Below are positions 1 to 64,000 of a DNA stretch of 64,000 bases, in pieces. Location of the stretch: positions 27,725 through 91,724 of the forward strand of contig JALNKA010000003.1 in the NCBI GenBank assembly GCA_023261815.1. Direction: 5' to 3'. Under the pieces are notes generated by a model that was not told the origin of the DNA, ran no database searches, and saw only the letters and a list, made by a program, of their open reading frames with translations. The position numbers and the translations under genes were made by a program. The stretch's first letter is position 1, and each line of letters opens with the position of its first letter. The stretch comes from Candidatus Wolframiiraptor sinensis (GTDB lineage Archaea; Thermoproteota; Nitrososphaeria_A; Caldarchaeales; Wolframiiraptoraceae).

Positions 1-739
1 GATTTCTGGCGCCGTTCTCGACGTTGATCGCCGCGTGCGAGTCCGCGTAATACTCCCTAAGCCTGCTCATGTAATAGACGAAGAGGTTGAAGATGAAGCT
101 GACGGCTATTAGCAGCATCCCTATCAGGATCGCGAGCCCGCCTCCACCGCCCTCCCTACTCTTGCCTCCGCCGAGCCAGCCGGAGAGATAGAGGCTATAT
201 CCTATGTAATAGATGAGGGCCGGGATGAGGCTTATCATCATCATGACTATCATATCCCGGTGCTTCAAGTGGCCCAGCTCATGGCCTATCACGGCCTCAA
301 CCTCTTCAGGGTCAAGGGTTCTCAGCAAGCCCCTAGTAACGGCGACCATGTTCCCCGTTAAGGGGCTCCCATAAGCGAACGCGTTCGGGAGATCTATCTC
401 AGCGATCATGAGCTTCGGAGGCTGCTTTAAGCCGCTTCTCGCGGAGATCCTCTCAACGGCTTCGCGCAGCCACGGGTACTCGCCGGGCTTAAGTTCCCTC
501 ACATGGTAGATCGCGTTGACTATGTAGGGGCCTATGAGCCACTGGAGGAAATGGAATGCTACGACGAAGCCCAGGATGCCGTAGACCCCGATCACCGGGA
601 ACCCGAGATATAGCAGGATCGCTGTCAGGATGAGCGTTGCGAGACCCGTTATGAGAGCCCACACGCCTATCATCGAGAGCCTAAGCTTCAGTAGGGAGAT
701 TCTAGCCCTCTGGGAGGAAGCTCTGGAGAGCCCGGCCAT
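1..739 (-). CDS. htpX: HtpX-family (M48) membrane zinc metalloprotease; 3' end runs off the window
   Basis: Manual minus-strand translation from ATG at 739: N-terminal TM segments, PNAFAYG motif and IGHELGHLKHRD zinc motif. Confidence 0.9.
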   Translation of the reverse strand, partial: MAGLSRASSQRARISLLKLRLSMIGVWALITGLATLILTAILLYLGFPVIGVYGILGFVVAFHFLQWLIGPYIVNAIYHVRELKPGEYPWLREAVERISARSGLKQPPKLMIAEIDLPNAFAYGSPLTGNMVAVTRGLLRTLDPEEVEAVIGHELGHLKHRDMIVMMMISLIPALIYYIGYSLYLSGWLGGGKSREGGGGGLAILIGMLLIAVSFIFNLFVYYMSRLREYYADSHAAINVENGARN

Positions 740-838
740 ACCATCTCGAAAGCATGCTAAGCTTCCTATTAACCTTGACCCTAATTATGACGCTATTATT
801 TTTGGCGAGCTCGCCTGGCGCCAGATCCGCAATATAAT

Positions 839-1345
839 TCAAAGCTTTTTCCAGCTGATCCCCATCCTTTTAAGTCTCTCCAGCAACTCCATGTACCAGC
901 TCGGCAGCATATAGTCATCTATGGAGTATGAGGGTGTATAGGCTCTTAAATCCAGTATTGGCGTCCCATTATAGAGGTCGAGGCCTGAGACGTGAAGCAT
1001 ACTCCCATCAACTCTCTTAAGCCCGAGGATTGTTAATGCTATCGGATTGGGCCTATGCGGCGAGTCCGAGCAGAAGACTCCGACCTCCGGAATCTCCTCC
1101 GGGCTCAGCCCCATCATAATCAATCTCTTAAACCTGACTCTAAGAGTCGTTCTCGCGCTCTCCGGAACCTTATGGAGCCAGGCGATAGCGATTATGTGGG
1201 AGAAGCCTTCTAACCCGATGAGGCCGCTGGAATACTGGGGATAGATCACGATTCTGCCCTCGACGCCCCGAGGCCAAGACATTGCCACCTCCTCATCGCT
1301 ATACTCTGTCTCCACGTAGCCTATCGGGTGAAAGCATATCTCCAT
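839..1345 (-). CDS. trmO: TrmO/TsaA-like tRNA N6-methyltransferase
   Basis: PIGYV, GLEGFSH, GVF..SPHRPNPI and GLDL.NGTPILD motifs. Confidence 0.88.
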   Translation of the reverse strand: MEICFHPIGYVETEYSDEEVAMSWPRGVEGRIVIYPQYSSGLIGLEGFSHIIAIAWLHKVPESARTTLRVRFKRLIMMGLSPEEIPEVGVFCSDSPHRPNPIALTILGLKRVDGSMLHVSGLDLYNGTPILDLRAYTPSYSIDDYMLPSWYMELLERLKRMGISWKKL

Positions 1346-1439
1346 GCTATTTTCTGATGAAGGGCCATGAAAATTTAAACAATCTTCCAGACGATAGCCT
1401 CAAATCCCCCTAATAGCCAAGTTTTCATTAGGTGGCTCA

Positions 1440-2270
1440 ATGGCGTTTGAGATCCCATTGGAAGTAGAAGAGAAGGTGATGAGCGGGAGGGCTGCGGAGA
1501 AGAGATACGCGCTGCTCGGTTTTGGCGGATGGCCCGATGCTGGCAGGGTCGCATCACTCACGGTCGAGTATTTCGCGAGAGCCCTTAAAGCGGAGAAGCT
1601 CATGGAGCTCGATTGCTCGGAGATCCATGATCTAACAATGAATAGGCCTTTCGTGGAGATAAGGGAGGCGCTGATCGAGAGCTTCCGCATGCCCGGAGCA
1701 GTAATTTATTTCTGGAAGGATCCGGGCCAGAGCTCATCCCTCATAATCTTCAGCGGCGTCGAGCCGAGCCTTCGATGGAGGGAGTTTTCAGACTTTATCA
1801 TAGGCTTATGCAAAACGATATCAGCCAGAAGAATATATCTCGTGGGAGGAGTATTGGATCAGGTTCCGCACACTAGGAGACCGAGGATCTCCGCCGTCGT
1901 GAACATGGAGCACTTGAAATCTGAGATGCTGCTATCAGGTCTCGATCTAACGGAGTATAGCGGGCCGGCTAGCATCCACAGTTACTTGATGATAAAGGCG
2001 AAGCAGATGGGCTTGGAGGCTGTGGGGCTCTGGGCTCATACGCCAGCCTACGTACAGCATCCGAACGCGATCGCCGCCTATCACCTGGCCGTGAAGCTCG
2101 CTGAGCTGATGAAGATAACGATAGACCTCAGCGAGCTCAAGATGATGGCCGACTCGCTCCGGCAGGCGATAAGCAGGGCTATGGAAGAGAATGCGGACCT
2201 GAGAAGGATGGTCGAGGAAATCGAGAGAATGTATGATGAGCGGTATGGGAAACCATCCTATATCGCGTGA
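1440..2270 (+). CDS. PAC2-family proteasome assembly chaperone
   Basis: GFGGWPDAG, EPSLRW, VPHTRRP, Y.GP.SI and WAHTP.Y motifs. Confidence 0.85.
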   Translation: MAFEIPLEVEEKVMSGRAAEKRYALLGFGGWPDAGRVASLTVEYFARALKAEKLMELDCSEIHDLTMNRPFVEIREALIESFRMPGAVIYFWKDPGQSSSLIIFSGVEPSLRWREFSDFIIGLCKTISARRIYLVGGVLDQVPHTRRPRISAVVNMEHLKSEMLLSGLDLTEYSGPASIHSYLMIKAKQMGLEAVGLWAHTPAYVQHPNAIAAYHLAVKLAELMKITIDLSELKMMADSLRQAISRAMEENADLRRMVEEIERMYDERYGKPSYIA

Positions 2271-2303
2271 AATAGAGGGGTAACGTGGAGCACATTCCTC
2301 CTA

Positions 2304-2840
2304 TTATTGGCCGAGCTCCCTCTTTATGCTCTCGAGCTCCTTCTTGAATATCCCGTAGGTCTCATCATCGTAGAGGCAGAAGATGACGCGCTCGATTCCG
2401 CTTCCCCTCTGGAGGTACTCCACGGCTGCTCTCAGCATGATCTTAGCGCACCTCTCCTTAGGAAAGCCGAATACTCCAGTCGAGATCGCTGGAAAGGCTA
2501 TGCTCTTGACCCGATGCTGCTCCGCGAGCTTGAGCGAGTTCAGGGTCGCGCTGCGGAGCTTATCATCCTCATCTCCCTCGCCCATCCTCGGGCCGACCGC
2601 ATGTATCACGTATCTCGCCTTGAGCTTCCCCGCGCCGGTGATCACGGCCCCGCCGACCGGGCAGTAACCAATCCTATCGCACTCCTCTTGGATGCTCCAG
2701 CCACCCTTCCTCAGAATAGCTCCAGCAACGCCTCCGCCCATCTTGAGCCTAGAATTGGCCGCGTTGACGATGGCATCAACCTCGAGCTCCGTGATATCGC
2801 CCTTGACAAGCTCAATAACGGAATTACCCACCCTAAGCAT
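2304..2840 (-). CDS. Macro domain (ADP-ribose binding/hydrolase) protein
   Basis: GDIT, DAIVNAAN, GGGVAGAI, VIHAVGP and AFPAISTGVFG motifs. Confidence 0.95.
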   Translation of the reverse strand: MLRVGNSVIELVKGDITELEVDAIVNAANSRLKMGGGVAGAILRKGGWSIQEECDRIGYCPVGGAVITGAGKLKARYVIHAVGPRMGEGDEDDKLRSATLNSLKLAEQHRVKSIAFPAISTGVFGFPKERCAKIMLRAAVEYLQRGSGIERVIFCLYDDETYGIFKKELESIKRELGQ

Positions 2841-2971
2841 CAGGTGACCATTATGCGGTGGAGGAATATAGGTTTGAAGAAGCGTTGTGCTCTATCATTC
2901 CGTGCTCTTTTCTTCTCGAGTGGTGTTGCGCGAAATGCTTTTAGCCTGCCTTCCTGCTGGAGGACCGGCTC

Positions 2972-3631
2972 ATGGTGTCCGTTAAGCTCTTGGAGGAGGA
3001 TGAGAAGAGCGTTAAGCTCTTGTTGTCGGGTGTTCCGCTCGCGGTGGCTAACGCGATCCGGCGCATGGCGATAAATGAGGTTCCGACGATGGCGATCGAG
3101 GAAGTGCTCATAATCGAGAATAGCTCCAGCATGCCAAACGACGTCCTGGCGCACAGGATCTCCCTCATACCATTCATCTCGGATATAGACCACTATGTGC
3201 CCCCAGAGGAGTGCGGATGCGGAAAGAGGCTTGGATGTGAGCGCTGCGCGGTCAGGTTCGTCCTGAGAGCTGAGGCCAAGGATGAGCCGATAACTGTTTA
3301 CAGCGGAGACATCGTGCCAGAGGAGGAGACATCTGTGAAGCCCGTGAGCCCTAGGATTCCGATAGTCAAGCTCGGGCCTGGCCAGAAGATTGAGCTCGAG
3401 CTCTATGTCAGAGTCGGAAGGGGGAGTAAGCATGCGAAGTGGCAGGCTGCGATAGCAACGCTTTACGAGCCCGAGGACGGCGGAAAAGATGAAAGAATAC
3501 TTTATGTCGAGTCTATAGGCTTCCTGCCGCCCAAGAGGATCCTTGTGGAGGCTGCTAAAGCGCTGGAGAAGAAGGTGCTTGGGCTCGAGAGCCTCTTCCA
3601 AGAGGCCATCCAGCAGGGGCCCGGGAAATGA
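2972..3631 (+). CDS. rpoD: DNA-directed RNA polymerase subunit D (Rpo3)
   Basis: ANAIRR..I.EVPTMAI, LAHRISLIP, Cys cluster, HAKW. Confidence 0.95.
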   Translation: MVSVKLLEEDEKSVKLLLSGVPLAVANAIRRMAINEVPTMAIEEVLIIENSSSMPNDVLAHRISLIPFISDIDHYVPPEECGCGKRLGCERCAVRFVLRAEAKDEPITVYSGDIVPEEETSVKPVSPRIPIVKLGPGQKIELELYVRVGRGSKHAKWQAAIATLYEPEDGGKDERILYVESIGFLPPKRILVEAAKALEKKVLGLESLFQEAIQQGPGK

Positions 3632-3665
3632 TTTTTTAGAGACCTTTAAGGTGAGTTGATCCACG

Positions 3666-4028
3666 ATGGTTAGCCGGAGAAAGGTTGTCAAGCCGGGGCT
3701 CAAGCTGAGCATTGTCAAGGCAATACCGGGGAAGGCGAGGAAGACGAGATTCTGGAAGAGAATACTGGAAGAGGCGGAGAAATCTAGGAGGCGGAGGAGG
3801 GTCGTAAACCTTTACAAGCTCAATAGATTAACACGCAACGGCGACGTTGTTTATGTTCCGGGAAAGGTTTTGGGCTCCGGGAGCATTGACCACGCGATAA
3901 CGATCTCGGCTTTCAGCTTCTCGCAAAAAGCCTATGAAAAGCTCTTGAAATCCGGGTGCACAATCCTGACGACGAGGGAGTTTGCCGAGAAATACCCGAC
4001 CGGGAGCGGCGTGAAGATAATAGGCTGA
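3666..4028 (+). CDS. rpl18e: 50S ribosomal protein L18e
   Basis: VNLYKLNR, VPGKVLGSG, A..FS; follows rpoD. Confidence 0.93.
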   Translation: MVSRRKVVKPGLKLSIVKAIPGKARKTRFWKRILEEAEKSRRRRRVVNLYKLNRLTRNGDVVYVPGKVLGSGSIDHAITISAFSFSQKAYEKLLKSGCTILTTREFAEKYPTGSGVKIIG

Positions 4029-4079
4029 ACTCTCCTGATTAGCATCGGAGGAGAGTCAAAATAGAAGCTTAAATAGGTC

Positions 4080-5294
4080 TTGCCGGGTGATCTCGTGAAT
4101 CGCTGGATATACCCGCCCATAGGCCTCGTGATAAACCTGATGCTTGGGACGATCTATAGCTGGAGCGTCTTCAGAAAGCCCTTGGAGAGTTTTTTCGGCT
4201 GGAGTGCTGTGGAATCGGGCTTACCATTCACGGTATTCTTGCTGGCCTTCGCCCTCCTCATGCCTCTCGGAGGAAAGCTGATGGAGGTTTTGGGACCTAG
4301 GAAGACATCGCTGATGGGGGGCGCGCTGGTGGGCCTTGGATGGTTTTTGACGAGCCTCGTTGCCGACCTACCCGAGCCCCTGATATTCACGCTAATCTTC
4401 TATGGCGTGATCGCGGGAGCTGGTGTAGGAATAGCTTACGGCGTCCCAATCTCGGTCTCGAGCAAGTGGATACCGGAGAGAAGGGGCTTAGCCGTGGGAG
4501 TAACGATACTGGGATTCGGTTTATCGCCGCTGATAACAGCCCCCATCGCGAATCACCTGATATACGAGGTCGGCGTCATGAGAACATTCGCATACCTCGG
4601 GATAATATTCGGAGCATTATTGATCGTGCTCTCGATCCCGCTCAGCTTCCCACCGGAGAGCTGGGCGCCGCCAAGCACAAGTGCTCAGGCCGCGAAAACA
4701 AGGGTTCTGGCGGAGCTGGCGCCGAGGCAGATGATAAGGACTCTAACATTCTACGGCCTATGGCTCTCATACGCGCTTGGAACGCTCGGCGGCTTCACAG
4801 CAATATCGCTCGCGGCGAAATACGGGCAGGAGGTGGTTAAGCTTACTCCTGAGCTCGCCGCCGCCGCAACGGCAGCATTCGCGGCCTTCAATGGCGCTGG
4901 AAGACCTGCCTTTGGCTATCTCTGCGATCGGCTTGGCGTGAGAAAGACCGCGCTAATATCGTTCCTCATAATCTTCGCCGCCGCGCTTGCGGCCACCCAG
5001 GCCCATATCCTGCCCCTATACTTGATCTCCTTCGCTCTCTTATGGCTGGTCTTCGGCGGGTGGCTCGCGATCGCTCCCGCTGGCACATCCACGTTCTTCG
5101 GTCTCAAGCACCTCGGCACAAATTATGGGATAGTCTTCACGGGATATGGGGCCGGCGCGCTCATAGGCCCAACCCTAGCGAGCTACCTTCAGACAATCAC
5201 CGGGTCATATTCTCCAGCATTCCTAACAACAGCGGTTCTAGCGGTTATCGGGCTAATGATCTCCGCGGCCACGCTGAGGCCCCCGAAAGCATGA
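4080..5294 (+). CDS. MFS transporter, OFA (oxalate/formate antiporter)-like
   Basis: About 12 TM helices; LGTIYSWSVF, KWIPERRGLA.G and FNGAGR..FG..CDRLG motifs. Confidence 0.85.
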   Translation: MPGDLVNRWIYPPIGLVINLMLGTIYSWSVFRKPLESFFGWSAVESGLPFTVFLLAFALLMPLGGKLMEVLGPRKTSLMGGALVGLGWFLTSLVADLPEPLIFTLIFYGVIAGAGVGIAYGVPISVSSKWIPERRGLAVGVTILGFGLSPLITAPIANHLIYEVGVMRTFAYLGIIFGALLIVLSIPLSFPPESWAPPSTSAQAAKTRVLAELAPRQMIRTLTFYGLWLSYALGTLGGFTAISLAAKYGQEVVKLTPELAAAATAAFAAFNGAGRPAFGYLCDRLGVRKTALISFLIIFAAALAATQAHILPLYLISFALLWLVFGGWLAIAPAGTSTFFGLKHLGTNYGIVFTGYGAGALIGPTLASYLQTITGSYSPAFLTTAVLAVIGLMISAATLRPPKA

Positions 5295-5366
5295 AGAATC
5301 CTCCAGGAGGCATACACCAAGATCTATATATTTAGGCCCCTTCATGCTGATCCGGGAGCCGAGGTC

Positions 5367-5867
5367 ATGGCTACTCAGGAATTGAGGGTGCTGGAAAAAA
5401 GAGCGAAGAGCGTAGTCGTCGATTTAACGATGCATAAGGTTGGGAGAGCCGCCTCTAGGATAGCCAAGATGTTGCTGAGCGGCGTTAGCGTGACGGTGGT
5501 CAACGCGGAGAAGGCCATAATCACGGGCAAGAAAAAGGCGATACTCGAGAGATATAAGTTCCTGACTTCTAGGAGGGCTCTCGTCTCCCTGAGGCGGCGC
5601 ACGGTCTGGTACCCGAAGAGGCCCGAAAGGATATTCTGGTACACGGTTTATAGAATGCTTCCAAGGCATAATAGGCGCTGGAAGGAGGCTTTGAAAAGGC
5701 TGAAAGTTTATGCCGGGGTTCCCAGGGAGCTTGAGAATGTTGAGAAGATCGTGATCGAAGACGCGGTTCTCCGGGAGCCCATAAGCAGATCCGGCAGGAT
5801 AATCAGGTACATGACCCTCGGCGAGCTGAGCAAAGAGCTTACGGGAGGGAGGATGAGCTATGGCTGA
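5367..5867 (+). CDS. rpl13: 50S ribosomal protein L13
   Basis: GRAAS.IAK.LL.G, VVNAEKAIITG, P.RPERI..TV.RMLP. Confidence 0.93.
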   Translation: MATQELRVLEKRAKSVVVDLTMHKVGRAASRIAKMLLSGVSVTVVNAEKAIITGKKKAILERYKFLTSRRALVSLRRRTVWYPKRPERIFWYTVYRMLPRHNRRWKEALKRLKVYAGVPRELENVEKIVIEDAVLREPISRSGRIIRYMTLGELSKELTGGRMSYG

Positions 5868-6258
5868 GGCTCTCAGGATATTCGTTGGAAAAAGGAAGAC
5901 GGCGGTCGCGCGTGTTCTCATCAGGCCGGGCGCGGGCAGAATACTGATAAACAATCAGCCCCTCGAGCACTTTGGAAACGAGATTGTCAGGATGAAGATA
6001 TTGACTCCCCTCTACTTCGATGAGAAGTTTTGGAAGAGCCATGACTTCGACGTGAAGGTTGAGGGCGGTGGGGTCATGGCCATCGCCGACGCGGTCGCAT
6101 TCGCCCTGGCGAGAGCGGTGGCAGAGCATAATGAGAGGGCCGGCGAGGAGATAAAAAGCTACAATAGGGTGCTGCTGGCAGGAGATCCGAGGCAGGCGGA
6201 GCCGAAGAAGCCCAACAGGAGATCCGCTAGAAGATTCAAGCAGAAGTCCTATAGGTAG
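5860..6258 (+). CDS. rps9: 30S ribosomal protein S9
   Basis: GKRKTAVAR, GGG, DPRQAEPKK and C-terminal QKSYR. Confidence 0.96.
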   Translation: MAEALRIFVGKRKTAVARVLIRPGAGRILINNQPLEHFGNEIVRMKILTPLYFDEKFWKSHDFDVKVEGGGVMAIADAVAFALARAVAEHNERAGEEIKSYNRVLLAGDPRQAEPKKPNRRSARRFKQKSYR

Positions 6259-6981
6259 CTATTCCTCGACCCTGACTCCCTTAATGACGCCGTTCGAGAG
6301 AATTGGGACGATGTTCGATACATCCTCCATCAGGCAGAGTTCGAGATCCATCCCCCACCCGATCTCTCGGAGATATCGCGCGGTGCGGCTCTGCAGCACG
6401 AGGCTTCTCCAGTCCTCATTCTCGTAGGCCAGCTTGGCCAGGAGCGCGGTGTCAGAGAGCTCCTCTTCACCGAGCCTAGAGACTATCGCTCCAGCCCCTA
6501 TAACGTCTTCCAGGGACACGAGCTTATCCGGGATGTGTCCGCATGCGATTATCGAGACGCTGTCGAGGCCGAGCCTCTTAAGGTACTTAGCGACGGCGCT
6601 GGCATTCACGAGCCCCCCGATGATGAGATGCTTGGCGTGGTTCATGTGCCTAGAGACGACTCTTATGAGGTTGGTTGAGCAGTAGATTATCCTTCTTCCC
6701 TCCACGCGCGCTCGGATGAGCAGGCTGGGCGAGATATTGAGGTCGAATTCCCTTGGAGTTATCCCCATCCTCTCGCCGACGAGCAACACCTGCTCGCCAA
6801 GCCTCCTCCTGAGTATCCTAGCCTTATCGAGCGAGTTGCAGGGAATGATCTCCACCGCCCCATTCTCCAAAGCTTTGACGAGGGATGTGCTTGACCTGAA
6901 GATGTCCACGACTACCAGGTTCTCGGCGGGCTCTTTGGGAGGACCTAACACCACGTCTACCCGCATCATTTTTTGCCGCAA
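6259..6981 (-). CDS. comB: 2-phosphosulfolactate phosphatase (ComB) family
   Basis: VVVDIFRSST, GER.G....FDL.ISP, STN, LED.IGAG. Confidence 0.85.
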   Translation of the reverse strand: MRQKMMRVDVVLGPPKEPAENLVVVDIFRSSTSLVKALENGAVEIIPCNSLDKARILRRRLGEQVLLVGERMGITPREFDLNISPSLLIRARVEGRRIIYCSTNLIRVVSRHMNHAKHLIIGGLVNASAVAKYLKRLGLDSVSIIACGHIPDKLVSLEDVIGAGAIVSRLGEEELSDTALLAKLAYENEDWRSLVLQSRTARYLREIGWGMDLELCLMEDVSNIVPILSNGVIKGVRVEE

Positions 6982-7061
6982 AGGTGCTCAATTTTAAAGA
7001 TTTACAACTCGCACTACGTTAAAATAATGATGAAAAGGTCCTAATTCGGGGTTGTCTGGAC

Positions 7062-7322
7062 ATGATGTTTCCGATTAGGTGCTTTAGTTGCGGCGCGTTG
7101 ATCGCGGATAAGTGGGAGGAGTATTCTAGGAGGATTGAGGAAGGCGAGCATCCCGGAAAAGTCCTGGATGATTTGGGCATAAAGAGATACTGCTGCAGGA
7201 GGATGTTCCTGAGCCACTGCGAGTATTTCGACGAGATAGTTAAGCTTCACGCGCTTTATGGATCCAAGCCTTATCTCAAGACCGAGAAGGAGGAGGTGGA
7301 GGAGAATGAGCCTGAGGCTTGA
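7062..7322 (+). CDS. rpoN: RNA polymerase subunit N (Rpo10)
   Basis: PIRCFSCG and [14 protein letters not shown]. Confidence 0.97.
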
Positions 7323-8556
7323 GAAGCTGAGGGCCAGAAAAGTTTACAACAGCCGGGGAGAGGAGACGATCGAGGTTGATGCCTGGGTTGATGGCGCCTT
7401 AGGGAGGGCGGCTGCGCCGGCTGGAAAGAGCAAGGGCGGGAAGGAGGTGATGTACTACCCCGAGGGCGGTGTAGATGAGTCTCTGAGAATCATTAATGGC
7501 GAGCTGGCCGCTAGGCTCAAGGGCCTCGACGTCTCGGATCATGAGGCCCTCGATGAGGCCTTGAAAAAATATGATGGGACAGTGGATTTCCGGAGGCTGG
7601 GGGGTAACGCGGCCTTTGCTATCTCGCTCGCGGTGGCCATAGCGGCGTCGAACGCGGCTGGGAAGCAACTTTACGAGCATCTCCGGATCGTCGATTCATT
7701 TAGGCTGCCGTATCCGCTCGGGAATGTGATTGGCGGCGGCGCTCATGCTGGTAGGGGCGCTCCGGATTGGCAGGAGATGCTAGTGAGCCCGATCGGGGCG
7801 AGGAATGTGGAGGACGCTGTTAAGGCGAACTTCATGGTCCACGCGAGGGTCGGGAAGCTCCTTGACAAGCATCTGGGAGGATTCACGCTCGGTAAGGGCG
7901 ATGAGGGCGCATATGCGCCGCCGATAAAGACCGAGGATGGTCTTCGGCTCTTGAAGCAGGCGGCGGATGAGATCTCGGATGAGCTCGGCTTCAAGATAAG
8001 GGTGGGCGCTGATGTCGCGGCATCAAGCCTCTGGAACCCTAAGAAGAGGAGATACGTTTACCCGACGGAGGGGGTTGAGCTCGATCGGGAGGCGCAGATG
8101 AGCAGGGTCGCTGAGTGGATTGACAAGTATGAGCTCTTCTACGTCGAGGACCCGCTCGAGGAGGATGACATGGAGGGCTTCGCCGACCTCTGCAGGCAGG
8201 TGGGCGAGAAAGCACTCATCTGTGGCGATGATCTGATCGTGACGAATCCGGAAATCCTAAGCCGGGCGGCTGAGCTAAAAGCCGTGAGGGCGGTGATAAT
8301 TAAGCCGAATCAGGTGGGCTTGCTCACCACGGCCATGAAATCCGTCAAGATCGCTCATGAGAATGGGATCATATCCGTGGTCTCTCACAGGTCTGGAGAG
8401 CCCCCGGAGGGGCATTTAGCTCAGCTCGCGGTAGCTTGGGGTGGAAAGCTCCTGAAGGCCGGGGTGGTCGGCGGAGAGCGGGTCGCAAAAGCCAACGAGC
8501 TCCTGAGAATAAGCGAGATTGTTGGCTTGGATAAGATGGCCGAGCTCAAGATTTAG
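7306..8556 (+). CDS. eno: Enolase
   Basis: NSRG..TIEV, GDEG, EDP..E.D, GDDL.VTN, IKPNQVG, SHRSGE, ERVAK.NELL; start moved to ATG 7306. Confidence 0.95.
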
Positions 8557-8686
8557 AAATCCCTCCACCGCTCCTTTTCCCCTCCTTGGAGCATCTCAAC
8601 CGCGCCCGAGAAGACTTGGTTCCCGGGCTTCCAGAGCCCGGAGGTAATATTTTTTAGAGGATTTGATTATCGGCGTGGAAGCGGAC

Positions 8687-9316
8687 ATGAGCGAGGAAGC
8701 AGTCGACTCGATGGAGAATATACAAGAGCTCTTCATCAAGAATGGCCTCTACATAGGCTCGAGGATAAGGGTCAAGCACATGGAGAGGTTCATCTTCAGG
8801 CTTAGGCCGGATGGCGTCTATCTAATAGACCTGAACAAGATAATTGAGAGGCTGAACATTGCTGCCAGATTCATCTCGTATTACAGGCCCGAGGAAGTCG
8901 TTGTGGTCTCAACGCACGTCTACGGCGTGGTCCCCGTCCGAAAGTTCTGCGAATACACCGGCTGCATACCGATTGTGGAGAAGTTCGAGCCGGGGACGTT
9001 CACGAACCCGAGCCTTAAAACCTACTTGGAGCCCGAGCTGGTCCTAGTCTCCGACCCGAGATATGATAACCAGGCAGTGGTAGAGGCGAAGATAGCCAGG
9101 ATCCCCACGATAGCGATGTGCAGCACGGATAACATGATCTCGAACGTGGACCTCGTGATCCCCGTGAATAATAGGGGGCGCCTCGCCCTACCCTACGCCT
9201 TCTGGTATCTAGCCAGGAGAGTTTTGATCGAGAGGGGTGAGATGACTCCCGAGCTCTCGGAGAGGCTTAAACCGGATGAGTTCCTCCAGATAAGGGTGCA
9301 GCAGGCTAAGGCTTGA
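8687..9316 (+). CDS. rps2: 30S ribosomal protein S2
   Basis: M..FIF..RPDG.Y, PGTFTNP, DP..D.QAV.EA, DLVIP.NNRG. Confidence 0.94.
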   Translation: MSEEAVDSMENIQELFIKNGLYIGSRIRVKHMERFIFRLRPDGVYLIDLNKIIERLNIAARFISYYRPEEVVVVSTHVYGVVPVRKFCEYTGCIPIVEKFEPGTFTNPSLKTYLEPELVLVSDPRYDNQAVVEAKIARIPTIAMCSTDNMISNVDLVIPVNNRGRLALPYAFWYLARRVLIERGEMTPELSERLKPDEFLQIRVQQAKA

Positions 9317-10094
9317 GCCTCGTCCCGGGAACCGGGAGCCCCAGAACCGCGTTCCTCAGCCTATCCTCCGCCAAGCCATTGATGAAAAGCACCTCGACGC
9401 CCGTCTCGGCAGCCGCGAACCCCTCCTCTATCTTCCGGGATATCCCGCCGGTCACGTCCTCAACGCTGCCCCCAATTGGGGCTATGCTCATTCCCCGGGA
9501 AAACTCCTCCGCGACCTTGACCCCGCCCGTCGCCCAATCCCTAACGTAGATTCCATCAACGTTCATGGCGAAGATCAGTCTCTTGGCCCGGAGCCTGACT
9601 GCGAGGTATGAGCTTATCTCGTCGCCGGAGAGCACGGTGAATCCCAGATCGCGGTCGAAGACCACGTCTCCGGATGTTATGGGGACGAGGCCGAGCCTTA
9701 GGGCTGAGAGCACGGGCTCGAGATTGCACGTGCTTATTCTCCCAGATCTCGTCGTAAATATTGATGAAGCTGGTATTGAGATGGCCATCAAGCCCCCTTC
9801 GATGAGACTCGATAGAACATCGAGGCAAAGCACTCTGACGACTCTGGACGTCTCGATGAAGCCTCTAAGGCCGCCCCTGCTCCTCAGCCCCTCCGAGACG
9901 GAATACTCCTTCGCGACCGGATGAGCATATGAGCCGCCGCCGTGGACGACTATGAGGTCCGCCCCCGACCTCCCAACCGCCTCGGCGAGCTCCCTTCCAA
10001 GCCTCCTAACAACCTCAGCATTCAAGGAGAATCTCCTGCTCTTATCGGTTATTAGGGATCCACCGAGCTTAACGATGATCAGCGGCGGCCCCAA
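9306..10094 (-). CDS. ipk: Isopentenyl phosphate kinase (amino-acid kinase family)
   Basis: VKLGGSLITDK, VHGGGSYAH, GDVV.D, SGD, DVTGG...K; start set at TTG 10094 (uncertain). Confidence 0.88.
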   Translation of the reverse strand: MGPPLIIVKLGGSLITDKSRRFSLNAEVVRRLGRELAEAVGRSGADLIVVHGGGSYAHPVAKEYSVSEGLRSRGGLRGFIETSRVVRVLCLDVLSSLIEGGLMAISIPASSIFTTRSGRISTCNLEPVLSALRLGLVPITSGDVVFDRDLGFTVLSGDEISSYLAVRLRAKRLIFAMNVDGIYVRDWATGGVKVAEEFSRGMSIAPIGGSVEDVTGGISRKIEEGFAAAETGVEVLFINGLAEDRLRNAVLGLPVPGTRLKP

Positions 10095-10137
10095 ACACCG
10101 GCACCAAAAATATTTCCGCCCGGACTCAATATAAGGT

Positions 10138-10620
10138 ATGCTCATGGATTACGCGAGCCCGCCGAGGAGCATTAGGATCGAGCAGGCGAGCCTAGATGAT
10201 CTCGAGGAGCTTTATGAGCTCGAGAGAAAATGCTTCGGCGGGGACGCTTATACGAGATCCATCCTTAGGCTGCTGCTGATAGATCCGAGCTCGATCCCGC
10301 TGAAGGCCGTTAATGCAGAGGGCGAGCTCGTGGGCTCGGCGATAGGTAGGATCGAGAAGATCGGCGGCAGGATCTTGGGTCGAGTCTACACGCTGGATGT
10401 TAGGCCGGATTTCCGCAGAAGAGGGATCGGGGCAGCGCTCCTGAAGAGGCTCGAGGAGGAGTTCAGGAGGCTTGGATGTGAGAAAGTGGTGCTGGAGGTG
10501 GCGGTCGATAATGAGCCGGCGATAAGCCTCTACAAGTCGCTCGGATACGAATTCATATCTAGGTTGAAGGACTATTATGGCCGCGGCAGGGACGCATATC
10601 GGGCTGAGAAGGATCTATAG
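10138..10620 (+). CDS. RimI/Ard1-like GNAT N-acetyltransferase
   Basis: V.PDFRRRGIG, LEVAVDNEPAISLY..LGY, YY..G.DA. Confidence 0.88.
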   Translation: MLMDYASPPRSIRIEQASLDDLEELYELERKCFGGDAYTRSILRLLLIDPSSIPLKAVNAEGELVGSAIGRIEKIGGRILGRVYTLDVRPDFRRRGIGAALLKRLEEEFRRLGCEKVVLEVAVDNEPAISLYKSLGYEFISRLKDYYGRGRDAYRAEKDL

Positions 10621-10662
10621 CGGAAACATTTTCTAGATCCCCTAGTCGAGATCCCGTCGAGG

Positions 10663-11583
10663 TTGAAGATGCTGAGCGATGCGTGGAGATCGCTTGTGGC
10701 AATATTCTTGGCGCTGTCACTAGCGCTAGCGTTAAGCTGCCTCGGTGCGGAGGCTCAGCTCGATGGCGCTGATATGGGGGAGAACCTCCTCTGGCTCACT
10801 ATAGTGATCGCCGGCATGGATAGCATTAATCCCTGCGCATTCTACATACTAACCTTCCTGCTCAGCATCCTGATCTGCGCGAGGGATCGCGTCCGCATCC
10901 TCCTCATCGGCGGGATATTCGTCCTCATCTCAGGTCTCGCCTACTTCCTCTTCATGACCGCCTGCCTGAACGTCTTCAGGATCCTGAGCGCGCTCGGCCC
11001 ATTCTTCCTAATAATCATGATAATCGTGGCGGCCGCCGGCGCCATAAACGTGAAGGACTACTTCGCTCACGGCCGCGGCCCATCCCTAGGCGTATCAGAG
11101 AGAAGTCTCGCCAAGATAGGCAAATCAGCTAGAAGACTTGCGCGCGTGAGCTCACTGGGAGCTCTCGCGGCGAGCTCGGCGGCGCTCGCCTTCACGGTCA
11201 ATATCTATGAGTTGGCCTGCACCCCTGGATTCCCGCTCTACTACACGAGCATCCTAGCATCGCTCGGCATAAGCTACATCGAGTACTACCTCTATCTCGC
11301 GCTCTATAACCTAATATACGTCATGCCGATGCTCGGGATAGTCCTCGCATTCGCCTATACTCTGGGGAAAATGAGGTTGTCCGAGGCCTGGTCGAGGAGG
11401 ATAAAATTGTTCTCGGGATATCTCATGATCGCGCTCGCCCTCTCGATGATCGCGAGGCCATGGGCTCTCGCCTTCCTAGACACGACCCTACAGCTGATCG
11501 CCGCATCAGCCGTCGCGGCGATCCTAACTATAATAGTCTATGAGCGGGTTATGCGCAGAGGATTCCGTAAGCTATCTTTATGA
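10663..11583 (+). CDS. Membrane protein, CcdA/DsbD-like (cytochrome c biogenesis-type)
   Basis: Multiple TM helices; DSINPCAF and ELACT.G.P conserved Cys motifs. Confidence 0.65.
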   Translation: MKMLSDAWRSLVAIFLALSLALALSCLGAEAQLDGADMGENLLWLTIVIAGMDSINPCAFYILTFLLSILICARDRVRILLIGGIFVLISGLAYFLFMTACLNVFRILSALGPFFLIIMIIVAAAGAINVKDYFAHGRGPSLGVSERSLAKIGKSARRLARVSSLGALAASSAALAFTVNIYELACTPGFPLYYTSILASLGISYIEYYLYLALYNLIYVMPMLGIVLAFAYTLGKMRLSEAWSRRIKLFSGYLMIALALSMIARPWALAFLDTTLQLIAASAVAAILTIIVYERVMRRGFRKLSL

Positions 11584-11607
11584 GCTCGGGGGCATCCTCA
11601 CCACTAG

Positions 11608-12312
11608 ATGCCGCTAGCCGCAAAGATCTTCGAGATAAGGGCTGAGACGGCGCTCGAGGAGATAGCTGACAAGCTTATGGGCTACAGGGTCGTCGAGGAG
11701 AGGGAGGAGGACGGCCAATCCTTCGAGCTCATAACGGAGGTTAGGGATCTGGATCTCAAGAGCGATAGGCTCGAGGGCGTGTTCAGCAGGGATAAGCTGA
11801 TAGTCGTTAATCAGCGCGGGAGGCTCGTGCCGGTGCTCAAGACGGTCGAGGCGAGGATAATCTTCAGGAGAGCCGAAGATCTCATGCTCCTCACCGTCGT
11901 TCAGAAGAAGCACTTCGCGAACGCCGTGGCCTCGCTCCTCTCCCACCACCTCTTCCTATCCTATAAGGCAATAACAGAGGCCAGAGTCTCGCCATCAGTG
12001 ATGAGGGAGTTTCATGAGAGAAACCCGGAGGGAACAAAGGTGATATACTTCGACGACCTCGACTTCGTGGACGTCGATAAGCTCGCCCTCTACGGCGACT
12101 CCCTGAAGAACACTGCTCTCTACGAGGAATACCTCAGGCATGGCAAGATCCACTATTTAGTTTATCAAGTCCCGGAAAAAGGTTATGTAATGGGATTAAC
12201 GCGAAACTGTGTAGTAACCTCGTTCACAAAAATACCGATTGATGAGTTCATAAATTATATTGAACAAGTAATTATCCCTTTGATAATCAAAAGTAAAAAA
12301 AGTGAATGTTAG
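11608..12312 (+). CDS. Conserved hypothetical protein; last ~52 codons supplied by an inserted element
   Basis: Host-like codon usage up to ~12153, then an abrupt AT-rich tail; a second copy of the tail lies at 13923-14087. Confidence 0.85.
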   Translation: MPLAAKIFEIRAETALEEIADKLMGYRVVEEREEDGQSFELITEVRDLDLKSDRLEGVFSRDKLIVVNQRGRLVPVLKTVEARIIFRRAEDLMLLTVVQKKHFANAVASLLSHHLFLSYKAITEARVSPSVMREFHERNPEGTKVIYFDDLDFVDVDKLALYGDSLKNTALYEEYLRHGKIHYLVYQVPEKGYVMGLTRNCVVTSFTKIPIDEFINYIEQVIIPLIIKSKKSEC

Positions 12313-12378
12313 TCTAAAGGTAAAAAGGAGGGAAGGGGAAAGAAAGGTGGAGGGGTTGTGTTCCTCCTTTCTTTTTTA
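12313..12378. terminator. Probable bidirectional purine/pyrimidine-tract terminator region
   Basis: AAAAAGGAGGGAAGGGGAAAGAAAGG followed by TTCCTCCTTTCTTTTTT between convergent genes. Confidence 0.45.
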
Positions 12379-13092
12379 TCTATCTTTTTTGTTTGATGAT
12401 ATCTTTTCTCTGAGAGTCTCCATTTTTCTTCGTATAGTGAATCCGACAGCATCATAGAATTTAATTAAATTCTCCTTTCGTCTGATCTCTAAAATGTAAA
12501 TGTGGTCTTGTTTATACTTGTACCATTTTCCTGTTTGTTTGTTAAAGAATGTTGACTTTAGACGTCTTTGGGTTGTGATTGTGGCCTCGATTCCTAAATC
12601 GTTTAATAGCTCTTTAACAAGCTCTAAGAGCGCCTTATTATAGTTGGCTGCAACTATCTCGTATCGCCAACGTTCTTTGACAATACAGCCTTCCGCATCG
12701 AAGAAGGCTCTACATGCTTCTATAGGGTATTTCTTGAGTATATGTCGGACCGAGGTCACGTCCTTACATGCTTCGGCAAGTATCCTGCATAATATAACGC
12801 TCCTTCCAACCACTGTCCAGCATTGATGATTTTTGTCCCAAAACGGTTTATAGGCCCTCCTTTTGCCAAGACTTATTGCAAGGCATTTCCCCCACTCGGC
12901 GGCAAATTCGTAATCCACCGACCTTAGCATTATCCCATAGTGATGGTGCCTAAAATCTATAGTGAAAGCCCCATCACCGAGCCATCCGGCGATGGTGTAG
13001 GAGAGTTCTGGACACTCCACCACCCTATTGTATCGACGTAGTATGGGTTTAACTTCAAAAAGTTTTTGGATAATCCGTTCAGAAGGCATCAT
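12376..13092 (-). CDS. Free-standing double-motif LAGLIDADG homing endonuclease
   Basis: Motifs SYTIAGWLGDG and ACRAFFDAEG; C-terminal F...VGFTIRRK; GAGGTGA SD-like sequence upstream; no intein splicing residues. Confidence 0.88.
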   Translation of the reverse strand: MMPSERIIQKLFEVKPILRRYNRVVECPELSYTIAGWLGDGAFTIDFRHHHYGIMLRSVDYEFAAEWGKCLAISLGKRRAYKPFWDKNHQCWTVVGRSVILCRILAEACKDVTSVRHILKKYPIEACRAFFDAEGCIVKERWRYEIVAANYNKALLELVKELLNDLGIEATITTQRRLKSTFFNKQTGKWYKYKQDHIYILEIRRKENLIKFYDAVGFTIRRKMETLREKISSNKKDR

Positions 13093-13510
13093 TACGTCAC
13101 CTCGAAGAACACGTCCTCGACGGGGTCATAGCATACGTGCGGCTTAGAATTCCAACAGTGCCCATATAAATTCTCCTAGTCATCCTCCATCTCTCTCCGT
13201 CCATTAGCTCGGCTCCCATTCTACCGGCCCCCCTAGCCAGAATCCTCAAAGCCCTCCTCCTCGACCTCGCCGTAAGATACCTCTAAGCGATCGCGTTCAT
13301 CCTCCGATAAAGCCGGCTCCAATCCTCGTCGAAGGCTTCTCCAGGAATTCTCCGATCTGAAGCTGGAGAGTAGATCACCATATCACCCGATAAAGCCGCT
13401 CTATCTCGTTAGGAAGGCCATGGATGCCGAATTGGGAGAGAGGTCAGCGTAGCCAGTATAGGAGGCGTCAAGGGCAGGGAAGCATTGTTGTATTATGTTC
13501 ATCCACCGTG

Positions 13511-13648
13511 ATGCCCGGAATATACGCCATAATAGTCAAGCCGAGAAGCGATCTCGAGATAAAGTATCCATGCAAGGTCAGGATGGAGGATGGAGCGATA
13601 ATAGTGATAGACAGGGAGAGGGCTGAGAAAGTGGCTGAGGAGAAATGA
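13511..13648 (+). CDS. Small hypothetical protein inside the insert
   Basis: 45-aa ORF whose TGA overlaps (ATGA) the next ORF. Confidence 0.35.
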   Translation: MPGIYAIIVKPRSDLEIKYPCKVRMEDGAIIVIDRERAEKVAEEK

Positions 13649-13776
13649 TGCTAAGCGATCCAATACTATTGCTGGTTGAGGCTAATGGGGGCAAAGTGGA
13701 GGGCAGGAGCATTCAGGGGATGATATATCTTCTGGCGCGCGTCCTCAGGTTACCATTATCGCGGGAGTCCTTTTAA
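13645..13776 (+). pseudogene. Truncated fragment, possibly of a winged-helix (YwgA-like) protein
   Basis: MMLSDPILLLVEANGGKVEGRSIQGMIYLL resembles the N-terminus of GR..xQK.IYLL proteins; ends after 43 aa. Confidence 0.35.
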
Positions 13777-13922
13777 GGGTAGTCTCGGAGGCTGTGAGCA
13801 TGCCGAGACTAGTTAAGCTAGTTAACTAGTTAAGATAGAATCATGAAAATAAAAATATTATTCGAGGCGAGCAGGAGCTCGGATAAATTGGCGAAGGATA
13901 TATATCCAACTTTACTTTTTAG

Positions 13923-14087
13923 CACATAGTATTCACGGTTACTGGGACGAATAGGGTCATGGGGCTGACGAGAAACTGCGTGGTAACGTCCTTCACCAAG
14001 ATGCCGGAGTCGGAGTTCATCGAGTACATAGATGGAATCGTTATCCCGCTGATACTCAAGAGCAGAAGGGAGCATGGGGGGGAATGA
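13923..14087 (+). pseudogene. Displaced original 3' end of the 11608 gene
   Basis: Stop-free frame HIVFTVTGTNRVMGLTRNCVVTSFTKMPESEFIEYIDGIVIPLILKSRREHGGE*; host-like codons; TGA overlaps the mvk ATG. Confidence 0.88.
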
Positions 14088-14989
14088 GAGCAGCGGCCTC
14101 AGCCCCAGGCAAGGTGATACTATTCGGCGAGCACTTTGTCGTCCACGGCGCCCCGGCGCTCGTGGCCTCAATAGACCTCAGGGCAGCGGCGATCGTCGAG
14201 CGCGCGGAATCTGGGGGCGTTAGGCTAAGTGATGGATCCAAGGATAATCCGGCGGTGAAGGCTGTTGAACATGTCCTGCGCAGGCTTGGCGCGAGCGCGA
14301 GCCTGATCATCGAGATTGAGTCAAGAATACCTCAGAGCGTCGGCCTGGGCTCCTCAGCTGCCCTTGCGGCATCCTCTTCAGCCGCGGCGCTTCATCTTCT
14401 AGCCGGAAGGCTTGACCTCAACCTGATACTTGAGTCATCGCATGAGGGCGAGAAGATTATTCACTACATGCCGTCCGGCATAGATACCTCGATCGCGACA
14501 TTCGGCGGGATCGGGGTTTACGCGAGATCGAGCGGGTACAAGAAGCTCGACATCGCGCTCGAGGAAATACTCGTGGTGAATACTGGTATGCGGAGGAGGA
14601 CCGGGGATATGGTATTGAGGGTGAGGGGGTTCGCCGAGAGGGAGCCTGAGCAGTTTAAGCAGCTCCTAGATGAGGCTGGACGGATAATCGAGGAAGGGCT
14701 TGATGCGTTGAGGAGCCGTGACTTGGAGAGGCTTGGAATGCTCATGAGCAGGAACCAGGAGCTTCTGAGGGTTGTGGGGGTTTCATCGCCCGAGCTTGAG
14801 GAGGCGATCGCGATGTGCCTGGATGCCGGAGCCTATGGAGCCAAGCTAACGGGAGCTGGAGGTGGAGGTTGCGTGATAGCCGCTGCGGACCCCGATAAGA
14901 TGGACGAAATAATCTCGAGGATCTCAGGAAGATTCGAAGTATTCAGGGTTAGGCTCGGCGTCGAGGGAGTTAGGGTCGAGCGGCCGTGA
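14084..14989 (+). CDS. mvk: Mevalonate kinase
   Basis: SAPGKVILFGEHFVVHG, P.SVGLGSSAA, SGID, GAKLTGAGGGG. Confidence 0.95.
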   Translation: MRAAASAPGKVILFGEHFVVHGAPALVASIDLRAAAIVERAESGGVRLSDGSKDNPAVKAVEHVLRRLGASASLIIEIESRIPQSVGLGSSAALAASSSAAALHLLAGRLDLNLILESSHEGEKIIHYMPSGIDTSIATFGGIGVYARSSGYKKLDIALEEILVVNTGMRRRTGDMVLRVRGFAEREPEQFKQLLDEAGRIIEEGLDALRSRDLERLGMLMSRNQELLRVVGVSSPELEEAIAMCLDAGAYGAKLTGAGGGGCVIAAADPDKMDEIISRISGRFEVFRVRLGVEGVRVERP

Positions 14990-16364
14990 GCTTCTTGTAG
15001 ATTCTATCAACCTCGTCGAGAAGCTGTATTGTTAGCCTCTCCGCTTCACCCGTGTAGCTTGAGGGCCTTAGATCCGCCAGCTTGCTGTACTCGCTCTCCG
15101 GCAGATGACTTCTCAAAACCTCAGCCACCTTGCTCCAGCCATCCTTAACCGCCTGTTGGATGAGCTCGTATGCGTCCTCGACGCCGAGCTTCCTCAAGAA
15201 GACCTGATAGGCCTCCGTCAGGATCTCTGGATGACCCTCAACCTCGAGGAGCATCTCCTCCTTCCTCACGATAATCCTATCTAATGCTCCCTCCAGATTC
15301 CTGATACCCAGAACTGTCAGCGAGAGCGGCAGGCCGTAGAATCTCTTGATTATTGAGTCGGAGAGGTCTCTCTGGAGCCTGCTCGAGATGAGCCTCCTCG
15401 CCATGTATGCGAGGCTCTCCGAGGCGAGGTCGAAGGCGCCCTCAGCGTTCTCGAGGAGAATCGGATTGGATTTATGGGGCATCGTGGAGGAGTGTATCTC
15501 CTTTTCCTTAATCCCGAAGATTAGGAGACCGAGCGATGAGAGCATCCACAGGTCCCTGCAGAGATTCGAGAGCACCGAATCGAGTATAGCGACCTTCATC
15601 AGGTACTCGGAGACCCGGTCATGCGGCAGAATCTGGGTGGCAGCGGGAAAATACTCCAAGCCCATGGACTCTACAAATGATCTGGCGAACTCGAGCCAGT
15701 CCACGTTCGGATAAGCGACCTTCAGAGCGGATAGGTCGCCGACGGCTCCACCGAGCTTCCCGGGGAACCTGAAGGAGTGGAGCTCCTCAGTTATTCTCGC
15801 CACCCTGTAGGCATAATTCGCCAAGAACTTTCCGAATGTCGTCGGCACGGCTGGGACGCCGTGAGTTCTGCCGAGCATAATAGTGTCCACGTGCTCTAAT
15901 GCGAGCGATGAAAGCTTCTCTATAAGAGAGATGAGCGCCGGGATTAAGGCCTCTTGATTAAACCTGTGGAGCAGCCTGGAGAGCGCGAGATTATTCACGT
16001 CCTCCGATGTTAATCCTAGGTGTATGTGCGATGCGATGATCCCGAGCCCATATTCGTGGAGCTTCTCCCTGAGGAGGCGGATGAGCGCCGCGACATCGTG
16101 CCCAAGAGCTCTCTCCAGCTCCTTAACCCTCCTAGCGTCCTCGATGGAGACCTCCTCTCCTATGACCCTGAGAACCTCCCTCCACTTCAGCGGCAGGGCG
16201 CTTATCTTACCGGGCTCAACCTCCTCGATTAGCTTTGCGAGATACTCAACCTCGACCCTGGCCCTCTCCTTTATCAGCGCGTGCTCGGAGAAGTATTCTG
16301 ATAGCTGCTCGAGCTTCTCGCGATACCTTCCATCTATCGGGGTTATCGCCTCGAGCGGATCCAT
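14970..16364 (-). CDS. purB: Adenylosuccinate lyase
   Basis: PIDGRY, H.GLTSED, RTHG.PA.PTT.GK, SSTMPHK.NP. Confidence 0.95.
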   Translation of the reverse strand: MDPLEAITPIDGRYREKLEQLSEYFSEHALIKERARVEVEYLAKLIEEVEPGKISALPLKWREVLRVIGEEVSIEDARRVKELERALGHDVAALIRLLREKLHEYGLGIIASHIHLGLTSEDVNNLALSRLLHRFNQEALIPALISLIEKLSSLALEHVDTIMLGRTHGVPAVPTTFGKFLANYAYRVARITEELHSFRFPGKLGGAVGDLSALKVAYPNVDWLEFARSFVESMGLEYFPAATQILPHDRVSEYLMKVAILDSVLSNLCRDLWMLSSLGLLIFGIKEKEIHSSTMPHKSNPILLENAEGAFDLASESLAYMARRLISSRLQRDLSDSIIKRFYGLPLSLTVLGIRNLEGALDRIIVRKEEMLLEVEGHPEILTEAYQVFLRKLGVEDAYELIQQAVKDGWSKVAEVLRSHLPESEYSKLADLRPSSYTGEAERLTIQLLDEVDRIYKKLTAARP

Positions 16365-16365
16365 T

Positions 16366-17613
16366 TCATCTCTCGACCTCCATTCCAGCCTCAGCTCCAA
16401 TTGATATTAGCTTAATCGGCTTTTCTAGGAGGTCCTCGAGAAGCTCTATGTAGGCTTTGGCTTCATCCGGCAGAGCTTCCCATCCTCTTTCAGCAATCCT
16501 CCTCCATTCATCTTCAGAGATCTTCCTCCATCCATCGACCTCCTCATAGACCGGCTTAACCCTACTGAGAAGCTTTACGCTCGGCGGAGCAATTCCCAGG
16601 GTCTTGCCATCGACCTCATACTCGACGCATATTCGGATTTTCTCCAACCCGCTCAGAACATCGAGCTTGGTCAATGCTATCCAGTCCACATTACTTATCT
16701 TCATCGCGTATCTCATGAGCGGGATATCGAGCCATCCAACCCTCCTCGGCCTGCCGGTCGTGGTCCCATATTCCTGGCCCAGCTCCCGAAGCCTCTCGCC
16801 CAGCTCGCCCTTGATCTCCGTCGGGAAGACGCCAGCTCCAACCCTCGTCGTGTAAGCTTTAGCGACGCCGATCACCTGGCTTATCCTGGTGGGGCCGACC
16901 CCGCAGCCCGTGCACGCGGCGCCAGCAATCGTATTCGAAGACGTGACGTAGGGATAGGTCCCGTGATCTATGTCGAGTAGCGTTCCCTGAGCTCCCTCGA
17001 AGACGACCTTTCCGCCATAATCCAGGACGTCGTTCACGTATAGCTCGACATCTCCCACGTAGGGCGCTATTCTCTCGCCAAGCCTCCTGAGGTTCTCGAA
17101 GTTGTCCGGCTCCTCACCATGAAGCCTTCTCAGAATCTCGAGCTTCTCCTTCAGATCATCAGGATTCAATAGATCCTCGATTCTCAGGCCCGTTCTAAGA
17201 GCCTTATCCGAGTAAGTCGGCCCTATGCCCCTCCTAGTGGTTCCGACGGCGCTTCCTCCCCTCGCCTCCTCTATCTTCGAATCCAGCTTCTTGTGCATCG
17301 AGAGGACGATGCTTGCGGACCTGCTTATCATCAGCTTAGGATCAAGGCCGATGGACCTGAGCATTTCAAGCTCTTCGAAGACCTCATCGAGATCAACGAC
17401 GGTGCCGGATGCTATGCACGGTCTCGCGCCGGCCGCAGACCCAGCTGGGATAATATTGAACTTCAGCTTTCTTCCTTGGGTGATGACGGTGTGGCCCGCG
17501 TTCGCGCCTCCCTGGAACCTGACGACGCAGTCGGCATCCCTGCACAGCAGATAAGATATCTTGCCCTTGCCCTCATCTCCCCACTGGAGCCCTACTATGA
17601 CTATGCCCGGCAT
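16366..17613 (-). CDS. purA: Adenylosuccinate synthetase
   Basis: QWGDEGKGK, GG.NAGHT, EGAQGTLLDIDHGTYPYVTSS, TTGRPRRVGW. Confidence 0.97.
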   Translation of the reverse strand: MPGIVIVGLQWGDEGKGKISYLLCRDADCVVRFQGGANAGHTVITQGRKLKFNIIPAGSAAGARPCIASGTVVDLDEVFEELEMLRSIGLDPKLMISRSASIVLSMHKKLDSKIEEARGGSAVGTTRRGIGPTYSDKALRTGLRIEDLLNPDDLKEKLEILRRLHGEEPDNFENLRRLGERIAPYVGDVELYVNDVLDYGGKVVFEGAQGTLLDIDHGTYPYVTSSNTIAGAACTGCGVGPTRISQVIGVAKAYTTRVGAGVFPTEIKGELGERLRELGQEYGTTTGRPRRVGWLDIPLMRYAMKISNVDWIALTKLDVLSGLEKIRICVEYEVDGKTLGIAPPSVKLLSRVKPVYEEVDGWRKISEDEWRRIAERGWEALPDEAKAYIELLEDLLEKPIKLISIGAEAGMEVER

Positions 17614-17615
17614 CT

Positions 17616-19070
17616 CTAGATCACTTCCACGTCATGCGGGTAGCTCTCCCTTATGCCGGCCGGGCTAACCCTGATGAAGATGGCGTTCCTCCTCAGCTCC
17701 TCGAGGTTCCTGGCGCCGAGGTAGCTCATGCCGGATCTTAAGCCCGCTACGAGCCTCTTCACGACATCGGATGCTGAGCCGACGTAGGGCACATAAGCCT
17801 CCACGCCCTCCGCGTAGTAGGAGTATTCCGAGGCATCTAGGAGGGTCTCCGCGTCATCCCTCACCATGAACTCCCTCCCTAGCATGGCATACATCGAGGC
17901 CATTCCCCTGTATATCTTATACCTCCTCCCATTCTTCATCACTATGGCTCCCGGGCTCTCATCCGTGCCCGCAAGAAGTTTTCCTATCATCACCGTTGAA
18001 GCTCCGGCTGCAAGGGCCTTCACGACGTCGCCGCTCTCCCTTATGCCGCCATCCGCGATTATCGGCACGTCCATACGCTCGGCCGCCTCGGCGCACTCCA
18101 TTATAGCCGTGAGCTGCGGCACTCCAACCCCAGCAACTATCCTTGTCGTGCAGACGGATCCCGGCCCTATCCCGACCTTGACAGCGCTGGCCCCGGCCGA
18201 TGCCAGGTCCTCCACACCCTCCCGAGTCGCAACATTTCCCGCCACGATCTCAACATCATCGCCGTAGATCACTCTGAGCCTTCTTACCATCTCTATGCAC
18301 ATCTCGCTGTGCCCATGGGCCACGTCCACGACAATGGCGTCCGCGCCAGCCTCAACGAGGAGCTGAGCCCTCTCGAGCTCCTTCTCCTTTACCCCAACGG
18401 CCGCGGCGACTAGAAGCCTTCCCTTGGAGTCTCTAGAGGCATTCGGGTAAGCCTCCCGTTTAACGAGGTCAACGCTGGTTATCAAGCCCTTCAGCCTGCC
18501 ATCATCATCGACTATGGGAAGCTTCTCTATCTTATGGCTCCTGAATATCTCTCTAGCCTCCTCCAGCGAGATGCCCTCCTTGGCGACGATCATGTCGTTT
18601 CTCGGCGTCATACAGCTCCTCACAAGCTTCCTATAATCCTCGAAGAGGACATCTCTTCTAGTTATGATTCCGAGGAGTTTGCCGTGATCGTCGACCACGA
18701 GGAGGCCGCTTATGCCGAGGAACTCCATGAGCTCCTTCGCCTCCTTGACCGTGGCGTCGGGCCTTATCGTGGCGGGCTTCTCTATCACGATGTTCTCCGC
18801 GCGCTTTACCTTCGAGACCTCCTCGGCCTGCTTCTGGGGCGGCATGAACCTGTGTATGACGCCGATGCCGCCCTCCCTGGCCATCGTTATGGCCATCCTC
18901 GACTCGGTCACAGTATCCATCGCGGCCGAGACTATGGGTATATTCAGCCAGATACCTCTCGTGAACCTGCTCCTCGTATCAACCTCCTTTCTAGATCTTA
19001 TGGAGGATCTTCTCGGAATAAGGAGAACATCGTCAAAGGAGAGGCCGATATGTCCTAGGATCTCCCCCAC
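17616..19070 (-). CDS. guaB: IMP dehydrogenase
   Basis: [12 protein letters not shown] pair, [25 protein letters not shown]. Confidence 0.97.
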
Positions 19071-19123
19071 AGATTTCCCTCCGCGAAAACGACGCGCCAG
19101 AATTTATTATTTGATCCGGGAGG

Positions 19124-20116
19124 TCAGCTGCGCTCCATGAATAGCCTCCAGAGCTCGTCGAGGACCGGCCCCCTAACCCTCTCCTCCAGCCCGTCCCTCC
19201 TAACCACGACATTCCCCTCCCTTCTCGCCCTCAGCTCCCCGATCACCTTAAAGCCTGGCATCCTCCCTAGCCCCCCGGCCAGGCTCCTGGGAATAGCAGC
19301 GAGCAGGACGCCGGAGGAGATGAGCTTCAGGGGATCGCATCCGAGGGCATCGCATATGAGCCTAGTCTCCCTGGCTATGGGGACTGCCTCCTCGTAGATT
19401 ATGAAGGAGCAGCTACTCGCTTCCGCGAGCTCATAGGCTCCGCCGATCAAGCCGCCCTCCGTGGGGTCATGCATGGCCCTGGCCAGCCCACTTCTAGCAA
19501 GCCTCAAAGCCTCATTGACGACGCTTATCCTCCTGTAGAACCCCTCGGCGCGGGCTAGAACCTCATCCGGCACCCTCCCCGAGAGCAAGCCCTTGAAATC
19601 CGATGCCAGGATGGCGGTTCCCTCGATCCCAGCGGTCTTCGACATGACGAGGAGGTCTCCAGGCCTCGCGCCCGAGGAGGTGATGGGCTTCCCCGATACT
19701 AGCTCGCCGACCATATGGCCAATTATTATCGGCCTCGAGATCCCCGGAGAAATCTCGGTATGCCCAGTCACGAGCGCCACGCGCAGCTTCCTACAAGCCC
19801 TATGAATATCCCGGGTTATCCTATCGAGGTCATCCAGCCGATCTTCTGGGAGCAGTATCGTCGATGAGAACCATTTCGGCTCAGCGCCCATAACCGCGAC
19901 ATCGTTTGCGTTCACGTGGACCGAGAGCCAACCCGCCAGCTCGCTGGCGCCCGTTATGGGATCCATGGCCACTACAAGTAGCCTACCTCCGCTCCTTACA
20001 ACAGCGGCATCCTCGCCGAACCTCGGCGGAACCACGACATCCCTCCTCTTATAGCCGAGCCTGCGGAAAACAATCTTCTCGAGAAGATTTCTATCGATTT
20101 TCCCAAGCCTCTTCAT
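19124..20116 (-). CDS. AIR synthase/HypE-related protein
   Basis: GEDAA, DPITGA, NAND.A..GAEP, GHTE, MHDPTEGG. Confidence 0.85.
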   Translation of the reverse strand: MKRLGKIDRNLLEKIVFRRLGYKRRDVVVPPRFGEDAAVVRSGGRLLVVAMDPITGASELAGWLSVHVNANDVAVMGAEPKWFSSTILLPEDRLDDLDRITRDIHRACRKLRVALVTGHTEISPGISRPIIIGHMVGELVSGKPITSSGARPGDLLVMSKTAGIEGTAILASDFKGLLSGRVPDEVLARAEGFYRRISVVNEALRLARSGLARAMHDPTEGGLIGGAYELAEASSCSFIIYEEAVPIARETRLICDALGCDPLKLISSGVLLAAIPRSLAGGLGRMPGFKVIGELRARREGNVVVRRDGLEERVRGPVLDELWRLFMERS

Positions 20117-20760
20117 AGCTCGGTCAATCGCTGAAGCTTCCTCATCCTCAATATCTTTTCCGCCTTCTTCAAGTCCTGGGGGGTTGAAACCCTGAAAAAC
20201 ATCCCAAGCTTATCATCGAATATCCTAAGGCTCATGCTCGAGAGGTAAATCGCGCCCCCGATCCTCCTAATCGCTTCATCCATCGCCACGCCGGGATTAG
20301 AGCTGAAGAACTCCCTGATGGGCTTCGTCTGATAAGATGCCATCGAGTATATCGTGTTCCTCGAGGGGGATTTAGGGAGAACGGCCTTGAACTTCTTAGA
20401 GCACTCGAGGAGAAATGTTGCAAAATCCTTCGTGATCAGGGGAGCATTTCCCGGAAGTATGAGCATCCTGTCGCCTTGAACATTCTCAACGACGAACTCT
20501 ATCAGTACTCTATCATTAACAACCCGCTCTTTAAACCCGATGATCTCGGCGAGATACTTCTCAGCAATCTCACTGTACTCCTTCGGGTCATCGCATTCGC
20601 CCACGAGTATAGCTAACTCCTCGACATCATCCGGAACAGCGTCTAGGACATGCTCAATCATGGGCTTACCAGCGATCCTCGCCAAGCCAAGCTCACGCCT
20701 ACCCGACCTATCAATTCCAACATAAACCACGGCGGAAGCCCTATCCATGAAGCCTCCCAT
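20113..20760 (-). CDS. MobA-like NTP transferase family protein (divergent)
   Basis: I.GKPMIEHV, P.I, F..V.TPQDL.KAE. Confidence 0.6.
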   Translation of the reverse strand: MGGFMDRASAVVYVGIDRSGRRELGLARIAGKPMIEHVLDAVPDDVEELAILVGECDDPKEYSEIAEKYLAEIIGFKERVVNDRVLIEFVVENVQGDRMLILPGNAPLITKDFATFLLECSKKFKAVLPKSPSRNTIYSMASYQTKPIREFFSSNPGVAMDEAIRRIGGAIYLSSMSLRIFDDKLGMFFRVSTPQDLKKAEKILRMRKLQRLTEL

Positions 20761-20888
20761 TTACAGCCTATCATCCAATGGTGGAATGTATTAATTGTTA
20801 CGCGCTCTAAGGGTCTCGGATCAGGCTGATCTTTCCATTGAACTGCTTATATTTAAGCCACGCGATAATTTTTATTTCTTGATGGTTC

Positions 20889-22443
20889 ATGGGGCGAGCC
20901 TCTCTTTCTCGGAACAGATGTTGGGACTTTCGGGACTAAGAGCTGCATCGTGGATGCTTCTGGGAGAATTTTGGCGACATCTTTCGTCGAGTCGGATATC
21001 CTGATTCCCAACCCGGGATGGGCGGAGCAGTGGCCCGACGTATGGTGGGATGCCTATGTAAAGAGCATCCACGGTGTTCTTCAAGCGGCCAAAGTCGATC
21101 CAGCAGATATCATCGGGATCTCGATAAGTGGCCTCTTCTCGGGAGCCGGGGTGCCCGTTGATAAGGAGTTCAAGCCGATACGCCCCGCGATCATCTGGAT
21201 GGATAGAAGAGCTGTCGAGGAGTGCGAGTGGATTAAGAGGGAGATAGGGGAGGACGTCATCTTCAAGAAAACTGGGAATGTCATCGACCCGTATTATGGT
21301 TTTCCGAAGATCCTGTGGATAAAGAGGCATGAGCCGAAGAACTGGGAGAGGATACATAAGCTCATGACGATATATGGGTACATAATCTACAAGCTCACGG
21401 GCGTTAACTGCATAGACCACTCGAGCGCCGGCAACATAGGCGGGATCTACGACATTCACAAAAGAGACTGGGCCGAGGACTTAATGGAGGAGATGGGGAT
21501 TCCGAGGGACTTCTTCCCGGAAGAGATAAACTGCTCGAAGGATGTGGTCGGCGAGATCACGGAGGAGGGAGCTAAGGCGACGGGTCTCAAGAAGGGGACG
21601 CAGGTCGTAGCGGGCGGAATAGACGCCCCGATGTCGGCGCTCAGCGTAACCGCCCTAAACGATGGAGACCTGACGTCTATGATCGGGACATCAATGTGCA
21701 ACGGCGTCATCCAAGATGAGCTCAGGCTCTCGAAGAAGATCGTAACCCTGCCGCACGTGGCATATGATCTGCAGAAGGTTTACTCGCACTCGGGAATAGC
21801 TACCGCCGGCGCGATAGTCCGGTAGTTTAAGGACATGCTATCGCAGCACGAGAAGATCGTCGCGGAGAGCTCCGGCGTATCGGCCTACATGCTGCTGGAT
21901 AAGATGGCGGAGAAGATTCCCCCGGGAGCGGATGGCCTCATCTTCACGCCCCACATGATGGTCGGCGAGCGAGCGCCCTTCTGGAGCCCGAACATGAGAA
22001 GCTGCCTCTTCGGCCTAAGGATCTCCCATACCAAGGCCCACATCTACAGAGCCTTCCTAGAGGCGGTCGCATACGCTCTCAGAGATAGCATAGAGGTCGC
22101 TCGCGAAGCCGGTATACCGATAAAGAGGATAATCTTGGTGGATGGGGGCGCGAAGTCTCCGATCTGGAGGCAGATAATGGCCGATGTAACCGGGCAGGAG
22201 CTGAGATACGTTGAGCCGGCTCCAGGAGCGCCGCTAGGCGACGCGCTTATAGCTGGCGTGGGAACAGGATACTTGAAATACGAGACGATATACGAGTGGG
22301 TCTCCGTGGAGAATGTGGTGAAGCCGAGCCTGGAGAATACCAGGATATACGACAAATACTATCAGCTCTACAAGAAGGTGCGCGAAAGCCTGATGGAGTG
22401 CTACGATCTCGCCTCTAGAATAATGTCATCAACGCGGCCCTAA
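20889..22443 (+). pseudogene. FGGY-family carbohydrate kinase (xylulokinase-like), disrupted
   Basis: LFLGTDVGT.GTK, GWAEQ, W.DRR, GERAP and DGGAKS motifs; ATG at 20889 is out of frame (+1 G); internal TAG at 21823-21825 replaces a conserved Trp (paralog reads RWFRD). Confidence 0.85.
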
Positions 22444-22590
22444 GGGTATCTTTTCCCAAATTTATCTTTCTCAGCCCTCTTTGAAGCCCCGCATAGTATC
22501 CTCGAAATTCTTCTGGAATTCTCCTCGTCTTATCCATGAAGGAGATTCTGCAAAGCTCTAAATAGGTAGCGATGCGTGAGGGGCGGTTGA

Positions 22591-23235
22591 GTGGTCATAA
22601 TGAGGTTTTGGGAGCTGTTTCGGCGCGAGAGCCCTCAGCCTCAGCAGCAGAGAAGCCTAACGCTGAGCCCTAGAATAAACGACGTCATAATTCAGCTTAG
22701 AGTACAGTCGGAGAAGCTTAAGAGGGCTTATCAGAGGCTCGTAGCCAGGGATAGAGAGCTCTTCGAGGCATGCGTGACGGCGGAGCAGGAGCTGGATAGG
22801 GATCGAGCAACGATATACGCTAACGAGATAGCTCAGCTTCGCAGAATGAGCAGAACTATCTTGAGAAGCCAGATCTCACTCGAGAAGGTGATCCTCAGGC
22901 TGGAGACGATAAAGGACTTCGGGGACGTCATGAATGTCCTAGCGCCCGCCACGAGAATAATCAAGCAGATACAGACGGATCTCTCGGGAATAGTCCCGGA
23001 GGTCGCCCACAACTTGGAGGTGATCGATGAGATGCTCGAGGGCTTGATGGTTGAGGCCGGGAACTTCACTGGAGCCATAACCTCTGTGACGGTCGCTGAT
23101 AGAGAGGCTAGAAGGATCTTAGAGGAAGCCGCGGAGATCGCCGCTCAGCGGATGAGTAAGCAGTTCCCAGAGTTGCCAGAGCTGGGCTCCGAGGCGGCGG
23201 AGAACTATAAGTCCCAGACGTCAAATACGCCGTAA
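22591..23235 (+). CDS. ESCRT-III / Snf7-family cell division protein (CdvB-like)
   Basis: Coiled coil; RA.IYANEIA.LR, LE...LRLETI..FGD, A..ILEEA, P.LP tail. Confidence 0.88.
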   Translation: MVIMRFWELFRRESPQPQQQRSLTLSPRINDVIIQLRVQSEKLKRAYQRLVARDRELFEACVTAEQELDRDRATIYANEIAQLRRMSRTILRSQISLEKVILRLETIKDFGDVMNVLAPATRIIKQIQTDLSGIVPEVAHNLEVIDEMLEGLMVEAGNFTGAITSVTVADREARRILEEAAEIAAQRMSKQFPELPELGSEAAENYKSQTSNTP

Positions 23236-23268
23236 AAGGCTCGCTAAAGGCAGAATAAGGAGGACATG

Positions 23269-23965
23269 TTAAGGCTGCTTGGCTGGCCGCTGACCATACC
23301 TTTTTTTCTTGAATTCTCTCATATACTCTATGTCGGCTTCCGTGAGCTCCTCGGGTTTTCCGAGGAGAAGCGCGAAGATCGCTGATTTCGCGAGCTCCTC
23401 GACAACAACGGCGTTATCTAGGGCCTCCTCGTAGCTCACCCCATAGGTGATGACGCCATGCTTTCTCAGTAAGGCGACCTTGCTCCTTCTAAGAGCCTCG
23501 ACAATGCTCTCCAGCTCATCCATCTTCGTCGTCCCAGGATACGAGTAGTTTCTAACAACTGGCACCCTTCCCTCGAATGCGTGCGCCTGCTCGGTTGTCA
23601 GGCACGGTATATCTATCTCCAGTATGGCGAAGACTGTGGCCATGGGCGAGTGCGTATGAACAACGCATTTAGCCTCGGGAATTCTTTTATGGACGTAAAC
23701 GTGCATGGGGGTCTCGCTCGATGGCCTAAGCTTTCCCTGAACAACCTCCCCCATCCAAGTTCACCACGACGAGGTTCTCCTTGGCAACCCTCTCCTTGCT
23801 GAAGCCGCTCGGAGTAATGACGACGTAATCGGTATCAGGAATCCTCGCGCTCACTACCCCGAAAGTGCTCTTCACAAGACCCTCTTCAAACAGCTTTCGC
23901 GAAACCATTAAGACGCCCTCCATAACATCATCCAGCACCCTGGAATCCACACTTATCCCACTCAT
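23269..23965 (-). pseudogene. Class II aldolase (fuculose-1-P aldolase/ribulose-5-P epimerase family), frameshifted
   Basis: G.VSAR, ITPSG, PSSE..MH, VVHTHS, L.KHG motifs split across two frames at the C5 run 23748-23752. Confidence 0.82.
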
Positions 23966-24026
23966 TCCAGCATCACTCAATACTACGCTAGTCAGCCGAT
24001 TATAGGGGTTACGCGATCGCGGGCCC

Positions 24027-24042
24027 CGAAAATACTTATATG
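24027..24042 (+). promoter_or_regulatory. BRE/TATA promoter of the 23S rRNA transcription unit
   Basis: CGAAAATACTTATATG about 100 nt before the processing stem. Confidence 0.55.
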
Positions 24043-24131
24043 TAGCTGCGTTAGAAACATGATTGGCACGATGAAGGTTTCCAGCGCGACCGCGCTGGAA
24101 ATCGGATGCGGGAGGACGCTCAGCTCGATGA

Positions 24132-24180
24132 CCGCGCTCATAGGCCTCGAGACACCGCCTACTGGATGGTAAGTGCCCCT
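24132..24180 (+). other. 5' strand of the 23S pre-rRNA processing stem (BHB)
   Basis: Pairs with 28033-28086; CGCC/GGCG 4-bp helix with TAC and AAA bulges. Confidence 0.85.
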
Positions 24181-25077
24181 GGACCCGAGTACGCCGGCCG
24201 GTGGATGCCTCGGCTCGGGCGCCGAGGAAGGACGTGGCAAGCTGCGAAAAGCCCCGGGTAGCCGCAGGCGGGCGTTGATCCGGGGATCTCCGAATGGGAT
24301 CTCCTAGAGACCGAGGTTTACGCCTCGGTCTCTGATCCCGGGTCCCCAAAGGGCCTGGGATCGGGAACCCCCCGAACGGAAACATCCAAGTAGGGGGAGG
24401 AGAAGAAACCAAAATGGGATTCCCCGAGTACCGGCGAGGGAAAGGGGAGGAGCCCAAACCGAACCCGCGGGGGATAACTCCGCGGGGATGTGGGGTGATG
24501 GGCCCGGGGCCCACCCCAGCCCACCGACCCGAAGTGCCCTGGAATGGGCCGCCGTAGAGGGTGATAGCCCCGTAGGGGAAGGTGGGAGGGGTGATGCCCG
24601 GGTCCCCGAGTACCGCACCCCGGATAGGGTGCGGGAAGTTGGGGGTCATCGGCCTCCAAGGCTAAATACGTCCCGAGACCGATAGCGCACCAGTAGCGTG
24701 AGCGAAAGGTGAAAAGTACCCCGGGAGGGGGGTGAAAAGCGCCTGAAACCGGCCGGTAACAGACGTGGGCGGCCCCCAAGGGCAATCCCTCCGAAGACTC
24801 CTCACCATGGGGGTCGAGGGGGGATACCGGGGTCGCCCGCTCCGTCTTGAAACACGGGCCGGGGAGTGCACGGCCGTGGCGAGCCTAAGGGCTCACCAAG
24901 GCCCGTAGGCGTAGGGAAACCGACTAGCCCGCAGGAGGGCATTATGCCCTCCGAGGGGCGGGGTCCCATAAGGGCCTGAAGTCACGGCCGTGCGGCTAGA
25001 AACCGGGCGATCTACCCCTGGGCAGGGCGAAGCCGGGGGAAACCCCGGTGGAGGCCCGTAAGGGGTCCTGACGTGCA

Positions 25078-25289
25078 AGGGCGGCCGCCCAAATTTGCTC
25101 CTCAGTAAAAAGAGGGATTATAGGGATTATTATGGGACTGTGAATAAAGCAATGCTTAGTTGCTTCTCGTTAATGATCTTTATCCCCGGATGCCTTGTTA
25201 CCTCGAAAAGCTTCAGGTGGAGGGGTCATATGAAGAATGAAGTCCTGAATCTCATGCTGACAATTATGCTGGGTTGGCCGCCCCACGAG
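25078..25289 (+). other. Archaeal BHB intron 1 in 23S rRNA (~212 nt, no intact endonuclease ORF)
   Basis: Interrupts GACGTGCA|ATTCG; CGTG/CACG helix with CAA and AGA bulges; GGGCGGCC/GGCCGCCC terminal stem; AT-rich interior. Confidence 0.88.
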
Positions 25290-26464
25290 ATTCGGTCCCC
25301 TGACCTGGGGGTAGGGGCTAAAGACCAATCAAGCCCGGTGATAGCTAGTTCCCCCCGAAGTGTCTCGCAGGACAGCCCCGGGCGAGGCCGCCCAGGGGGT
25401 AGAGCACCGATAGGGGGGTAAGGGCTCGAAAGGGCCCGCCTCCCTTTCGAACTCCGAATCCCTGGGCGCCGTAGACCCCGGGAGTGGGGGGCGGGGGGTA
25501 AGCTCCTGCCCCGAGAGGGGAACAACCCGGACCTGGGGTTAAGGCCCCTAAGTGCCCGCTAAGTGAACAAACCGAAGGGCGTCTCCCGCCTAAGACAGCG
25601 GGGAGGTAAGCTTAGAAGCAGCTATCCTCTAAGGAACGCGTAACAGCGCACCCGCCGAGGCGGGGGGCCCCGAAAATTGACGGGTCTAAGCGGGCCGCCG
25701 AAACCCCGGGTCACCCGGTAGATGCCGGGTGGCGGTAGGGGGGCGTAGGGGCTGGGTAGAAGCCGGGCCGTGAGGTCCGGTGGACCGGCCCCTAATGCAG
25801 ATCCCGGTGGTAGTAACAGCGATAGAGGGGTGAGAATCCCCTCCGCCGTAGGGGCAAGGGTTCCCCGGCAATGGTCGTCAGCCGGGGGTAAGCCGGTCCT
25901 AAGGCCGACCTTAACCGGGTAGGCCGAAAGGGAAACCGGTTAAGATTCCGGTGCCACGGGGGTAGGTGCGGCAACGCAAGCCCGCCTCCTGACGCCTCGG
26001 GGTAGGCCGAGCCGGGCCGTAGCCCGGTCCAACCGCATAAGCCCGGGGAGTGCCGTAATGGCGAGAACCGGGTGAAGGCGGGATGGGGCCCCCGTATGGG
26101 GGCTTCGGCTGAGCCCTGGGGCCGGTGAAAAGGGAGGCGGGAACGAGCCCCCGTGACCGTACCAAGAACCGACACTGGTGCCCCTAGGTGAGGAGCCTAA
26201 GGCGTCTGGGGGTACTCCGGGCGAGGGAACTCGGCAAATTAGCCCCGTACCCTCGGTAGAAGGGGTGCCTGCGGTCTTGGGCCGCGAGCCTGGGACCGCA
26301 GGTCGCAGTGACAAGGGGGTCCCGACTGTTTAATAAAAACATAGGGAGCCGCGAGACCGAAAGGTTGTGAACGGCTCCTCAATCCTGGCCAGTGGGGGTC
26401 CCTGAACCCCGGGTCCAACCGGGATAAGGGCCCCTAAACGCCGGGAGTAACTCTGACTCTCTTA

Positions 26465-27027
26465 ACGGGGACCTGCCCACGGTTAAGGTATAAATTCCTG
26501 GCCATCAATTGATGGCCAGATTATGAGTAACGTGTTCGAGAAAGGCTACATAAGCGGCTTAATAGATGCGGAAGCTAGCTTTTCAGGTAAGCATAAAACT
26601 CCAGCCTGATTTGCATTGCAAAGTCCGCGTTGACCCCGTCTTCAGCATAACGCAAAGAAACAAAAACGTGCTAAAGATGGTTCAGAGAGTTCTTGGCTGT
26701 GGTAGAATAACGCGAAAACCAGGCCAAAGACATCTCTGGATGCTAATTGTGGATAACCTCGATGAGCTTTCCCAAAGATTGATTCCAGCATTAGATGAGC
26801 TCAAGCTGGTAGCAAAAAAGCCCGCATACAACTGCTTTCGCGAGATCGTTCTCAAGCTTGCTAGAGGCAAATATTCGCTCACCTGTAAGGAGGTTAAAGA
26901 GCTGGTGATCATGGCTTACAGGTTATCAAAGCTGAATCTAAAATCCACTCGTAAGAGATCTCTTGATGAAATTCTATCTCTAATCCCGAATTCGGATGAT
27001 TATGAAGTGGGTAAGGCCCCGGGAGAA
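26465..27027 (+). other. Archaeal BHB intron 2 in 23S rRNA (563 nt, ~L1927 site)
   Basis: Interrupts CTCTTA|AGGTAG; CTCT/GGAG helix with TAA and AAA bulges; CGGGG/CCCCG terminal stem. Confidence 0.93.
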
Positions 27028-27033
27028 AGGTAG
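26523..27033 (+). pseudogene. Intron-encoded single-motif LAGLIDADG endonuclease with +1 frameshift
   Basis: MSNVFEKGYISGLIDAEASF, then VSIKLQ...DPVFSITQ...LGCGRI continues in another frame after ~26585. Confidence 0.85.
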
Positions 27034-27615
27034 CCAAATGCCTTGTCGGGTAAGTTCCGACGTGCATGAATGGATCAACGAGGGCCCCGCTGTCCCCGCC
27101 CGGAACCCCGTGAACCCACGTAACCTGGATGCATAGTCCAGGGGCCCCCGGCGGGGAGAGAAGTCCCTGTGGAGCTTTACTGCAGCCTGTCGCTGCGGTG
27201 CGGCTGGGGGTGCAGAGCGTAGCCGGGAGCCGTCGATCCCAGCCTCTCCGGGGGCTGGGGGAGGCGTCGATGTAACACCGGCCACCTCCGGCTGCGCCGC
27301 TAACCAGGGCCTGAGCCCTGGGACAACGGCAGGTGGGCAGTTTGGCTGGGGCGGCACCCCCTCGAAAAGGTATCGAGGGGGCCCAAAGGTCGGCTCAGGC
27401 GGGACAGAAACCCGCCGTAGAGTGCAAGGGCAAAAGCCGGCCTGACTGCGCCCTTGAACGTAAGGGGCGCAGGGGGGAAACCCGGGCCTAGCGATCCATC
27501 GCCTCCCACCGGTGGGGGGCGGTGGTGACAGAAAAGTTACCCCAGGGATAACAGGCTCGTCGCGGGCGAGAGTCCCCATCGACCCCGCGGCTTGGTACAT
27601 CGATGTCGGCTCTTC

Positions 27616-27647
<32 letters not shown>

Positions 27648-27660
27648 CGCCTGTTCGGCG

Positions 27661-27692
<32 letters not shown>

Positions 27693-28032
27693 CCGTGAGG
27701 CAGGTCGGATTCTACCTGCCGGGGGCGGTGGCCGCCTGAGGGGAAGGCGCTCCTAGTACGAGAGGAACGGAGCGCCGGGGCCAACGGGGTACCGGTCCTC
27801 CTACAGGGGGGCGCCGGGCACCCGCGCCCCAGCGGATAAGGGCTGAAAGCATCTAAGCCCGAAGCCGCTCCCGAGACTAGGCGGCCAATCGGGGGCCATG
27901 GGGCCCGGCGACGGGCCTCGGCCCTCGACGAGGGCTCCCCTAGAAGAGGGGGTTGATGGGGTGGGGGTGTAAGAGCGGAGGCCTTTGTGCCGGACGCTCT
28001 CAGCCCGCCACTCCCAATCGCCCGAGGGGTCC

Positions 28033-28086
28033 TTCACGGGGCGCTTACCATCCAGGCGAAAGTGTCTCGAGGCGCTATGAGCGCGG
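28033..28086 (+). other. 3' strand of the 23S pre-rRNA processing stem
   Basis: CTTACCATCCA-GGCG-AAA-GTGTCTCGAGGC..CTATGAGCGCGG complementary to 24132-24180. Confidence 0.85.
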
Positions 28087-28154
28087 CTTCAAGCAGATTC
28101 TCCGGGTTTTCGAAAGTTTTTTAAGAGCCTAGCTCCAAGGTGTGCCGATGGATT

Positions 28155-29186
28155 ATGCTTGCTCTAAGGCTTCATGATAAGGAGGATCTTAGGCTCGAAG
28201 ATGTAGATCTGCCGAGACTCGAGGGGCTTGGCGCGATTCTCAGGGTTAGGGCCACCGGGATCTGCGCTACCGATGTAAAGGCGTACACTACTGGTGCTAG
28301 GACTAGGCTCCCCATAACCCTGGGCCACGAGTTCGCTGGAGAGATCGTCGAGGCGAGCGACGAGTACCGGGAATATATTGGCAGGCGAGTTGTGGTCAAC
28401 CCCAACATTTTCTGCGGCAGATGCGAGTATTGCCTCAGGGGCGAGCACGTCCTATGCCCGAATAGATACGCGATAGGAATTGACGTTGATGGATCCTTCG
28501 CGGAGTATGTCAGGATACCAGATCAAGCATTCAGGGTTGGCGGTGTCTTGGAGATACCCGGTAATCTGAGCTATGAGGAGGCATCATTGATAGAACCTCT
28601 ATCAGCCTGCTTCCGGGGCCAGAGAAAGCTGGGGATAGGCCCCGGCGACATCGTGGCGATAATAGGCGCGGGGCCCATAGGGTTGATGCATCTAAAGCTC
28701 GCTAAGGCTTTCGGCGCTGCGAAGGTGATAATGAATGAGATAGATGATAGGAGGCTTGAGATCGCCGGAAAGCTCGGAGCAGATTACCTGATTAACCCGG
28801 CGAAGGAGGATCTAGAGAAGAGAGTGCACGAGATAACTGGCGGCAGGGGTGCGGACGCGGTCATAGTAGCTGTGGGCGTGGGAGCGGCGCAGAGAGACGC
28901 CCTGAGAATAGTCGCGAGAGGTGGCAGGGTGAACTTTTTCGCAGGCTTACCAGCGGGAAAGGAGGAAATTCCGATAAACACGAACATCATACATTACAAG
29001 CAGATAACTGTGCTGGGCACATCAATGCAGACGCCCTTCGAGTTCAGGAGAGCGCTGGACTTGGTTGCCGCCGGCGTCGTGGATCTCAAGCCGCTGATAA
29101 CCCACGTATTCGGGCTGAATGAAGGCCTAGAAGCATTCTCGACAGCTCTCAGGGGAGAGGGTCTCAAGATTGTAATCAAGCCATAA
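28155..29186 (+). CDS. Zn-dependent polyol/sugar-alcohol dehydrogenase (MDR family)
   Basis: GICATD, GHEFAG, CGRCEYC......C, GAGPIG. Confidence 0.92.
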   Translation: MLALRLHDKEDLRLEDVDLPRLEGLGAILRVRATGICATDVKAYTTGARTRLPITLGHEFAGEIVEASDEYREYIGRRVVVNPNIFCGRCEYCLRGEHVLCPNRYAIGIDVDGSFAEYVRIPDQAFRVGGVLEIPGNLSYEEASLIEPLSACFRGQRKLGIGPGDIVAIIGAGPIGLMHLKLAKAFGAAKVIMNEIDDRRLEIAGKLGADYLINPAKEDLEKRVHEITGGRGADAVIVAVGVGAAQRDALRIVARGGRVNFFAGLPAGKEEIPINTNIIHYKQITVLGTSMQTPFEFRRALDLVAAGVVDLKPLITHVFGLNEGLEAFSTALRGEGLKIVIKP

Positions 29187-29216
29187 AAATCGTGAAAGAT
29201 TTTTGAATGACGTTTT

Positions 29217-29810
29217 TCAGGTTGAGCCGGCGTACTTTGGATTATCGACGATTATTGGTTTGCCCTTCTCCTCCACGACTATCTTTGCAAACCCCTTCTC
29301 CTTCACTATACCATAGTCGTGTCCTGCATCTGATGGATAAGCGAAGAAGAAGATAAACTTGCCCCTCCCGGTGTTTATTGTTCTATGGCCCCAGCCTGGA
29401 GGGACGTAGCCGATGATGCCTGGTCTAAGCTCTACGTAATCCGTCCTGCCATCCTCGCTTTGAATCAGCAGGATTCCCCTACCGCGGATTCCAAGATAGA
29501 ATTCTGCGGCTGGTTTCTGGTGGAAGTGCCCCCTAGTCATGAAGTACTCTTTGCCAACCTTCCCGGGGTAAATTATCGTCAGCCCTAAGGTCATGTGTCC
29601 CACAGCCTCTTCAACGGAGTATTCGTAGTACTCGTATACCACGGGGTCCCGCCCTGATGAGAGAATCCTATCAGCCGCCTCCGGGTTGCTAAAATATTCC
29701 TTTAACTCGCTGAGCCTAACCTCTCTCTTACGCGTGGCAGGATTCATAGTGTATTTCTTTAAATCGAGCTTGACCGCCTTCAGAATCGACTCGGAGTTCA
29801 CCGCACTCAC
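29217..29810 (-). CDS. Cupin-type glucose-6-phosphate isomerase
   Basis: PGKVGKEYFMTRGHFH, E.Y.G..G.G, YVPPGWGHRTIN.G, AGHDY. Confidence 0.9.
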   Translation of the reverse strand: MSAVNSESILKAVKLDLKKYTMNPATRKREVRLSELKEYFSNPEAADRILSSGRDPVVYEYYEYSVEEAVGHMTLGLTIIYPGKVGKEYFMTRGHFHQKPAAEFYLGIRGRGILLIQSEDGRTDYVELRPGIIGYVPPGWGHRTINTGRGKFIFFFAYPSDAGHDYGIVKEKGFAKIVVEEKGKPIIVDNPKYAGST

Positions 29811-29816
29811 CTCGTG

Positions 29817-31679
29817 CTAGATCATTTCAAGCCTTTTCTTAGTCTCTTCTGTCACTATTCCATCTCGGCTCCAGCCTCTCGCCTCATAATACTCATCGAG
29901 CATGAAATCGAGCATCGCAGGCGATATCCTGTGCCCCTTGGCGGGGCCATCCGGAACAGGCTCATACATTATTCTAGGGGGCAATAGATCATCTTTTCTC
30001 GTTATTCCCTCGCGATTCAAGATCATCCTCTCGAGCGTGTATATCCTCTCGCCGGCTATCAATAGATCCGCCCCAGTAAGCCCAGCGCCCGTGATGTAGT
30101 TAACGACCTCGGGGCTCGGATCATCGGTGAGGTTCAGAGATCTTCTCGGGATCGTGCATAAGGCGATCGAGTCTATGTAGGCCCTGACATCCTGTATGCT
30201 TTTGACGAGCCTGCCCTTGCCTCTTATGGCGAATCTATCGATTCTGGGCTTGAGGAGCTCATCTCTAATCGTCCAGCCGCCGACATTGTGGCAGGCACCC
30301 CTCGATGATGTCGCATAAGCCAGTCCGATGCCGTAGAATGCTCTGGGCTCGTAGGCGGCGAACTCCTGCCTCTTAACGTGCATGACGTATCTTATTGAGT
30401 CTTTTCCAATTCTCTCCGCGGCCGCGACAGCGCCATCGGCGAAGATATCTCCAACTCCCTTCCTCTCGCCCATGAGTTTGAGCATCTCTATTTCAGCCTC
30501 ACCATTACCGAATCTCAGGTCGAGCCCCCCGGTGAACTCCCTATCTATGATCCCGCGCTCATAAAGCTCCATGGCGAATCCAACAGCATAGCCCGCCGAG
30601 ATACCATCAAAGCCATACTCATCTACGATTTGATGAGCTGCTATCACGACGTTGTAGTCGAATACTCCACAGTGCGGCCCAAGGGACCAAAGGGTCTCAT
30701 ATTCAACCTTACACCTGTATCCGCTCCAAGAGCCCTCTTTCGCCTCCAGGAATTTCCCACAAGCGACTGGGCAGTTTGCGCACGCTACATCCCTAACGAG
30801 GTATCGGCTTCTCATAGCCTCTGTCGAGAGGTTCCTGATGAGAGACTCATCATCGATCCTCGTCCTCGTGAAATTCATGAGCGGATATGCTCCTAACTCA
30901 TACAGCGGCTCGACATACTGGAGCGTGCCGTATCTTGTATGGTTCCCGGTCGTCTCCCTGAGCTGCTTTATATGATCTTTCAAGTACTCTCTCAGACCGT
31001 CTGGATCGGCGAGATCCACCCCCTTCGTCCCAAGAACCGCTATTCCCTTGAGATTCTTAGATCCCATGATGGCGCCGAATCCCCCTCTTCCAAAAGCTCC
31101 ACCCCTCCTACTCGAGTGATCAGCCATAACCGACGCGATCTTCGAAAGTCTTTCTCCGGCAGGCCCTATGCAAGCGACGGATGCTCGCTTATCGCCAACC
31201 TCCTCCCTAATGGCATCTTGCGCCTCCTGCGTCATCATTCCCCAGAACCCGCTAGCATCCCTTATCTCAACCTCATCATCGATTATCGAGATGTAGACTG
31301 GGCTATCAGCCCTACTCTCAATAATAATCCCGTCATATCCAGCCCATTTCAAGTTAACCCCAAAATATCCACCCGCATTGGTTACCGAATAATGCCCAGT
31401 AAGAGGGGACTTCGCAACGATATACGCTTTCGTCGACCCGAATGCCGGAGCGCCCGTCATTATCCCGTTCATGAAGATCAGCTTATTCTCCGGAGAGAGC
31501 GGGTCAACATCCGGCCCAACCTCCTCATAATAGTATCTCGCCGCAAGCCCCCTCCCCCCCAGATACCTTTGAACCCATGAGAAGGGTATCTCCTCGATCA
31601 TTATCTTCCTCGTTGAGAGGTTTATTCTCAGAAGCTTTCCAGTGAGCCCCTTCCATTTACGCAGGTCGGAGGCCTCCAT
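29817..31679 (-). CDS. Aldehyde:ferredoxin oxidoreductase (tungsten AOR family)
   Basis: YLGGRG, KSPLTG, IGPAGE, GRGG.GA.MGSKNLK, C..CP..C, EYE, D.YG.D.IS, RGACH, YY..RGW. Confidence 0.94.
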   Translation of the reverse strand: MEASDLRKWKGLTGKLLRINLSTRKIMIEEIPFSWVQRYLGGRGLAARYYYEEVGPDVDPLSPENKLIFMNGIMTGAPAFGSTKAYIVAKSPLTGHYSVTNAGGYFGVNLKWAGYDGIIIESRADSPVYISIIDDEVEIRDASGFWGMMTQEAQDAIREEVGDKRASVACIGPAGERLSKIASVMADHSSRRGGAFGRGGFGAIMGSKNLKGIAVLGTKGVDLADPDGLREYLKDHIKQLRETTGNHTRYGTLQYVEPLYELGAYPLMNFTRTRIDDESLIRNLSTEAMRSRYLVRDVACANCPVACGKFLEAKEGSWSGYRCKVEYETLWSLGPHCGVFDYNVVIAAHQIVDEYGFDGISAGYAVGFAMELYERGIIDREFTGGLDLRFGNGEAEIEMLKLMGERKGVGDIFADGAVAAAERIGKDSIRYVMHVKRQEFAAYEPRAFYGIGLAYATSSRGACHNVGGWTIRDELLKPRIDRFAIRGKGRLVKSIQDVRAYIDSIALCTIPRRSLNLTDDPSPEVVNYITGAGLTGADLLIAGERIYTLERMILNREGITRKDDLLPPRIMYEPVPDGPAKGHRISPAMLDFMLDEYYEARGWSRDGIVTEETKKRLEMI

Positions 31680-31735
31680 AATTCCTCACAAACATCAGCC
31701 TTTCGGCCGCTACATCATAAACCTTTCTTTCATTA

Positions 31736-31753
31736 TTAACGTTACATCGTTAA
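31736..31753. promoter_or_regulatory. Inverted repeat TTAACG-N6-CGTTAA upstream of the AOR gene (putative operator)
   Basis: Perfect 6-bp inverted repeat in an AT-rich intergenic region. Confidence 0.35.
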
Positions 31754-31879
31754 GCATAATGCTAAATGAAGGATGCATCGAGAATGGCAAATTCACGTGA
31801 TTAATAACCTTAGGCAAAAGTTCCTAAAGTAGGGATTATGTGATATGATGCATCAATTTGTTCGATTACTGCTCGGGCG

Positions 31880-33427
31880 CTATTCGATTAATTTTTCATG
31901 GCCCTCGAAAAGCTCATCCGATTTCTCTATCAGCCTTTCGTAAAACTCTGCGTATTGCAGGTATTTCTCGTGGATCTCCTCTCTCGGCTCGATTCTCTTG
32001 ATAGGCTTAACCCATTCATTTATTGTCGTCTTGTAATCTTTGAAGGCTTTGACAGCATATCCTCCGATGACCGCGAGAGCTAAGGCGGCGAGCTCCTCCT
32101 GATTCAATAGTATATATGGTACTCCGAGTATATCGGCTTTAATCTGATTCCATATAGGACTTTTGCTTCCACCGCCTATTCCTCTAACCTCTGTGATCTT
32201 CACGCTTTTCAGGAGCTCCTTCAAGATCTTCAAGTAGTGAAAGTACTCGTAGGCTATTCCCTCCAAGATTGACCTGTAGAAGTGCGCCATGGTATGCTTC
32301 CAGGTGTATCCAACCCATATGCCGCGCAGCTTTGGATTATATGGATAAGCCCTGCCGCCGAGATGCGGTATGAAGAAGAGGCCCTCAGAGCCCTCTGGAA
32401 TCTTTGAGGCCATTTCATCTAGGAGTTTATATGGATCCACGCCCCTCCTCTCCGCCTCCATCTTGACATCTCTCGCGATCTCATCCCTAAACCACCTCAA
32501 GCAAAGTCCTCCACCATTGATGTAGGCCCCGATATTCCATAGCTCCGGAACAACGGACTTCAGGTGGAGCAGAGTCCTATGCTTGGTGTCCGGGACTATC
32601 GCGTCCACCGAAACGTAGAATGCTGATGCGGTTCCAGCTATGTCGAGGCATATTCCCGGCTCCGTGAGACCGGCTCCAAGAGAGCATGCCATGCCATCGC
32701 CCGCTCCAGCAACAACGGGTATCCCCTTGACAAGGCCGAGTTTCTCAGCTTCATCGGAAGTCAGCTCGCCCACGATATCCCACGGTCTCACGACCTTAGG
32801 AAGCTTATCAAGCGGGATGCCGAAAGTTCTGCTAAGCTCTTCAGACCACTCCATCCTCCTGATATCGAATAACCCGGTGAAGGTAACATAGGTGTAGTCA
32901 TAGAAGGCGTCATCACCGCTGAGCCCTGCTAGCCTGCCGGCAACATAAACCGCCGGGACGGTAAACTTGTAAATCCTCTCAAATATCTCCGGTCTCTCAT
33001 TCTTCCACCACATCATCTTGGGAAGATGATCAACTGTCGGAGGCACGCCCGTGATCTCTATCAAAAGATCGGCATACCCCTCCATCAACATGTCGATATA
33101 CTTCTTGCATCTTATATCCAGCCACGAGTCATACGGTATCACGTGGTTCCAGTTCCTATCTATCGCGAGTATGCCGGCCATCTGGCCGCTGAAGGCTATG
33201 GAGGCGACATCCCTCGGATCAACGCGAGACTTCCTCAAGACTTCATTCACGGTATTCCTCGTAGAGGAATAGAAATCCTCGGGCTTCTGCTCAACCCATC
33301 CAACCCTCGGGTAATAGAGCTTTGACTCCTCATAAGCTATGGCAAGCTGCCTCCCCTCCTCATCGACTATAGTCGCTTTAGTCCCAGTAGTCCCTATATC
33401 GACGCCGATAAAGTATTGAGGCGACAT
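31880..33427 (-). CDS. FGGY-family carbohydrate kinase (xylulokinase-like)
   Basis: IGVDIGTTGTK, GWVEQ, SGQM.G, W.D.R, GD, GTA, GGGSKS..WNQIKAD. Confidence 0.92.
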   Translation of the reverse strand: MSPQYFIGVDIGTTGTKATIVDEEGRQLAIAYEESKLYYPRVGWVEQKPEDFYSSTRNTVNEVLRKSRVDPRDVASIAFSGQMAGILAIDRNWNHVIPYDSWLDIRCKKYIDMLMEGYADLLIEITGVPPTVDHLPKMMWWKNERPEIFERIYKFTVPAVYVAGRLAGLSGDDAFYDYTYVTFTGLFDIRRMEWSEELSRTFGIPLDKLPKVVRPWDIVGELTSDEAEKLGLVKGIPVVAGAGDGMACSLGAGLTEPGICLDIAGTASAFYVSVDAIVPDTKHRTLLHLKSVVPELWNIGAYINGGGLCLRWFRDEIARDVKMEAERRGVDPYKLLDEMASKIPEGSEGLFFIPHLGGRAYPYNPKLRGIWVGYTWKHTMAHFYRSILEGIAYEYFHYLKILKELLKSVKITEVRGIGGGSKSPIWNQIKADILGVPYILLNQEELAALALAVIGGYAVKAFKDYKTTINEWVKPIKRIEPREEIHEKYLQYAEFYERLIEKSDELFEGHEKLIE

Positions 33428-33517
33428 AACATCTCACGTTAAAAAAGGTTTAGATGCGAGAGGAGATAAGCATTGCGTATGCGCATGGCACAATTCAAGT
33501 AGGAATATCTGGCTGAT

Positions 33518-35149
33518 TTACGGCATTTCTCCACGATGCTTCTTGGCATACCTTCTATCTACCACGTAGTCTATTCTGATGATGCTTGAAGCGACTTCTG
33601 TGCATGTTTTAAGAATCTGTTCTTTAACGGCGAGCGGCTCTATCAGCCCCACCTCGATAACGTTAGCGATGCACTTGGAGAATGCGTCTATACCATACTC
33701 CCACATGCCACTGACATGCTTGGCCCTTAAATCCGTCAGGATTGTTGTCGGATCAAGCCCAGAGTTTCTAGCCAGGAGAATGGGTATGACTTCGAGGGAA
33801 TTCGCGAACGCTTGGATCGCTATCTGCTCTCTCCCCGGATACTTGAGCGACTCATTCCTAAGGACTATCGAGAGCGCCTCCTCAATAGCTCCGCCGCCAG
33901 GGACGTATGCAGGCTTCGCGGCGAGAGCGGAGATCATCACCACGGAATCCTTTATCGCGCGCTCCACCTCATCGGCCTGATACGGATCACCCCTCAAAAG
34001 TATCGTAGCTATCTTCGATGATCTACCCCCTTCAATAACCAGCATCCTGTCCCCTCCGATCTTACGCTCCTCCACGAGATCGGCATGCCCCAAATCATCC
34101 TCTCTAAGATCTTGAAGGTTTGCGATTCTCATAGCGCCCGTGGCCCTTACAATCAGTTCTATGCGCTCATCCTTTAACAGTCTCTCAACGGCCATAACTC
34201 CAGCCCTTGCGAGTTCGTACTTTGCAACATTACCAATGCGCCTTCTACAGATAACAACATTAGCCCCAACGGAGATTATCCGGTTAACAAACTCTTTCTC
34301 AATTTTATCTTCTTCCCCAATGAATTTCTTTACAAGTTCATCATTGGCAATGTGTATCTCACGTTTGTATGGTTGAAGATGCTTAAATGGATCGACCTTC
34401 AGCGCCATATCCAGTAGAGCCACCTTCGCATTTAGCATCCTTTTAGGCATCATCGGGTGCGCGAGCCCCCTATCTAAGACAACACCCATTATGAGCTCGC
34501 TTTCTAGAATACCTCTACCAGGCTTCTTAACGACCTGTATCACGTCCCTATCTATAATCACCTTGCCATCCCTGAATTCAATCGCGGTGTTAACAGCTTT
34601 GATGATGAGATCGGCTAGATGATCGACGGCGACATCAATTCCCCTCGTTCTCAGCATGTTCCTGATAATATTTTTCATCAATTCATCGTTATTCAGATCG
34701 AACGGTCTGGAGAAGCTTATCAGGCTGCTCAGAGCGATCTCGCATGCTCTCTTATAACCGCTGATTATGGTTCCAGGCCGAATCCCGCTTTCCATTAGCC
34801 TTTCAGCCCTCTTCACGAGTTCTCCGATCAATATTATCGCGGTCTTAGTGCCATCTCCGACGGCGCTCTCAACGCTCTTAGCGGTCTCCTTCAGAAATTT
34901 AGCAACTGGATGATATACATCCATCATGTCGAGAATTACAGCGCCATCTTTCGTGACGGCTGTATCCCCAAATTTATTGATCATGAGCTTGCTCATCCCC
35001 ATTGGTCCCAGAGAGCTCTTTAAGAACTCAGCCATGGACTTCGCAATCTCAATATTTCCCTCCCTCACCTTCTCCCTATGAGATTCGCGGACTCCCTCTC
35101 GGTACAATAGAAATGGATCACGAATTATGTAGCTTCGCTCAGATGACAT
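33518..35149 (-). CDS. Thermosome (group II chaperonin) subunit, divergent paralog
   Basis: SLGP.GM.K, TKDGA.IL, GDGTKT, PGGGAIE, FA..LE.IP..LA.N.G.D, EP..VK. Confidence 0.9.
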   Translation of the reverse strand: MSSERSYIIRDPFLLYREGVRESHREKVREGNIEIAKSMAEFLKSSLGPMGMSKLMINKFGDTAVTKDGAVILDMMDVYHPVAKFLKETAKSVESAVGDGTKTAIILIGELVKRAERLMESGIRPGTIISGYKRACEIALSSLISFSRPFDLNNDELMKNIIRNMLRTRGIDVAVDHLADLIIKAVNTAIEFRDGKVIIDRDVIQVVKKPGRGILESELIMGVVLDRGLAHPMMPKRMLNAKVALLDMALKVDPFKHLQPYKREIHIANDELVKKFIGEEDKIEKEFVNRIISVGANVVICRRRIGNVAKYELARAGVMAVERLLKDERIELIVRATGAMRIANLQDLREDDLGHADLVEERKIGGDRMLVIEGGRSSKIATILLRGDPYQADEVERAIKDSVVMISALAAKPAYVPGGGAIEEALSIVLRNESLKYPGREQIAIQAFANSLEVIPILLARNSGLDPTTILTDLRAKHVSGMWEYGIDAFSKCIANVIEVGLIEPLAVKEQILKTCTEVASSIIRIDYVVDRRYAKKHRGEMP

Positions 35150-35326
35150 GGTGCTTCTGGACGTAATTCCCGGCCTCGTTCCTTAATATACTCTTAATGC
35201 CTCGAGTCATAAGTCTGAAGATATGGCAAATGCTCGGGAGGGGGGGTGGCTAGTAGCGCGGCCTCCGGACATTATGCGGTGGAGATGTTTATATTATACT
35301 CTTTCCGTAAGAGTAGTCGAGTAAGT

Positions 35327-36985
35327 ATGTCTGGAGAAGGGCTGAAAAAAGAGAAGGAAGTGGGGGTTTTGGATGCGAGGATAACTAGGAGGAAGGCAAT
35401 TGGAACCGCTGCAAAAATAGCTGGAGTCGCCGTTGCGGGTCTCGTCGTGGGAGGTGTTGCGGGATATCTTGCCAAGCCAGCCGCCCCCGCTGAGACAGTA
35501 ACGAGAATTGTAACAGAAACTATTACTACTACCGTAGGCGAAGTGACTGTTACGGTTCCAACAACTGTGAGAGAAACGGTCACTGTCACCGCAACAGCCC
35601 CTCCAACATTACTAGGATTGGCAGAGATGAGGAGAGAGCTGGCGCAAAGATATGCTACCGGAAAGCCCGGCGAGAAGTTCCTCGTAGGATATGTTACTTG
35701 GACTCTAGCCCAGGAGGCGCCCAAGTACGATTATCAGGGCGCAGACCAGGCATGCAAGCAGCTCGAATTGGAATTTAAGGGCATTGAAATCGGTGCCGAG
35801 GCTCTAAAGGCCATAGAGGCCACCGATGCGTTGATCGCTGCCGGCGCTAAGGGCATAGTTTACTGGGCGCCGGCGCTTGCTGCCATGGAGGAAATAGTCA
35901 AGCTGTGTGAGGCGAATAAAGTATTCGCAGCAACCGCCTGGTGCAGAGATCCGGCATTATTGCCCGGAGACAGAGGTCCATACTGGTTCCTAGAGTTCAG
36001 CACGATGTCAGATGAAATGAGCTTCCACTGCATGACCCTGCTCTTCGAGAAGATGAGGAAATATGGTAGAAGCAAGGTTTTACATGTACAGTCATCAAAG
36101 ACCATCGCGCCGGACTCCACCGCGTTGATCAATCAAGGAATATCCATAGCTTGGAGGAGGTATCCATTCATAACGCTGCTGGGACACTATTGGGGTGAAT
36201 GGGCATATCCAGGAGGCAGAAAAGCCGGAGAAGACGCATTGGCTGTTAGAACGGATTACGAGGCCGTTTGGGGCCACAATGATGACCAGGCTATGGGAAC
36301 GGTCTCAGTCTTTAAGGAAAGGGGAATAGACATCGGCCCCTTTGCAGCCTCAAGGGACGCAATAGTAGCGTGCACTGAGCTGGTTGCTAAAGGTGAATGG
36401 TTTATCACGTCACTCACAGAATTCCAGTACTTCGGTGGAAAGCGCGTCGCGGATACATACGATGCGGTGACGGGTGCCTCTTATCCCCTCAGGGATGAGA
36501 TGGTGCAATCGCCTTGGGTTACAACGGTCCTAAACCTCACCACGCCAAAGATAAAGGAGGAGAATGAGGAGCTCATTAAGGCATCTGGATTATGGTGGCA
36601 CCCGAACTTCATCCCTGTTGATGCTGCCGTCCTGCTAGATTTCCTCATGATCAGCGAGGTATATCCAACGAAGATGTATCCATATGACTTCAGAACGCTT
36701 TCCATCGGCAAATGCAGGGAGCTGGGCCTCACGTATGATAGGCACGCGAAATTCTACCTAACAGCAAACGACTTCTACTATGTGCCATTGATGGGTAGGA
36801 TGAAGGTTACCGAGGACAGAACAAGGGGAGAGAACCTCGAATCATTCAGAAAGCAGTTCGGATTGACTATGAAATACTTCCTTGACCTCAACTGGGACAC
36901 CTGGACGGAGAACGAGGAGAAGGTTAAGGCTGCTGAGAGAGAAGGTCTTAAACTAGAGCCGATCTGGGGCAAGGTGGGGGACTAG
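35327..36985 (+). CDS. Sugar ABC transporter substrate-binding protein (RbsB-like) with Tat-type signal and Thr-rich linker
   Basis: TRRKAI plus hydrophobic helix, TVTTT repeats, HNDDQAMG type I PBP motif; heads the ABC operon. Confidence 0.8.
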   Translation: MSGEGLKKEKEVGVLDARITRRKAIGTAAKIAGVAVAGLVVGGVAGYLAKPAAPAETVTRIVTETITTTVGEVTVTVPTTVRETVTVTATAPPTLLGLAEMRRELAQRYATGKPGEKFLVGYVTWTLAQEAPKYDYQGADQACKQLELEFKGIEIGAEALKAIEATDALIAAGAKGIVYWAPALAAMEEIVKLCEANKVFAATAWCRDPALLPGDRGPYWFLEFSTMSDEMSFHCMTLLFEKMRKYGRSKVLHVQSSKTIAPDSTALINQGISIAWRRYPFITLLGHYWGEWAYPGGRKAGEDALAVRTDYEAVWGHNDDQAMGTVSVFKERGIDIGPFAASRDAIVACTELVAKGEWFITSLTEFQYFGGKRVADTYDAVTGASYPLRDEMVQSPWVTTVLNLTTPKIKEENEELIKASGLWWHPNFIPVDAAVLLDFLMISEVYPTKMYPYDFRTLSIGKCRELGLTYDRHAKFYLTANDFYYVPLMGRMKVTEDRTRGENLESFRKQFGLTMKYFLDLNWDTWTENEEKVKAAEREGLKLEPIWGKVGD

Positions 36986-37061
36986 AAACAAGCTAGATCG
37001 CAGAAAACCAGCCTAAGGATATATAAGCTCCCTACCCCCCTTTATTTTTCTTGAAAAACGG

Positions 37062-38627
37062 GTGAAACATATGAGTACAACAAACTCCATATTAGAGGTA
37101 AGAAATATATCAAAGACTTTTGATAGAGTTGTTAAGGCCCTCGACAATGTTAGTATAGAAATACGAAGAAACGAGATAATCAGCGTTGTCGGTGAAAATG
37201 GTGCTGGTAAATCTACCTTAATGAAGATCTTGGTTGGGATCTATCAACCGGACTCCGGAGAGATGTATTATCTTGGGAGGAGGATACCGTTTCCCAAGAG
37301 TCCATTAGATGCTCTTAGAAAAGGGATCTCGATAGTATATCAGGAGAGAGGGGTCATACCCCATTTGAAGGTTTACCAGTTTCTTTTCCTCGGACTTGAG
37401 GAAAAGTTTACGAAGCTTGGGAGATTGCAACTCGGAAAGATAATCGGATTAACACAGTCAATTTTCGAGGAGCTGGGAATAAAATGCGATTTAGCTAGCA
37501 GCATGTATGAGCTTCCTCCATCTGTCCAGAAAATGGTCGAGATAGCTCGAGCAATATTGAGCGTTAAACTGATGGTTGAGGGGGATGGAGAATCAGAAGT
37601 AACTCCGATAATAATACTTGATGAGCCAACAGCACCTCTTTCTACGGAGGAAAGAGATGCGCTATTCAATTACCTCCTAAATCTGAAGAAGTCCAACTCA
37701 TTCATTTTCGTCTCTCATATTATTCCGGAGGTTATGAAATTCAGCGACCGCATCTACGTGCTGAGAGATGGTAAAGTGGTCGCCCACCATGATCTCTCAT
37801 CAGAAAAAGTTACTGAAGATCAGCTTTTCAGGGAGATTGTCGGAAGGGAATCTTATTACAGCTTATGGGCAAGATATGTATATGGTGTAGGAAAAGCGGA
37901 GGGAAAGAGAGTAGTGCTCTCTGTGCGTAACTTAACGAAAAAGGGTTACTTCGAAAACATATCTTTTGATTTACACGAAGGAGAGTGTATAGGCTTCTTC
38001 GGCCCAGCAGGATGTGGTAAAAGTGAAATAGCTAGGGCACTTTATGGAGAGATCTTCGCGGATCACGGGGAGATAATAATGGATGGCAAGCACGTGAAAT
38101 TGAAGAGCGAGCCATACGCGAGGATTAAGATCGGTATAGGATATTTCTCGGGAGAAACCGGAAAGGAGCTATTTCTCTTCTGGCCAATAAGAAAGAATCT
38201 GTCATTAGTGAATTTTGAGAAGGTATGTAAGAAACCCTTAAAAATTATCTCTGTGATAAGTTTCAATGCTGAGAGGGCTTTGGCGGAGAAAATCATGAAA
38301 AAGCTTAGAATAAGAGCACCGAGCACGGAGACGGAATGCTATTCACTGAGCGGGGGAAATAAGCAGAAGGTGTCCGTGGGCAAGTGGCTTGAAAAGAGCC
38401 CAAGGGTGCTCATACTCGAAGACCCGACTATAGGCATAGATGTTGGGGCGAGAGAGGAGATTTATGAGGTCCTGCTCGAAATGAAGGGAAATGGCATAGC
38501 CATGATACTCGCAAGCGATGATCCAAAAGAGTACGCTATTCTATGCGATAAAATAATTTCTCTAAAGAACGGAGTCGTGCAAGCGATATACACGAATGAG
38601 GAGTTCAGGAGGCTGATGGGGTTATGA
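37062..38627 (+). CDS. Sugar ABC transporter ATP-binding protein (RbsA-like, two ATPase domains)
   Basis: GENGAGKST, ILDEPTA, LSGGNKQKV, EDPTIGIDVGA. Confidence 0.94.
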   Translation: MKHMSTTNSILEVRNISKTFDRVVKALDNVSIEIRRNEIISVVGENGAGKSTLMKILVGIYQPDSGEMYYLGRRIPFPKSPLDALRKGISIVYQERGVIPHLKVYQFLFLGLEEKFTKLGRLQLGKIIGLTQSIFEELGIKCDLASSMYELPPSVQKMVEIARAILSVKLMVEGDGESEVTPIIILDEPTAPLSTEERDALFNYLLNLKKSNSFIFVSHIIPEVMKFSDRIYVLRDGKVVAHHDLSSEKVTEDQLFREIVGRESYYSLWARYVYGVGKAEGKRVVLSVRNLTKKGYFENISFDLHEGECIGFFGPAGCGKSEIARALYGEIFADHGEIIMDGKHVKLKSEPYARIKIGIGYFSGETGKELFLFWPIRKNLSLVNFEKVCKKPLKIISVISFNAERALAEKIMKKLRIRAPSTETECYSLSGGNKQKVSVGKWLEKSPRVLILEDPTIGIDVGAREEIYEVLLEMKGNGIAMILASDDPKEYAILCDKIISLKNGVVQAIYTNEEFRRLMGL

Positions 38628-39616
38628 AGAGTGGGCTGAAAGAATTAAGAGTGGGCGCGGTTGTAATAACCTCTGCATGGAAGCTCATTAAAATGAATCC
38701 CGCGATATGGGCTATTATAGCATTAGTAATAATCTTCTCGGCGATAGTTCCTGAAAGGTTCTTGTCGCCAAGCAATTTTGTAGCTATTTTGAAAAGCTTC
38801 GCGGTCACCTCGATGCTGGCAGTAGGGCCGACCTTCGTGATATTACTAGGCTCCATCGATGTATCATATATGGGCATATGGATGTTCGGCGGAGCACTAG
38901 TGTGGCTGTTATACCCCTATCTAGGCCTTGCCTCGATAGCAATATACCCCATCTTCGGCTTACTGGTAGGCCTCTTTAATGGCGTGGTGCATGTGAAGGC
39001 TAAGGTCCCATCATTCATATTAACGCTCGCCATGACAGCTCTGCTAGCTTTTCTGACGACATACGTGAGAAATATTTCTGGGGTGTTAACTTTAACAGTT
39101 CCCGCTTACAATTTCCTAAGAGAATCCCCAATACCCTATTTACCCTCACCATTCCTACTGGCTTTACCGGTAATTGTAGTAGCATTATTCCTCATGTTCT
39201 TTACAAAGCTTGGCACATACTTCTGCGCTATAGGATCTAATGAGGAGGGGGCGAAGCTCGCGGGAATAAATGTCGAGAAGTATAAGATCCTGGCTTTCAC
39301 GCTCAGCGGGCTGTTAACGGGGCTCGGCTCGATAGCGATTTTCGTGCATCTTGGATGTCAGACGAGAGTAGACTTCGATCCAAGTGAGCTTATAAGAGGG
39401 CTTGCAGCAATAGTTCTGGGAGGAACGCCTCTCGCAGGCGGCATGGGGGGGCCGCATAGAACGCTCCTCGGAGCATTGGTATACGTCCTTATCTTCAATG
39501 GGCTATTCCTTTTGCCGGGCGTGGACCCGAATCACCTCAAGTTATATGTGGGAACGCTTCTGCTGGGAGCGGTAATAGCTGCTTCCAGAGCCCTTAAGGG
39601 AGCTCTGATAGCGTGA
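38624..39616 (+). CDS. Sugar ABC transporter permease (RbsC-like)
   Basis: G.TFVIL.G.ID.S, PSFILTL, AIGSNE..A.LAGI, IVLGG..L.GG.G. Confidence 0.92.
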   Translation: MKSGLKELRVGAVVITSAWKLIKMNPAIWAIIALVIIFSAIVPERFLSPSNFVAILKSFAVTSMLAVGPTFVILLGSIDVSYMGIWMFGGALVWLLYPYLGLASIAIYPIFGLLVGLFNGVVHVKAKVPSFILTLAMTALLAFLTTYVRNISGVLTLTVPAYNFLRESPIPYLPSPFLLALPVIVVALFLMFFTKLGTYFCAIGSNEEGAKLAGINVEKYKILAFTLSGLLTGLGSIAIFVHLGCQTRVDFDPSELIRGLAAIVLGGTPLAGGMGGPHRTLLGALVYVLIFNGLFLLPGVDPNHLKLYVGTLLLGAVIAASRALKGALIA

Positions 39617-39622
39617 GGAGGG

Positions 39623-40591
39623 ATGACTATGGCTCAAGTCTGGGTTTTCCGTGAATGGCTTCAAAGAAATCTCAACACGGTAATCCCTGTTGCCGGGTTT
39701 ATCGTGCTGATACTAGGGCTTAGGATAGCGAATCCCTACTTCCTAACCAGCTGGGATAGCTTGATAACCCTTATTTACGGAACATCATGGTTCCTGATCG
39801 CCGCGTGCGGATTAACCTTAGTAATACTGATGGGGTCGTTTGATTTCTCAGTGCCGAGCGTTTTAAAGCTCTCGGCAATGATTTTCGCCATACTTTACCC
39901 ATCTTTGGGATTCTCTTCGATTCTCGTCTCGGTTGCCGTGGGCTTAATTTTCGGATTCATTAATGGCACGCTGCTCGCGAGATTTAACATACCCTCCTTC
40001 ATGGCGACTCTGGCTACCTCGATGATGGCCGAAGGGCTAGCCCAAGTAATCTCGGGCGGCTATACTAGAATAATCACGGACCCCGCTTTCAGGGCCATTT
40101 CAACAACAATGATTCTTGGGCTGCCATCAATATTCTACTGGGCCATTCTCATATGGGCGGCATGCTTATTCCTAACATTCATGACGCCCTTCGGCCGAGC
40201 GATCTACGCTGTGGGCGGAAATATTGTTGGAGCGCGATTAGCGGGGATAAACGTTAAGATGGTGAGGACGGCGGTCTTCATGATATGCGCATTGCTGGCC
40301 AGCATAGCGGGGGTGCTTTATGCGTCGCAGATTCAGGGGGCTCACATGCAGGTTGGCGTTCTCGACATGATACCTTTATTCGCGAGCGTTGTGGTCGGAG
40401 GGACGGCGTTAACGGGGGGCGTGGGCGGCATTCATAGAACGCTGCTGGGAGTGTTGATAATCAGGTGGCTGGACTCGGGGTTAAGCATGCTCGCAATAGA
40501 TCTGAATGTTAGGATGATAATCTTCGGAGCGATCGCGATAACCATGGCGATACTAACAATAGATAGAAGAAGGATAAAGATAATGAAGTGA
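39623..40591 (+). CDS. Sugar ABC transporter permease (RbsC-like)
   Basis: IPSFMATL, GR.IYAVGGN..GARLAGI, VVGGT.L.GG.G. Confidence 0.92.
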   Translation: MTMAQVWVFREWLQRNLNTVIPVAGFIVLILGLRIANPYFLTSWDSLITLIYGTSWFLIAACGLTLVILMGSFDFSVPSVLKLSAMIFAILYPSLGFSSILVSVAVGLIFGFINGTLLARFNIPSFMATLATSMMAEGLAQVISGGYTRIITDPAFRAISTTMILGLPSIFYWAILIWAACLFLTFMTPFGRAIYAVGGNIVGARLAGINVKMVRTAVFMICALLASIAGVLYASQIQGAHMQVGVLDMIPLFASVVVGGTALTGGVGGIHRTLLGVLIIRWLDSGLSMLAIDLNVRMIIFGAIAITMAILTIDRRRIKIMK

Positions 40592-40721
40592 GCGCATCGA
40601 ATGGTTTATGTCACCCCATAGCCGGGGAGCAGCATTCATGTGCCTCGGATTAAAGTCGCGCAACAGCCAATAAAATGAGCCCGGTCAAGTTAAATTATGA
40701 GAGCGCTCTTCTTGGAGATGG

Positions 40722-41489
40722 ATGGCTGCTTGGATGAATGTGGTGATGATCGGGCCGGCTGGATGTGGGAAGACTTCCCTGACCGCCTCTTTCGGCAGAT
40801 GGCTTGAGCTGGAGCTCGGCGAGAAGCCGGCTTACGTGAACTTGGATCCCGGCGTCTTAAACCTCCCCTATGAGCCCGATTACGATGTTAGGTCTATCGT
40901 GAGAGTTGATGACTTGATGAGGAGGGATGGCCTTGGGCCGAATGGCGCGATGATCCGGGCCGTGGAGATAATCGAGGAGAGGCTGGATGAGGTGGTAATG
41001 GGCATCCATTCTCTGGGCGGGATGGGCTTCAGGCTCATCGACACACCGGGGCAGATGGAGCTCTTCCTCTTCAGGGAGATGGGGCCGAAGATAATTGAGA
41101 GGATCTCGGAGGCGTCGAGGGCCGTCGCGGTTTACATACTGGATCCATTCCTGGCCTCGAGCCTCTCGGGGCTCGCGGTCGGCGTTTCCATGTCCATAGT
41201 AACCAGGCTTAGGCTTAGGATACCGGTGATCTCCGCGATAAACAAGGCGGATCTAATAGACGTGAGCGAGTTAGAGAAGCTGCTGGCCGACGAGTCCGAG
41301 CTCGCGCGGAGGATAGCGTCCGAGGAGCACGGCCTCATCGCGGACCTATCAGCGAGATTCATGGAGCTCGTCAAGGAGTTCTCGAAGGCTATGAGGATCG
41401 CGAAGATCTCGGCGAAAACTGGGCAGGGAATGCGGGACCTATACAACCTGATAAGCGACGCCCTATGCGAGTGCGGGGACTTAACCTAG
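40722..41489 (+). CDS. GPN-loop GTPase
   Basis: GPAGCGKT, NLDP, LGPNG, DTPGQME, NKAD, SAK. Confidence 0.93.
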   Translation: MAAWMNVVMIGPAGCGKTSLTASFGRWLELELGEKPAYVNLDPGVLNLPYEPDYDVRSIVRVDDLMRRDGLGPNGAMIRAVEIIEERLDEVVMGIHSLGGMGFRLIDTPGQMELFLFREMGPKIIERISEASRAVAVYILDPFLASSLSGLAVGVSMSIVTRLRLRIPVISAINKADLIDVSELEKLLADESELARRIASEEHGLIADLSARFMELVKEFSKAMRIAKISAKTGQGMRDLYNLISDALCECGDLT

Positions 41490-41534
41490 AAGAAAAGGAA
41501 GCCTGAAATAAGAGGCCCAGCAGTACGATATAAT

Positions 41535-41842
41535 GGGGCGAGCGGCGGGGCGGGCCACGGGGAAATCCCGAGGAAGTTCCTCCCCCAAGGCCGGGAGGCG
41601 CGCGGTGCCGCGAGGCACCGGGGGAGACCCCGGGCAACGCCGCAGAAACGAGACCTCCCGCGCTCGATGAGAATGACTCGGCGCCGGGAAGCCGATGAGC
41701 GAGGGCGTGGGATCGGGTGAAACGGGCGACCCGCGCGGGGAAAGGGAGAGGAGCCGGTGAGCATGCCTCCCGGCGAGGCTCCTCGAGCCGACTAGACGAA
41801 TCCCGCCTAAACACAGAAGGAGGGCTACCGCCGCACGCCCCC
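41535..41842 (+). ncRNA. rnpB: RNase P RNA
   Basis: GAGGAAGTTC (CR-I), CAGAAAC, TGAAAC, ACAGAAG (CR-V); complementary ends GGGGCG.GCGGCGG / CCGCCGC.CGCCCC. Confidence 0.92.
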
Positions 41843-41930
41843 AAAATACTTAGGAATACCAACATCTCTGTGAGGTCTATGCGAGAGCTTTTTTCGGGTG
41901 TAAATTAATTAAGCGTGATTGTTTGGGTGA

Positions 41931-42125
41931 TTGTGGATGGAGCCGGAGGTGGATGAGGCGACGCTCGCGCTCGGCGAATTGGCGGGTAGAAGGTTCAATG
42001 AGTATAATGAGGAGACGAGCTTCGGCTTCAGAGTCAGGCTTGAGAAGCTCTTGGCCGAAGGTCTGAGGGATGTTAGAGTTAGGATGATCTCGAGAGATCT
42101 GGACGTGGTGGAGATCCTTGATTGA
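41931..42125 (+). CDS. Small hypothetical protein
   Basis: 64-aa ORF overlapping the next gene's start. Confidence 0.4.
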   Translation: MWMEPEVDEATLALGELAGRRFNEYNEETSFGFRVRLEKLLAEGLRDVRVRMISRDLDVVEILD

Positions 42126-42783
42126 AGAGTTTAAGAGGGCTGTCGAGGAGGCTAAAAGGCTCCGCTATCCATACAATCACATGCGGATTCTCGCTTATAT
42201 TGCGACGCGCATTCTCGGAAATTCCTCCGAGATAAAGATCGTGAGGGGCTTGGCCGCGGCATATTATACAAATGGATACTGCTCAACGGCCGAGGCGGAC
42301 ATTTACGCCCCGAAGCTCGCCGATAACCCGGAGCTACTCAAAAAGCTGGGGTTCAAGCAGCATAGAGAATATGCCAGGTCGCCGTGGATCTTGGAGGAGA
42401 CCGATACCGTGCTGGATTTCGTCGGCCTAGATATACCATTCAGGTTTATCGAGGTCGAGATCGGCGGTGATAGAGTCCAAGTAATGTCTCCTGAAGATGC
42501 TCTAGCGTACTACATCGCCGAGATTGTGCATTGGGGCGCTTCCAAGGAGGCGGTTCAAAGGGCGAATATGATCTTCATGGCCCAGAAGGTCAGAATCGGC
42601 GAAATGGAGCTGAGAGATGCGCTGAGGCGCATGAATGCTTACGAGAGCCTCAGAAGAAATCCTCCGAGCGCCCTCAAGGGCAAATTATCAAACGAGCTGA
42701 TTAAGCTCCTCGAAAGTGCCCTAAAGCAGGATCCCAGCATTTTTCAAAGGGATAGCGAGGGCCTCAGTCATCGTGATTATTAA
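42118..42783 (+). CDS. Nucleotidyltransferase-fold-like protein with degenerate motif
   Basis: VRGLAAAYYT....T.EADI resembles GG.A..Y...T.D.D; also SPED. Confidence 0.5.
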   Translation: MIEEFKRAVEEAKRLRYPYNHMRILAYIATRILGNSSEIKIVRGLAAAYYTNGYCSTAEADIYAPKLADNPELLKKLGFKQHREYARSPWILEETDTVLDFVGLDIPFRFIEVEIGGDRVQVMSPEDALAYYIAEIVHWGASKEAVQRANMIFMAQKVRIGEMELRDALRRMNAYESLRRNPPSALKGKLSNELIKLLESALKQDPSIFQRDSEGLSHRDY

Positions 42784-42807
42784 TGCCTGGATACGGGTAA
42801 TTCTTGG

Positions 42808-43212
42808 GTGATGAGCTTGGTTGAGAGGAGTAAGGATTGGATTAGGCAGGCGAAAAGAGATCTCGAGGCGGCTGAGCATCAGCTTGCCGGGGGTTTTTAT
42901 GAGTGGGCTTGCTTCCTGGCGCAGCAGGCCGCGGAGAAGGCTGTGAAAGCCGTCTTTCAGAAGCTCGGAGCGGAGGCTTTCGGCCATTCCGTCGCCGGAT
43001 TATTATCATCTCTACCTGAGGAGCTTAGGCCCGGCGAGGACCTCATGGACCTCGCGAAGGAGCTCGATAAAGCATACATACCCACCAGGTATCCTAATGC
43101 TCATCCCGAGGGAGCTCCATGCGAGCTTTATACGAGGGCTGAGGCGGAGAGGTTGATAGGGTATGCGGGGAGGATCATCGAGCTCTGTGAGAATCTACTA
43201 TCCAAGATTTAG
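42808..43212 (+). CDS. HEPN domain protein (toxin)
   Basis: W..QA.RDL, ACFLAQQAAEKAVKA, GHS, Y..TRYPNAH. Confidence 0.92.
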   Translation: MMSLVERSKDWIRQAKRDLEAAEHQLAGGFYEWACFLAQQAAEKAVKAVFQKLGAEAFGHSVAGLLSSLPEELRPGEDLMDLAKELDKAYIPTRYPNAHPEGAPCELYTRAEAERLIGYAGRIIELCENLLSKI

Positions 43213-43531
43213 TAGGGAGGAGCTTGTCGAAAAGCTGAGGCGCTGCGCCGAGGAGATCTCGGAGAATATTCCGCTGAAGCTCATGGTGCTCTTCGGATCC
43301 TATGCGTCTGGGAAGCAGACGGCGGCGAGCGACATAGACTTGCTCATAGTTTACCGCGGATCCAAGAGAGATGATGCATATAGCATCTGCTGGGACACGC
43401 TCGGCCTCCCGAATGCCGAGATCCACATCTACTCGGAGGAGGAGTATGCTAGGCTCAGGAGATCCGGATCATCATTCATAAGAGGGGCGGAGGAAAGGGG
43501 GATAATCATATGGGGTAGCCCGGATGAATAG
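43163..43531 (+). CDS. Minimal nucleotidyltransferase (MNT antitoxin)
   Basis: LFGSYA.G....SDIDLL. Confidence 0.9.
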   Translation: MRGGSSSSVRIYYPRFSREELVEKLRRCAEEISENIPLKLMVLFGSYASGKQTAASDIDLLIVYRGSKRDDAYSICWDTLGLPNAEIHIYSEEEYARLRRSGSSFIRGAEERGIIIWGSPDE

Positions 43532-43580
43532 CGCGTGATTTCTTTCGGGAAGCCTTTTAGCCGGGATCAGCACGCTCATA

Positions 43581-44114
43581 ATGGATCCTAGGATGCTTAA
43601 GAGGGGTCTCGAGGAAATTCGGGAGCCGTATAGGAGCATCGTGGCCAAGCTTCTCGAGGGTCTGCTGGATAGATTCGGCGAAAGGCTCATCTCGCTGATC
43701 GTCTATGGTAGCGTCGCTAGGGGTGATTTCAGGGCTGACAGCGACCTAGATCTATTGATCGTTATTGATGGCCTTCCGAGATCCAGGCTCGAGAGGCAGA
43801 GGATGCTACTGGAGGTCGAAGAGGAGTCGAGCTTGAGGAGCTTCCTGGAGGATCTTTGGAATAGGGGCGTCAACGTCGACCTATCGCCGATAATCATAAC
43901 TCCAGCCGAGGCCTCGAGGATTAGGCCGATCTACCTCGACATGGTCGAGGACTCGATAATAGTGCATGATAAAGATGGTTTCTTCGAGAGAATTCTCGAG
44001 AGACTTAGAGATGCGCTGGAGAGGCTGGGCGCCGAGAGGATCTGGGTCGGAAGGAAGTGGTATTGGAGGCTGAAGAAGGACTACAGGCCCGGGGAAGTGA
44101 TAGAGATTGAATAA
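43581..44114 (+). CDS. Minimal nucleotidyltransferase (MNT)
   Basis: YGSVARG....SDLDLL; WYW.LK tail. Confidence 0.9.
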   Translation: MDPRMLKRGLEEIREPYRSIVAKLLEGLLDRFGERLISLIVYGSVARGDFRADSDLDLLIVIDGLPRSRLERQRMLLEVEEESSLRSFLEDLWNRGVNVDLSPIIITPAEASRIRPIYLDMVEDSIIVHDKDGFFERILERLRDALERLGAERIWVGRKWYWRLKKDYRPGEVIEIE

Positions 44115-44532
44115 CCTGGACATGGCGAGATCATATCTCAGGCAGGCCGAGGAGAGGGTGAAGCGGGCGTCTCAAGCTCTAGAGGATGGGAACTACGCGT
44201 ACGTGGTTAGGCAGTCTCAGGAGGCTGTGGAGCTCTCGCTCAAAGCATGCCTCAGAATCGTGGGCGTGGAGCCTCCCAAGTGGCATGATGTCGGGCCGGT
44301 ATTAAGGCGCGAGAGGGAGAAATTTCCGGAATGGTTCAGGAACTCCATAGATTATCTGGCGATGATCTCGAGAACCCTCAGGCGAGAGCGCGAGGCCTCA
44401 ATGTATGGGGATGAGGAGACGGGCACGCCCCCCGACCAGTTATACTCTCGCCTCGACGCAGAGCAGGCACTAGAATACGCGCGAGAAGCCCACTCAAAAG
44501 CAAAGAAACTCTATGAAGAATATTGCACATGA
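44107..44532 (+). CDS. HEPN domain protein
   Basis: SQEAVEL.LKA.LR..G.EPPKWHDV, R.RE...YGDE. Confidence 0.9.
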   Translation: MNNLDMARSYLRQAEERVKRASQALEDGNYAYVVRQSQEAVELSLKACLRIVGVEPPKWHDVGPVLRREREKFPEWFRNSIDYLAMISRTLRREREASMYGDEETGTPPDQLYSRLDAEQALEYAREAHSKAKKLYEEYCT

Positions 44533-44558
44533 GTTTCATATTGAGGCGGTTATCACGG

Positions 44559-45548
44559 CTATGGTATTCCTGCATTAGCTCTTACTCCAGCCTCAGCCAG
44601 CCTGCTCCCGCTCGTCGCGTTCAGGACCTTGAACCAGATGAAGCACTCTGAGCCGGTATTCCAGAATGACGGTTGTTGAGCACTTATTGTAATCGGCGTT
44701 ATCACGGTTGCCCTGGTCCTTGCGTTGAATGTCATGGTTATAGGCCCAGGAGTCCTAATCCACTCCTCGCTCGTCGTAATAGTCTCAGTCGTTAAACTAG
44801 CATTAACGATGACTATAGACACATCCTCAGCAGCAACAATGATGTTAACAAGCTCCCATGCGTTGCAACGGCCGGCAGGACCTGGCTCCGCGCATACATA
44901 TCTCCTGATTACTTGACCTCCTCCGGCAATCGTTGTCGTGCTATATGTTATGCTGGCGATATTTGTTCTGGTGGTCGTGGTGGTCATTCTGCATCCGCTG
45001 GGATCTGCGACCACCAGTATTACCCCCTGCTCGGGCGTCTCAAGGAGAATTGCTTTCAGCTTCAGGGTTACGACCGCTGATCCCCCGCGTCCGAGGCTTA
45101 TGCTGGATGGTTCTGCCTCGATCTCGAATTTGTATCCGCCTGGCACCGCCCTGAACATGTTCCCCCTCTCGGTCATCACGTATAGCTCTCCTCTTGGGAA
45201 GGAGATGCCTCCCTGACCATCTTTCAGCGCGATGCTGGCCCCAACCGGGACCGGTATGGGGCTGGGCGGCTCCCGGATGTCCGCGACTCCGCCAGAGCTA
45301 TCCAGCCCCACGAGATACTTTATCACGACGCCTATCCCGCCCGTATTATTCACGAGAACCTCCCCGCTCCTCCTATCCAAGATCACCTCGAGATTCTCCT
45401 GAGCCGCCTCAGCATAGATCCTCTGAGCCTCCGAGGCCGAGAGATTATACTGCGTCAAGTAGAGGTAATATGAGATGAAGATCAAGGAGAGGATGCTAAC
45501 CGCGATAAAAGTCATGAACATGACGGAGATGCCGGCCCTAGACTTCAT
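44559..45548 (-). CDS. Prepilin-like surface protein
   Basis: KSRAG|ISV class III-like signal followed by a TM helix; NTGG, TERGN.F; Thr-rich C-terminal domain. Confidence 0.6.
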   Translation of the reverse strand: MKSRAGISVMFMTFIAVSILSLIFISYYLYLTQYNLSASEAQRIYAEAAQENLEVILDRRSGEVLVNNTGGIGVVIKYLVGLDSSGGVADIREPPSPIPVPVGASIALKDGQGGISFPRGELYVMTERGNMFRAVPGGYKFEIEAEPSSISLGRGGSAVVTLKLKAILLETPEQGVILVVADPSGCRMTTTTTRTNIASITYSTTTIAGGGQVIRRYVCAEPGPAGRCNAWELVNIIVAAEDVSIVIVNASLTTETITTSEEWIRTPGPITMTFNARTRATVITPITISAQQPSFWNTGSECFIWFKVLNATSGSRLAEAGVRANAGIP

Positions 45549-45662
45549 CTAGGAAAACGCTCCCAAAAAGAGCCTAATATCCTTTATTCCGCACGGCTCA
45601 GGACCTCATTTCTCAATGAATTCCGGAAAGGTCCGTGATTGATAGCCATCTGGGGGTGGAGA

Positions 45663-47654
45663 TCATGTGATCCTAAGCTCTAAGGTCGCTTCGCGGTAAA
45701 TGCCATTCTGATCTGTCCCCCTTATAGTCACATAATAGGTGCCTGCTTGAGCATTCTGCCGAACAGTGATCGTGAGAGTGCTTGTTACGGACCCGTCGGG
45801 CAGAACGACTACCGGGTTGGGTCCGAATGCAAATGCTGTGCGCCGTGGCATATTAAATGCTCCTAATGTGATGGTGCCCGAGTAGCCCGCGATGGAGTTT
45901 ATGGTCACGGTTACGGTTCCTCTACTGCCTCTAGGTATAGTTATGCTGTTCGGGTTGAGGCTTATGCTGAAGTCCGAGACCTTGACCTCGAGAGGGGCGG
46001 TCTTGGAGTAGCCGGTATCCGGATCCCTCACCTCCACCTCGACGGTAAATACTCCTCCCATCCCGCTCGCTTGAATCACTAGCTGAGCGGATGTCTGCCC
46101 ATTTTTCGGCAGGTATCGCTGAGTTGGGTTTATGCTGCATGTGAGTTGGCTTGGGCAGCTCGCGATCCTGAACTCGACATATCCCTCATAGTTGCTTGAG
46201 GTTACTATGAGGTTTGATGAGCCCTGCCTTCCTACTAGGATCGTTATGCTAGCCGGGTTGAAGTATGCCTGGAAGTCGGCTCCCATGACCGTGAATGCAT
46301 CGCTTACAGAGACCCCCTCATCATCGGTGCCTGTTACCGCGATCATGGTATCAACCGCGCGGCTTATTTTGAAGCTGAAGATCGCGCGCTTCACATCGCC
46401 AGCATCCAAGCATACGGGGTTTTGATCGAACTCGGCGTCGGAGATGCCGTCCGATGGCTCCGCCGAGTAGCTTAGCGTTATGCATCCAGAGTAGCCGCCT
46501 GCGCTCCGGAGCTCGATGATGGCGCTCGCCCGCCCCCCGACGAAGCCCTTGACCCGATCCTCTAAAACGTCTAATGTGAAGTATTGGACTTTGATCCTCA
46601 GCTCCAAGCTCTTACCATGGCCCGTTTCAACGTCCTCAACCCTGATTCCAACGGTGTATTCCCCGGCAGGCACGCCGCCCGGAACGCCCACCCCAACCTG
46701 GGCGCTCGAGACCCCATTCTTCTCCAGCTCCACCTCATCCGGGCTCACCCAGCATGAGCCCTGCCAGGGACAATCTGTTACCAGTATTTTTAGCCGGCCC
46801 AGATAGTTGGCCGATGTTATCATCAGATTGCTGATGCGCGTCTGACCGGGAATCAGCTCGAGGGCGTCCGGATCTAGGCTCAGGTGGAAGTCCCCTACTA
46901 TTATGCTCAAGTATGCCTCGCTGGATTGCCCAGACCTCTCATCAATCACCATGATTTCTACGCCGTATGCGCCCTCGGATAAGCCGGTTACCGTTAATCT
47001 CACAGTAACCTCATCATTCTTTCCGAGATAAACTCTATCCGCGCTTAGTTCGCATAGCAGGGCATCGGGGCATGCGGCGCTCACGCTCAGCCAGCCCTCA
47101 TACCCCTCGGATGCGAGGATTATGTTGATCGAGCCGGATCCGGCCACCTTGATCTCGAGTATCCTCTCGCTTACGCCGATCGAGAAGGCTCCCAGCTCCT
47201 CTTCCTCCGGCCCCTCTCCGCCCCCGCCGCCCTCGCTGATCCTCGGGCCGAGCGGCCCCAGCAAGATCGTATAGCTCTGCGTGCTGCCATCTTGGAATAT
47301 CACTGTTACCGACAAGATGCGGTTACTCAGGGGGTTGGGTATGTTCTCCGCGAGGCCGTAAACCCCGCCCGGGGATATGGTTAAGCCTGTTTTCTCGATA
47401 CTCACCCCATCGCCCGCGATCCTGATCCCGGTTATGGGAACATTGCCGGCATTCTTGATATTGATTACCAGCGTTGCCCCGGATCCCCCGCGAACCAAGT
47501 CCACGTATTCTATGAGGGCCGCGGGCCTATGAGAAAGGCTCGCCGAATACCCGAAATAAAGCTGAGAAATAAGAATACCCGCAACAATCACAACTAAGAT
47601 CCCGATCAATATTGCCAAGAGAGGCGACAAGCCGCGGCGAAACTCGGAGATCAA
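45663..47654 (-). CDS. Large pilin-adhesin: pilin N-domain plus ~5 Ig-like repeats
   Basis: RRG|LSPLLAILI signal; IKNAGNVPI; repeated DF.ISL.P.S....G / GY.G / Cys pairs (CPDALLC, CPWQGSC, CPSQLTC). Confidence 0.75.
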   Translation of the reverse strand: MISEFRRGLSPLLAILIGILVVIVAGILISQLYFGYSASLSHRPAALIEYVDLVRGGSGATLVINIKNAGNVPITGIRIAGDGVSIEKTGLTISPGGVYGLAENIPNPLSNRILSVTVIFQDGSTQSYTILLGPLGPRISEGGGGGEGPEEEELGAFSIGVSERILEIKVAGSGSINIILASEGYEGWLSVSAACPDALLCELSADRVYLGKNDEVTVRLTVTGLSEGAYGVEIMVIDERSGQSSEAYLSIIVGDFHLSLDPDALELIPGQTRISNLMITSANYLGRLKILVTDCPWQGSCWVSPDEVELEKNGVSSAQVGVGVPGGVPAGEYTVGIRVEDVETGHGKSLELRIKVQYFTLDVLEDRVKGFVGGRASAIIELRSAGGYSGCITLSYSAEPSDGISDAEFDQNPVCLDAGDVKRAIFSFKISRAVDTMIAVTGTDDEGVSVSDAFTVMGADFQAYFNPASITILVGRQGSSNLIVTSSNYEGYVEFRIASCPSQLTCSINPTQRYLPKNGQTSAQLVIQASGMGGVFTVEVEVRDPDTGYSKTAPLEVKVSDFSISLNPNSITIPRGSRGTVTVTINSIAGYSGTITLGAFNMPRRTAFAFGPNPVVVLPDGSVTSTLTITVRQNAQAGTYYVTIRGTDQNGIYREATLELRIT

Positions 47655-47756
47655 GCCTCAAAAGAATAGACCGAAAAACTCTCAAATAAATTTAGACTAA
47701 TTGGCCAGATAAAAAAAGGGAGTTATTCCGGAGTATTTTCTTAGGAATTATGGGAA

Positions 47757-48203
47757 TTATGCGCTTCTAGCTCTCACCGAAAAGGCGTAGACCTGACTAC
47801 TATCAGCATTTCCATCTCCATCGACATCAAAGTTAATCATAACGCTGCCCACAACAGTAGTTCCTGGTTGCCTGGGTTGTGGCAATGGTGCACTACAACC
47901 TCCTACCCCTCCAACCGGAATATTACCAATGTTACAGTTGGGTAGTTGCATATTATCTGCTGTGACACTACCTCCGATGATGGGGACGTTTCCCATGTTC
48001 TTTATGCTTATTGCGAGTATGCTCGTCGTGCCGTCGGTCACCACGTCAACGTATTCTATGTTTGCCGCCGGCCTTATTGACATCGTTGATGCGTAGCTGA
48101 AGTATAGCTGTGCTAGTAGTATTCCGGCGACGATGGTCACGACGAGGCCGATGATTATGGCCAGCAGCGGCGATAACCCCTTCCTCGAAGCTCTTCCGCT
48201 CAT
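47757..48203 (-). CDS. Archaeal type IV pilin
   Basis: RKG|LSPLLAIII class III signal peptide; IKNMGNVPI. Confidence 0.85.
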   Translation of the reverse strand: MSGRASRKGLSPLLAIIIGLVVTIVAGILLAQLYFSYASTMSIRPAANIEYVDVVTDGTTSILAISIKNMGNVPIIGGSVTADNMQLPNCNIGNIPVGGVGGCSAPLPQPRQPGTTVVGSVMINFDVDGDGNADSSQVYAFSVRARSA

Positions 48204-48414
48204 GCTCTCGTGAAAATGGCTCGGATGATCGCTCTATATAATTTTTCGCCCCAGCCCGCGGCGAGATCATCAGAAAATGATCTGGTTTAGAGCGAGATCC
48301 CCGTGGTCCTTTCCTTTTCCGAGTTTTTGGCCACGGGGGATGAATACCCGCCCCGGAAGCCCATGCGCAAGCCTTATCTAAGCTCATTTCAAGCTTTAGG
48401 GCTAGGGAGGGGTT

Positions 48415-48783
48415 TTGGTCGAGGAATACGTGAGCCCGGATCTCGTCAAGAGCGCCTTCAGGGGCGCGATGAGATCGGTCTTCGGCGAGAACGGCTCAAG
48501 GATCCTCGAGCTCCACCTCAGGAGATTTCTCGGAAAAGATCCCTACAAGGCCCTCTACGAGGATCCAAGGCTCTTCTGCGACGGGTTAAGATCATTCTTC
48601 GGGCCCGGCGCCAAGGGCCTCCTCACGGTGCTCGCGAAGACCCTGATAAGGGAAAGCGGCGTGCAGGGGCTGACGCCGGATCAAGTTATCGAGCTCCTCG
48701 AGAACGGCGATCAGGAGCTCAAGATCCATTTCTTCGCAATCCTTTGCTCCTCTCATCGTAGAGCTGGAGGTGCTGAGACATGA
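48415..48783 (+). CDS. Small helical protein coupled to the KaiC-like ATPase
   Basis: ATGA overlap with the next gene; VFGE.G..IL and DP..F...L...FG.GA pattern. Confidence 0.6.
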   Translation: MVEEYVSPDLVKSAFRGAMRSVFGENGSRILELHLRRFLGKDPYKALYEDPRLFCDGLRSFFGPGAKGLLTVLAKTLIRESGVQGLTPDQVIELLENGDQELKIHFFAILCSSHRRAGGAET

Positions 48784-50195
48784 TCCCGACCGGAATACCC
48801 GGCGTGGATGAGCTTCTCGGAGGCCTGCCGAGGGGCGAGCTCGTGATCATCGCGGGAGGTCCGGGAACCGGCAAGACGATGTTCTCAGCGGGCTTCATAT
48901 ACTGGGGCGCGGCAAAATACGGCGAGAAGGGCGTCTACGTCTCCCTCGCCGAGGACAAGGAGACGTTCATCACGAACATGAGAAGAGTCGGCTACGATTT
49001 CAGGGGCCTGGAAGGCCGCGGTCTCTTCCACTTCATTGACGCGCTAACATTAATGGAGGCGGGGACGGCGGAGCTCCTCGAGGCGATAATAGAGGATGTT
49101 GTCTCCTTTGGGCCGCAGAGGCTCGTAATAGACTCGCTCTCAGCCCTCGCCCAGGGGATGAGGGAGCCGAGAGAGCTCCGAGTATTCCTCCACAGCCTCT
49201 TCTCGAAGATAATGAGGGGATTGGGCTGCACCACGATACTCATCGAGGAGGTGCCGGTCGGAGAGGCGAGAATAGGATATGGCTTCGAGGAGTTCGTGGC
49301 CTCAGCGGTGATAATCCTCGAGAAGGACATGGTAGATGACAAGTTCCTCAGGAGGATGAGGATAGAGAAGCTGAGGGGAATGCCTGTTCCCAACAACCGA
49401 GCATGCTACACGCTCGGAGCCGGTTTCATCGCCTTCCCACCATACAAGACGCCGGTGCTGGAGAGCCCCAAAACCCCGGAGCCGGTTCCAGATCCGCCCG
49501 GAAGATACTCCAGCGGAATAAGAGACCTGGACGGCATCATGGGAGGATATCCGAAAGGCTCCACAATACTGCTCGAGATCGATCCGAGGATAACGCGAGA
49601 CCAGTATAGGATGCTGATCTGGCCCCACACAGCGAACTTCCTCCTAAACAGGAGGCCCGCGATAACAATCCCAGGAATAGGGAGCAGCCCAAGGGATATA
49701 GAAGCCTTCTACAGGAGCTACGCGATTCCTGAAGAGGAGCGAGCGCTCGCGAGGCACCTCATAGTATCCGAGGCGGCCGGCCGCAGCCCACCCGACATCA
49801 TAATCCCCTATGACCCGGATGAGGGAGCAGCCTCTCTAGTAGATAGGATCGAGGAGGCGGCTGAGGATCTCATGGAGAGGGCCGGGAGCCCGCCGATAAT
49901 CGCCGTAAGCATGGACTCCCTCGAGTTCAACTATGGCCATGATGACTCCCTGAAGATAACATCGAGCATCGCGGCCTGGACCAGGAGAAATAACGGCTTA
50001 AGCCTCCTATTGGATAAGTCCACGCATCCCGAGCTGACGAGGAGGGTTGCGCCCACATCCTCGGCGCACCTAAGGCTCACCAGAAGGCATGGATGCCTGC
50101 TGCTCTACGGCGTAAAGCCGAGAACAAACCTATTCGCGGTAAAAGTCGAGACCGAGAAAGGGTACTACGAGACCAGGCTCATCCCGATCACCTGA
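48780..50195 (+). CDS. KaiC/GvpD-like RecA-superfamily ATPase (second domain degenerate)
   Basis: IPTGIPG.DELLGG, GGPGTGKT, LVIDS, IEKLRG; second SSGI.DLD..MGG domain lacks Walker A. Confidence 0.88.
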   Translation: MIPTGIPGVDELLGGLPRGELVIIAGGPGTGKTMFSAGFIYWGAAKYGEKGVYVSLAEDKETFITNMRRVGYDFRGLEGRGLFHFIDALTLMEAGTAELLEAIIEDVVSFGPQRLVIDSLSALAQGMREPRELRVFLHSLFSKIMRGLGCTTILIEEVPVGEARIGYGFEEFVASAVIILEKDMVDDKFLRRMRIEKLRGMPVPNNRACYTLGAGFIAFPPYKTPVLESPKTPEPVPDPPGRYSSGIRDLDGIMGGYPKGSTILLEIDPRITRDQYRMLIWPHTANFLLNRRPAITIPGIGSSPRDIEAFYRSYAIPEEERALARHLIVSEAAGRSPPDIIIPYDPDEGAASLVDRIEEAAEDLMERAGSPPIIAVSMDSLEFNYGHDDSLKITSSIAAWTRRNNGLSLLLDKSTHPELTRRVAPTSSAHLRLTRRHGCLLLYGVKPRTNLFAVKVETEKGYYETRLIPIT

Positions 50196-51240
50196 GCCCC
50201 CACCTCCCCTCATCCAGGTGCATGTAGAATTCTCGGGGCGCTAGCTCCGGGTACTCGCCCGCTCCAGCCCGCTCAACAATATGCCTCCTAATATCGAGAC
50301 ATAAATCGCATTTCGAGATGTATCCATCGCCTCTCTCAACATAGCCGAACTCCCTCGCCGCGAAGCTGTATAGGCTTCCGAGATCCTCGAGGATGAGCAT
50401 CCTGAGAATCGGCCTCTCATCCAGATCAACGCCCTCCTCAATGAGCTCATCGAGCCTTCTAGCATCGCCGAGAGATATGCCGGCGCAGTATCCCGTGATC
50501 AGGTTGCCATAATTATCGATGTGCGCGTGCCATCTTCTCAGCAGGCTGGCCCCGCAATCCTCGTCGAAGAACATCCTAGCTGGATACCTCCTGAATATTC
50601 CCCGGAGCTTGTAGCATGCTCTCCCCATGGGCAGGAGCTCGGCCCACCTCAGCCCATTAACGCCGATCCTCGCCAAGTATTCCTCGAAGCCCATGGTCCC
50701 CCTCAGCCCCAGCATCCTAAACTGCTCATAAAACTCGAGCTGATAGATTATCAGGCTCCCGCCGAATATCCTCTCGCCGAGTTCAGCCGCCATCTTCATC
50801 CTCTCGAATGGCGTATACTCCACGAGAAACGGATTGACGCTAATGAGCATGCCGTCGAGGCCGGCGGACTTCAGCTCTAAGAGCATCTCCTCAGCCCTCT
50901 CCTGACTCGCGCACCAGAAGCAATTGGTCTCAACGAAGACCGATGGTATGCCATGCTCCTCGGCGAGCTCAACAGCTCTCAGGAGAAGCTTGTAATTCAG
51001 GAAGGGCTCGCCGCCAGTGAAGTGGAGGCCATAGTTTACGCCTATCCCTGATGGGCCGCCCGGCGCGGGAGCAATGCTCTCCGAGAGCTGGGATAGCACA
51101 CTCCTCAAATCGCTCTCTGATATCCAGTCGCTCCTCCACGTCGGAGAGCATGCATACATGCAGTGCCTGCATGTTGAGGTGCACTTGTATGAGAGGAGGA
51201 TGCCGCAGGATATGGGCTTCGGCGGATGTATTCTAGCCAA
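50188..51240 (-). CDS. Radical SAM protein
   Basis: CTSTCRHC, FTGGEPF, ETN; C-terminal CDLC. Confidence 0.9.
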   Translation of the reverse strand: MARIHPPKPISCGILLSYKCTSTCRHCMYACSPTWRSDWISESDLRSVLSQLSESIAPAPGGPSGIGVNYGLHFTGGEPFLNYKLLLRAVELAEEHGIPSVFVETNCFWCASQERAEEMLLELKSAGLDGMLISVNPFLVEYTPFERMKMAAELGERIFGGSLIIYQLEFYEQFRMLGLRGTMGFEEYLARIGVNGLRWAELLPMGRACYKLRGIFRRYPARMFFDEDCGASLLRRWHAHIDNYGNLITGYCAGISLGDARRLDELIEEGVDLDERPILRMLILEDLGSLYSFAAREFGYVERGDGYISKCDLCLDIRRHIVERAGAGEYPELAPREFYMHLDEGRWGLR

Positions 51241-51283
51241 TTCATCCTAAGCTCTGGCCCCGGTGGTTAAAGGGTTTTGCCGT

Positions 51284-53677
51284 CTATGCTCTCTCGACCC
51301 GCGAGCTCCCATCCTCGATCTCGACGCGGTAAACATGGTCGGCCGCCTGCTCGACCTCCTGATCATGGGTGACGATTATCGCTTGGGGTATCAAGCCCCT
51401 CTCGCCGCGAAGATTGCTCAGAAGCCTCACGAGCTCCCTCCTTCTATCCGGGTCGAGATGCGTCGTCGGCTCATCCATCAAGATGCATTGAATCCTGTTT
51501 CCGGTCAAGGCTGCTGCTATGCCGAGCCTGAGGCAGAGGGCCACCGCCGTCTTCTCGCCGCCGCTCAGCGAGTCTATAGGCTGCTCCCCGAACGGGCCAT
51601 AGACATACACATTATAGTCCTCGTCGAGCCTCAGATCCGTGTATGCGAGGTTGAAGGACCTGAGGAGGCTTCTCGCATAGTATTCGATGCTCTTTCTCGC
51701 CGCGGCCCTGATATGCTTCTGAACACCATCCTTGCTGAATGCATCTCTTATGGCCCTGAGCCTTGCGAGCTCGCGCTCCACAATCTCAAGCCTCCTACCG
51801 GCGAGCTTCGCGTCCTCGACCTCGCCCGCGATCCTGCTCCTCTCATCCTCCAGGTCCTTTAAGCGCTGGCTTAGAGCCGAATACTCCTCCCTGAGGCCGC
51901 CGAGCCTCTCGAGAGCATTCTTCAACCTCCTCCTCAGATCCTCATACTCCTCCTCGCTATACCTGATGCTCCTCATTCTCTCGATCATCCACCTCTTCTT
52001 CTCCTCGAGCTCCGCGATCTCGGAAGCCAGCCTTCTAACCCTCTTCTCGACCTCCATGCTTGACCCGAGCTTCTCCAGAATCCCCCTCTCCCTCTCCAGC
52101 CTCCTAACCTCCTCCTCGGCTCTCCTCAAGGACGTCATCTTCTCATCGAGAATCCTCTTGAGATCCTCCAGCCTGCTGGGCTCCTCTATGCTTCTCAGCT
52201 CGGCCTCTATTCTCGCCCGCTCCTCCTCAAGCTCCCTAATCCTCGAGATCGAGTCCTCGATCCTATCGGGATCGATTCCGGAAAACTCCTTCAAGACTGC
52301 TCTCGCCGACTCTAGGTCTAGGTGGAGCTCCTCTCGCTCTATCTCCAGCGCCCTAGCCCTCCTTTCATAATCCTCGATCTCCGCTCGAAGTTCATTCAAG
52401 ACCCTCAGCCTATGCTCCTCGATCATTGGTCTCCTGCACAGCGGGCATGCGGCCCCGCCGCGCTCGAGCTCCTCGATCTTCTCCATCGCGGCTCTCATCA
52501 TTCCCTGTACGCTGCCGACCTCTTCGTCGATCCTACGAATCTTGCGCTCGAGCTCATCCGCGCTTCTTCTATGCTCATCGAGCAGCCCCCTGAGAGCGTT
52601 GGGCAGCTCATCAAAACGCTCGAGCCTGCGCCCCGAAATCCTCTCAACTTTCCTCATCCAATCCTCGATGAGCGACTTATGCGATGCCATCTCCCCCGAG
52701 ATCTCCCCGAGCCTCTTCTCAAGAACCTCTTTCCTAGCCTTCATAGCCTCGAGCTCGGAGATCTCGCGCCTCAGATTCTCCACCTCGTCTCTCAGCCTCC
52801 TCAGCTCCTCCTCAGCCCTCTCCAGCTCTAGAGCGCGCTTTTCCGCCTCCCTAACAATCGCCAGATCCCTCTCATGCGACTCGAGATCCCGCCTCCTCGA
52901 GGCTATCAGGTTATCGAGCTTCGCGACGGCCTCCTTAAGCCCCTCGATTCTCCTCCTATTCTCCTCCATCGCGCGCAGCTCAGACTCCAATCTCTCGCGC
53001 TCCTCCTCGAGCGCCTTCACCTCGGACTCCAGCGCGGTCAATCTCTCACGAGCTCTCGAGATCTCGGCTTCAACATCTCCAAGCCTCTTCTCAAGCTCCT
53101 TAATCCCCTCGGCCCTCTTCCTGAGATCAGCCGCCTTCTCTTCGAGCAGCCTTATCGGCATTCTGAGCTCCTCCCAGAGCCTCTCGAGCTCCTCTATGCC
53201 GAGAAGCCTCGAGATGATTTCCTTCCTCTCCGATGGCCTCGCCTCTAGGAGCTTCGCCATCTCGCCCTGCCTAACATACGCGGCGCTCAGGAAGACCTCG
53301 CGCGGTATCCCGAGGATTCTCTCGATCTCCGGCAGCACGGTCCTCTCGCCGGCATCCACCAGCAGAGTCGCGCCCGAGGTGAGATCCCGTAGGGTGGCCT
53401 GAGTCTTCCTGCCCCTCCCAAGCCTCCAGGTCACCTCATAGGCTCTCCCGCCTGAGCTAAACGTCACCTGGACTATCGCGCTGGATGCGGCGCGATTTAT
53501 CAGGTTCTCATCCCTCCCCCGGCCGTGCTCCTTGAATAGGGCGAATGTTATCGCGTCGAGGATCGAGGTTTTTCCGGAGCCGTTATCGCCTACGAGGACT
53601 GTCAAGCCCTGCGGAAACTCTATGAACGTATCCCTATGCGAGATGAAGTTCCTCAGCCTGACCGAGTGTATGATCAT
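51284..53677 (-). CDS. rad50: Rad50 ATPase
   Basis: GDNGSGKTS, Q-loop YVRQGE, coiled coil with CPLC zinc hook, LSGGE, MDEPT. Confidence 0.95.
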   Translation of the reverse strand: MIIHSVRLRNFISHRDTFIEFPQGLTVLVGDNGSGKTSILDAITFALFKEHGRGRDENLINRAASSAIVQVTFSSGGRAYEVTWRLGRGRKTQATLRDLTSGATLLVDAGERTVLPEIERILGIPREVFLSAAYVRQGEMAKLLEARPSERKEIISRLLGIEELERLWEELRMPIRLLEEKAADLRKRAEGIKELEKRLGDVEAEISRARERLTALESEVKALEEERERLESELRAMEENRRRIEGLKEAVAKLDNLIASRRRDLESHERDLAIVREAEKRALELERAEEELRRLRDEVENLRREISELEAMKARKEVLEKRLGEISGEMASHKSLIEDWMRKVERISGRRLERFDELPNALRGLLDEHRRSADELERKIRRIDEEVGSVQGMMRAAMEKIEELERGGAACPLCRRPMIEEHRLRVLNELRAEIEDYERRARALEIEREELHLDLESARAVLKEFSGIDPDRIEDSISRIRELEEERARIEAELRSIEEPSRLEDLKRILDEKMTSLRRAEEEVRRLERERGILEKLGSSMEVEKRVRRLASEIAELEEKKRWMIERMRSIRYSEEEYEDLRRRLKNALERLGGLREEYSALSQRLKDLEDERSRIAGEVEDAKLAGRRLEIVERELARLRAIRDAFSKDGVQKHIRAAARKSIEYYARSLLRSFNLAYTDLRLDEDYNVYVYGPFGEQPIDSLSGGEKTAVALCLRLGIAAALTGNRIQCILMDEPTTHLDPDRRRELVRLLSNLRGERGLIPQAIIVTHDQEVEQAADHVYRVEIEDGSSRVERA

Positions 53678-54792
53678 TTCTCGAGCTCACCCAGCCTCCT
53701 GAAAATCAGCCTCTCAACCTCCTCGATTCCTCGGCCGATATACGCGTCGTAGATCGCGACCGCGAGCTCCGCATCATCCTCGCGGAAGCCCCTCGAAAGA
53801 AGATGCTCCCTGATCATGGCCCTGACATCTATCGCCGGAGCCACCTCGATCTCGCCGACCTCCTCGACCTCTTCCAAGACCTCATACCTGTAGTGGAGCA
53901 CCTTTCCGGCGAGCTTCTCCTGGATGATGCGAAGGGCCGGCTGGCGGTCGATGGCCTTACCCCTAACCCTGACGTGGATTATCGGCTTCTTGCGCTGGGC
54001 GGAGGACCAGCTAGCAGCCTCCTCTAAGGCTCTCTCGAGATCATTCATGCTCGCCGAGATCAGCTTCTGGGGCCTGATGGAGCTCAGGCTAACCTCCTGA
54101 ATTATCGGCTCATCGCCTGAAAGGTCGATCAGCAGGAAGCCCTTGCCGGATTTGCTCCACCCCTCTATCTCCGCGGTGGATAGTATCTCGATTGAGCCCG
54201 AGTATGCTGCAGCCGACCCATCCAAGGAGAATATCCTGCGATCATGCTCATGGCCGAGCGCGTAGTAGCTGTATCCCTTAGGAAGATCCTTGACCATGTT
54301 CTCGGGACCGCGAAGCGGTGCGTGGGCGAGAAGCACTCTCTTCCTGAATCGCCTCGCGTCCTCGGCGAGCTGGCCGAGCCTTCTCATGGCCTCATCCCTC
54401 TCGCTGAGCCTAACCCTGTCGAGCCCTGTGATGACGATCTCATCGCCCACACTGATGTTCTGGAACCCGATGTAATCCGAGATTCCCTCGAGGATCGCGG
54501 TTGGCGGTAGATCCTTGACTCTCCTAGGGAGCTCGTGGTCTCCTATGACGTGGCAGATCCTGATGCCGGAGGACCTCAGGTTTCCGAGGAGCTCTCTAGC
54601 CCTCATGAGAGCTTTTATCGGCGGTCTGGGCGAGTCGAAGAGGTCGCCGGCGATCAGGAGGAGATCGGGCCTCTCCCTTCTAACGGTCTCCACGAGCTCC
54701 TCGAACGCCTCGTAGATATCCATCTCCCTCTCTAAGAGACCATACTGGGCGTAGCCGAGGTGAATATCCGCGGCATGAGCTATCAGGACCAT
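53674..54792 (-). CDS. mre11: Mre11 nuclease
   Basis: ADIHLG, AGDLFD, GDHE, ALGHEH, YSGS; coupled to rad50. Confidence 0.93.
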   Translation of the reverse strand: MVLIAHAADIHLGYAQYGLLEREMDIYEAFEELVETVRRERPDLLLIAGDLFDSPRPPIKALMRARELLGNLRSSGIRICHVIGDHELPRRVKDLPPTAILEGISDYIGFQNISVGDEIVITGLDRVRLSERDEAMRRLGQLAEDARRFRKRVLLAHAPLRGPENMVKDLPKGYSYYALGHEHDRRIFSLDGSAAAYSGSIEILSTAEIEGWSKSGKGFLLIDLSGDEPIIQEVSLSSIRPQKLISASMNDLERALEEAASWSSAQRKKPIIHVRVRGKAIDRQPALRIIQEKLAGKVLHYRYEVLEEVEEVGEIEVAPAIDVRAMIREHLLSRGFREDDAELAVAIYDAYIGRGIEEVERLIFRRLGELEK

Positions 54793-54881
54793 TATCCAGC
54801 AGATTATTCAGATGCTGTGGGGCTTTTTATCATAGCGCCGCCGAGGCCCCCTACGAGTATCACCTTGATATTACCCGGGGC

Positions 54882-55778
54882 TTATGCTCGCCGCCCCCTC
54901 ACCTCGAGCCATAGGCGATACAGGTCCTCGGAGAGCCGCCTTATCCGGTCGGCGTTCTCGAGCCTGCTCAGTAGATCTTCCGGTATGCCCTCGATGCCTC
55001 TATGGGCTCCGGCGATCGCCGCGGCCATGCAGGCCATCGTATCCCTATCGCCCCCAAGGCTTATCGCCTTCCTGATCGCGCGGATGATATCCTGCTCGGC
55101 GAGATAGCAGTATATAGCCGTGGGAACAGAGTTATGGGCCTCAACGCTGTTTCCGAGAGCTCTCGCGGCATCCCTCCCGCTCGCGCCGGACTCTATTAGG
55201 CTCGGGATAAGCTCGAGCTTCAGGCGATAGACTTCGCTCACCGGAAGCGCGATGAGCTGCTCCACGAACACCTTTGGATCAATATTTTCTCCTGGCTCGA
55301 GCCTGGTGGCCATGGCGATGGAATAGGCCTCGAGGAGCGCGCCCTCAACCGCCAGCGGATGATTATGCGTGAGCTTGCAGGATGCTCTAACGGCTCTCTC
55401 GAGCTCCGCAAGATCATCGTGGTGGAAGATGCCGATTGGCGCTATCCGCATCGCGGCGCCATTCCCCAGCGATCCCCCGGGATACAGCATTTTATCCAGC
55501 TCGAGGGGCCCTTCGCCCCGCCTAATCATCCTGAAGATCCTCGGCGGGCCGGGGCCATAACCTCTCCAGGGCTCAGCTTCATATGCCTCGAGAAACTTCC
55601 AGGCGAGCTTCACGGGATCAACCGCGCCGCGATTCTCCAGAATGTGCTCCGCAAGCGCTATCATCATTGCAGTATCATCTGTGTACCTCAGCTCAGTTGC
55701 ATGGATGTAGCTCGCGCCCAGAGCATCTCCTAGGGCGGCTGAGAGCATGCAGCCGGAAAACTTCTTCCAGAGTATCAT
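54882..55778 (-). CDS. ADP-ribosylglycohydrolase
   Basis: GDALG, YTDDT, GNGAAMR, TH, GGDRDT. Confidence 0.93.
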   Translation of the reverse strand: MILWKKFSGCMLSAALGDALGASYIHATELRYTDDTAMMIALAEHILENRGAVDPVKLAWKFLEAYEAEPWRGYGPGPPRIFRMIRRGEGPLELDKMLYPGGSLGNGAAMRIAPIGIFHHDDLAELERAVRASCKLTHNHPLAVEGALLEAYSIAMATRLEPGENIDPKVFVEQLIALPVSEVYRLKLELIPSLIESGASGRDAARALGNSVEAHNSVPTAIYCYLAEQDIIRAIRKAISLGGDRDTMACMAAAIAGAHRGIEGIPEDLLSRLENADRIRRLSEDLYRLWLEVRGRRA

Positions 55779-55803
55779 CTCATTTTTCTTGGAGAGTGAT
55801 GGC

Positions 55804-56304
55804 TCAGCCTATGTATTGAGAGTTGTCGGTATCGAAGTCCCTGATGATCTCGGCATCATCGAGGGAGATGAGGTCGTCTTCGCCGATCAGCTGCTCAGCT
55901 ATCTCTGCGAGCTTCCTTGGAGCCATTCTATATGCCAGATGATCCTCCCCGAGAGCCTCCTTGATCACCTTCATCGAGAGAGCAGCTACCTCGCCTTCAT
56001 CAAGCACGCCGAGGCTATGGAGATACTCGTGGAGCAGGATCAGGAATATGTAAGAGTTGATCTCAAGCCTGCTTCTGGAGGACTTCAGGAGCGCCTGGAG
56101 ATGCCTCCTATTCATTATTATCGCGTTCGAGCCTATCTGATGCATCGCGCCGACTTCTCCGGGTAGATCTACTAGAAGAAGCTCGAGGCCGGCTCGCCTA
56201 ATCCCTAGAACCTCCTCAACCGCCTTCTTGACGACGCTGAATATTTCTCCAAAGCTTTCAGCCCTCTCAAGCCTAATCCTAAGCTCCTCTCCCACGCAAT
56301 CCAC
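55804..56304 (-). CDS. Conserved hypothetical protein with HExxH zincin motif
   Basis: LLHEYLH.LG..DE. Confidence 0.65.
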   Translation of the reverse strand: MDCVGEELRIRLERAESFGEIFSVVKKAVEEVLGIRRAGLELLLVDLPGEVGAMHQIGSNAIIMNRRHLQALLKSSRSRLEINSYIFLILLHEYLHSLGVLDEGEVAALSMKVIKEALGEDHLAYRMAPRKLAEIAEQLIGEDDLISLDDAEIIRDFDTDNSQYIG

Positions 56305-56417
56305 CTCGAGGCCTAGAGGCCCAGATAATAGTGTAATATCTCCGACTATTTAGCTATCCTCCCAGCGGGGCTTCTCGATCATGTCGGCGTATTCCGCCGA
56401 GACTAGCCGCATTAGGC

Positions 56418-57587
56418 TTAACAGAATTTCACGGTCCTGAATCTTCTTACCAGGGCGGCGACGTCGCGCCTGATCCTCCTCGGGTCCTCGCCGTCCAAAG
56501 CCCTCTTCACGAGCTTCGCTATCTTGGCCATCTCCCTCCTGCCCATCCCCCTCCTAGTAACCTCGGGCACGCCGAGCCTGAGATCCGCGTCGGATATTAT
56601 GCCGCATTCCTCGAGCCTATCCCTCAGCCTGATCCTCTCCTCGCGGTTGGGCACATCGAGTATCGTTTGATGGGATTTCGTGAAGCCGTGATCCCTGGCT
56701 TTAACCGGGACGCCCAGCTCATCCAAGCTCTTCGCCAGCTCATAGGCATTCTCCACGATCTTCGCCGCGTATCTCTTGCCGCATCTCATCATCTCCTCGA
56801 GGGAGACCGCCAGCGCCCCGATCTTGTTAAAGTGAATGTTATCGGCGATCTTGTGGAAGATGTTACCCGCGATCTTCCGATAAACCTCCTCGTTATTCGT
56901 GAGTATCAATCCTCCCTGAGGGCCTGGGAAGGTCTTATGGGTCGAGGCGAATAGCACGTCCGCGCCCTCCCTCAGCGGGTCTTGGAAGACTCCGCCGGCT
57001 ATCAGCCCCAAGACGTGGGATCCATCGTAGGCGAGGAGGCCGCCATACTCATGAACCGCCTCGGAGAGCTCTTTAACGGGGTGCGGGAAGAGCATGTAGC
57101 TTCCTCCCAATACGACGAGATCAGGCTTCTCCGCCCTGATCAGCTCAACGGACTTCTCGGGATCAGGTATGAGGATCTCCTTGACCGCCGGGAGATATAC
57201 TATGTCCGCGGATATGAGATCGGGGAGCTTGTCCGGAGCATTCCCCATGTAGCCCCCGAACTCGGGCGCGAGGGCGGCCATCTTCCTCCCCTTCACGAGG
57301 GATACATATGTCAGGAGGGCGGCGATGTGGCCTGAAAGCGGCTCCAGGAACACGTACTCGGCGCCGAATAGCTTTCTCGCAAGATCCTCAGCGTACTCCC
57401 AGAGCTCATCAATATGCCTCGTCCCAGCATAATACCTCGGCCTATAGGAGTATCTTCCGGCGAGATCCGTTGCAAGGGCCTTCAAGACATTTGGGCTCTG
57501 AACATTCTCGCTGGGAATCATGTTCAGGGTCATCGCCCTATATCTCTCATGGCTTCTAATCAGCTCCATGGCGCGTGACCTGCTCAT
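56418..57587 (-). CDS. glyA: Serine hydroxymethyltransferase
   Basis: IPSEN, RYY.G, YDGSH..GLIAGG, STHKTFPGPQGG, R.G..E.TR.G. Confidence 0.95.
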   Translation of the reverse strand: MSRSRAMELIRSHERYRAMTLNMIPSENVQSPNVLKALATDLAGRYSYRPRYYAGTRHIDELWEYAEDLARKLFGAEYVFLEPLSGHIAALLTYVSLVKGRKMAALAPEFGGYMGNAPDKLPDLISADIVYLPAVKEILIPDPEKSVELIRAEKPDLVVLGGSYMLFPHPVKELSEAVHEYGGLLAYDGSHVLGLIAGGVFQDPLREGADVLFASTHKTFPGPQGGLILTNNEEVYRKIAGNIFHKIADNIHFNKIGALAVSLEEMMRCGKRYAAKIVENAYELAKSLDELGVPVKARDHGFTKSHQTILDVPNREERIRLRDRLEECGIISDADLRLGVPEVTRRGMGRREMAKIAKLVKRALDGEDPRRIRRDVAALVRRFRTVKFC

Positions 57588-57694
57588 AGAGGCTTGATCG
57601 CATTAAAATCAGCTTCTATTTGAATGTTTAACGGGCATGAATCAAAGTTTATCATCCATCCCATGTTCAAGATTTGTCGCGGGGCGCCGGCGCG

Positions 57695-58312
57695 ATGCCC
57701 TATGGATTTACCTTCGACCTCAGGGGTCTTCCGAGAAGCTTCTTCCAAGAGCTCCTAAAACTGGCCTATAGCTTGAAGATTCATCGGAGGATGAGCCACG
57801 CCGCGAGATACCTTGTCAAGAAGTTCAGGGTTCAGGAGATCACGGGCTTGAACCTGCTCGAGGCCATATCCCTATTCGAGGATCTCCTCGAGATACAGGT
57901 GCTGAACATACTGAATCGTGATGGGTTCATGGCGGCTGGAGGGAGGAAGGTGCTCTTCCTACCACACTGCGCGAGAAAATACATGGACAAACGGTGCAGG
58001 GCCGAGTTCGATCCGAGCACCCCAACTTACAGGTGTATGAGCTGCTCGCCGGACTGCCTGATAAACCAGGCCTCGGCCATCGCGAGGGAGAGAGGATACG
58101 ACGTCTACGTGCTTCCAGGCGGATCATGCATCCCCAAGATACTGGCATTGAGAAGATATGATGCCGCCGTCGGGGTTGCGTGCGGCGCGGAGCTGAAGCT
58201 CGGCTACATGGCTCTGAAGAGGCTCGGGATTCCGGGCCAGGCGGTGCCGCTCCTTAAAAATGGGTGCGCCGAGACATACTTCGATGTGGAGGAGCTGAGG
58301 AAGCTTCTCTGA
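57695..58312 (+). CDS. DUF116-family Cys-rich protein
   Basis: FLPHC, C..C...C.I, PGGS, GVAC..EL, GC. Confidence 0.8.
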   Translation: MPYGFTFDLRGLPRSFFQELLKLAYSLKIHRRMSHAARYLVKKFRVQEITGLNLLEAISLFEDLLEIQVLNILNRDGFMAAGGRKVLFLPHCARKYMDKRCRAEFDPSTPTYRCMSCSPDCLINQASAIARERGYDVYVLPGGSCIPKILALRRYDAAVGVACGAELKLGYMALKRLGIPGQAVPLLKNGCAETYFDVEELRKLL

Positions 58313-58366
58313 GAGGCCATGGCCCACGCGATTCTTAATTACATGGCTGATCTGACTCTCTAGCGT

Positions 58367-59155
58367 ATGGTCCTGGTCTCACCCAGCATTCTGAGGGATA
58401 GGATTAGCGGGCACCCCATTCTCGAGCAGGCTCTCCGGATGCTCGAGAGAAGCCGCGAGGTCCAGGCATATCTCTCGATGGCGAATGTGATGGCTGTTCA
58501 GAGGCTTCTCTACAATGATCATGGCCCGGTCCATTCCAAGATCGTGGCCGGAGCTGCTCTCGAGATGCTCGAGATACTGCTGGATGAGGGCTTCGTGCCA
58601 TCGGTCGTCAAGGATGGCGTGGGGGATGAAGAGGACGCCAGGCTCGTGGTCATGATGGGAGCATATCTCCACGACATAGGCAATGCCGTTCACAGGAGCT
58701 ACCACTACGTATCCGGCGTCGCCCTGGCCGCCAGATTCCTCCCACGAATTCTCAGGAGAATATATCAGGACCCCCTCAAGGCTTACAGGCTCACCGTGGA
58801 GATTCTTCACTGCATTCTCTCGCACGATGAGAATGTGAGGGCGCTCAGCATCGAGGCGGGGATAACGAAGGTGGCCGACGGCGTAGATATGGCCGAGGGG
58901 AGGGCGAGGATGCCATATAGGCAGGGGAAATACGATATACACGCTCTCTCAGCCCTCGCGATAAGGAGGGTTGAGGTGACCCGGGGAGAGCCGGGGAAAA
59001 CGCCGATACGAATAATCGTGGACATGGATAATGAGGCCGGAATATTCCAGGTGGAGGAGGTTCTCGGAAAGAAGATCAAGACATCATCAATAGCACACTT
59101 AGTGGAGGTGGAGGCTCTTAGGCGAGGCGAGCCCTTCAGGGTTCTGAGATTCTAG
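58367..59155 (+). CDS. HD-domain phosphohydrolase
   Basis: YNDHG.VH, LHDIG, H, ADG.DM..GR. Confidence 0.88.
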   Translation: MVLVSPSILRDRISGHPILEQALRMLERSREVQAYLSMANVMAVQRLLYNDHGPVHSKIVAGAALEMLEILLDEGFVPSVVKDGVGDEEDARLVVMMGAYLHDIGNAVHRSYHYVSGVALAARFLPRILRRIYQDPLKAYRLTVEILHCILSHDENVRALSIEAGITKVADGVDMAEGRARMPYRQGKYDIHALSALAIRRVEVTRGEPGKTPIRIIVDMDNEAGIFQVEEVLGKKIKTSSIAHLVEVEALRRGEPFRVLRF

Positions 59156-59164
59156 GCGGAAGCC

Positions 59165-59782
59165 TTACCTAGATGCGAGCGCTATCCTCTCGAGCTCATT
59201 CTTCTTCCTTATCGCGTGGCTGCTGGCATCATTCTGAGCGGCGGCTATTATCTCGTCGGCGAGAGCTTCCTCGGGGGTCTTCCTGCTCCTGAAGCTCGCC
59301 GTCCTCACGGCCTCACCCATCCACCTCAAGGCCAGATCAAGCCTCCTCTGAGGTGATATATCGACCGCCTTGAAGTAGACTATGCCTCCATAGCTCAGCC
59401 TCGTCACGTCCTCTCTTGGAGCGGCGTTCTCTATCGCCCTGACTAGGACTTGGACCGGGTTCTCCCCAGTTCTCGCGTGAATTATCTCGAGAGCATTCCT
59501 AACTATCTTGAGAGCCTTCGACTTCTTGCCACCATTCGGCCCCGGCCTCATGAGCATGTTCGCGAGCCTCTCGACGACGTTTACCTCGGCCTTACCAAAC
59601 CTCCTGTGCTCATGCCTGCCGCCGCTATGTGGAACAAGCATAGGCTTCAAGCAGATATACGCCTTGAGCCCCGGATCCCTCACCTCGACCTCATCAAGCC
59701 TCCACTTGCCGAAGAGGAGAAACTTCTCGGCGAGCTCGGGCGAATGCGCCGGCACCTTTTGCCCCTCACTCATGACCTTCAT
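59165..59782 (-). CDS. rps7: 30S ribosomal protein S7
   Basis: [45 protein letters not shown]; start uncertain. Confidence 0.96.
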
Positions 59783-59931
59783 CACGCGCCTATCCACCGC
59801 ATCTTTTAAACCATTCCCCCGCCCCTGCAACCGGTAATGTGGATGATGCGGATAATCGCTAGCTTCTCGGGAGAAGCTTATATATGGGATGAACTCCTCT
59901 ATAGGCTAGCTGCTGGGAAGAGGTGTTCTAG

Positions 59932-61236
59932 ATGTCTGCCAGCAAGAAGCCTCACTTGAACCTTGTCGTCGTGGGACACGTTGATCATGGCAAGTCTACA
60001 ACGATGGGCCACTTCTTGGTGAAACTGGGAATAGTTGATGAGAGAACATTGCAGCAGTATGAAGAGGAGGCGAAGAGGCTGGGCAAGGAGACATTCAAGT
60101 ACGCCTGGATCCTCGATAGGATCAAGGAGGAGAGAGAGCGGGGGCTGACGATAGACCTGGCCTTCCAGAGCTTCGAGACCAAGAAATACCACTTCACGCT
60201 GATAGATGCTCCGGGGCACAGGGACTTCGTTAAGAACATGATCACGGGAGCTAGCCAGGCTGACTGCGCCGTACTCGTCGTCTCAGCTAAGAAGGGCGAG
60301 TACGAGGTGGCCATCGCGCCGGGAGGCCAAGCGAGAGAGCACGCATTCCTCCTCTCAATCCTGGGAATTAGGCAGCTGATAGTTCTAATCAACAAGATGG
60401 ACGACCCGACGGTAAACTGGAGCAAGGAGAGATTCGAGGAGGTCAAGCAGGGTGTAAGCGACCTCCTGAAGAGGCTGGGCTACGATGTCTCGAAGATACC
60501 GTTCATACCGGCCTCGGGCTGGACCGGAGATAACCTGATCGAGAGGAGCAGCAATATGCCATGGTATGATGGGCCCACATTATATGAGGCCCTCGATTTA
60601 TTCCAGGAGCCGCCGAAGCCGATAGATAAGCCGCTGAGAATCCCGATCCAGGCCGTCTACTCGATCAGGGGCGTCGGTACGGTGCCCGTTGGAAGGGTTG
60701 AGACGGGAGTGCTCAAGGTCGGCGACACTGTGGTGATAATGCCGCCGGGGCTTAAGGCCGAGGTTAAGTCGATCGAGATGCACCATACGCCGATGCCGCA
60801 GGCAATACCCGGAGACAACATCGGATTCGCCCTCAAAGGCGTTGAGAAGTCCCAGCTAAAGCGGGGTATGGTCGTGAGCCACCCTAACAGCCCATGCAGC
60901 GTCGCGAATGAGTTCATAGCACAGGTGATAATAATCTATCACCCGACCGCGATAGCGGCCGGCTACACGCCGGTAATGCACATACACACGGCCCAGACGG
61001 CTGTGAAGTTCGCCGAGCTGATACAGAAGATGGATCCGAGAACTGGCCAGGTCTTGGAGAAGAACCCGCAGTTCCTAAAGACCGGAGATGTAGCGCTGGT
61101 TAGATTGAAGCCTCTCGAGCCCGTGGCCCTGGAGACGTACGCAGACTTCCCGGAGCTCGGCAGATTCGCGATAAGGGATATGGGAATGACCATAGCGGCC
61201 GGAGTAGTCAAGGAGATAACTCAGAAGGGGCCATAG
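59932..61236 (+). CDS. tuf: Translation elongation factor EF-1alpha
   Basis: GHVDHGKST, ERERGLTI, DAPGHRDF, NKMD, GRFAIRDMG. Confidence 0.98.
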   Translation: MSASKKPHLNLVVVGHVDHGKSTTMGHFLVKLGIVDERTLQQYEEEAKRLGKETFKYAWILDRIKEERERGLTIDLAFQSFETKKYHFTLIDAPGHRDFVKNMITGASQADCAVLVVSAKKGEYEVAIAPGGQAREHAFLLSILGIRQLIVLINKMDDPTVNWSKERFEEVKQGVSDLLKRLGYDVSKIPFIPASGWTGDNLIERSSNMPWYDGPTLYEALDLFQEPPKPIDKPLRIPIQAVYSIRGVGTVPVGRVETGVLKVGDTVVIMPPGLKAEVKSIEMHHTPMPQAIPGDNIGFALKGVEKSQLKRGMVVSHPNSPCSVANEFIAQVIIIYHPTAIAAGYTPVMHIHTAQTAVKFAELIQKMDPRTGQVLEKNPQFLKTGDVALVRLKPLEPVALETYADFPELGRFAIRDMGMTIAAGVVKEITQKGP

Positions 61237-61279
61237 CCAAACACTTATCTCACATATTTTTTCCAATTCATGCTGAAGC

Positions 61280-61969
61280 ATGCCCTCTAATCTGGTTGTA
61301 AAGATAGGCGGGCACTTGATATCCGGGCCAAGCGGCCTAGACCTGAGCCTAATGAGATCATATGCGGAGACGATTTCGAGGAGCTTCACCGGCGGAAGAT
61401 GGTGCGTGGTGGTCGGCGGAGGGGAGGAGGCGAGGAGATACATCTCGGCCGCGAGGAGCCTCGGCCTAAGCGAGGCATTCTGCGACATGCTGGCGATCAA
61501 GGTGACGAGAATACACGCGATGATCTTCTCAGCGCTGCTCGGCGAGAAGGCTTGCCGGGCGATTCCAGAAAGCCTAGAGCAGCTGGTGGAGTACTCAGAG
61601 ACCGGGAGAATCGTTGTAGCAGGAGGGCTTCAGCCGGCGCAATCGACGACGGCGGTCGCGGCTCTGGCGGCCGAGGCAATAGGAGCCGAGAAGCTGATCA
61701 TAGCCACGGACGTGGAGGGAGTATACACGGCTGATCCCAAGAGGAGCCCGCACGCGAAGCTGCTGAGAGAAGTCACATTATCAAGGCTCGAGGAGATTCT
61801 CCGAGAATCATCTCACGCCGCCGGCGAGTACAAGCTGATCGACCAGCTAGCCATAAAAGTTCTGAAGAGAAGCGGGGTAACAGTCCTCGTGATCGATGGG
61901 AGAAAGCCCGAGAACCTCGAGAAGGCATTAGCCGGAGAGATCATCGGAACGCTAGTAACCCCGGGATAA
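61280..61969 (+). CDS. pyrH: Uridylate kinase
   Basis: VKIGG, VVGGG..AR.YI, GG..P.QST, TDV.GVY..DP. Confidence 0.92.
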   Translation: MPSNLVVKIGGHLISGPSGLDLSLMRSYAETISRSFTGGRWCVVVGGGEEARRYISAARSLGLSEAFCDMLAIKVTRIHAMIFSALLGEKACRAIPESLEQLVEYSETGRIVVAGGLQPAQSTTAVAALAAEAIGAEKLIIATDVEGVYTADPKRSPHAKLLREVTLSRLEEILRESSHAAGEYKLIDQLAIKVLKRSGVTVLVIDGRKPENLEKALAGEIIGTLVTPG

Positions 61970-62012
61970 GGCTTATGAGAAGCCTACCGTGGGGAAATTA
62001 ATCGAGGGGATA

Positions 62013-62097
62013 GCGGGGGTAGCCAAGCCTGGTCAACGGCGCAGGGCTCAGGCCCCTGTCCCGTAGGGGTTCGTGGGTTCAAATCCCACCCCCCGCA
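62013..62097 (+). tRNA. tRNA-Leu(CAG), no intron, CCA not encoded
   Basis: GCGGGGG/CCCCCGC acceptor stem; CAGGG-CTCAGGC-CCCTG anticodon arm; long variable arm; GTTCAAATC. Confidence 0.95.
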
Positions 62098-62175
62098 TGT
62101 CATACTACATCTCCGAGATTGAGAGAGTCATAGCATGATATTCTCGTGCCAGTGCTTTTTGAGCGCTAAGACTTG

Positions 62176-62880
62176 TTAAAGCCTTCTTCTATTGATGTTT
62201 ATGCGCTTGATGCCGCCATCAGGATATCCTATTATGATTTGGTCGGCTGCTTTGGGGCATATGCCTGTCTCCAGTATCCCGGCGACGCTTTTCAGGATCC
62301 TGTCCAGGTTTTCTGGATCATCTATTGTCCCTGCGTGAACATCTGCTAGGATGTTTCCGTTGTCCGTTATTACTGGCCCCATCTTTCCACCCGATATCCT
62401 CGCCTCCATTCTCAGGCCCCATGAGCTCAGAACCCTCTTTGCGTGCGGATAGGCATATTGGAGGATCTCGATTGGCACTGGGAAGTCCATCTTCTCCTTG
62501 AGCTTCAGGTGGTCGCCGACGAGGATTACTCTCCTAGATGCCTGCATTAACACCTTCTCCCTGAGAAGAGCCCCTCCACCGCCCTTAATCACGTTACCCT
62601 CAGAGTCCACCTGGTCGAAGCTATCGAGCATTAGATCGGGCTCAGGATACTCGTTGAGCGAAGCGACCCGCAGCCCATGCGAGATGAGTAGATCTGTTGA
62701 CTGGAGGGATGATGGTATGAAGAGTAGATCCAGCTCCTGCTCGCGCACCAGCTCCCTCAGGATCGCGGTCATCTGGGCGACGGTGGTCCCGGAACCATAT
62801 CCTATGACCATTCCATCCCTAATCTCCTTCAGGGCTTCTCTTATCGCCGCCTCCCTCGCCCTCAGAACCTCCTCCTTCAT
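62176..62880 (-). CDS. rpiA: Ribose-5-phosphate isomerase A
   Basis: G.GSGTT, D..DQVD, IKGGGGALLREK, TDNGN..D. Confidence 0.95.
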   Translation of the reverse strand: MKEEVLRAREAAIREALKEIRDGMVIGYGSGTTVAQMTAILRELVREQELDLLFIPSSLQSTDLLISHGLRVASLNEYPEPDLMLDSFDQVDSEGNVIKGGGGALLREKVLMQASRRVILVGDHLKLKEKMDFPVPIEILQYAYPHAKRVLSSWGLRMEARISGGKMGPVITDNGNILADVHAGTIDDPENLDRILKSVAGILETGICPKAADQIIIGYPDGGIKRININRRRL

Positions 62881-63121
62881 GTAGAAGAAGCTCGGCTCTC
62901 CTCCTTATCTCCTTTAACTCCTCCAGCAGCGCCTTCAGCTTACCATAATCATCGGGCAGGGCGCCTCTCAGCTTAGCGACCTCCTCATCCGCATCAACAT
63001 CCTCGCGCCTCAGGGCATGGGGCTTCGAACATCTAGATGAGATCCTCCAGTATAGCATGATGTAGAATACCGTTGTGGCGGCGAAAACAATTAAAACGAG
63101 GAGAATCGGGGGGTCCAGCAA
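62819..63121 (-). CDS. Small membrane-anchored hypothetical protein
   Basis: N-terminal TM helix and helical tail; co-oriented with neighbours. Confidence 0.5.
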   Translation of the reverse strand: MLDPPILLVLIVFAATTVFYIMLYWRISSRCSKPHALRREDVDADEEVAKLRGALPDDYGKLKALLEELKEIRRRAELLLHEGGGSEGEGGGDKRSPEGD

Positions 63122-63134
63122 GCTCTCATCCGCC

Positions 63135-63794
63135 CTAAATGGCTCCGAGCGTTTGAGCGAGGAGCGAGGCTCCGAGCAGGATTATCGCGATCGCGAGTGC
63201 TAATGAGAGCAGGTTCATATGCTTAGGCTTGAGGAATTTGGCGCCCGTGGCGGTGGCGTAGCCGGCTGCTCCCAGCCAGGCGTAATCAAGCCAGATGTGG
63301 AAGCCGAACATCGTGAGTATCCCCGCGAGCCCGCCCATCCTAATTCCCTCGGAGATTAGTGGTAACCCCACGGTGAACCACCACGTGAGGAAGTAGGGGT
63401 TTAAGGCCGTGAAGGTTAAGCCGACTAGGAAGGCTGCCAGAAGACCAGCGCCGCGAGTCAGCAGGGGGATCTGACCGCTGCTTCCTGGATCATTGCCTGA
63501 GAAGCTTTTGATCGAGGAGCGGATCTGGAGGAGCCCGAAGGCAACGAGCGCGGCCGAGCCCACGATGCCTATCATGAAGCTTGTGCCCGGATCCTGTATG
63601 AAGCTCCAGATGCCAAATGTTATTGCCAGGATTAAGGGAAGCTCGAACGCCATGTGCCCCAGCGCGGCCATGAAGCCCGCATACCTGCCAGCCCTAAGAG
63701 AAACATTCATCGTGGCGAAGAGGAGGGGGCCTGGAGCAAGAGCGCCGGAAGCCGAGACAAAGACTACCAGGAGGAAGAGCTGGAGAACCTCCAA
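63135..63794 (-). CDS. LysE-family translocator
   Basis: SGAL.PGP, G....GH...E, LNPYF..WW..VG. Confidence 0.88.
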   Translation of the reverse strand: MEVLQLFLLVVFVSASGALAPGPLLFATMNVSLRAGRYAGFMAALGHMAFELPLILAITFGIWSFIQDPGTSFMIGIVGSAALVAFGLLQIRSSIKSFSGNDPGSSGQIPLLTRGAGLLAAFLVGLTFTALNPYFLTWWFTVGLPLISEGIRMGGLAGILTMFGFHIWLDYAWLGAAGYATATGAKFLKPKHMNLLSLALAIAIILLGASLLAQTLGAI

Positions 63795-63920
63795 GGAGGC
63801 TCAATAAGCCGGAAGCCAGCCGCGTAAAATAGCTTTCCAGAAAGCCAATAGCCAGGGAGAGCATGATCTGGGAGAAATAAGGCTAAAAACCGCGAGCAAG
63901 CATGAATTTCGAGATGAGCT

Positions 63921-63993
63921 GGCCGCGGTGAGGTAGCGGTTAGCCTTCCGGCCTGTGGAGCCGGATGCCTGGGTTCGAATCCCAGCCGCGGCC
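63921..63993 (+). tRNA. tRNA-His(GTG) with genomically encoded G-1
   Basis: GCCGCGG/CCGCGGC acceptor stem; CCGGC-CTGTGGA-GCCGG anticodon arm; GTTCGAATC; C discriminator. Confidence 0.93.
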
Positions 63994-64000
63994 CTCCATC

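Follow-up and report, generated by a model that had tools for sequence, protein, structure and literature searches.

A foreign 3' end and a LAGLIDADG endonuclease gene inserted in a conserved gene of Candidatus Wolframiiraptor sinensis

Homing endonucleases of archaea have been described in rRNA introns and in inteins, in which splicing, of either the RNA or the protein, hides the insertion. The element described here, located in a 64-kb stretch (64,000 nucleotides; 'the window') of the Candidatus Wolframiiraptor sinensis genome G000, reaches the same end at the level of the DNA by bringing a spare functional gene ending. Free-standing endonucleases of the T-even phages are believed to propagate by cleaving alleles that lack the endonuclease gene, with co-conversion of the flanks. 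These phage elements lie between genes, supply no replacement gene end and act during mixed infection, whereas the window element resides in a cellular chromosome and does supply a gene end. At Escherichia coli icd, e14 and phage 21 bring a slightly different 3' end and leave the original end downstream; in these prophages the exchange depends on an integrase and on an attachment core common to both partners. The analogy with icd, drawn in an earlier note made on the window from its letters alone, holds for the replaced gene end with the original ending downstream, but not for the integrase or the shared core, and the insert spans only 1.8 kb.

The other analogue named in the earlier note, the 3'-end-replacing elements of fungal mitochondria, proved to be a very close match. 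Such mobile-ORF (mORF) gene hybrids occur in Glomus atp6, atp9, cox2 and nad3, Allomyces macrogynus atp6, Rhizopus atp9 and Mortierella cox2 (PMC3630166). In these hybrids, as in the window, the endonuclease ORF (LAGLIDADG or GIY-YIG in the mORF) is located in the 3' part of a conserved gene, the inserted C-terminus is in frame with the gene core while the native C-terminus is displaced downstream, nucleotide identity between the two C-terminus copies is low (63.5% for the mORF, 60.5% in the window), and the inserted copy is phylogenetically foreign, the native copy nesting with its own kin (PMC3630166). Presence and absence among close relatives, a further mark of the mORF hybrids, is likewise found here, both in the empty alleles of X19 and X7 and in the pairs P0013/P0047 and P0049/P0050 described below. 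In contrast with the mitochondrial genomes that carry the mORF hybrids, the host of the window element is an archaeal chromosome, and its endonuclease gene is separate and antisense, instead of in phase or co-oriented as in the mORF hybrids (PMC3630166). The window differs also in that its insert is a mosaic with local repeat debris, and in that empty and filled alleles coexist in nature with both junctions at one 4-bp point. Given the archaeal host and the antisense endonuclease gene, the element can be said to work like an mORF without being a member of that group; as the mitochondrial analogue is so close, what is new is the domain of life of the host, together with some details, while the principle is already known.

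Similar to the seg and mob genes of T-even phages ('intronless homing'; PMC2790892), the window endonuclease gene lies outside any intron or intein. The same is true of an archaeal chromosomal LAGLIDADG gene in the Haloferax glycosylation islands, which was proposed to drive gene conversion of neighbouring DNA; unlike the window, however, no duplicated or replaced gene end is described and no empty allele shown there, and the Haloferax protein belongs to a different LAGLIDADG family, pfam03161 (PMC5867893). Full-text literature searches returned no archaeal or bacterial chromosomal example of the window's arrangement, in line with the earlier note, which knew of no archaeal precedent.

A conserved gene with a foreign ending

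The host gene (Table 1) was found in all 41 of the 41 genomes of the order, and the tree of its N-terminal part agrees with taxonomy. Searches of Pfam, NCBIfam and the PDB returned no relative, and the Atlas matches are hypothetical proteins only. At ~12100-12400 the GC content drops from 0.55-0.57 to 0.34-0.36; by part, it is 0.556 in the N-terminal part, 0.308 in the new ending (tail A) and 0.521 in the downstream copy (tail B). Tail A is in frame and in register with the N-terminal part of the host gene. A tblastn search of the 64-kb window with the downstream copy identified tail A with an E value of 1.2e-15, the next best match having an E value of 0.51. The earlier note had counted ~29 identical residues in ~51, and the recount gave 29 of 52 aligned; its reading of the identical 15-aa block (12187-12231 versus 13956-14000), in which 10 of 15 codons differ, all synonymously, was also confirmed. 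Overall, 19 of the 29 identical residues are encoded by different codons, and the two tails are identical at 89 of 147 nucleotides.

Tail B is the native ending of the host gene. Its TGA overlaps the mvk ATG, the feature by which the earlier note had recognized the original end, and the intact gene in relatives ends in the same way; among the 14 B-type relatives that were inspected, 11 have mvk directly 3' of it. Tail B, upstream of which lies an in-frame TAG, displays 89% amino acid identity to the tail of G009, has a dN of 0.055-0.071 against relatives, similar to that of the N-terminal part, and groups in the tail tree with the B tails of its own genus. Tail A, by contrast, is foreign in origin and under purifying selection. 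It falls in a (starred) clade supported at 96/89 with the tails of G003, G008, G018 and P0002, which is nested in a larger clade, supported at 98/97, that includes the native tails of g5, a sister genus of low GC, and the AU test rejects its grouping with its own kin (p 0.0035). Phylogenies had been proposed in the earlier note as a check, and the tree and the AU test indeed give the two tails different origins. Compared with other A tails, tail A has a dN of 0.14-0.21 with saturated dS; it differs from L083, an independent metagenome contig, at one of 159 nt. Among G000, G018, G003 and G008 the A tails are mutually saturated at synonymous sites and do not represent a single recent sweep.

Tails resembling tail A are present in two other species of the genus and in one species of another genus, and tail replacement recurs at the same codon in other species. 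Allele pairs with the same N-terminal part but unlike tails were found in two more species. P0013, a third tail variant from the species of G007, and P0047 are identical in residues 1-181 and then differ at 29 of 59 positions, while P0049 (from G018) and P0050 are identical in residues 1-176 and then differ at 24 of 54; the switch in the second pair is 5 codons further upstream, in keeping with a crossover of variable position. Behind the foreign tail of G018, where only 489 nt are available up to the contig end, lies a different ORF, rich in AT, which is not a LAGLIDADG gene and has no Pfam family. G003 and G008 have an A-type tail with no nuclease gene nearby, and in these genomes the host gene is unlinked from mvk. 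Polymorphic-toxin-style C-terminal displacement, as in CDI/Rhs orphans, was considered and rejected: both tails are homologous forms of the end of a single conserved protein, which looks cytoplasmic and whose gene shares an operon with mvk.

Limits and content of the insertion

Table 1. Features of the locus (window positions)
Feature	Position	Strand	Basis
Host gene, conserved, 234 aa	11608-12312	+	Open reading frame list
Native N-terminal part, 181 codons, function unassigned	11608-12150	+	GC 0.556
Whole insert, 1773 bp; TGGT there in the empty allele	12151-13923	.	X19/X7 joint, L083 colinearity
Tail A, foreign and AT-rich: final 53 codons and the stop	12151-12312	+	GC 0.308, tail tree
Spacer between convergent host and endonuclease genes; T-rich run at its end (+ strand)	12313-12375	.	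Direct sequence reading
Free-standing double-motif LAGLIDADG endonuclease gene, 238 aa	12376-13092	-	Pfam, alignment, model, Foldseek
Fragment: upstream region and first ~28 codons of the multi-copy 303-aa family	13099-13274	-	blastn, ORF comparison
Copy of the second multi-copy repeat of G000	13402-13688	+	9 other copies
Unique right end of insert	13689-13923	.	Sequence; no other copy found
Tail B, displaced native ending, still open	13924-14087	+	Tail tree, G009 identity, dN
Mevalonate kinase gene mvk, native downstream neighbour	14084-14989	+	GHMP kinase domains (Pfam)

Direct observation establishes that there is an insertion, where exactly it starts and stops, and that an empty allele exists. 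A contig of 1101 nt from X19, an RNA library that may contain DNA, joins position 12150 to 13924 with TGGT between them; it differs from the window at 5 of 545 nt on the left and 19 of 552 nt on the right, and so belongs to the same lineage. The same empty joint, its shorter side only 29 nt, was found with a filled contig in one run, X7. Empty and filled alleles coexist in natural hot-spring populations. The empty allele predicted in the earlier note is at the expected place, a few bases off the proposed junction ATCCACT/ACATAG; it reads ...GGCAAGATC TGGT ACATAGTATTC... Similarly, the abrupt switch that had been put at ~12154 is real but its position has to be corrected, as the boundaries are 12150/12151 and 13923/13924 and not 12153/12154. 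The two junctions coincide at a single point of the empty allele, at which 4 bp (TGGT) were lost, and at most 2 nt are shared at the right junction.

Misassembly, against which the earlier note had warned, is contradicted by the recurrence of both junctions in L083, a 2536-bp contig colinear with 11849-14388, and in contigs of other runs, those of X1 and X3 spanning the two. The colinear L083 sequence is 97.3% identical, the right end of the insert differing in repeat number and AT length. Between G000 and L083 there are 5 substitutions in 939 nt of the element core and 29 in 769 nt of the flanks (Fisher p 1.6e-6), a contrast that may be inflated, as the flanks of metagenome contigs can collapse with the commoner empty-allele strain.

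The insert is a mosaic of the endonuclease gene and debris of G000's own repeats. The fragment of the 303-aa family, truncated beside the endonuclease start, matches C14, C17, C12 and C13 in blastn at 76-85%. G000 contains at least 10 copies or fragments of this family, many at contig ends (the assembly consists of 33 contigs), and its best family matches are insignificant (E 0.27-0.41), with a weak hint of IS110 (E 0.27). The 9 other copies of the second repeat are 75-93% identical, and points of divergence of other copies lie at 13522 and 13678; the 74-aa ORF that it contains (13424-13648) has no Pfam family. The right end includes a hairpin (13782-13809), TAGTTAA repeats, an AT-rich stretch and a 12-bp palindrome (13896-13907), and no second copy of it was found in G000 or 34 family genomes. 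When the insert DNA was compared with 34 other family genomes, only the tail A part and one repeat fragment were matched, tail A at 74% in G018, at 73% in G003 and by short pieces in g5 and g3. The earlier note's statement that integrase, transposase, intein and BHB intron are all missing is sound for the integrase, intein and intron; with respect to the transposase it is not quite right, because the insert has a fragment of a possibly transposase-like multi-copy gene. An intein was rejected, as the endonuclease ORF runs antisense to the host ORF, which is closed by a TAG at 12310-12312.

The endonuclease gene and its family

The double-motif LAGLIDADG gene that the earlier note had placed between the tail copies is intact, with conserved motifs and a predicted fold similar to I-DmoI. 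Pfam LAGLIDADG_3 matches its second domain (E 4.7e-13), and the alignment shows two motifs of the LAGLIDADG type, both of which contain a conserved acidic residue: across 15 aligned homologues D40/G41 and D132 are invariant and E134/G135 nearly so. We take D40 and E134 to be the catalytic residues, by presumed equivalence to D21 and E117 of I-DmoI. The structural model (pLDDT 88, pTM 0.84) predicts two tandem alpha-beta-beta-alpha-beta-beta-alpha domains, and its top Foldseek matches were I-DmoI (E 1.5e-8), PI-PfuI (3.5e-8) and I-Tsp061I (3.1e-7). The protein thus appears to share the monomeric two-domain fold, and the acidic residues of both motifs, with I-DmoI and other archaeal intron and intein LAGLIDADG enzymes. 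In contrast to these, it is only ~18-20% identical to the I-DmoI-type PDB matches, is encoded outside an rRNA intron or intein, and has a protein-coding gene as its putative target.

The LAGLIDADG family is multi-copy, with up to 15 matches in one genome. A search of one genome per species for close relatives of the window protein found only a 34% match, in an unrelated archaeon. In G000 a paralogous element of 1356 bp cleanly interrupts a KaiC-like gene; G009 has a degenerate LAGLIDADG element at this site, which is uninterrupted in G005 and G007. A G007 copy is missing at the syntenic site of G002, G000 and G006. Such presence and absence of paralogues among genomes indicates that the family is mobile. 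The earlier note had also suggested a search for other loci with an endonuclease and a duplicated tail. Among 22 LAGLIDADG loci, 21 were analysable, one flank being too short; the window locus gave the sole long match (59 aa, E 5e-18), and the 20 others lacked such a duplication, with short matches (16-42 aa, E 8e-4 to 8e-7) at L045, L046, L057 and L062. Supply of a gene tail is thus no general habit of the family. A LAGLIDADG fragment 2.3 kb 3' of the host gene in G032, where tail duplication is absent, was judged a coincidence.

How the ending may have been replaced

We favour, with a probability of about 0.62, a DNA-level, splicing-independent element of the homing type, similar to the mORF gene hybrids of fungal mitochondria. 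This reading, put forward in the earlier note, is supported by the recovery of the structure in independent contigs, the empty allele, the coincidence of both junctions at one point, the foreign tail, the recurrence of tail replacement, the intact endonuclease gene, the mobility of its family and the low divergence of the element core relative to the flanks, and each check suggested in the note that was run agreed with it; LAGLIDADG cutting is an inference. A site-specific double-strand break would be made in the native allele at ...AAGATC/TGGT/ACATAG..., probably by the LAGLIDADG protein, TGGT being the likely 4-nt overhang of its cut; enzymes of this type cleave the element-less allele to leave 3' overhangs of 4 nt. 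On the left side, homologous invasion of a foreign allele of the host gene would repair the break, copying the diverged functional tail and then the LAGLIDADG gene and whatever lay behind it. On the right side the new DNA may have been attached by a non-homologous joint to the remaining end of that break, such that the native tail was retained downstream, before mvk. As the new tail is unlike the native sequence right at the junction, the filled allele would be resistant to the enzyme. The finished unit has host homology on both sides, in the N-terminal part and in the remnant and mvk, and could thus spread to empty alleles by ordinary gene conversion. Counted against this model are the different ORF in G018, the A-type tails of G003 and G008 without a nuclease, the synonymous saturation among the A tails and the single duplicated flank among the analysable LAGLIDADG loci. 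The multi-copy nature of the LAGLIDADG family and the local repeat fragments in the insert also make another mobilising agent conceivable.

It could be argued, indeed, that the tail swap is real but the LAGLIDADG gene a passenger, another agent (for example a different nuclease, a chance break, or the repeat or IS-like family represented by fragments in the insert) having broken the DNA and one-sided homologous repair having captured foreign sequence. The presence in the insert of a 5' fragment of the 303-aa family and of the second repeat would fit such an agent, as would the upstream module of that family, which also precedes the LAGLIDADG paralogue in the KaiC-like gene, the different ORF behind the G018 tail, and the lack of a nuclease near the tails of G003 and G008. 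Transposition, however, explains neither the in-register homologous left junction nor why at least four lineages show the replacement at the same codon, and the 303-aa family, itself without a significant family match, is a mere fragment here, while the loss of 4 bp at a single point and an intact endonuclease beside the new tail fit a LAGLIDADG cut. We consider the passenger explanation unlikely.

The architecture of a gene with an element-borne tail, an element and a displaced native tail is also that of integrase-mediated viruses or plasmids whose att site carries a gene 3' end, and the AT-rich composition looks foreign; a decayed element of this type, now reduced to 1.8 kb, is nevertheless very unlikely. 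Within the same lineage, the empty allele lacks precisely the 1773 bp of the insert, which contain no integrase or recombinase ORF or Pfam match (12151-13923), the junctions share no core longer than 2 nt, and the crossover position varies. The larger integrase-bearing element that the earlier note considered was found at this site in none of 35 family genomes, and the tail and endonuclease had no match among viral contigs, phage records and plasmids. Archaeal LAGLIDADG genes are classically intron-borne and the genome is assembled in many contigs, which could suggest that the gene is really uninterrupted, the insert being a bulge-helix-bulge, group I or group II intron or an assembly chimera. 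This we regard as scarcely credible: tail A completes a conserved ORF, excision of the insert leaves the frame 4 nt short, the endonuclease gene is antisense to the host gene, and L083 as well as the X1, X3 and X7 contigs have the same structure. The best match of an Rfam scan, in the spacer, was at chance level (E 0.37), and cofolding of the junctions (-23.5 kcal/mol) gave pairing no better than that of shuffled sequences (-25.6 +/- 3.5 kcal/mol).

If the endonuclease is the driver, the 'mobile ORF' strategy of fungal mitochondria would work in a thermophilic archaeal chromosome too, allowing parts of conserved genes to pass from one genus to another, and for such genes both single-gene trees and the binning of species could go astray. 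The locus would then also be a testable system, with coexisting alleles, a break point defined by 4 bp and a small protein, which is a candidate thermostable site-specific nuclease with a natural target.

The Caldarchaeales may, in a broader reading that is possible but doubtful as a whole, maintain, for a single conserved gene, an active set of 3'-end cassettes that can substitute for each other and are moved between species and genera by break-induced repair. The diverged tail would serve both as homology arm and as immunity determinant, and the window allele would be a founding event that still bears its scars, homologous on one side and end-joined on the other; such a pool would represent the first mORF-type homing outside organelles. 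The drivers would be the LAGLIDADG gene here and possibly a Hjc-like PD-(D/E)xK gene in G018. For the ORF behind the G018 tail as a nuclease there are leads only: its model (pLDDT 62.6) gave no Foldseek match at E <= 0.001, the best being the Hjc-type resolvase ST1444 (8.6e-3), followed also by tRNA-splicing endonucleases, while the Atlas name is 'restriction endonuclease (fragment)' and PDDEXK_5 is assigned to 15% of one Atlas cluster.

Layout of the locus and origin of its two gene endings

The earlier note described a duplicated and diverged gene ending around an endonuclease gene, an observation that is confirmed here. ORF calling bears out the proposed layout, tails A and B are identical at 29 of 52 residues, and 10 of the 15 codons within their identical block differ synonymously, as had been counted by hand. 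Across the two tails different codons are used at 19 of the 29 identical residues and nucleotide identity is 89/147; tblastn with tail B recovers tail A at E 1.2e-15, with the next match in the window at E 0.51. The GC content drops from ~0.56 to ~0.34 near 12150, and is 0.556 in the N-part, 0.308 in tail A and 0.521 in tail B. The genome (G000) comprises 1.18 Mb in 33 contigs, with the window at C28:27725-91724; the source names of homologues point to Caldarchaeales ('Aigarchaeota'), and the sequencing runs containing the window stretch are hot-spring metagenomes.

Features of the host gene, the insert and the adjoining kinase gene (window positions)
Feature	Position	Strand	Description
Host gene	11608-12312	+	ORF, 234 aa
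N-part	11608-12150	+	native first 181 codons
Tail A	12151-12312	+	foreign last 53 codons
Insert	12151-13923		includes tail A and the LAGLIDADG gene
LAGLIDADG ORF	12376-13092	-	ORF, 238 aa
Fragment of 303-aa gene family	13099-13274		homologous to upstream region and first ~28 codons
Second repeat	13402-13688		elsewhere in genome adjoins far end of 303-aa family
Unique stretch	13689-13923
Tail B (remnant)	13924-14087		displaced native ending
Mevalonate kinase (mvk)	14084-14989	+	GHMP kinase domains (Pfam)

The host gene, which is without a Pfam, NCBIfam or PDB relative, is present in all 41 genomes of the order and likewise in all 35 family genomes. Endings were compared at the 19 closest loci. 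Fourteen display the 'B' ending (WYIVFTV...MPESEF...), and at 11 of these mvk follows immediately, its ATG overlapping the stop. A native 'A-like' ending (WY[LI]VYQ[IV]P...) occurs at two loci, which belong to the low-GC genus g5 and have mvk directly behind, and the ending 'YYLVYQVPG...', which resembles tail A, at three, two in the window's genus (G003 and G008) and one in genus g2 (G018). As all 19 loci of the other three families have a B-like ending, this is the ancestral state. The composition break in G018 is as abrupt as in the window (N-part GC 0.56, tail 0.34), while the A-type tails of G003 (0.46) and G008 (0.54) look ameliorated.

The phylogenies of the two tails, a check proposed in the earlier note, revealed different origins. 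The N-part tree agrees with taxonomy and groups the window with genomes G007, G002 and G009 and the database protein P0013. In the tail tree, tail B clusters with the other B endings of its genus, whereas tail A falls in a starred clade (96/89) with G003, G008, G018 and P0002, nested in a 98/97 clade together with the native g5 tails. Constraining tail A to its N-part kin, a group chosen after the sequences had been seen, lowers the log-likelihood by 24.5 units (AU p 0.0035). The A tails differ by dN 0.08-0.21, while dS exceeds 1.5 or is saturated; these tails are under purifying selection and old relative to each other. The remnant (dN 0.055-0.071 versus 0.04-0.05 for the N-part, three relatives compared) has decayed no faster than the N-part.

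The boundary between host gene and mvk varies among the relatives. In G008 (L032) and G003 (L033) convergent Ham1-like, Bud32 and Kae1 genes lie within a few bases of the host gene, and in both genomes mvk is on a separate contig (L039 in G003) with no tail remnant. This arrangement is a rearrangement with its breakpoint at the end of the replaced tail. A further insertion at the boundary, found in two of the three genomes of genus g4 (G024, L036:1180-5557; G016, L037), is a 4.4-kb phosphotransferase-system cluster (EIIA, EIIB, EIIC, HPr and an EI fragment) between the host-gene stop and mvk.

Filled and empty alleles

The filled allele recurs in L083, a metagenome contig of 2536 bp that aligns colinearly with 11849-14388 (97.3% identity). 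Contigs of two public runs span both junctions: in X1 11938-13251 (0 differences) and 13631-14119, and in X3 12055-12339 and 13677-14700. An assembly artefact is ruled out by L083 and these bridging contigs. The empty allele predicted in the earlier note was found in two runs. In X19 a contig of 1101 nt has only TGGT between 12150 and 13924, and it differs from the window at 5 of 545 nt to the left and at 19 of 552 nt to the right. In X7 the same joint, its shorter side only 29 nt, exists beside a filled contig (12122-13132) that has the variants of L083; the word depths of the X7 contigs, 355 and 54, do not equal shares of cells. The empty allele reads ...AAG ATC TGG TAC ATA GTA TTC..., an uninterrupted B-type gene, and the window has 1773 bp where this allele has TGGT.

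Both junctions map to this single point of the empty allele. The left one keeps both the frame and the register of the homologous gene, and the right one (...TTTTTAGC followed by ACATAG...) has at most 2 nt in common with it. LAGLIDADG enzymes generate 4-nt overhangs, equal in length to the 4-bp loss at the insertion point. The protein database holds two further allele pairs. P0013 and P0047 agree at every residue from 1 to 181 and then differ at 29 of 59; the tail of P0047 is the B tail of G007, and that of P0013 a third variant. P0049, the protein of G018, and P0050 are identical over residues 1-176 and then differ at 24 of 54. In the latter pair the switch starts five codons further upstream (QHGNI versus KHGKI), so the left crossover does not sit at a fixed position, as site-specific recombination would give, but varies in the manner of gene conversion.

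Alternatives, driver and known counterparts

An intron can be rejected, as no RNA family matched, the junctions do not pair and excision would break the frame, and so can an intein, for which the endonuclease ORF is on the wrong strand. It is unlikely that the insert is an integrase-borne island: there is no integrase and no shared core, the crossover is variable, and presence and absence differ by 1773 bp. No larger element was found at the site in 35 family genomes, whereas an integrase-bearing one in relatives would, according to the earlier note, speak for a decayed provirus. Nothing matched in viral, phage or plasmid collections.

We favour a splicing-free homing-type element with the LAGLIDADG enzyme as putative breaker of the native allele. 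The anatomy, origin and polymorphism set out in the earlier interpretation are supported; that the LAGLIDADG protein cuts the empty allele we infer, and it is on the driver that our interpretation is weakest. Directly behind the tail of G018 is a different AT-rich ORF, not LAGLIDADG (L034:1-372, minus strand), shared with G027 (L086:1348-1848, minus strand) and found in just 2 of the 41 genomes. Inspected by eye, it shows an E...D...K pattern resembling that of PD-(D/E)xK nucleases, and its low-confidence model and Hjc-type resolvase matches at E ~1e-2 give weak hints of a possible nuclease fold. G003 and G008 have no nuclease nearby, and linkage to mvk is lost.

The closest counterpart of the locus is, from excerpts of PMC3630166, the mORF gene hybrids of fungal mitochondria, in which the inserted C-terminus comes first, then a LAGLIDADG or GIY-YIG ORF, and last the native C-terminus; the two C-terminus copies are 63.5% nucleotide-identical, the insert is foreign, and Allomyces atp6 is named as the first case. 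Excerpts of two further papers note a free-standing LAGLIDADG gene in Haloferax, such genes being mostly known from phages (PMC5867893), and attribute intron presence or absence in Caldiarchaeum rRNA genes to homing (PMC3082918). Full-text literature searches found no endonuclease in an archaeal or bacterial chromosome that provides a gene with a replacement end, and only to that extent do we regard the arrangement as unpublished.

The endonuclease family and the rest of the insert

The 238-aa ORF matches Pfam LAGLIDADG_3 at E 4.7e-13; an alignment of 15 homologues shows no variation at D40, G41 and D132 and almost none at E134 and G135. Its predicted structure (pLDDT 88, pTM 0.84) matches I-DmoI (E 1.5e-8), PI-PfuI and I-Tsp061I. 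Of the 41 genomes, 27 have the family, a single genome yielding as many as 15 matches, and many members have an N-terminal extension that is absent from the window's protein. Members of this family are mobile. The closest copy of G007 is missing at the syntenic place in G002, G000 and G006, and G007 holds three more copies of it at 72-75% DNA identity. In G000 a clean 1356-bp insertion (C12:29234-30589; L030:885-2240), with a 2-nt AT overlap, splits a KaiC-like ATPase gene and encodes a 277-aa paralogue; ahead of the paralogue stand the two repeat modules that also occur in the window. As this insertion is without a replacement tail, the gene looks broken; it is intact in G005 and G007, and G009 has a degenerate LAGLIDADG insertion at this position, with a 119-nt loss. 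The search for similar loci suggested in the earlier note covered 22 LAGLIDADG loci, and among the 21 analysable a long duplicated flank exists only at the window's locus. In another family's genome (L072; G032:C1:345500-351200) the host gene is followed, after 2.3 kb and behind an SMC-like gene, by a frameshifted LAGLIDADG gene; with no tail duplication there, this is probably coincidence. Both G000 insertions (window 12148-12165; L030:878-895, compared with the empty site of G007) lie just past the T of a TGG codon, with ATAG 3 nt later; the target sites, TGGTACATAGTA (host) and TGGGGTATAGAG (KaiC-like), are identical at 7 of 12 positions, which may reflect related target preferences, or chance.

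The insert is a mosaic. The 303-aa family, represented at G000:C12:672-1580 and also on C13, C14, C17, C18, C2, C33, C5, C25 and C10, numbers at least 10 copies or fragments and often lies at contig ends; it had no significant Pfam or NCBIfam match and a weak IS110 hint (E 0.27), and is probably the genome's main insertion-sequence-like repeat. A small ORF in the second repeat (13424-13648, plus strand; also L003:1519-1752; 74-77 aa, ...IYAIIVKPR.DLEIKYPC.VRMEDGAIIVIDRE...) is kept in several repeat copies and matched no known family. Because the repeat-fragment and unique parts have host-like GC and, among 35 family genomes, are restricted to G000 except for one fragment in G046, the foreign module comprises tail A and the endonuclease gene. 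Comparison of G000 with L083 shows 5 substitutions in 939 nt of this core versus 29 in 769 nt of the flanks (Fisher p 1.6e-6), although the flanks in L083 may have been merged with those of the empty-allele strain, which is commoner; the low core divergence fits recent spread. Copy number or AT length also differs from L083 at the TAGTTAA repeats (13810-13850) and the GGATATATATCC palindrome (13896-13907). An AT-rich stretch lies ~60 nt upstream of an ATG (13959) from which the remnant frame runs into the overlapping start of mvk; together they could be a putative new promoter and coupling ORF for mvk.
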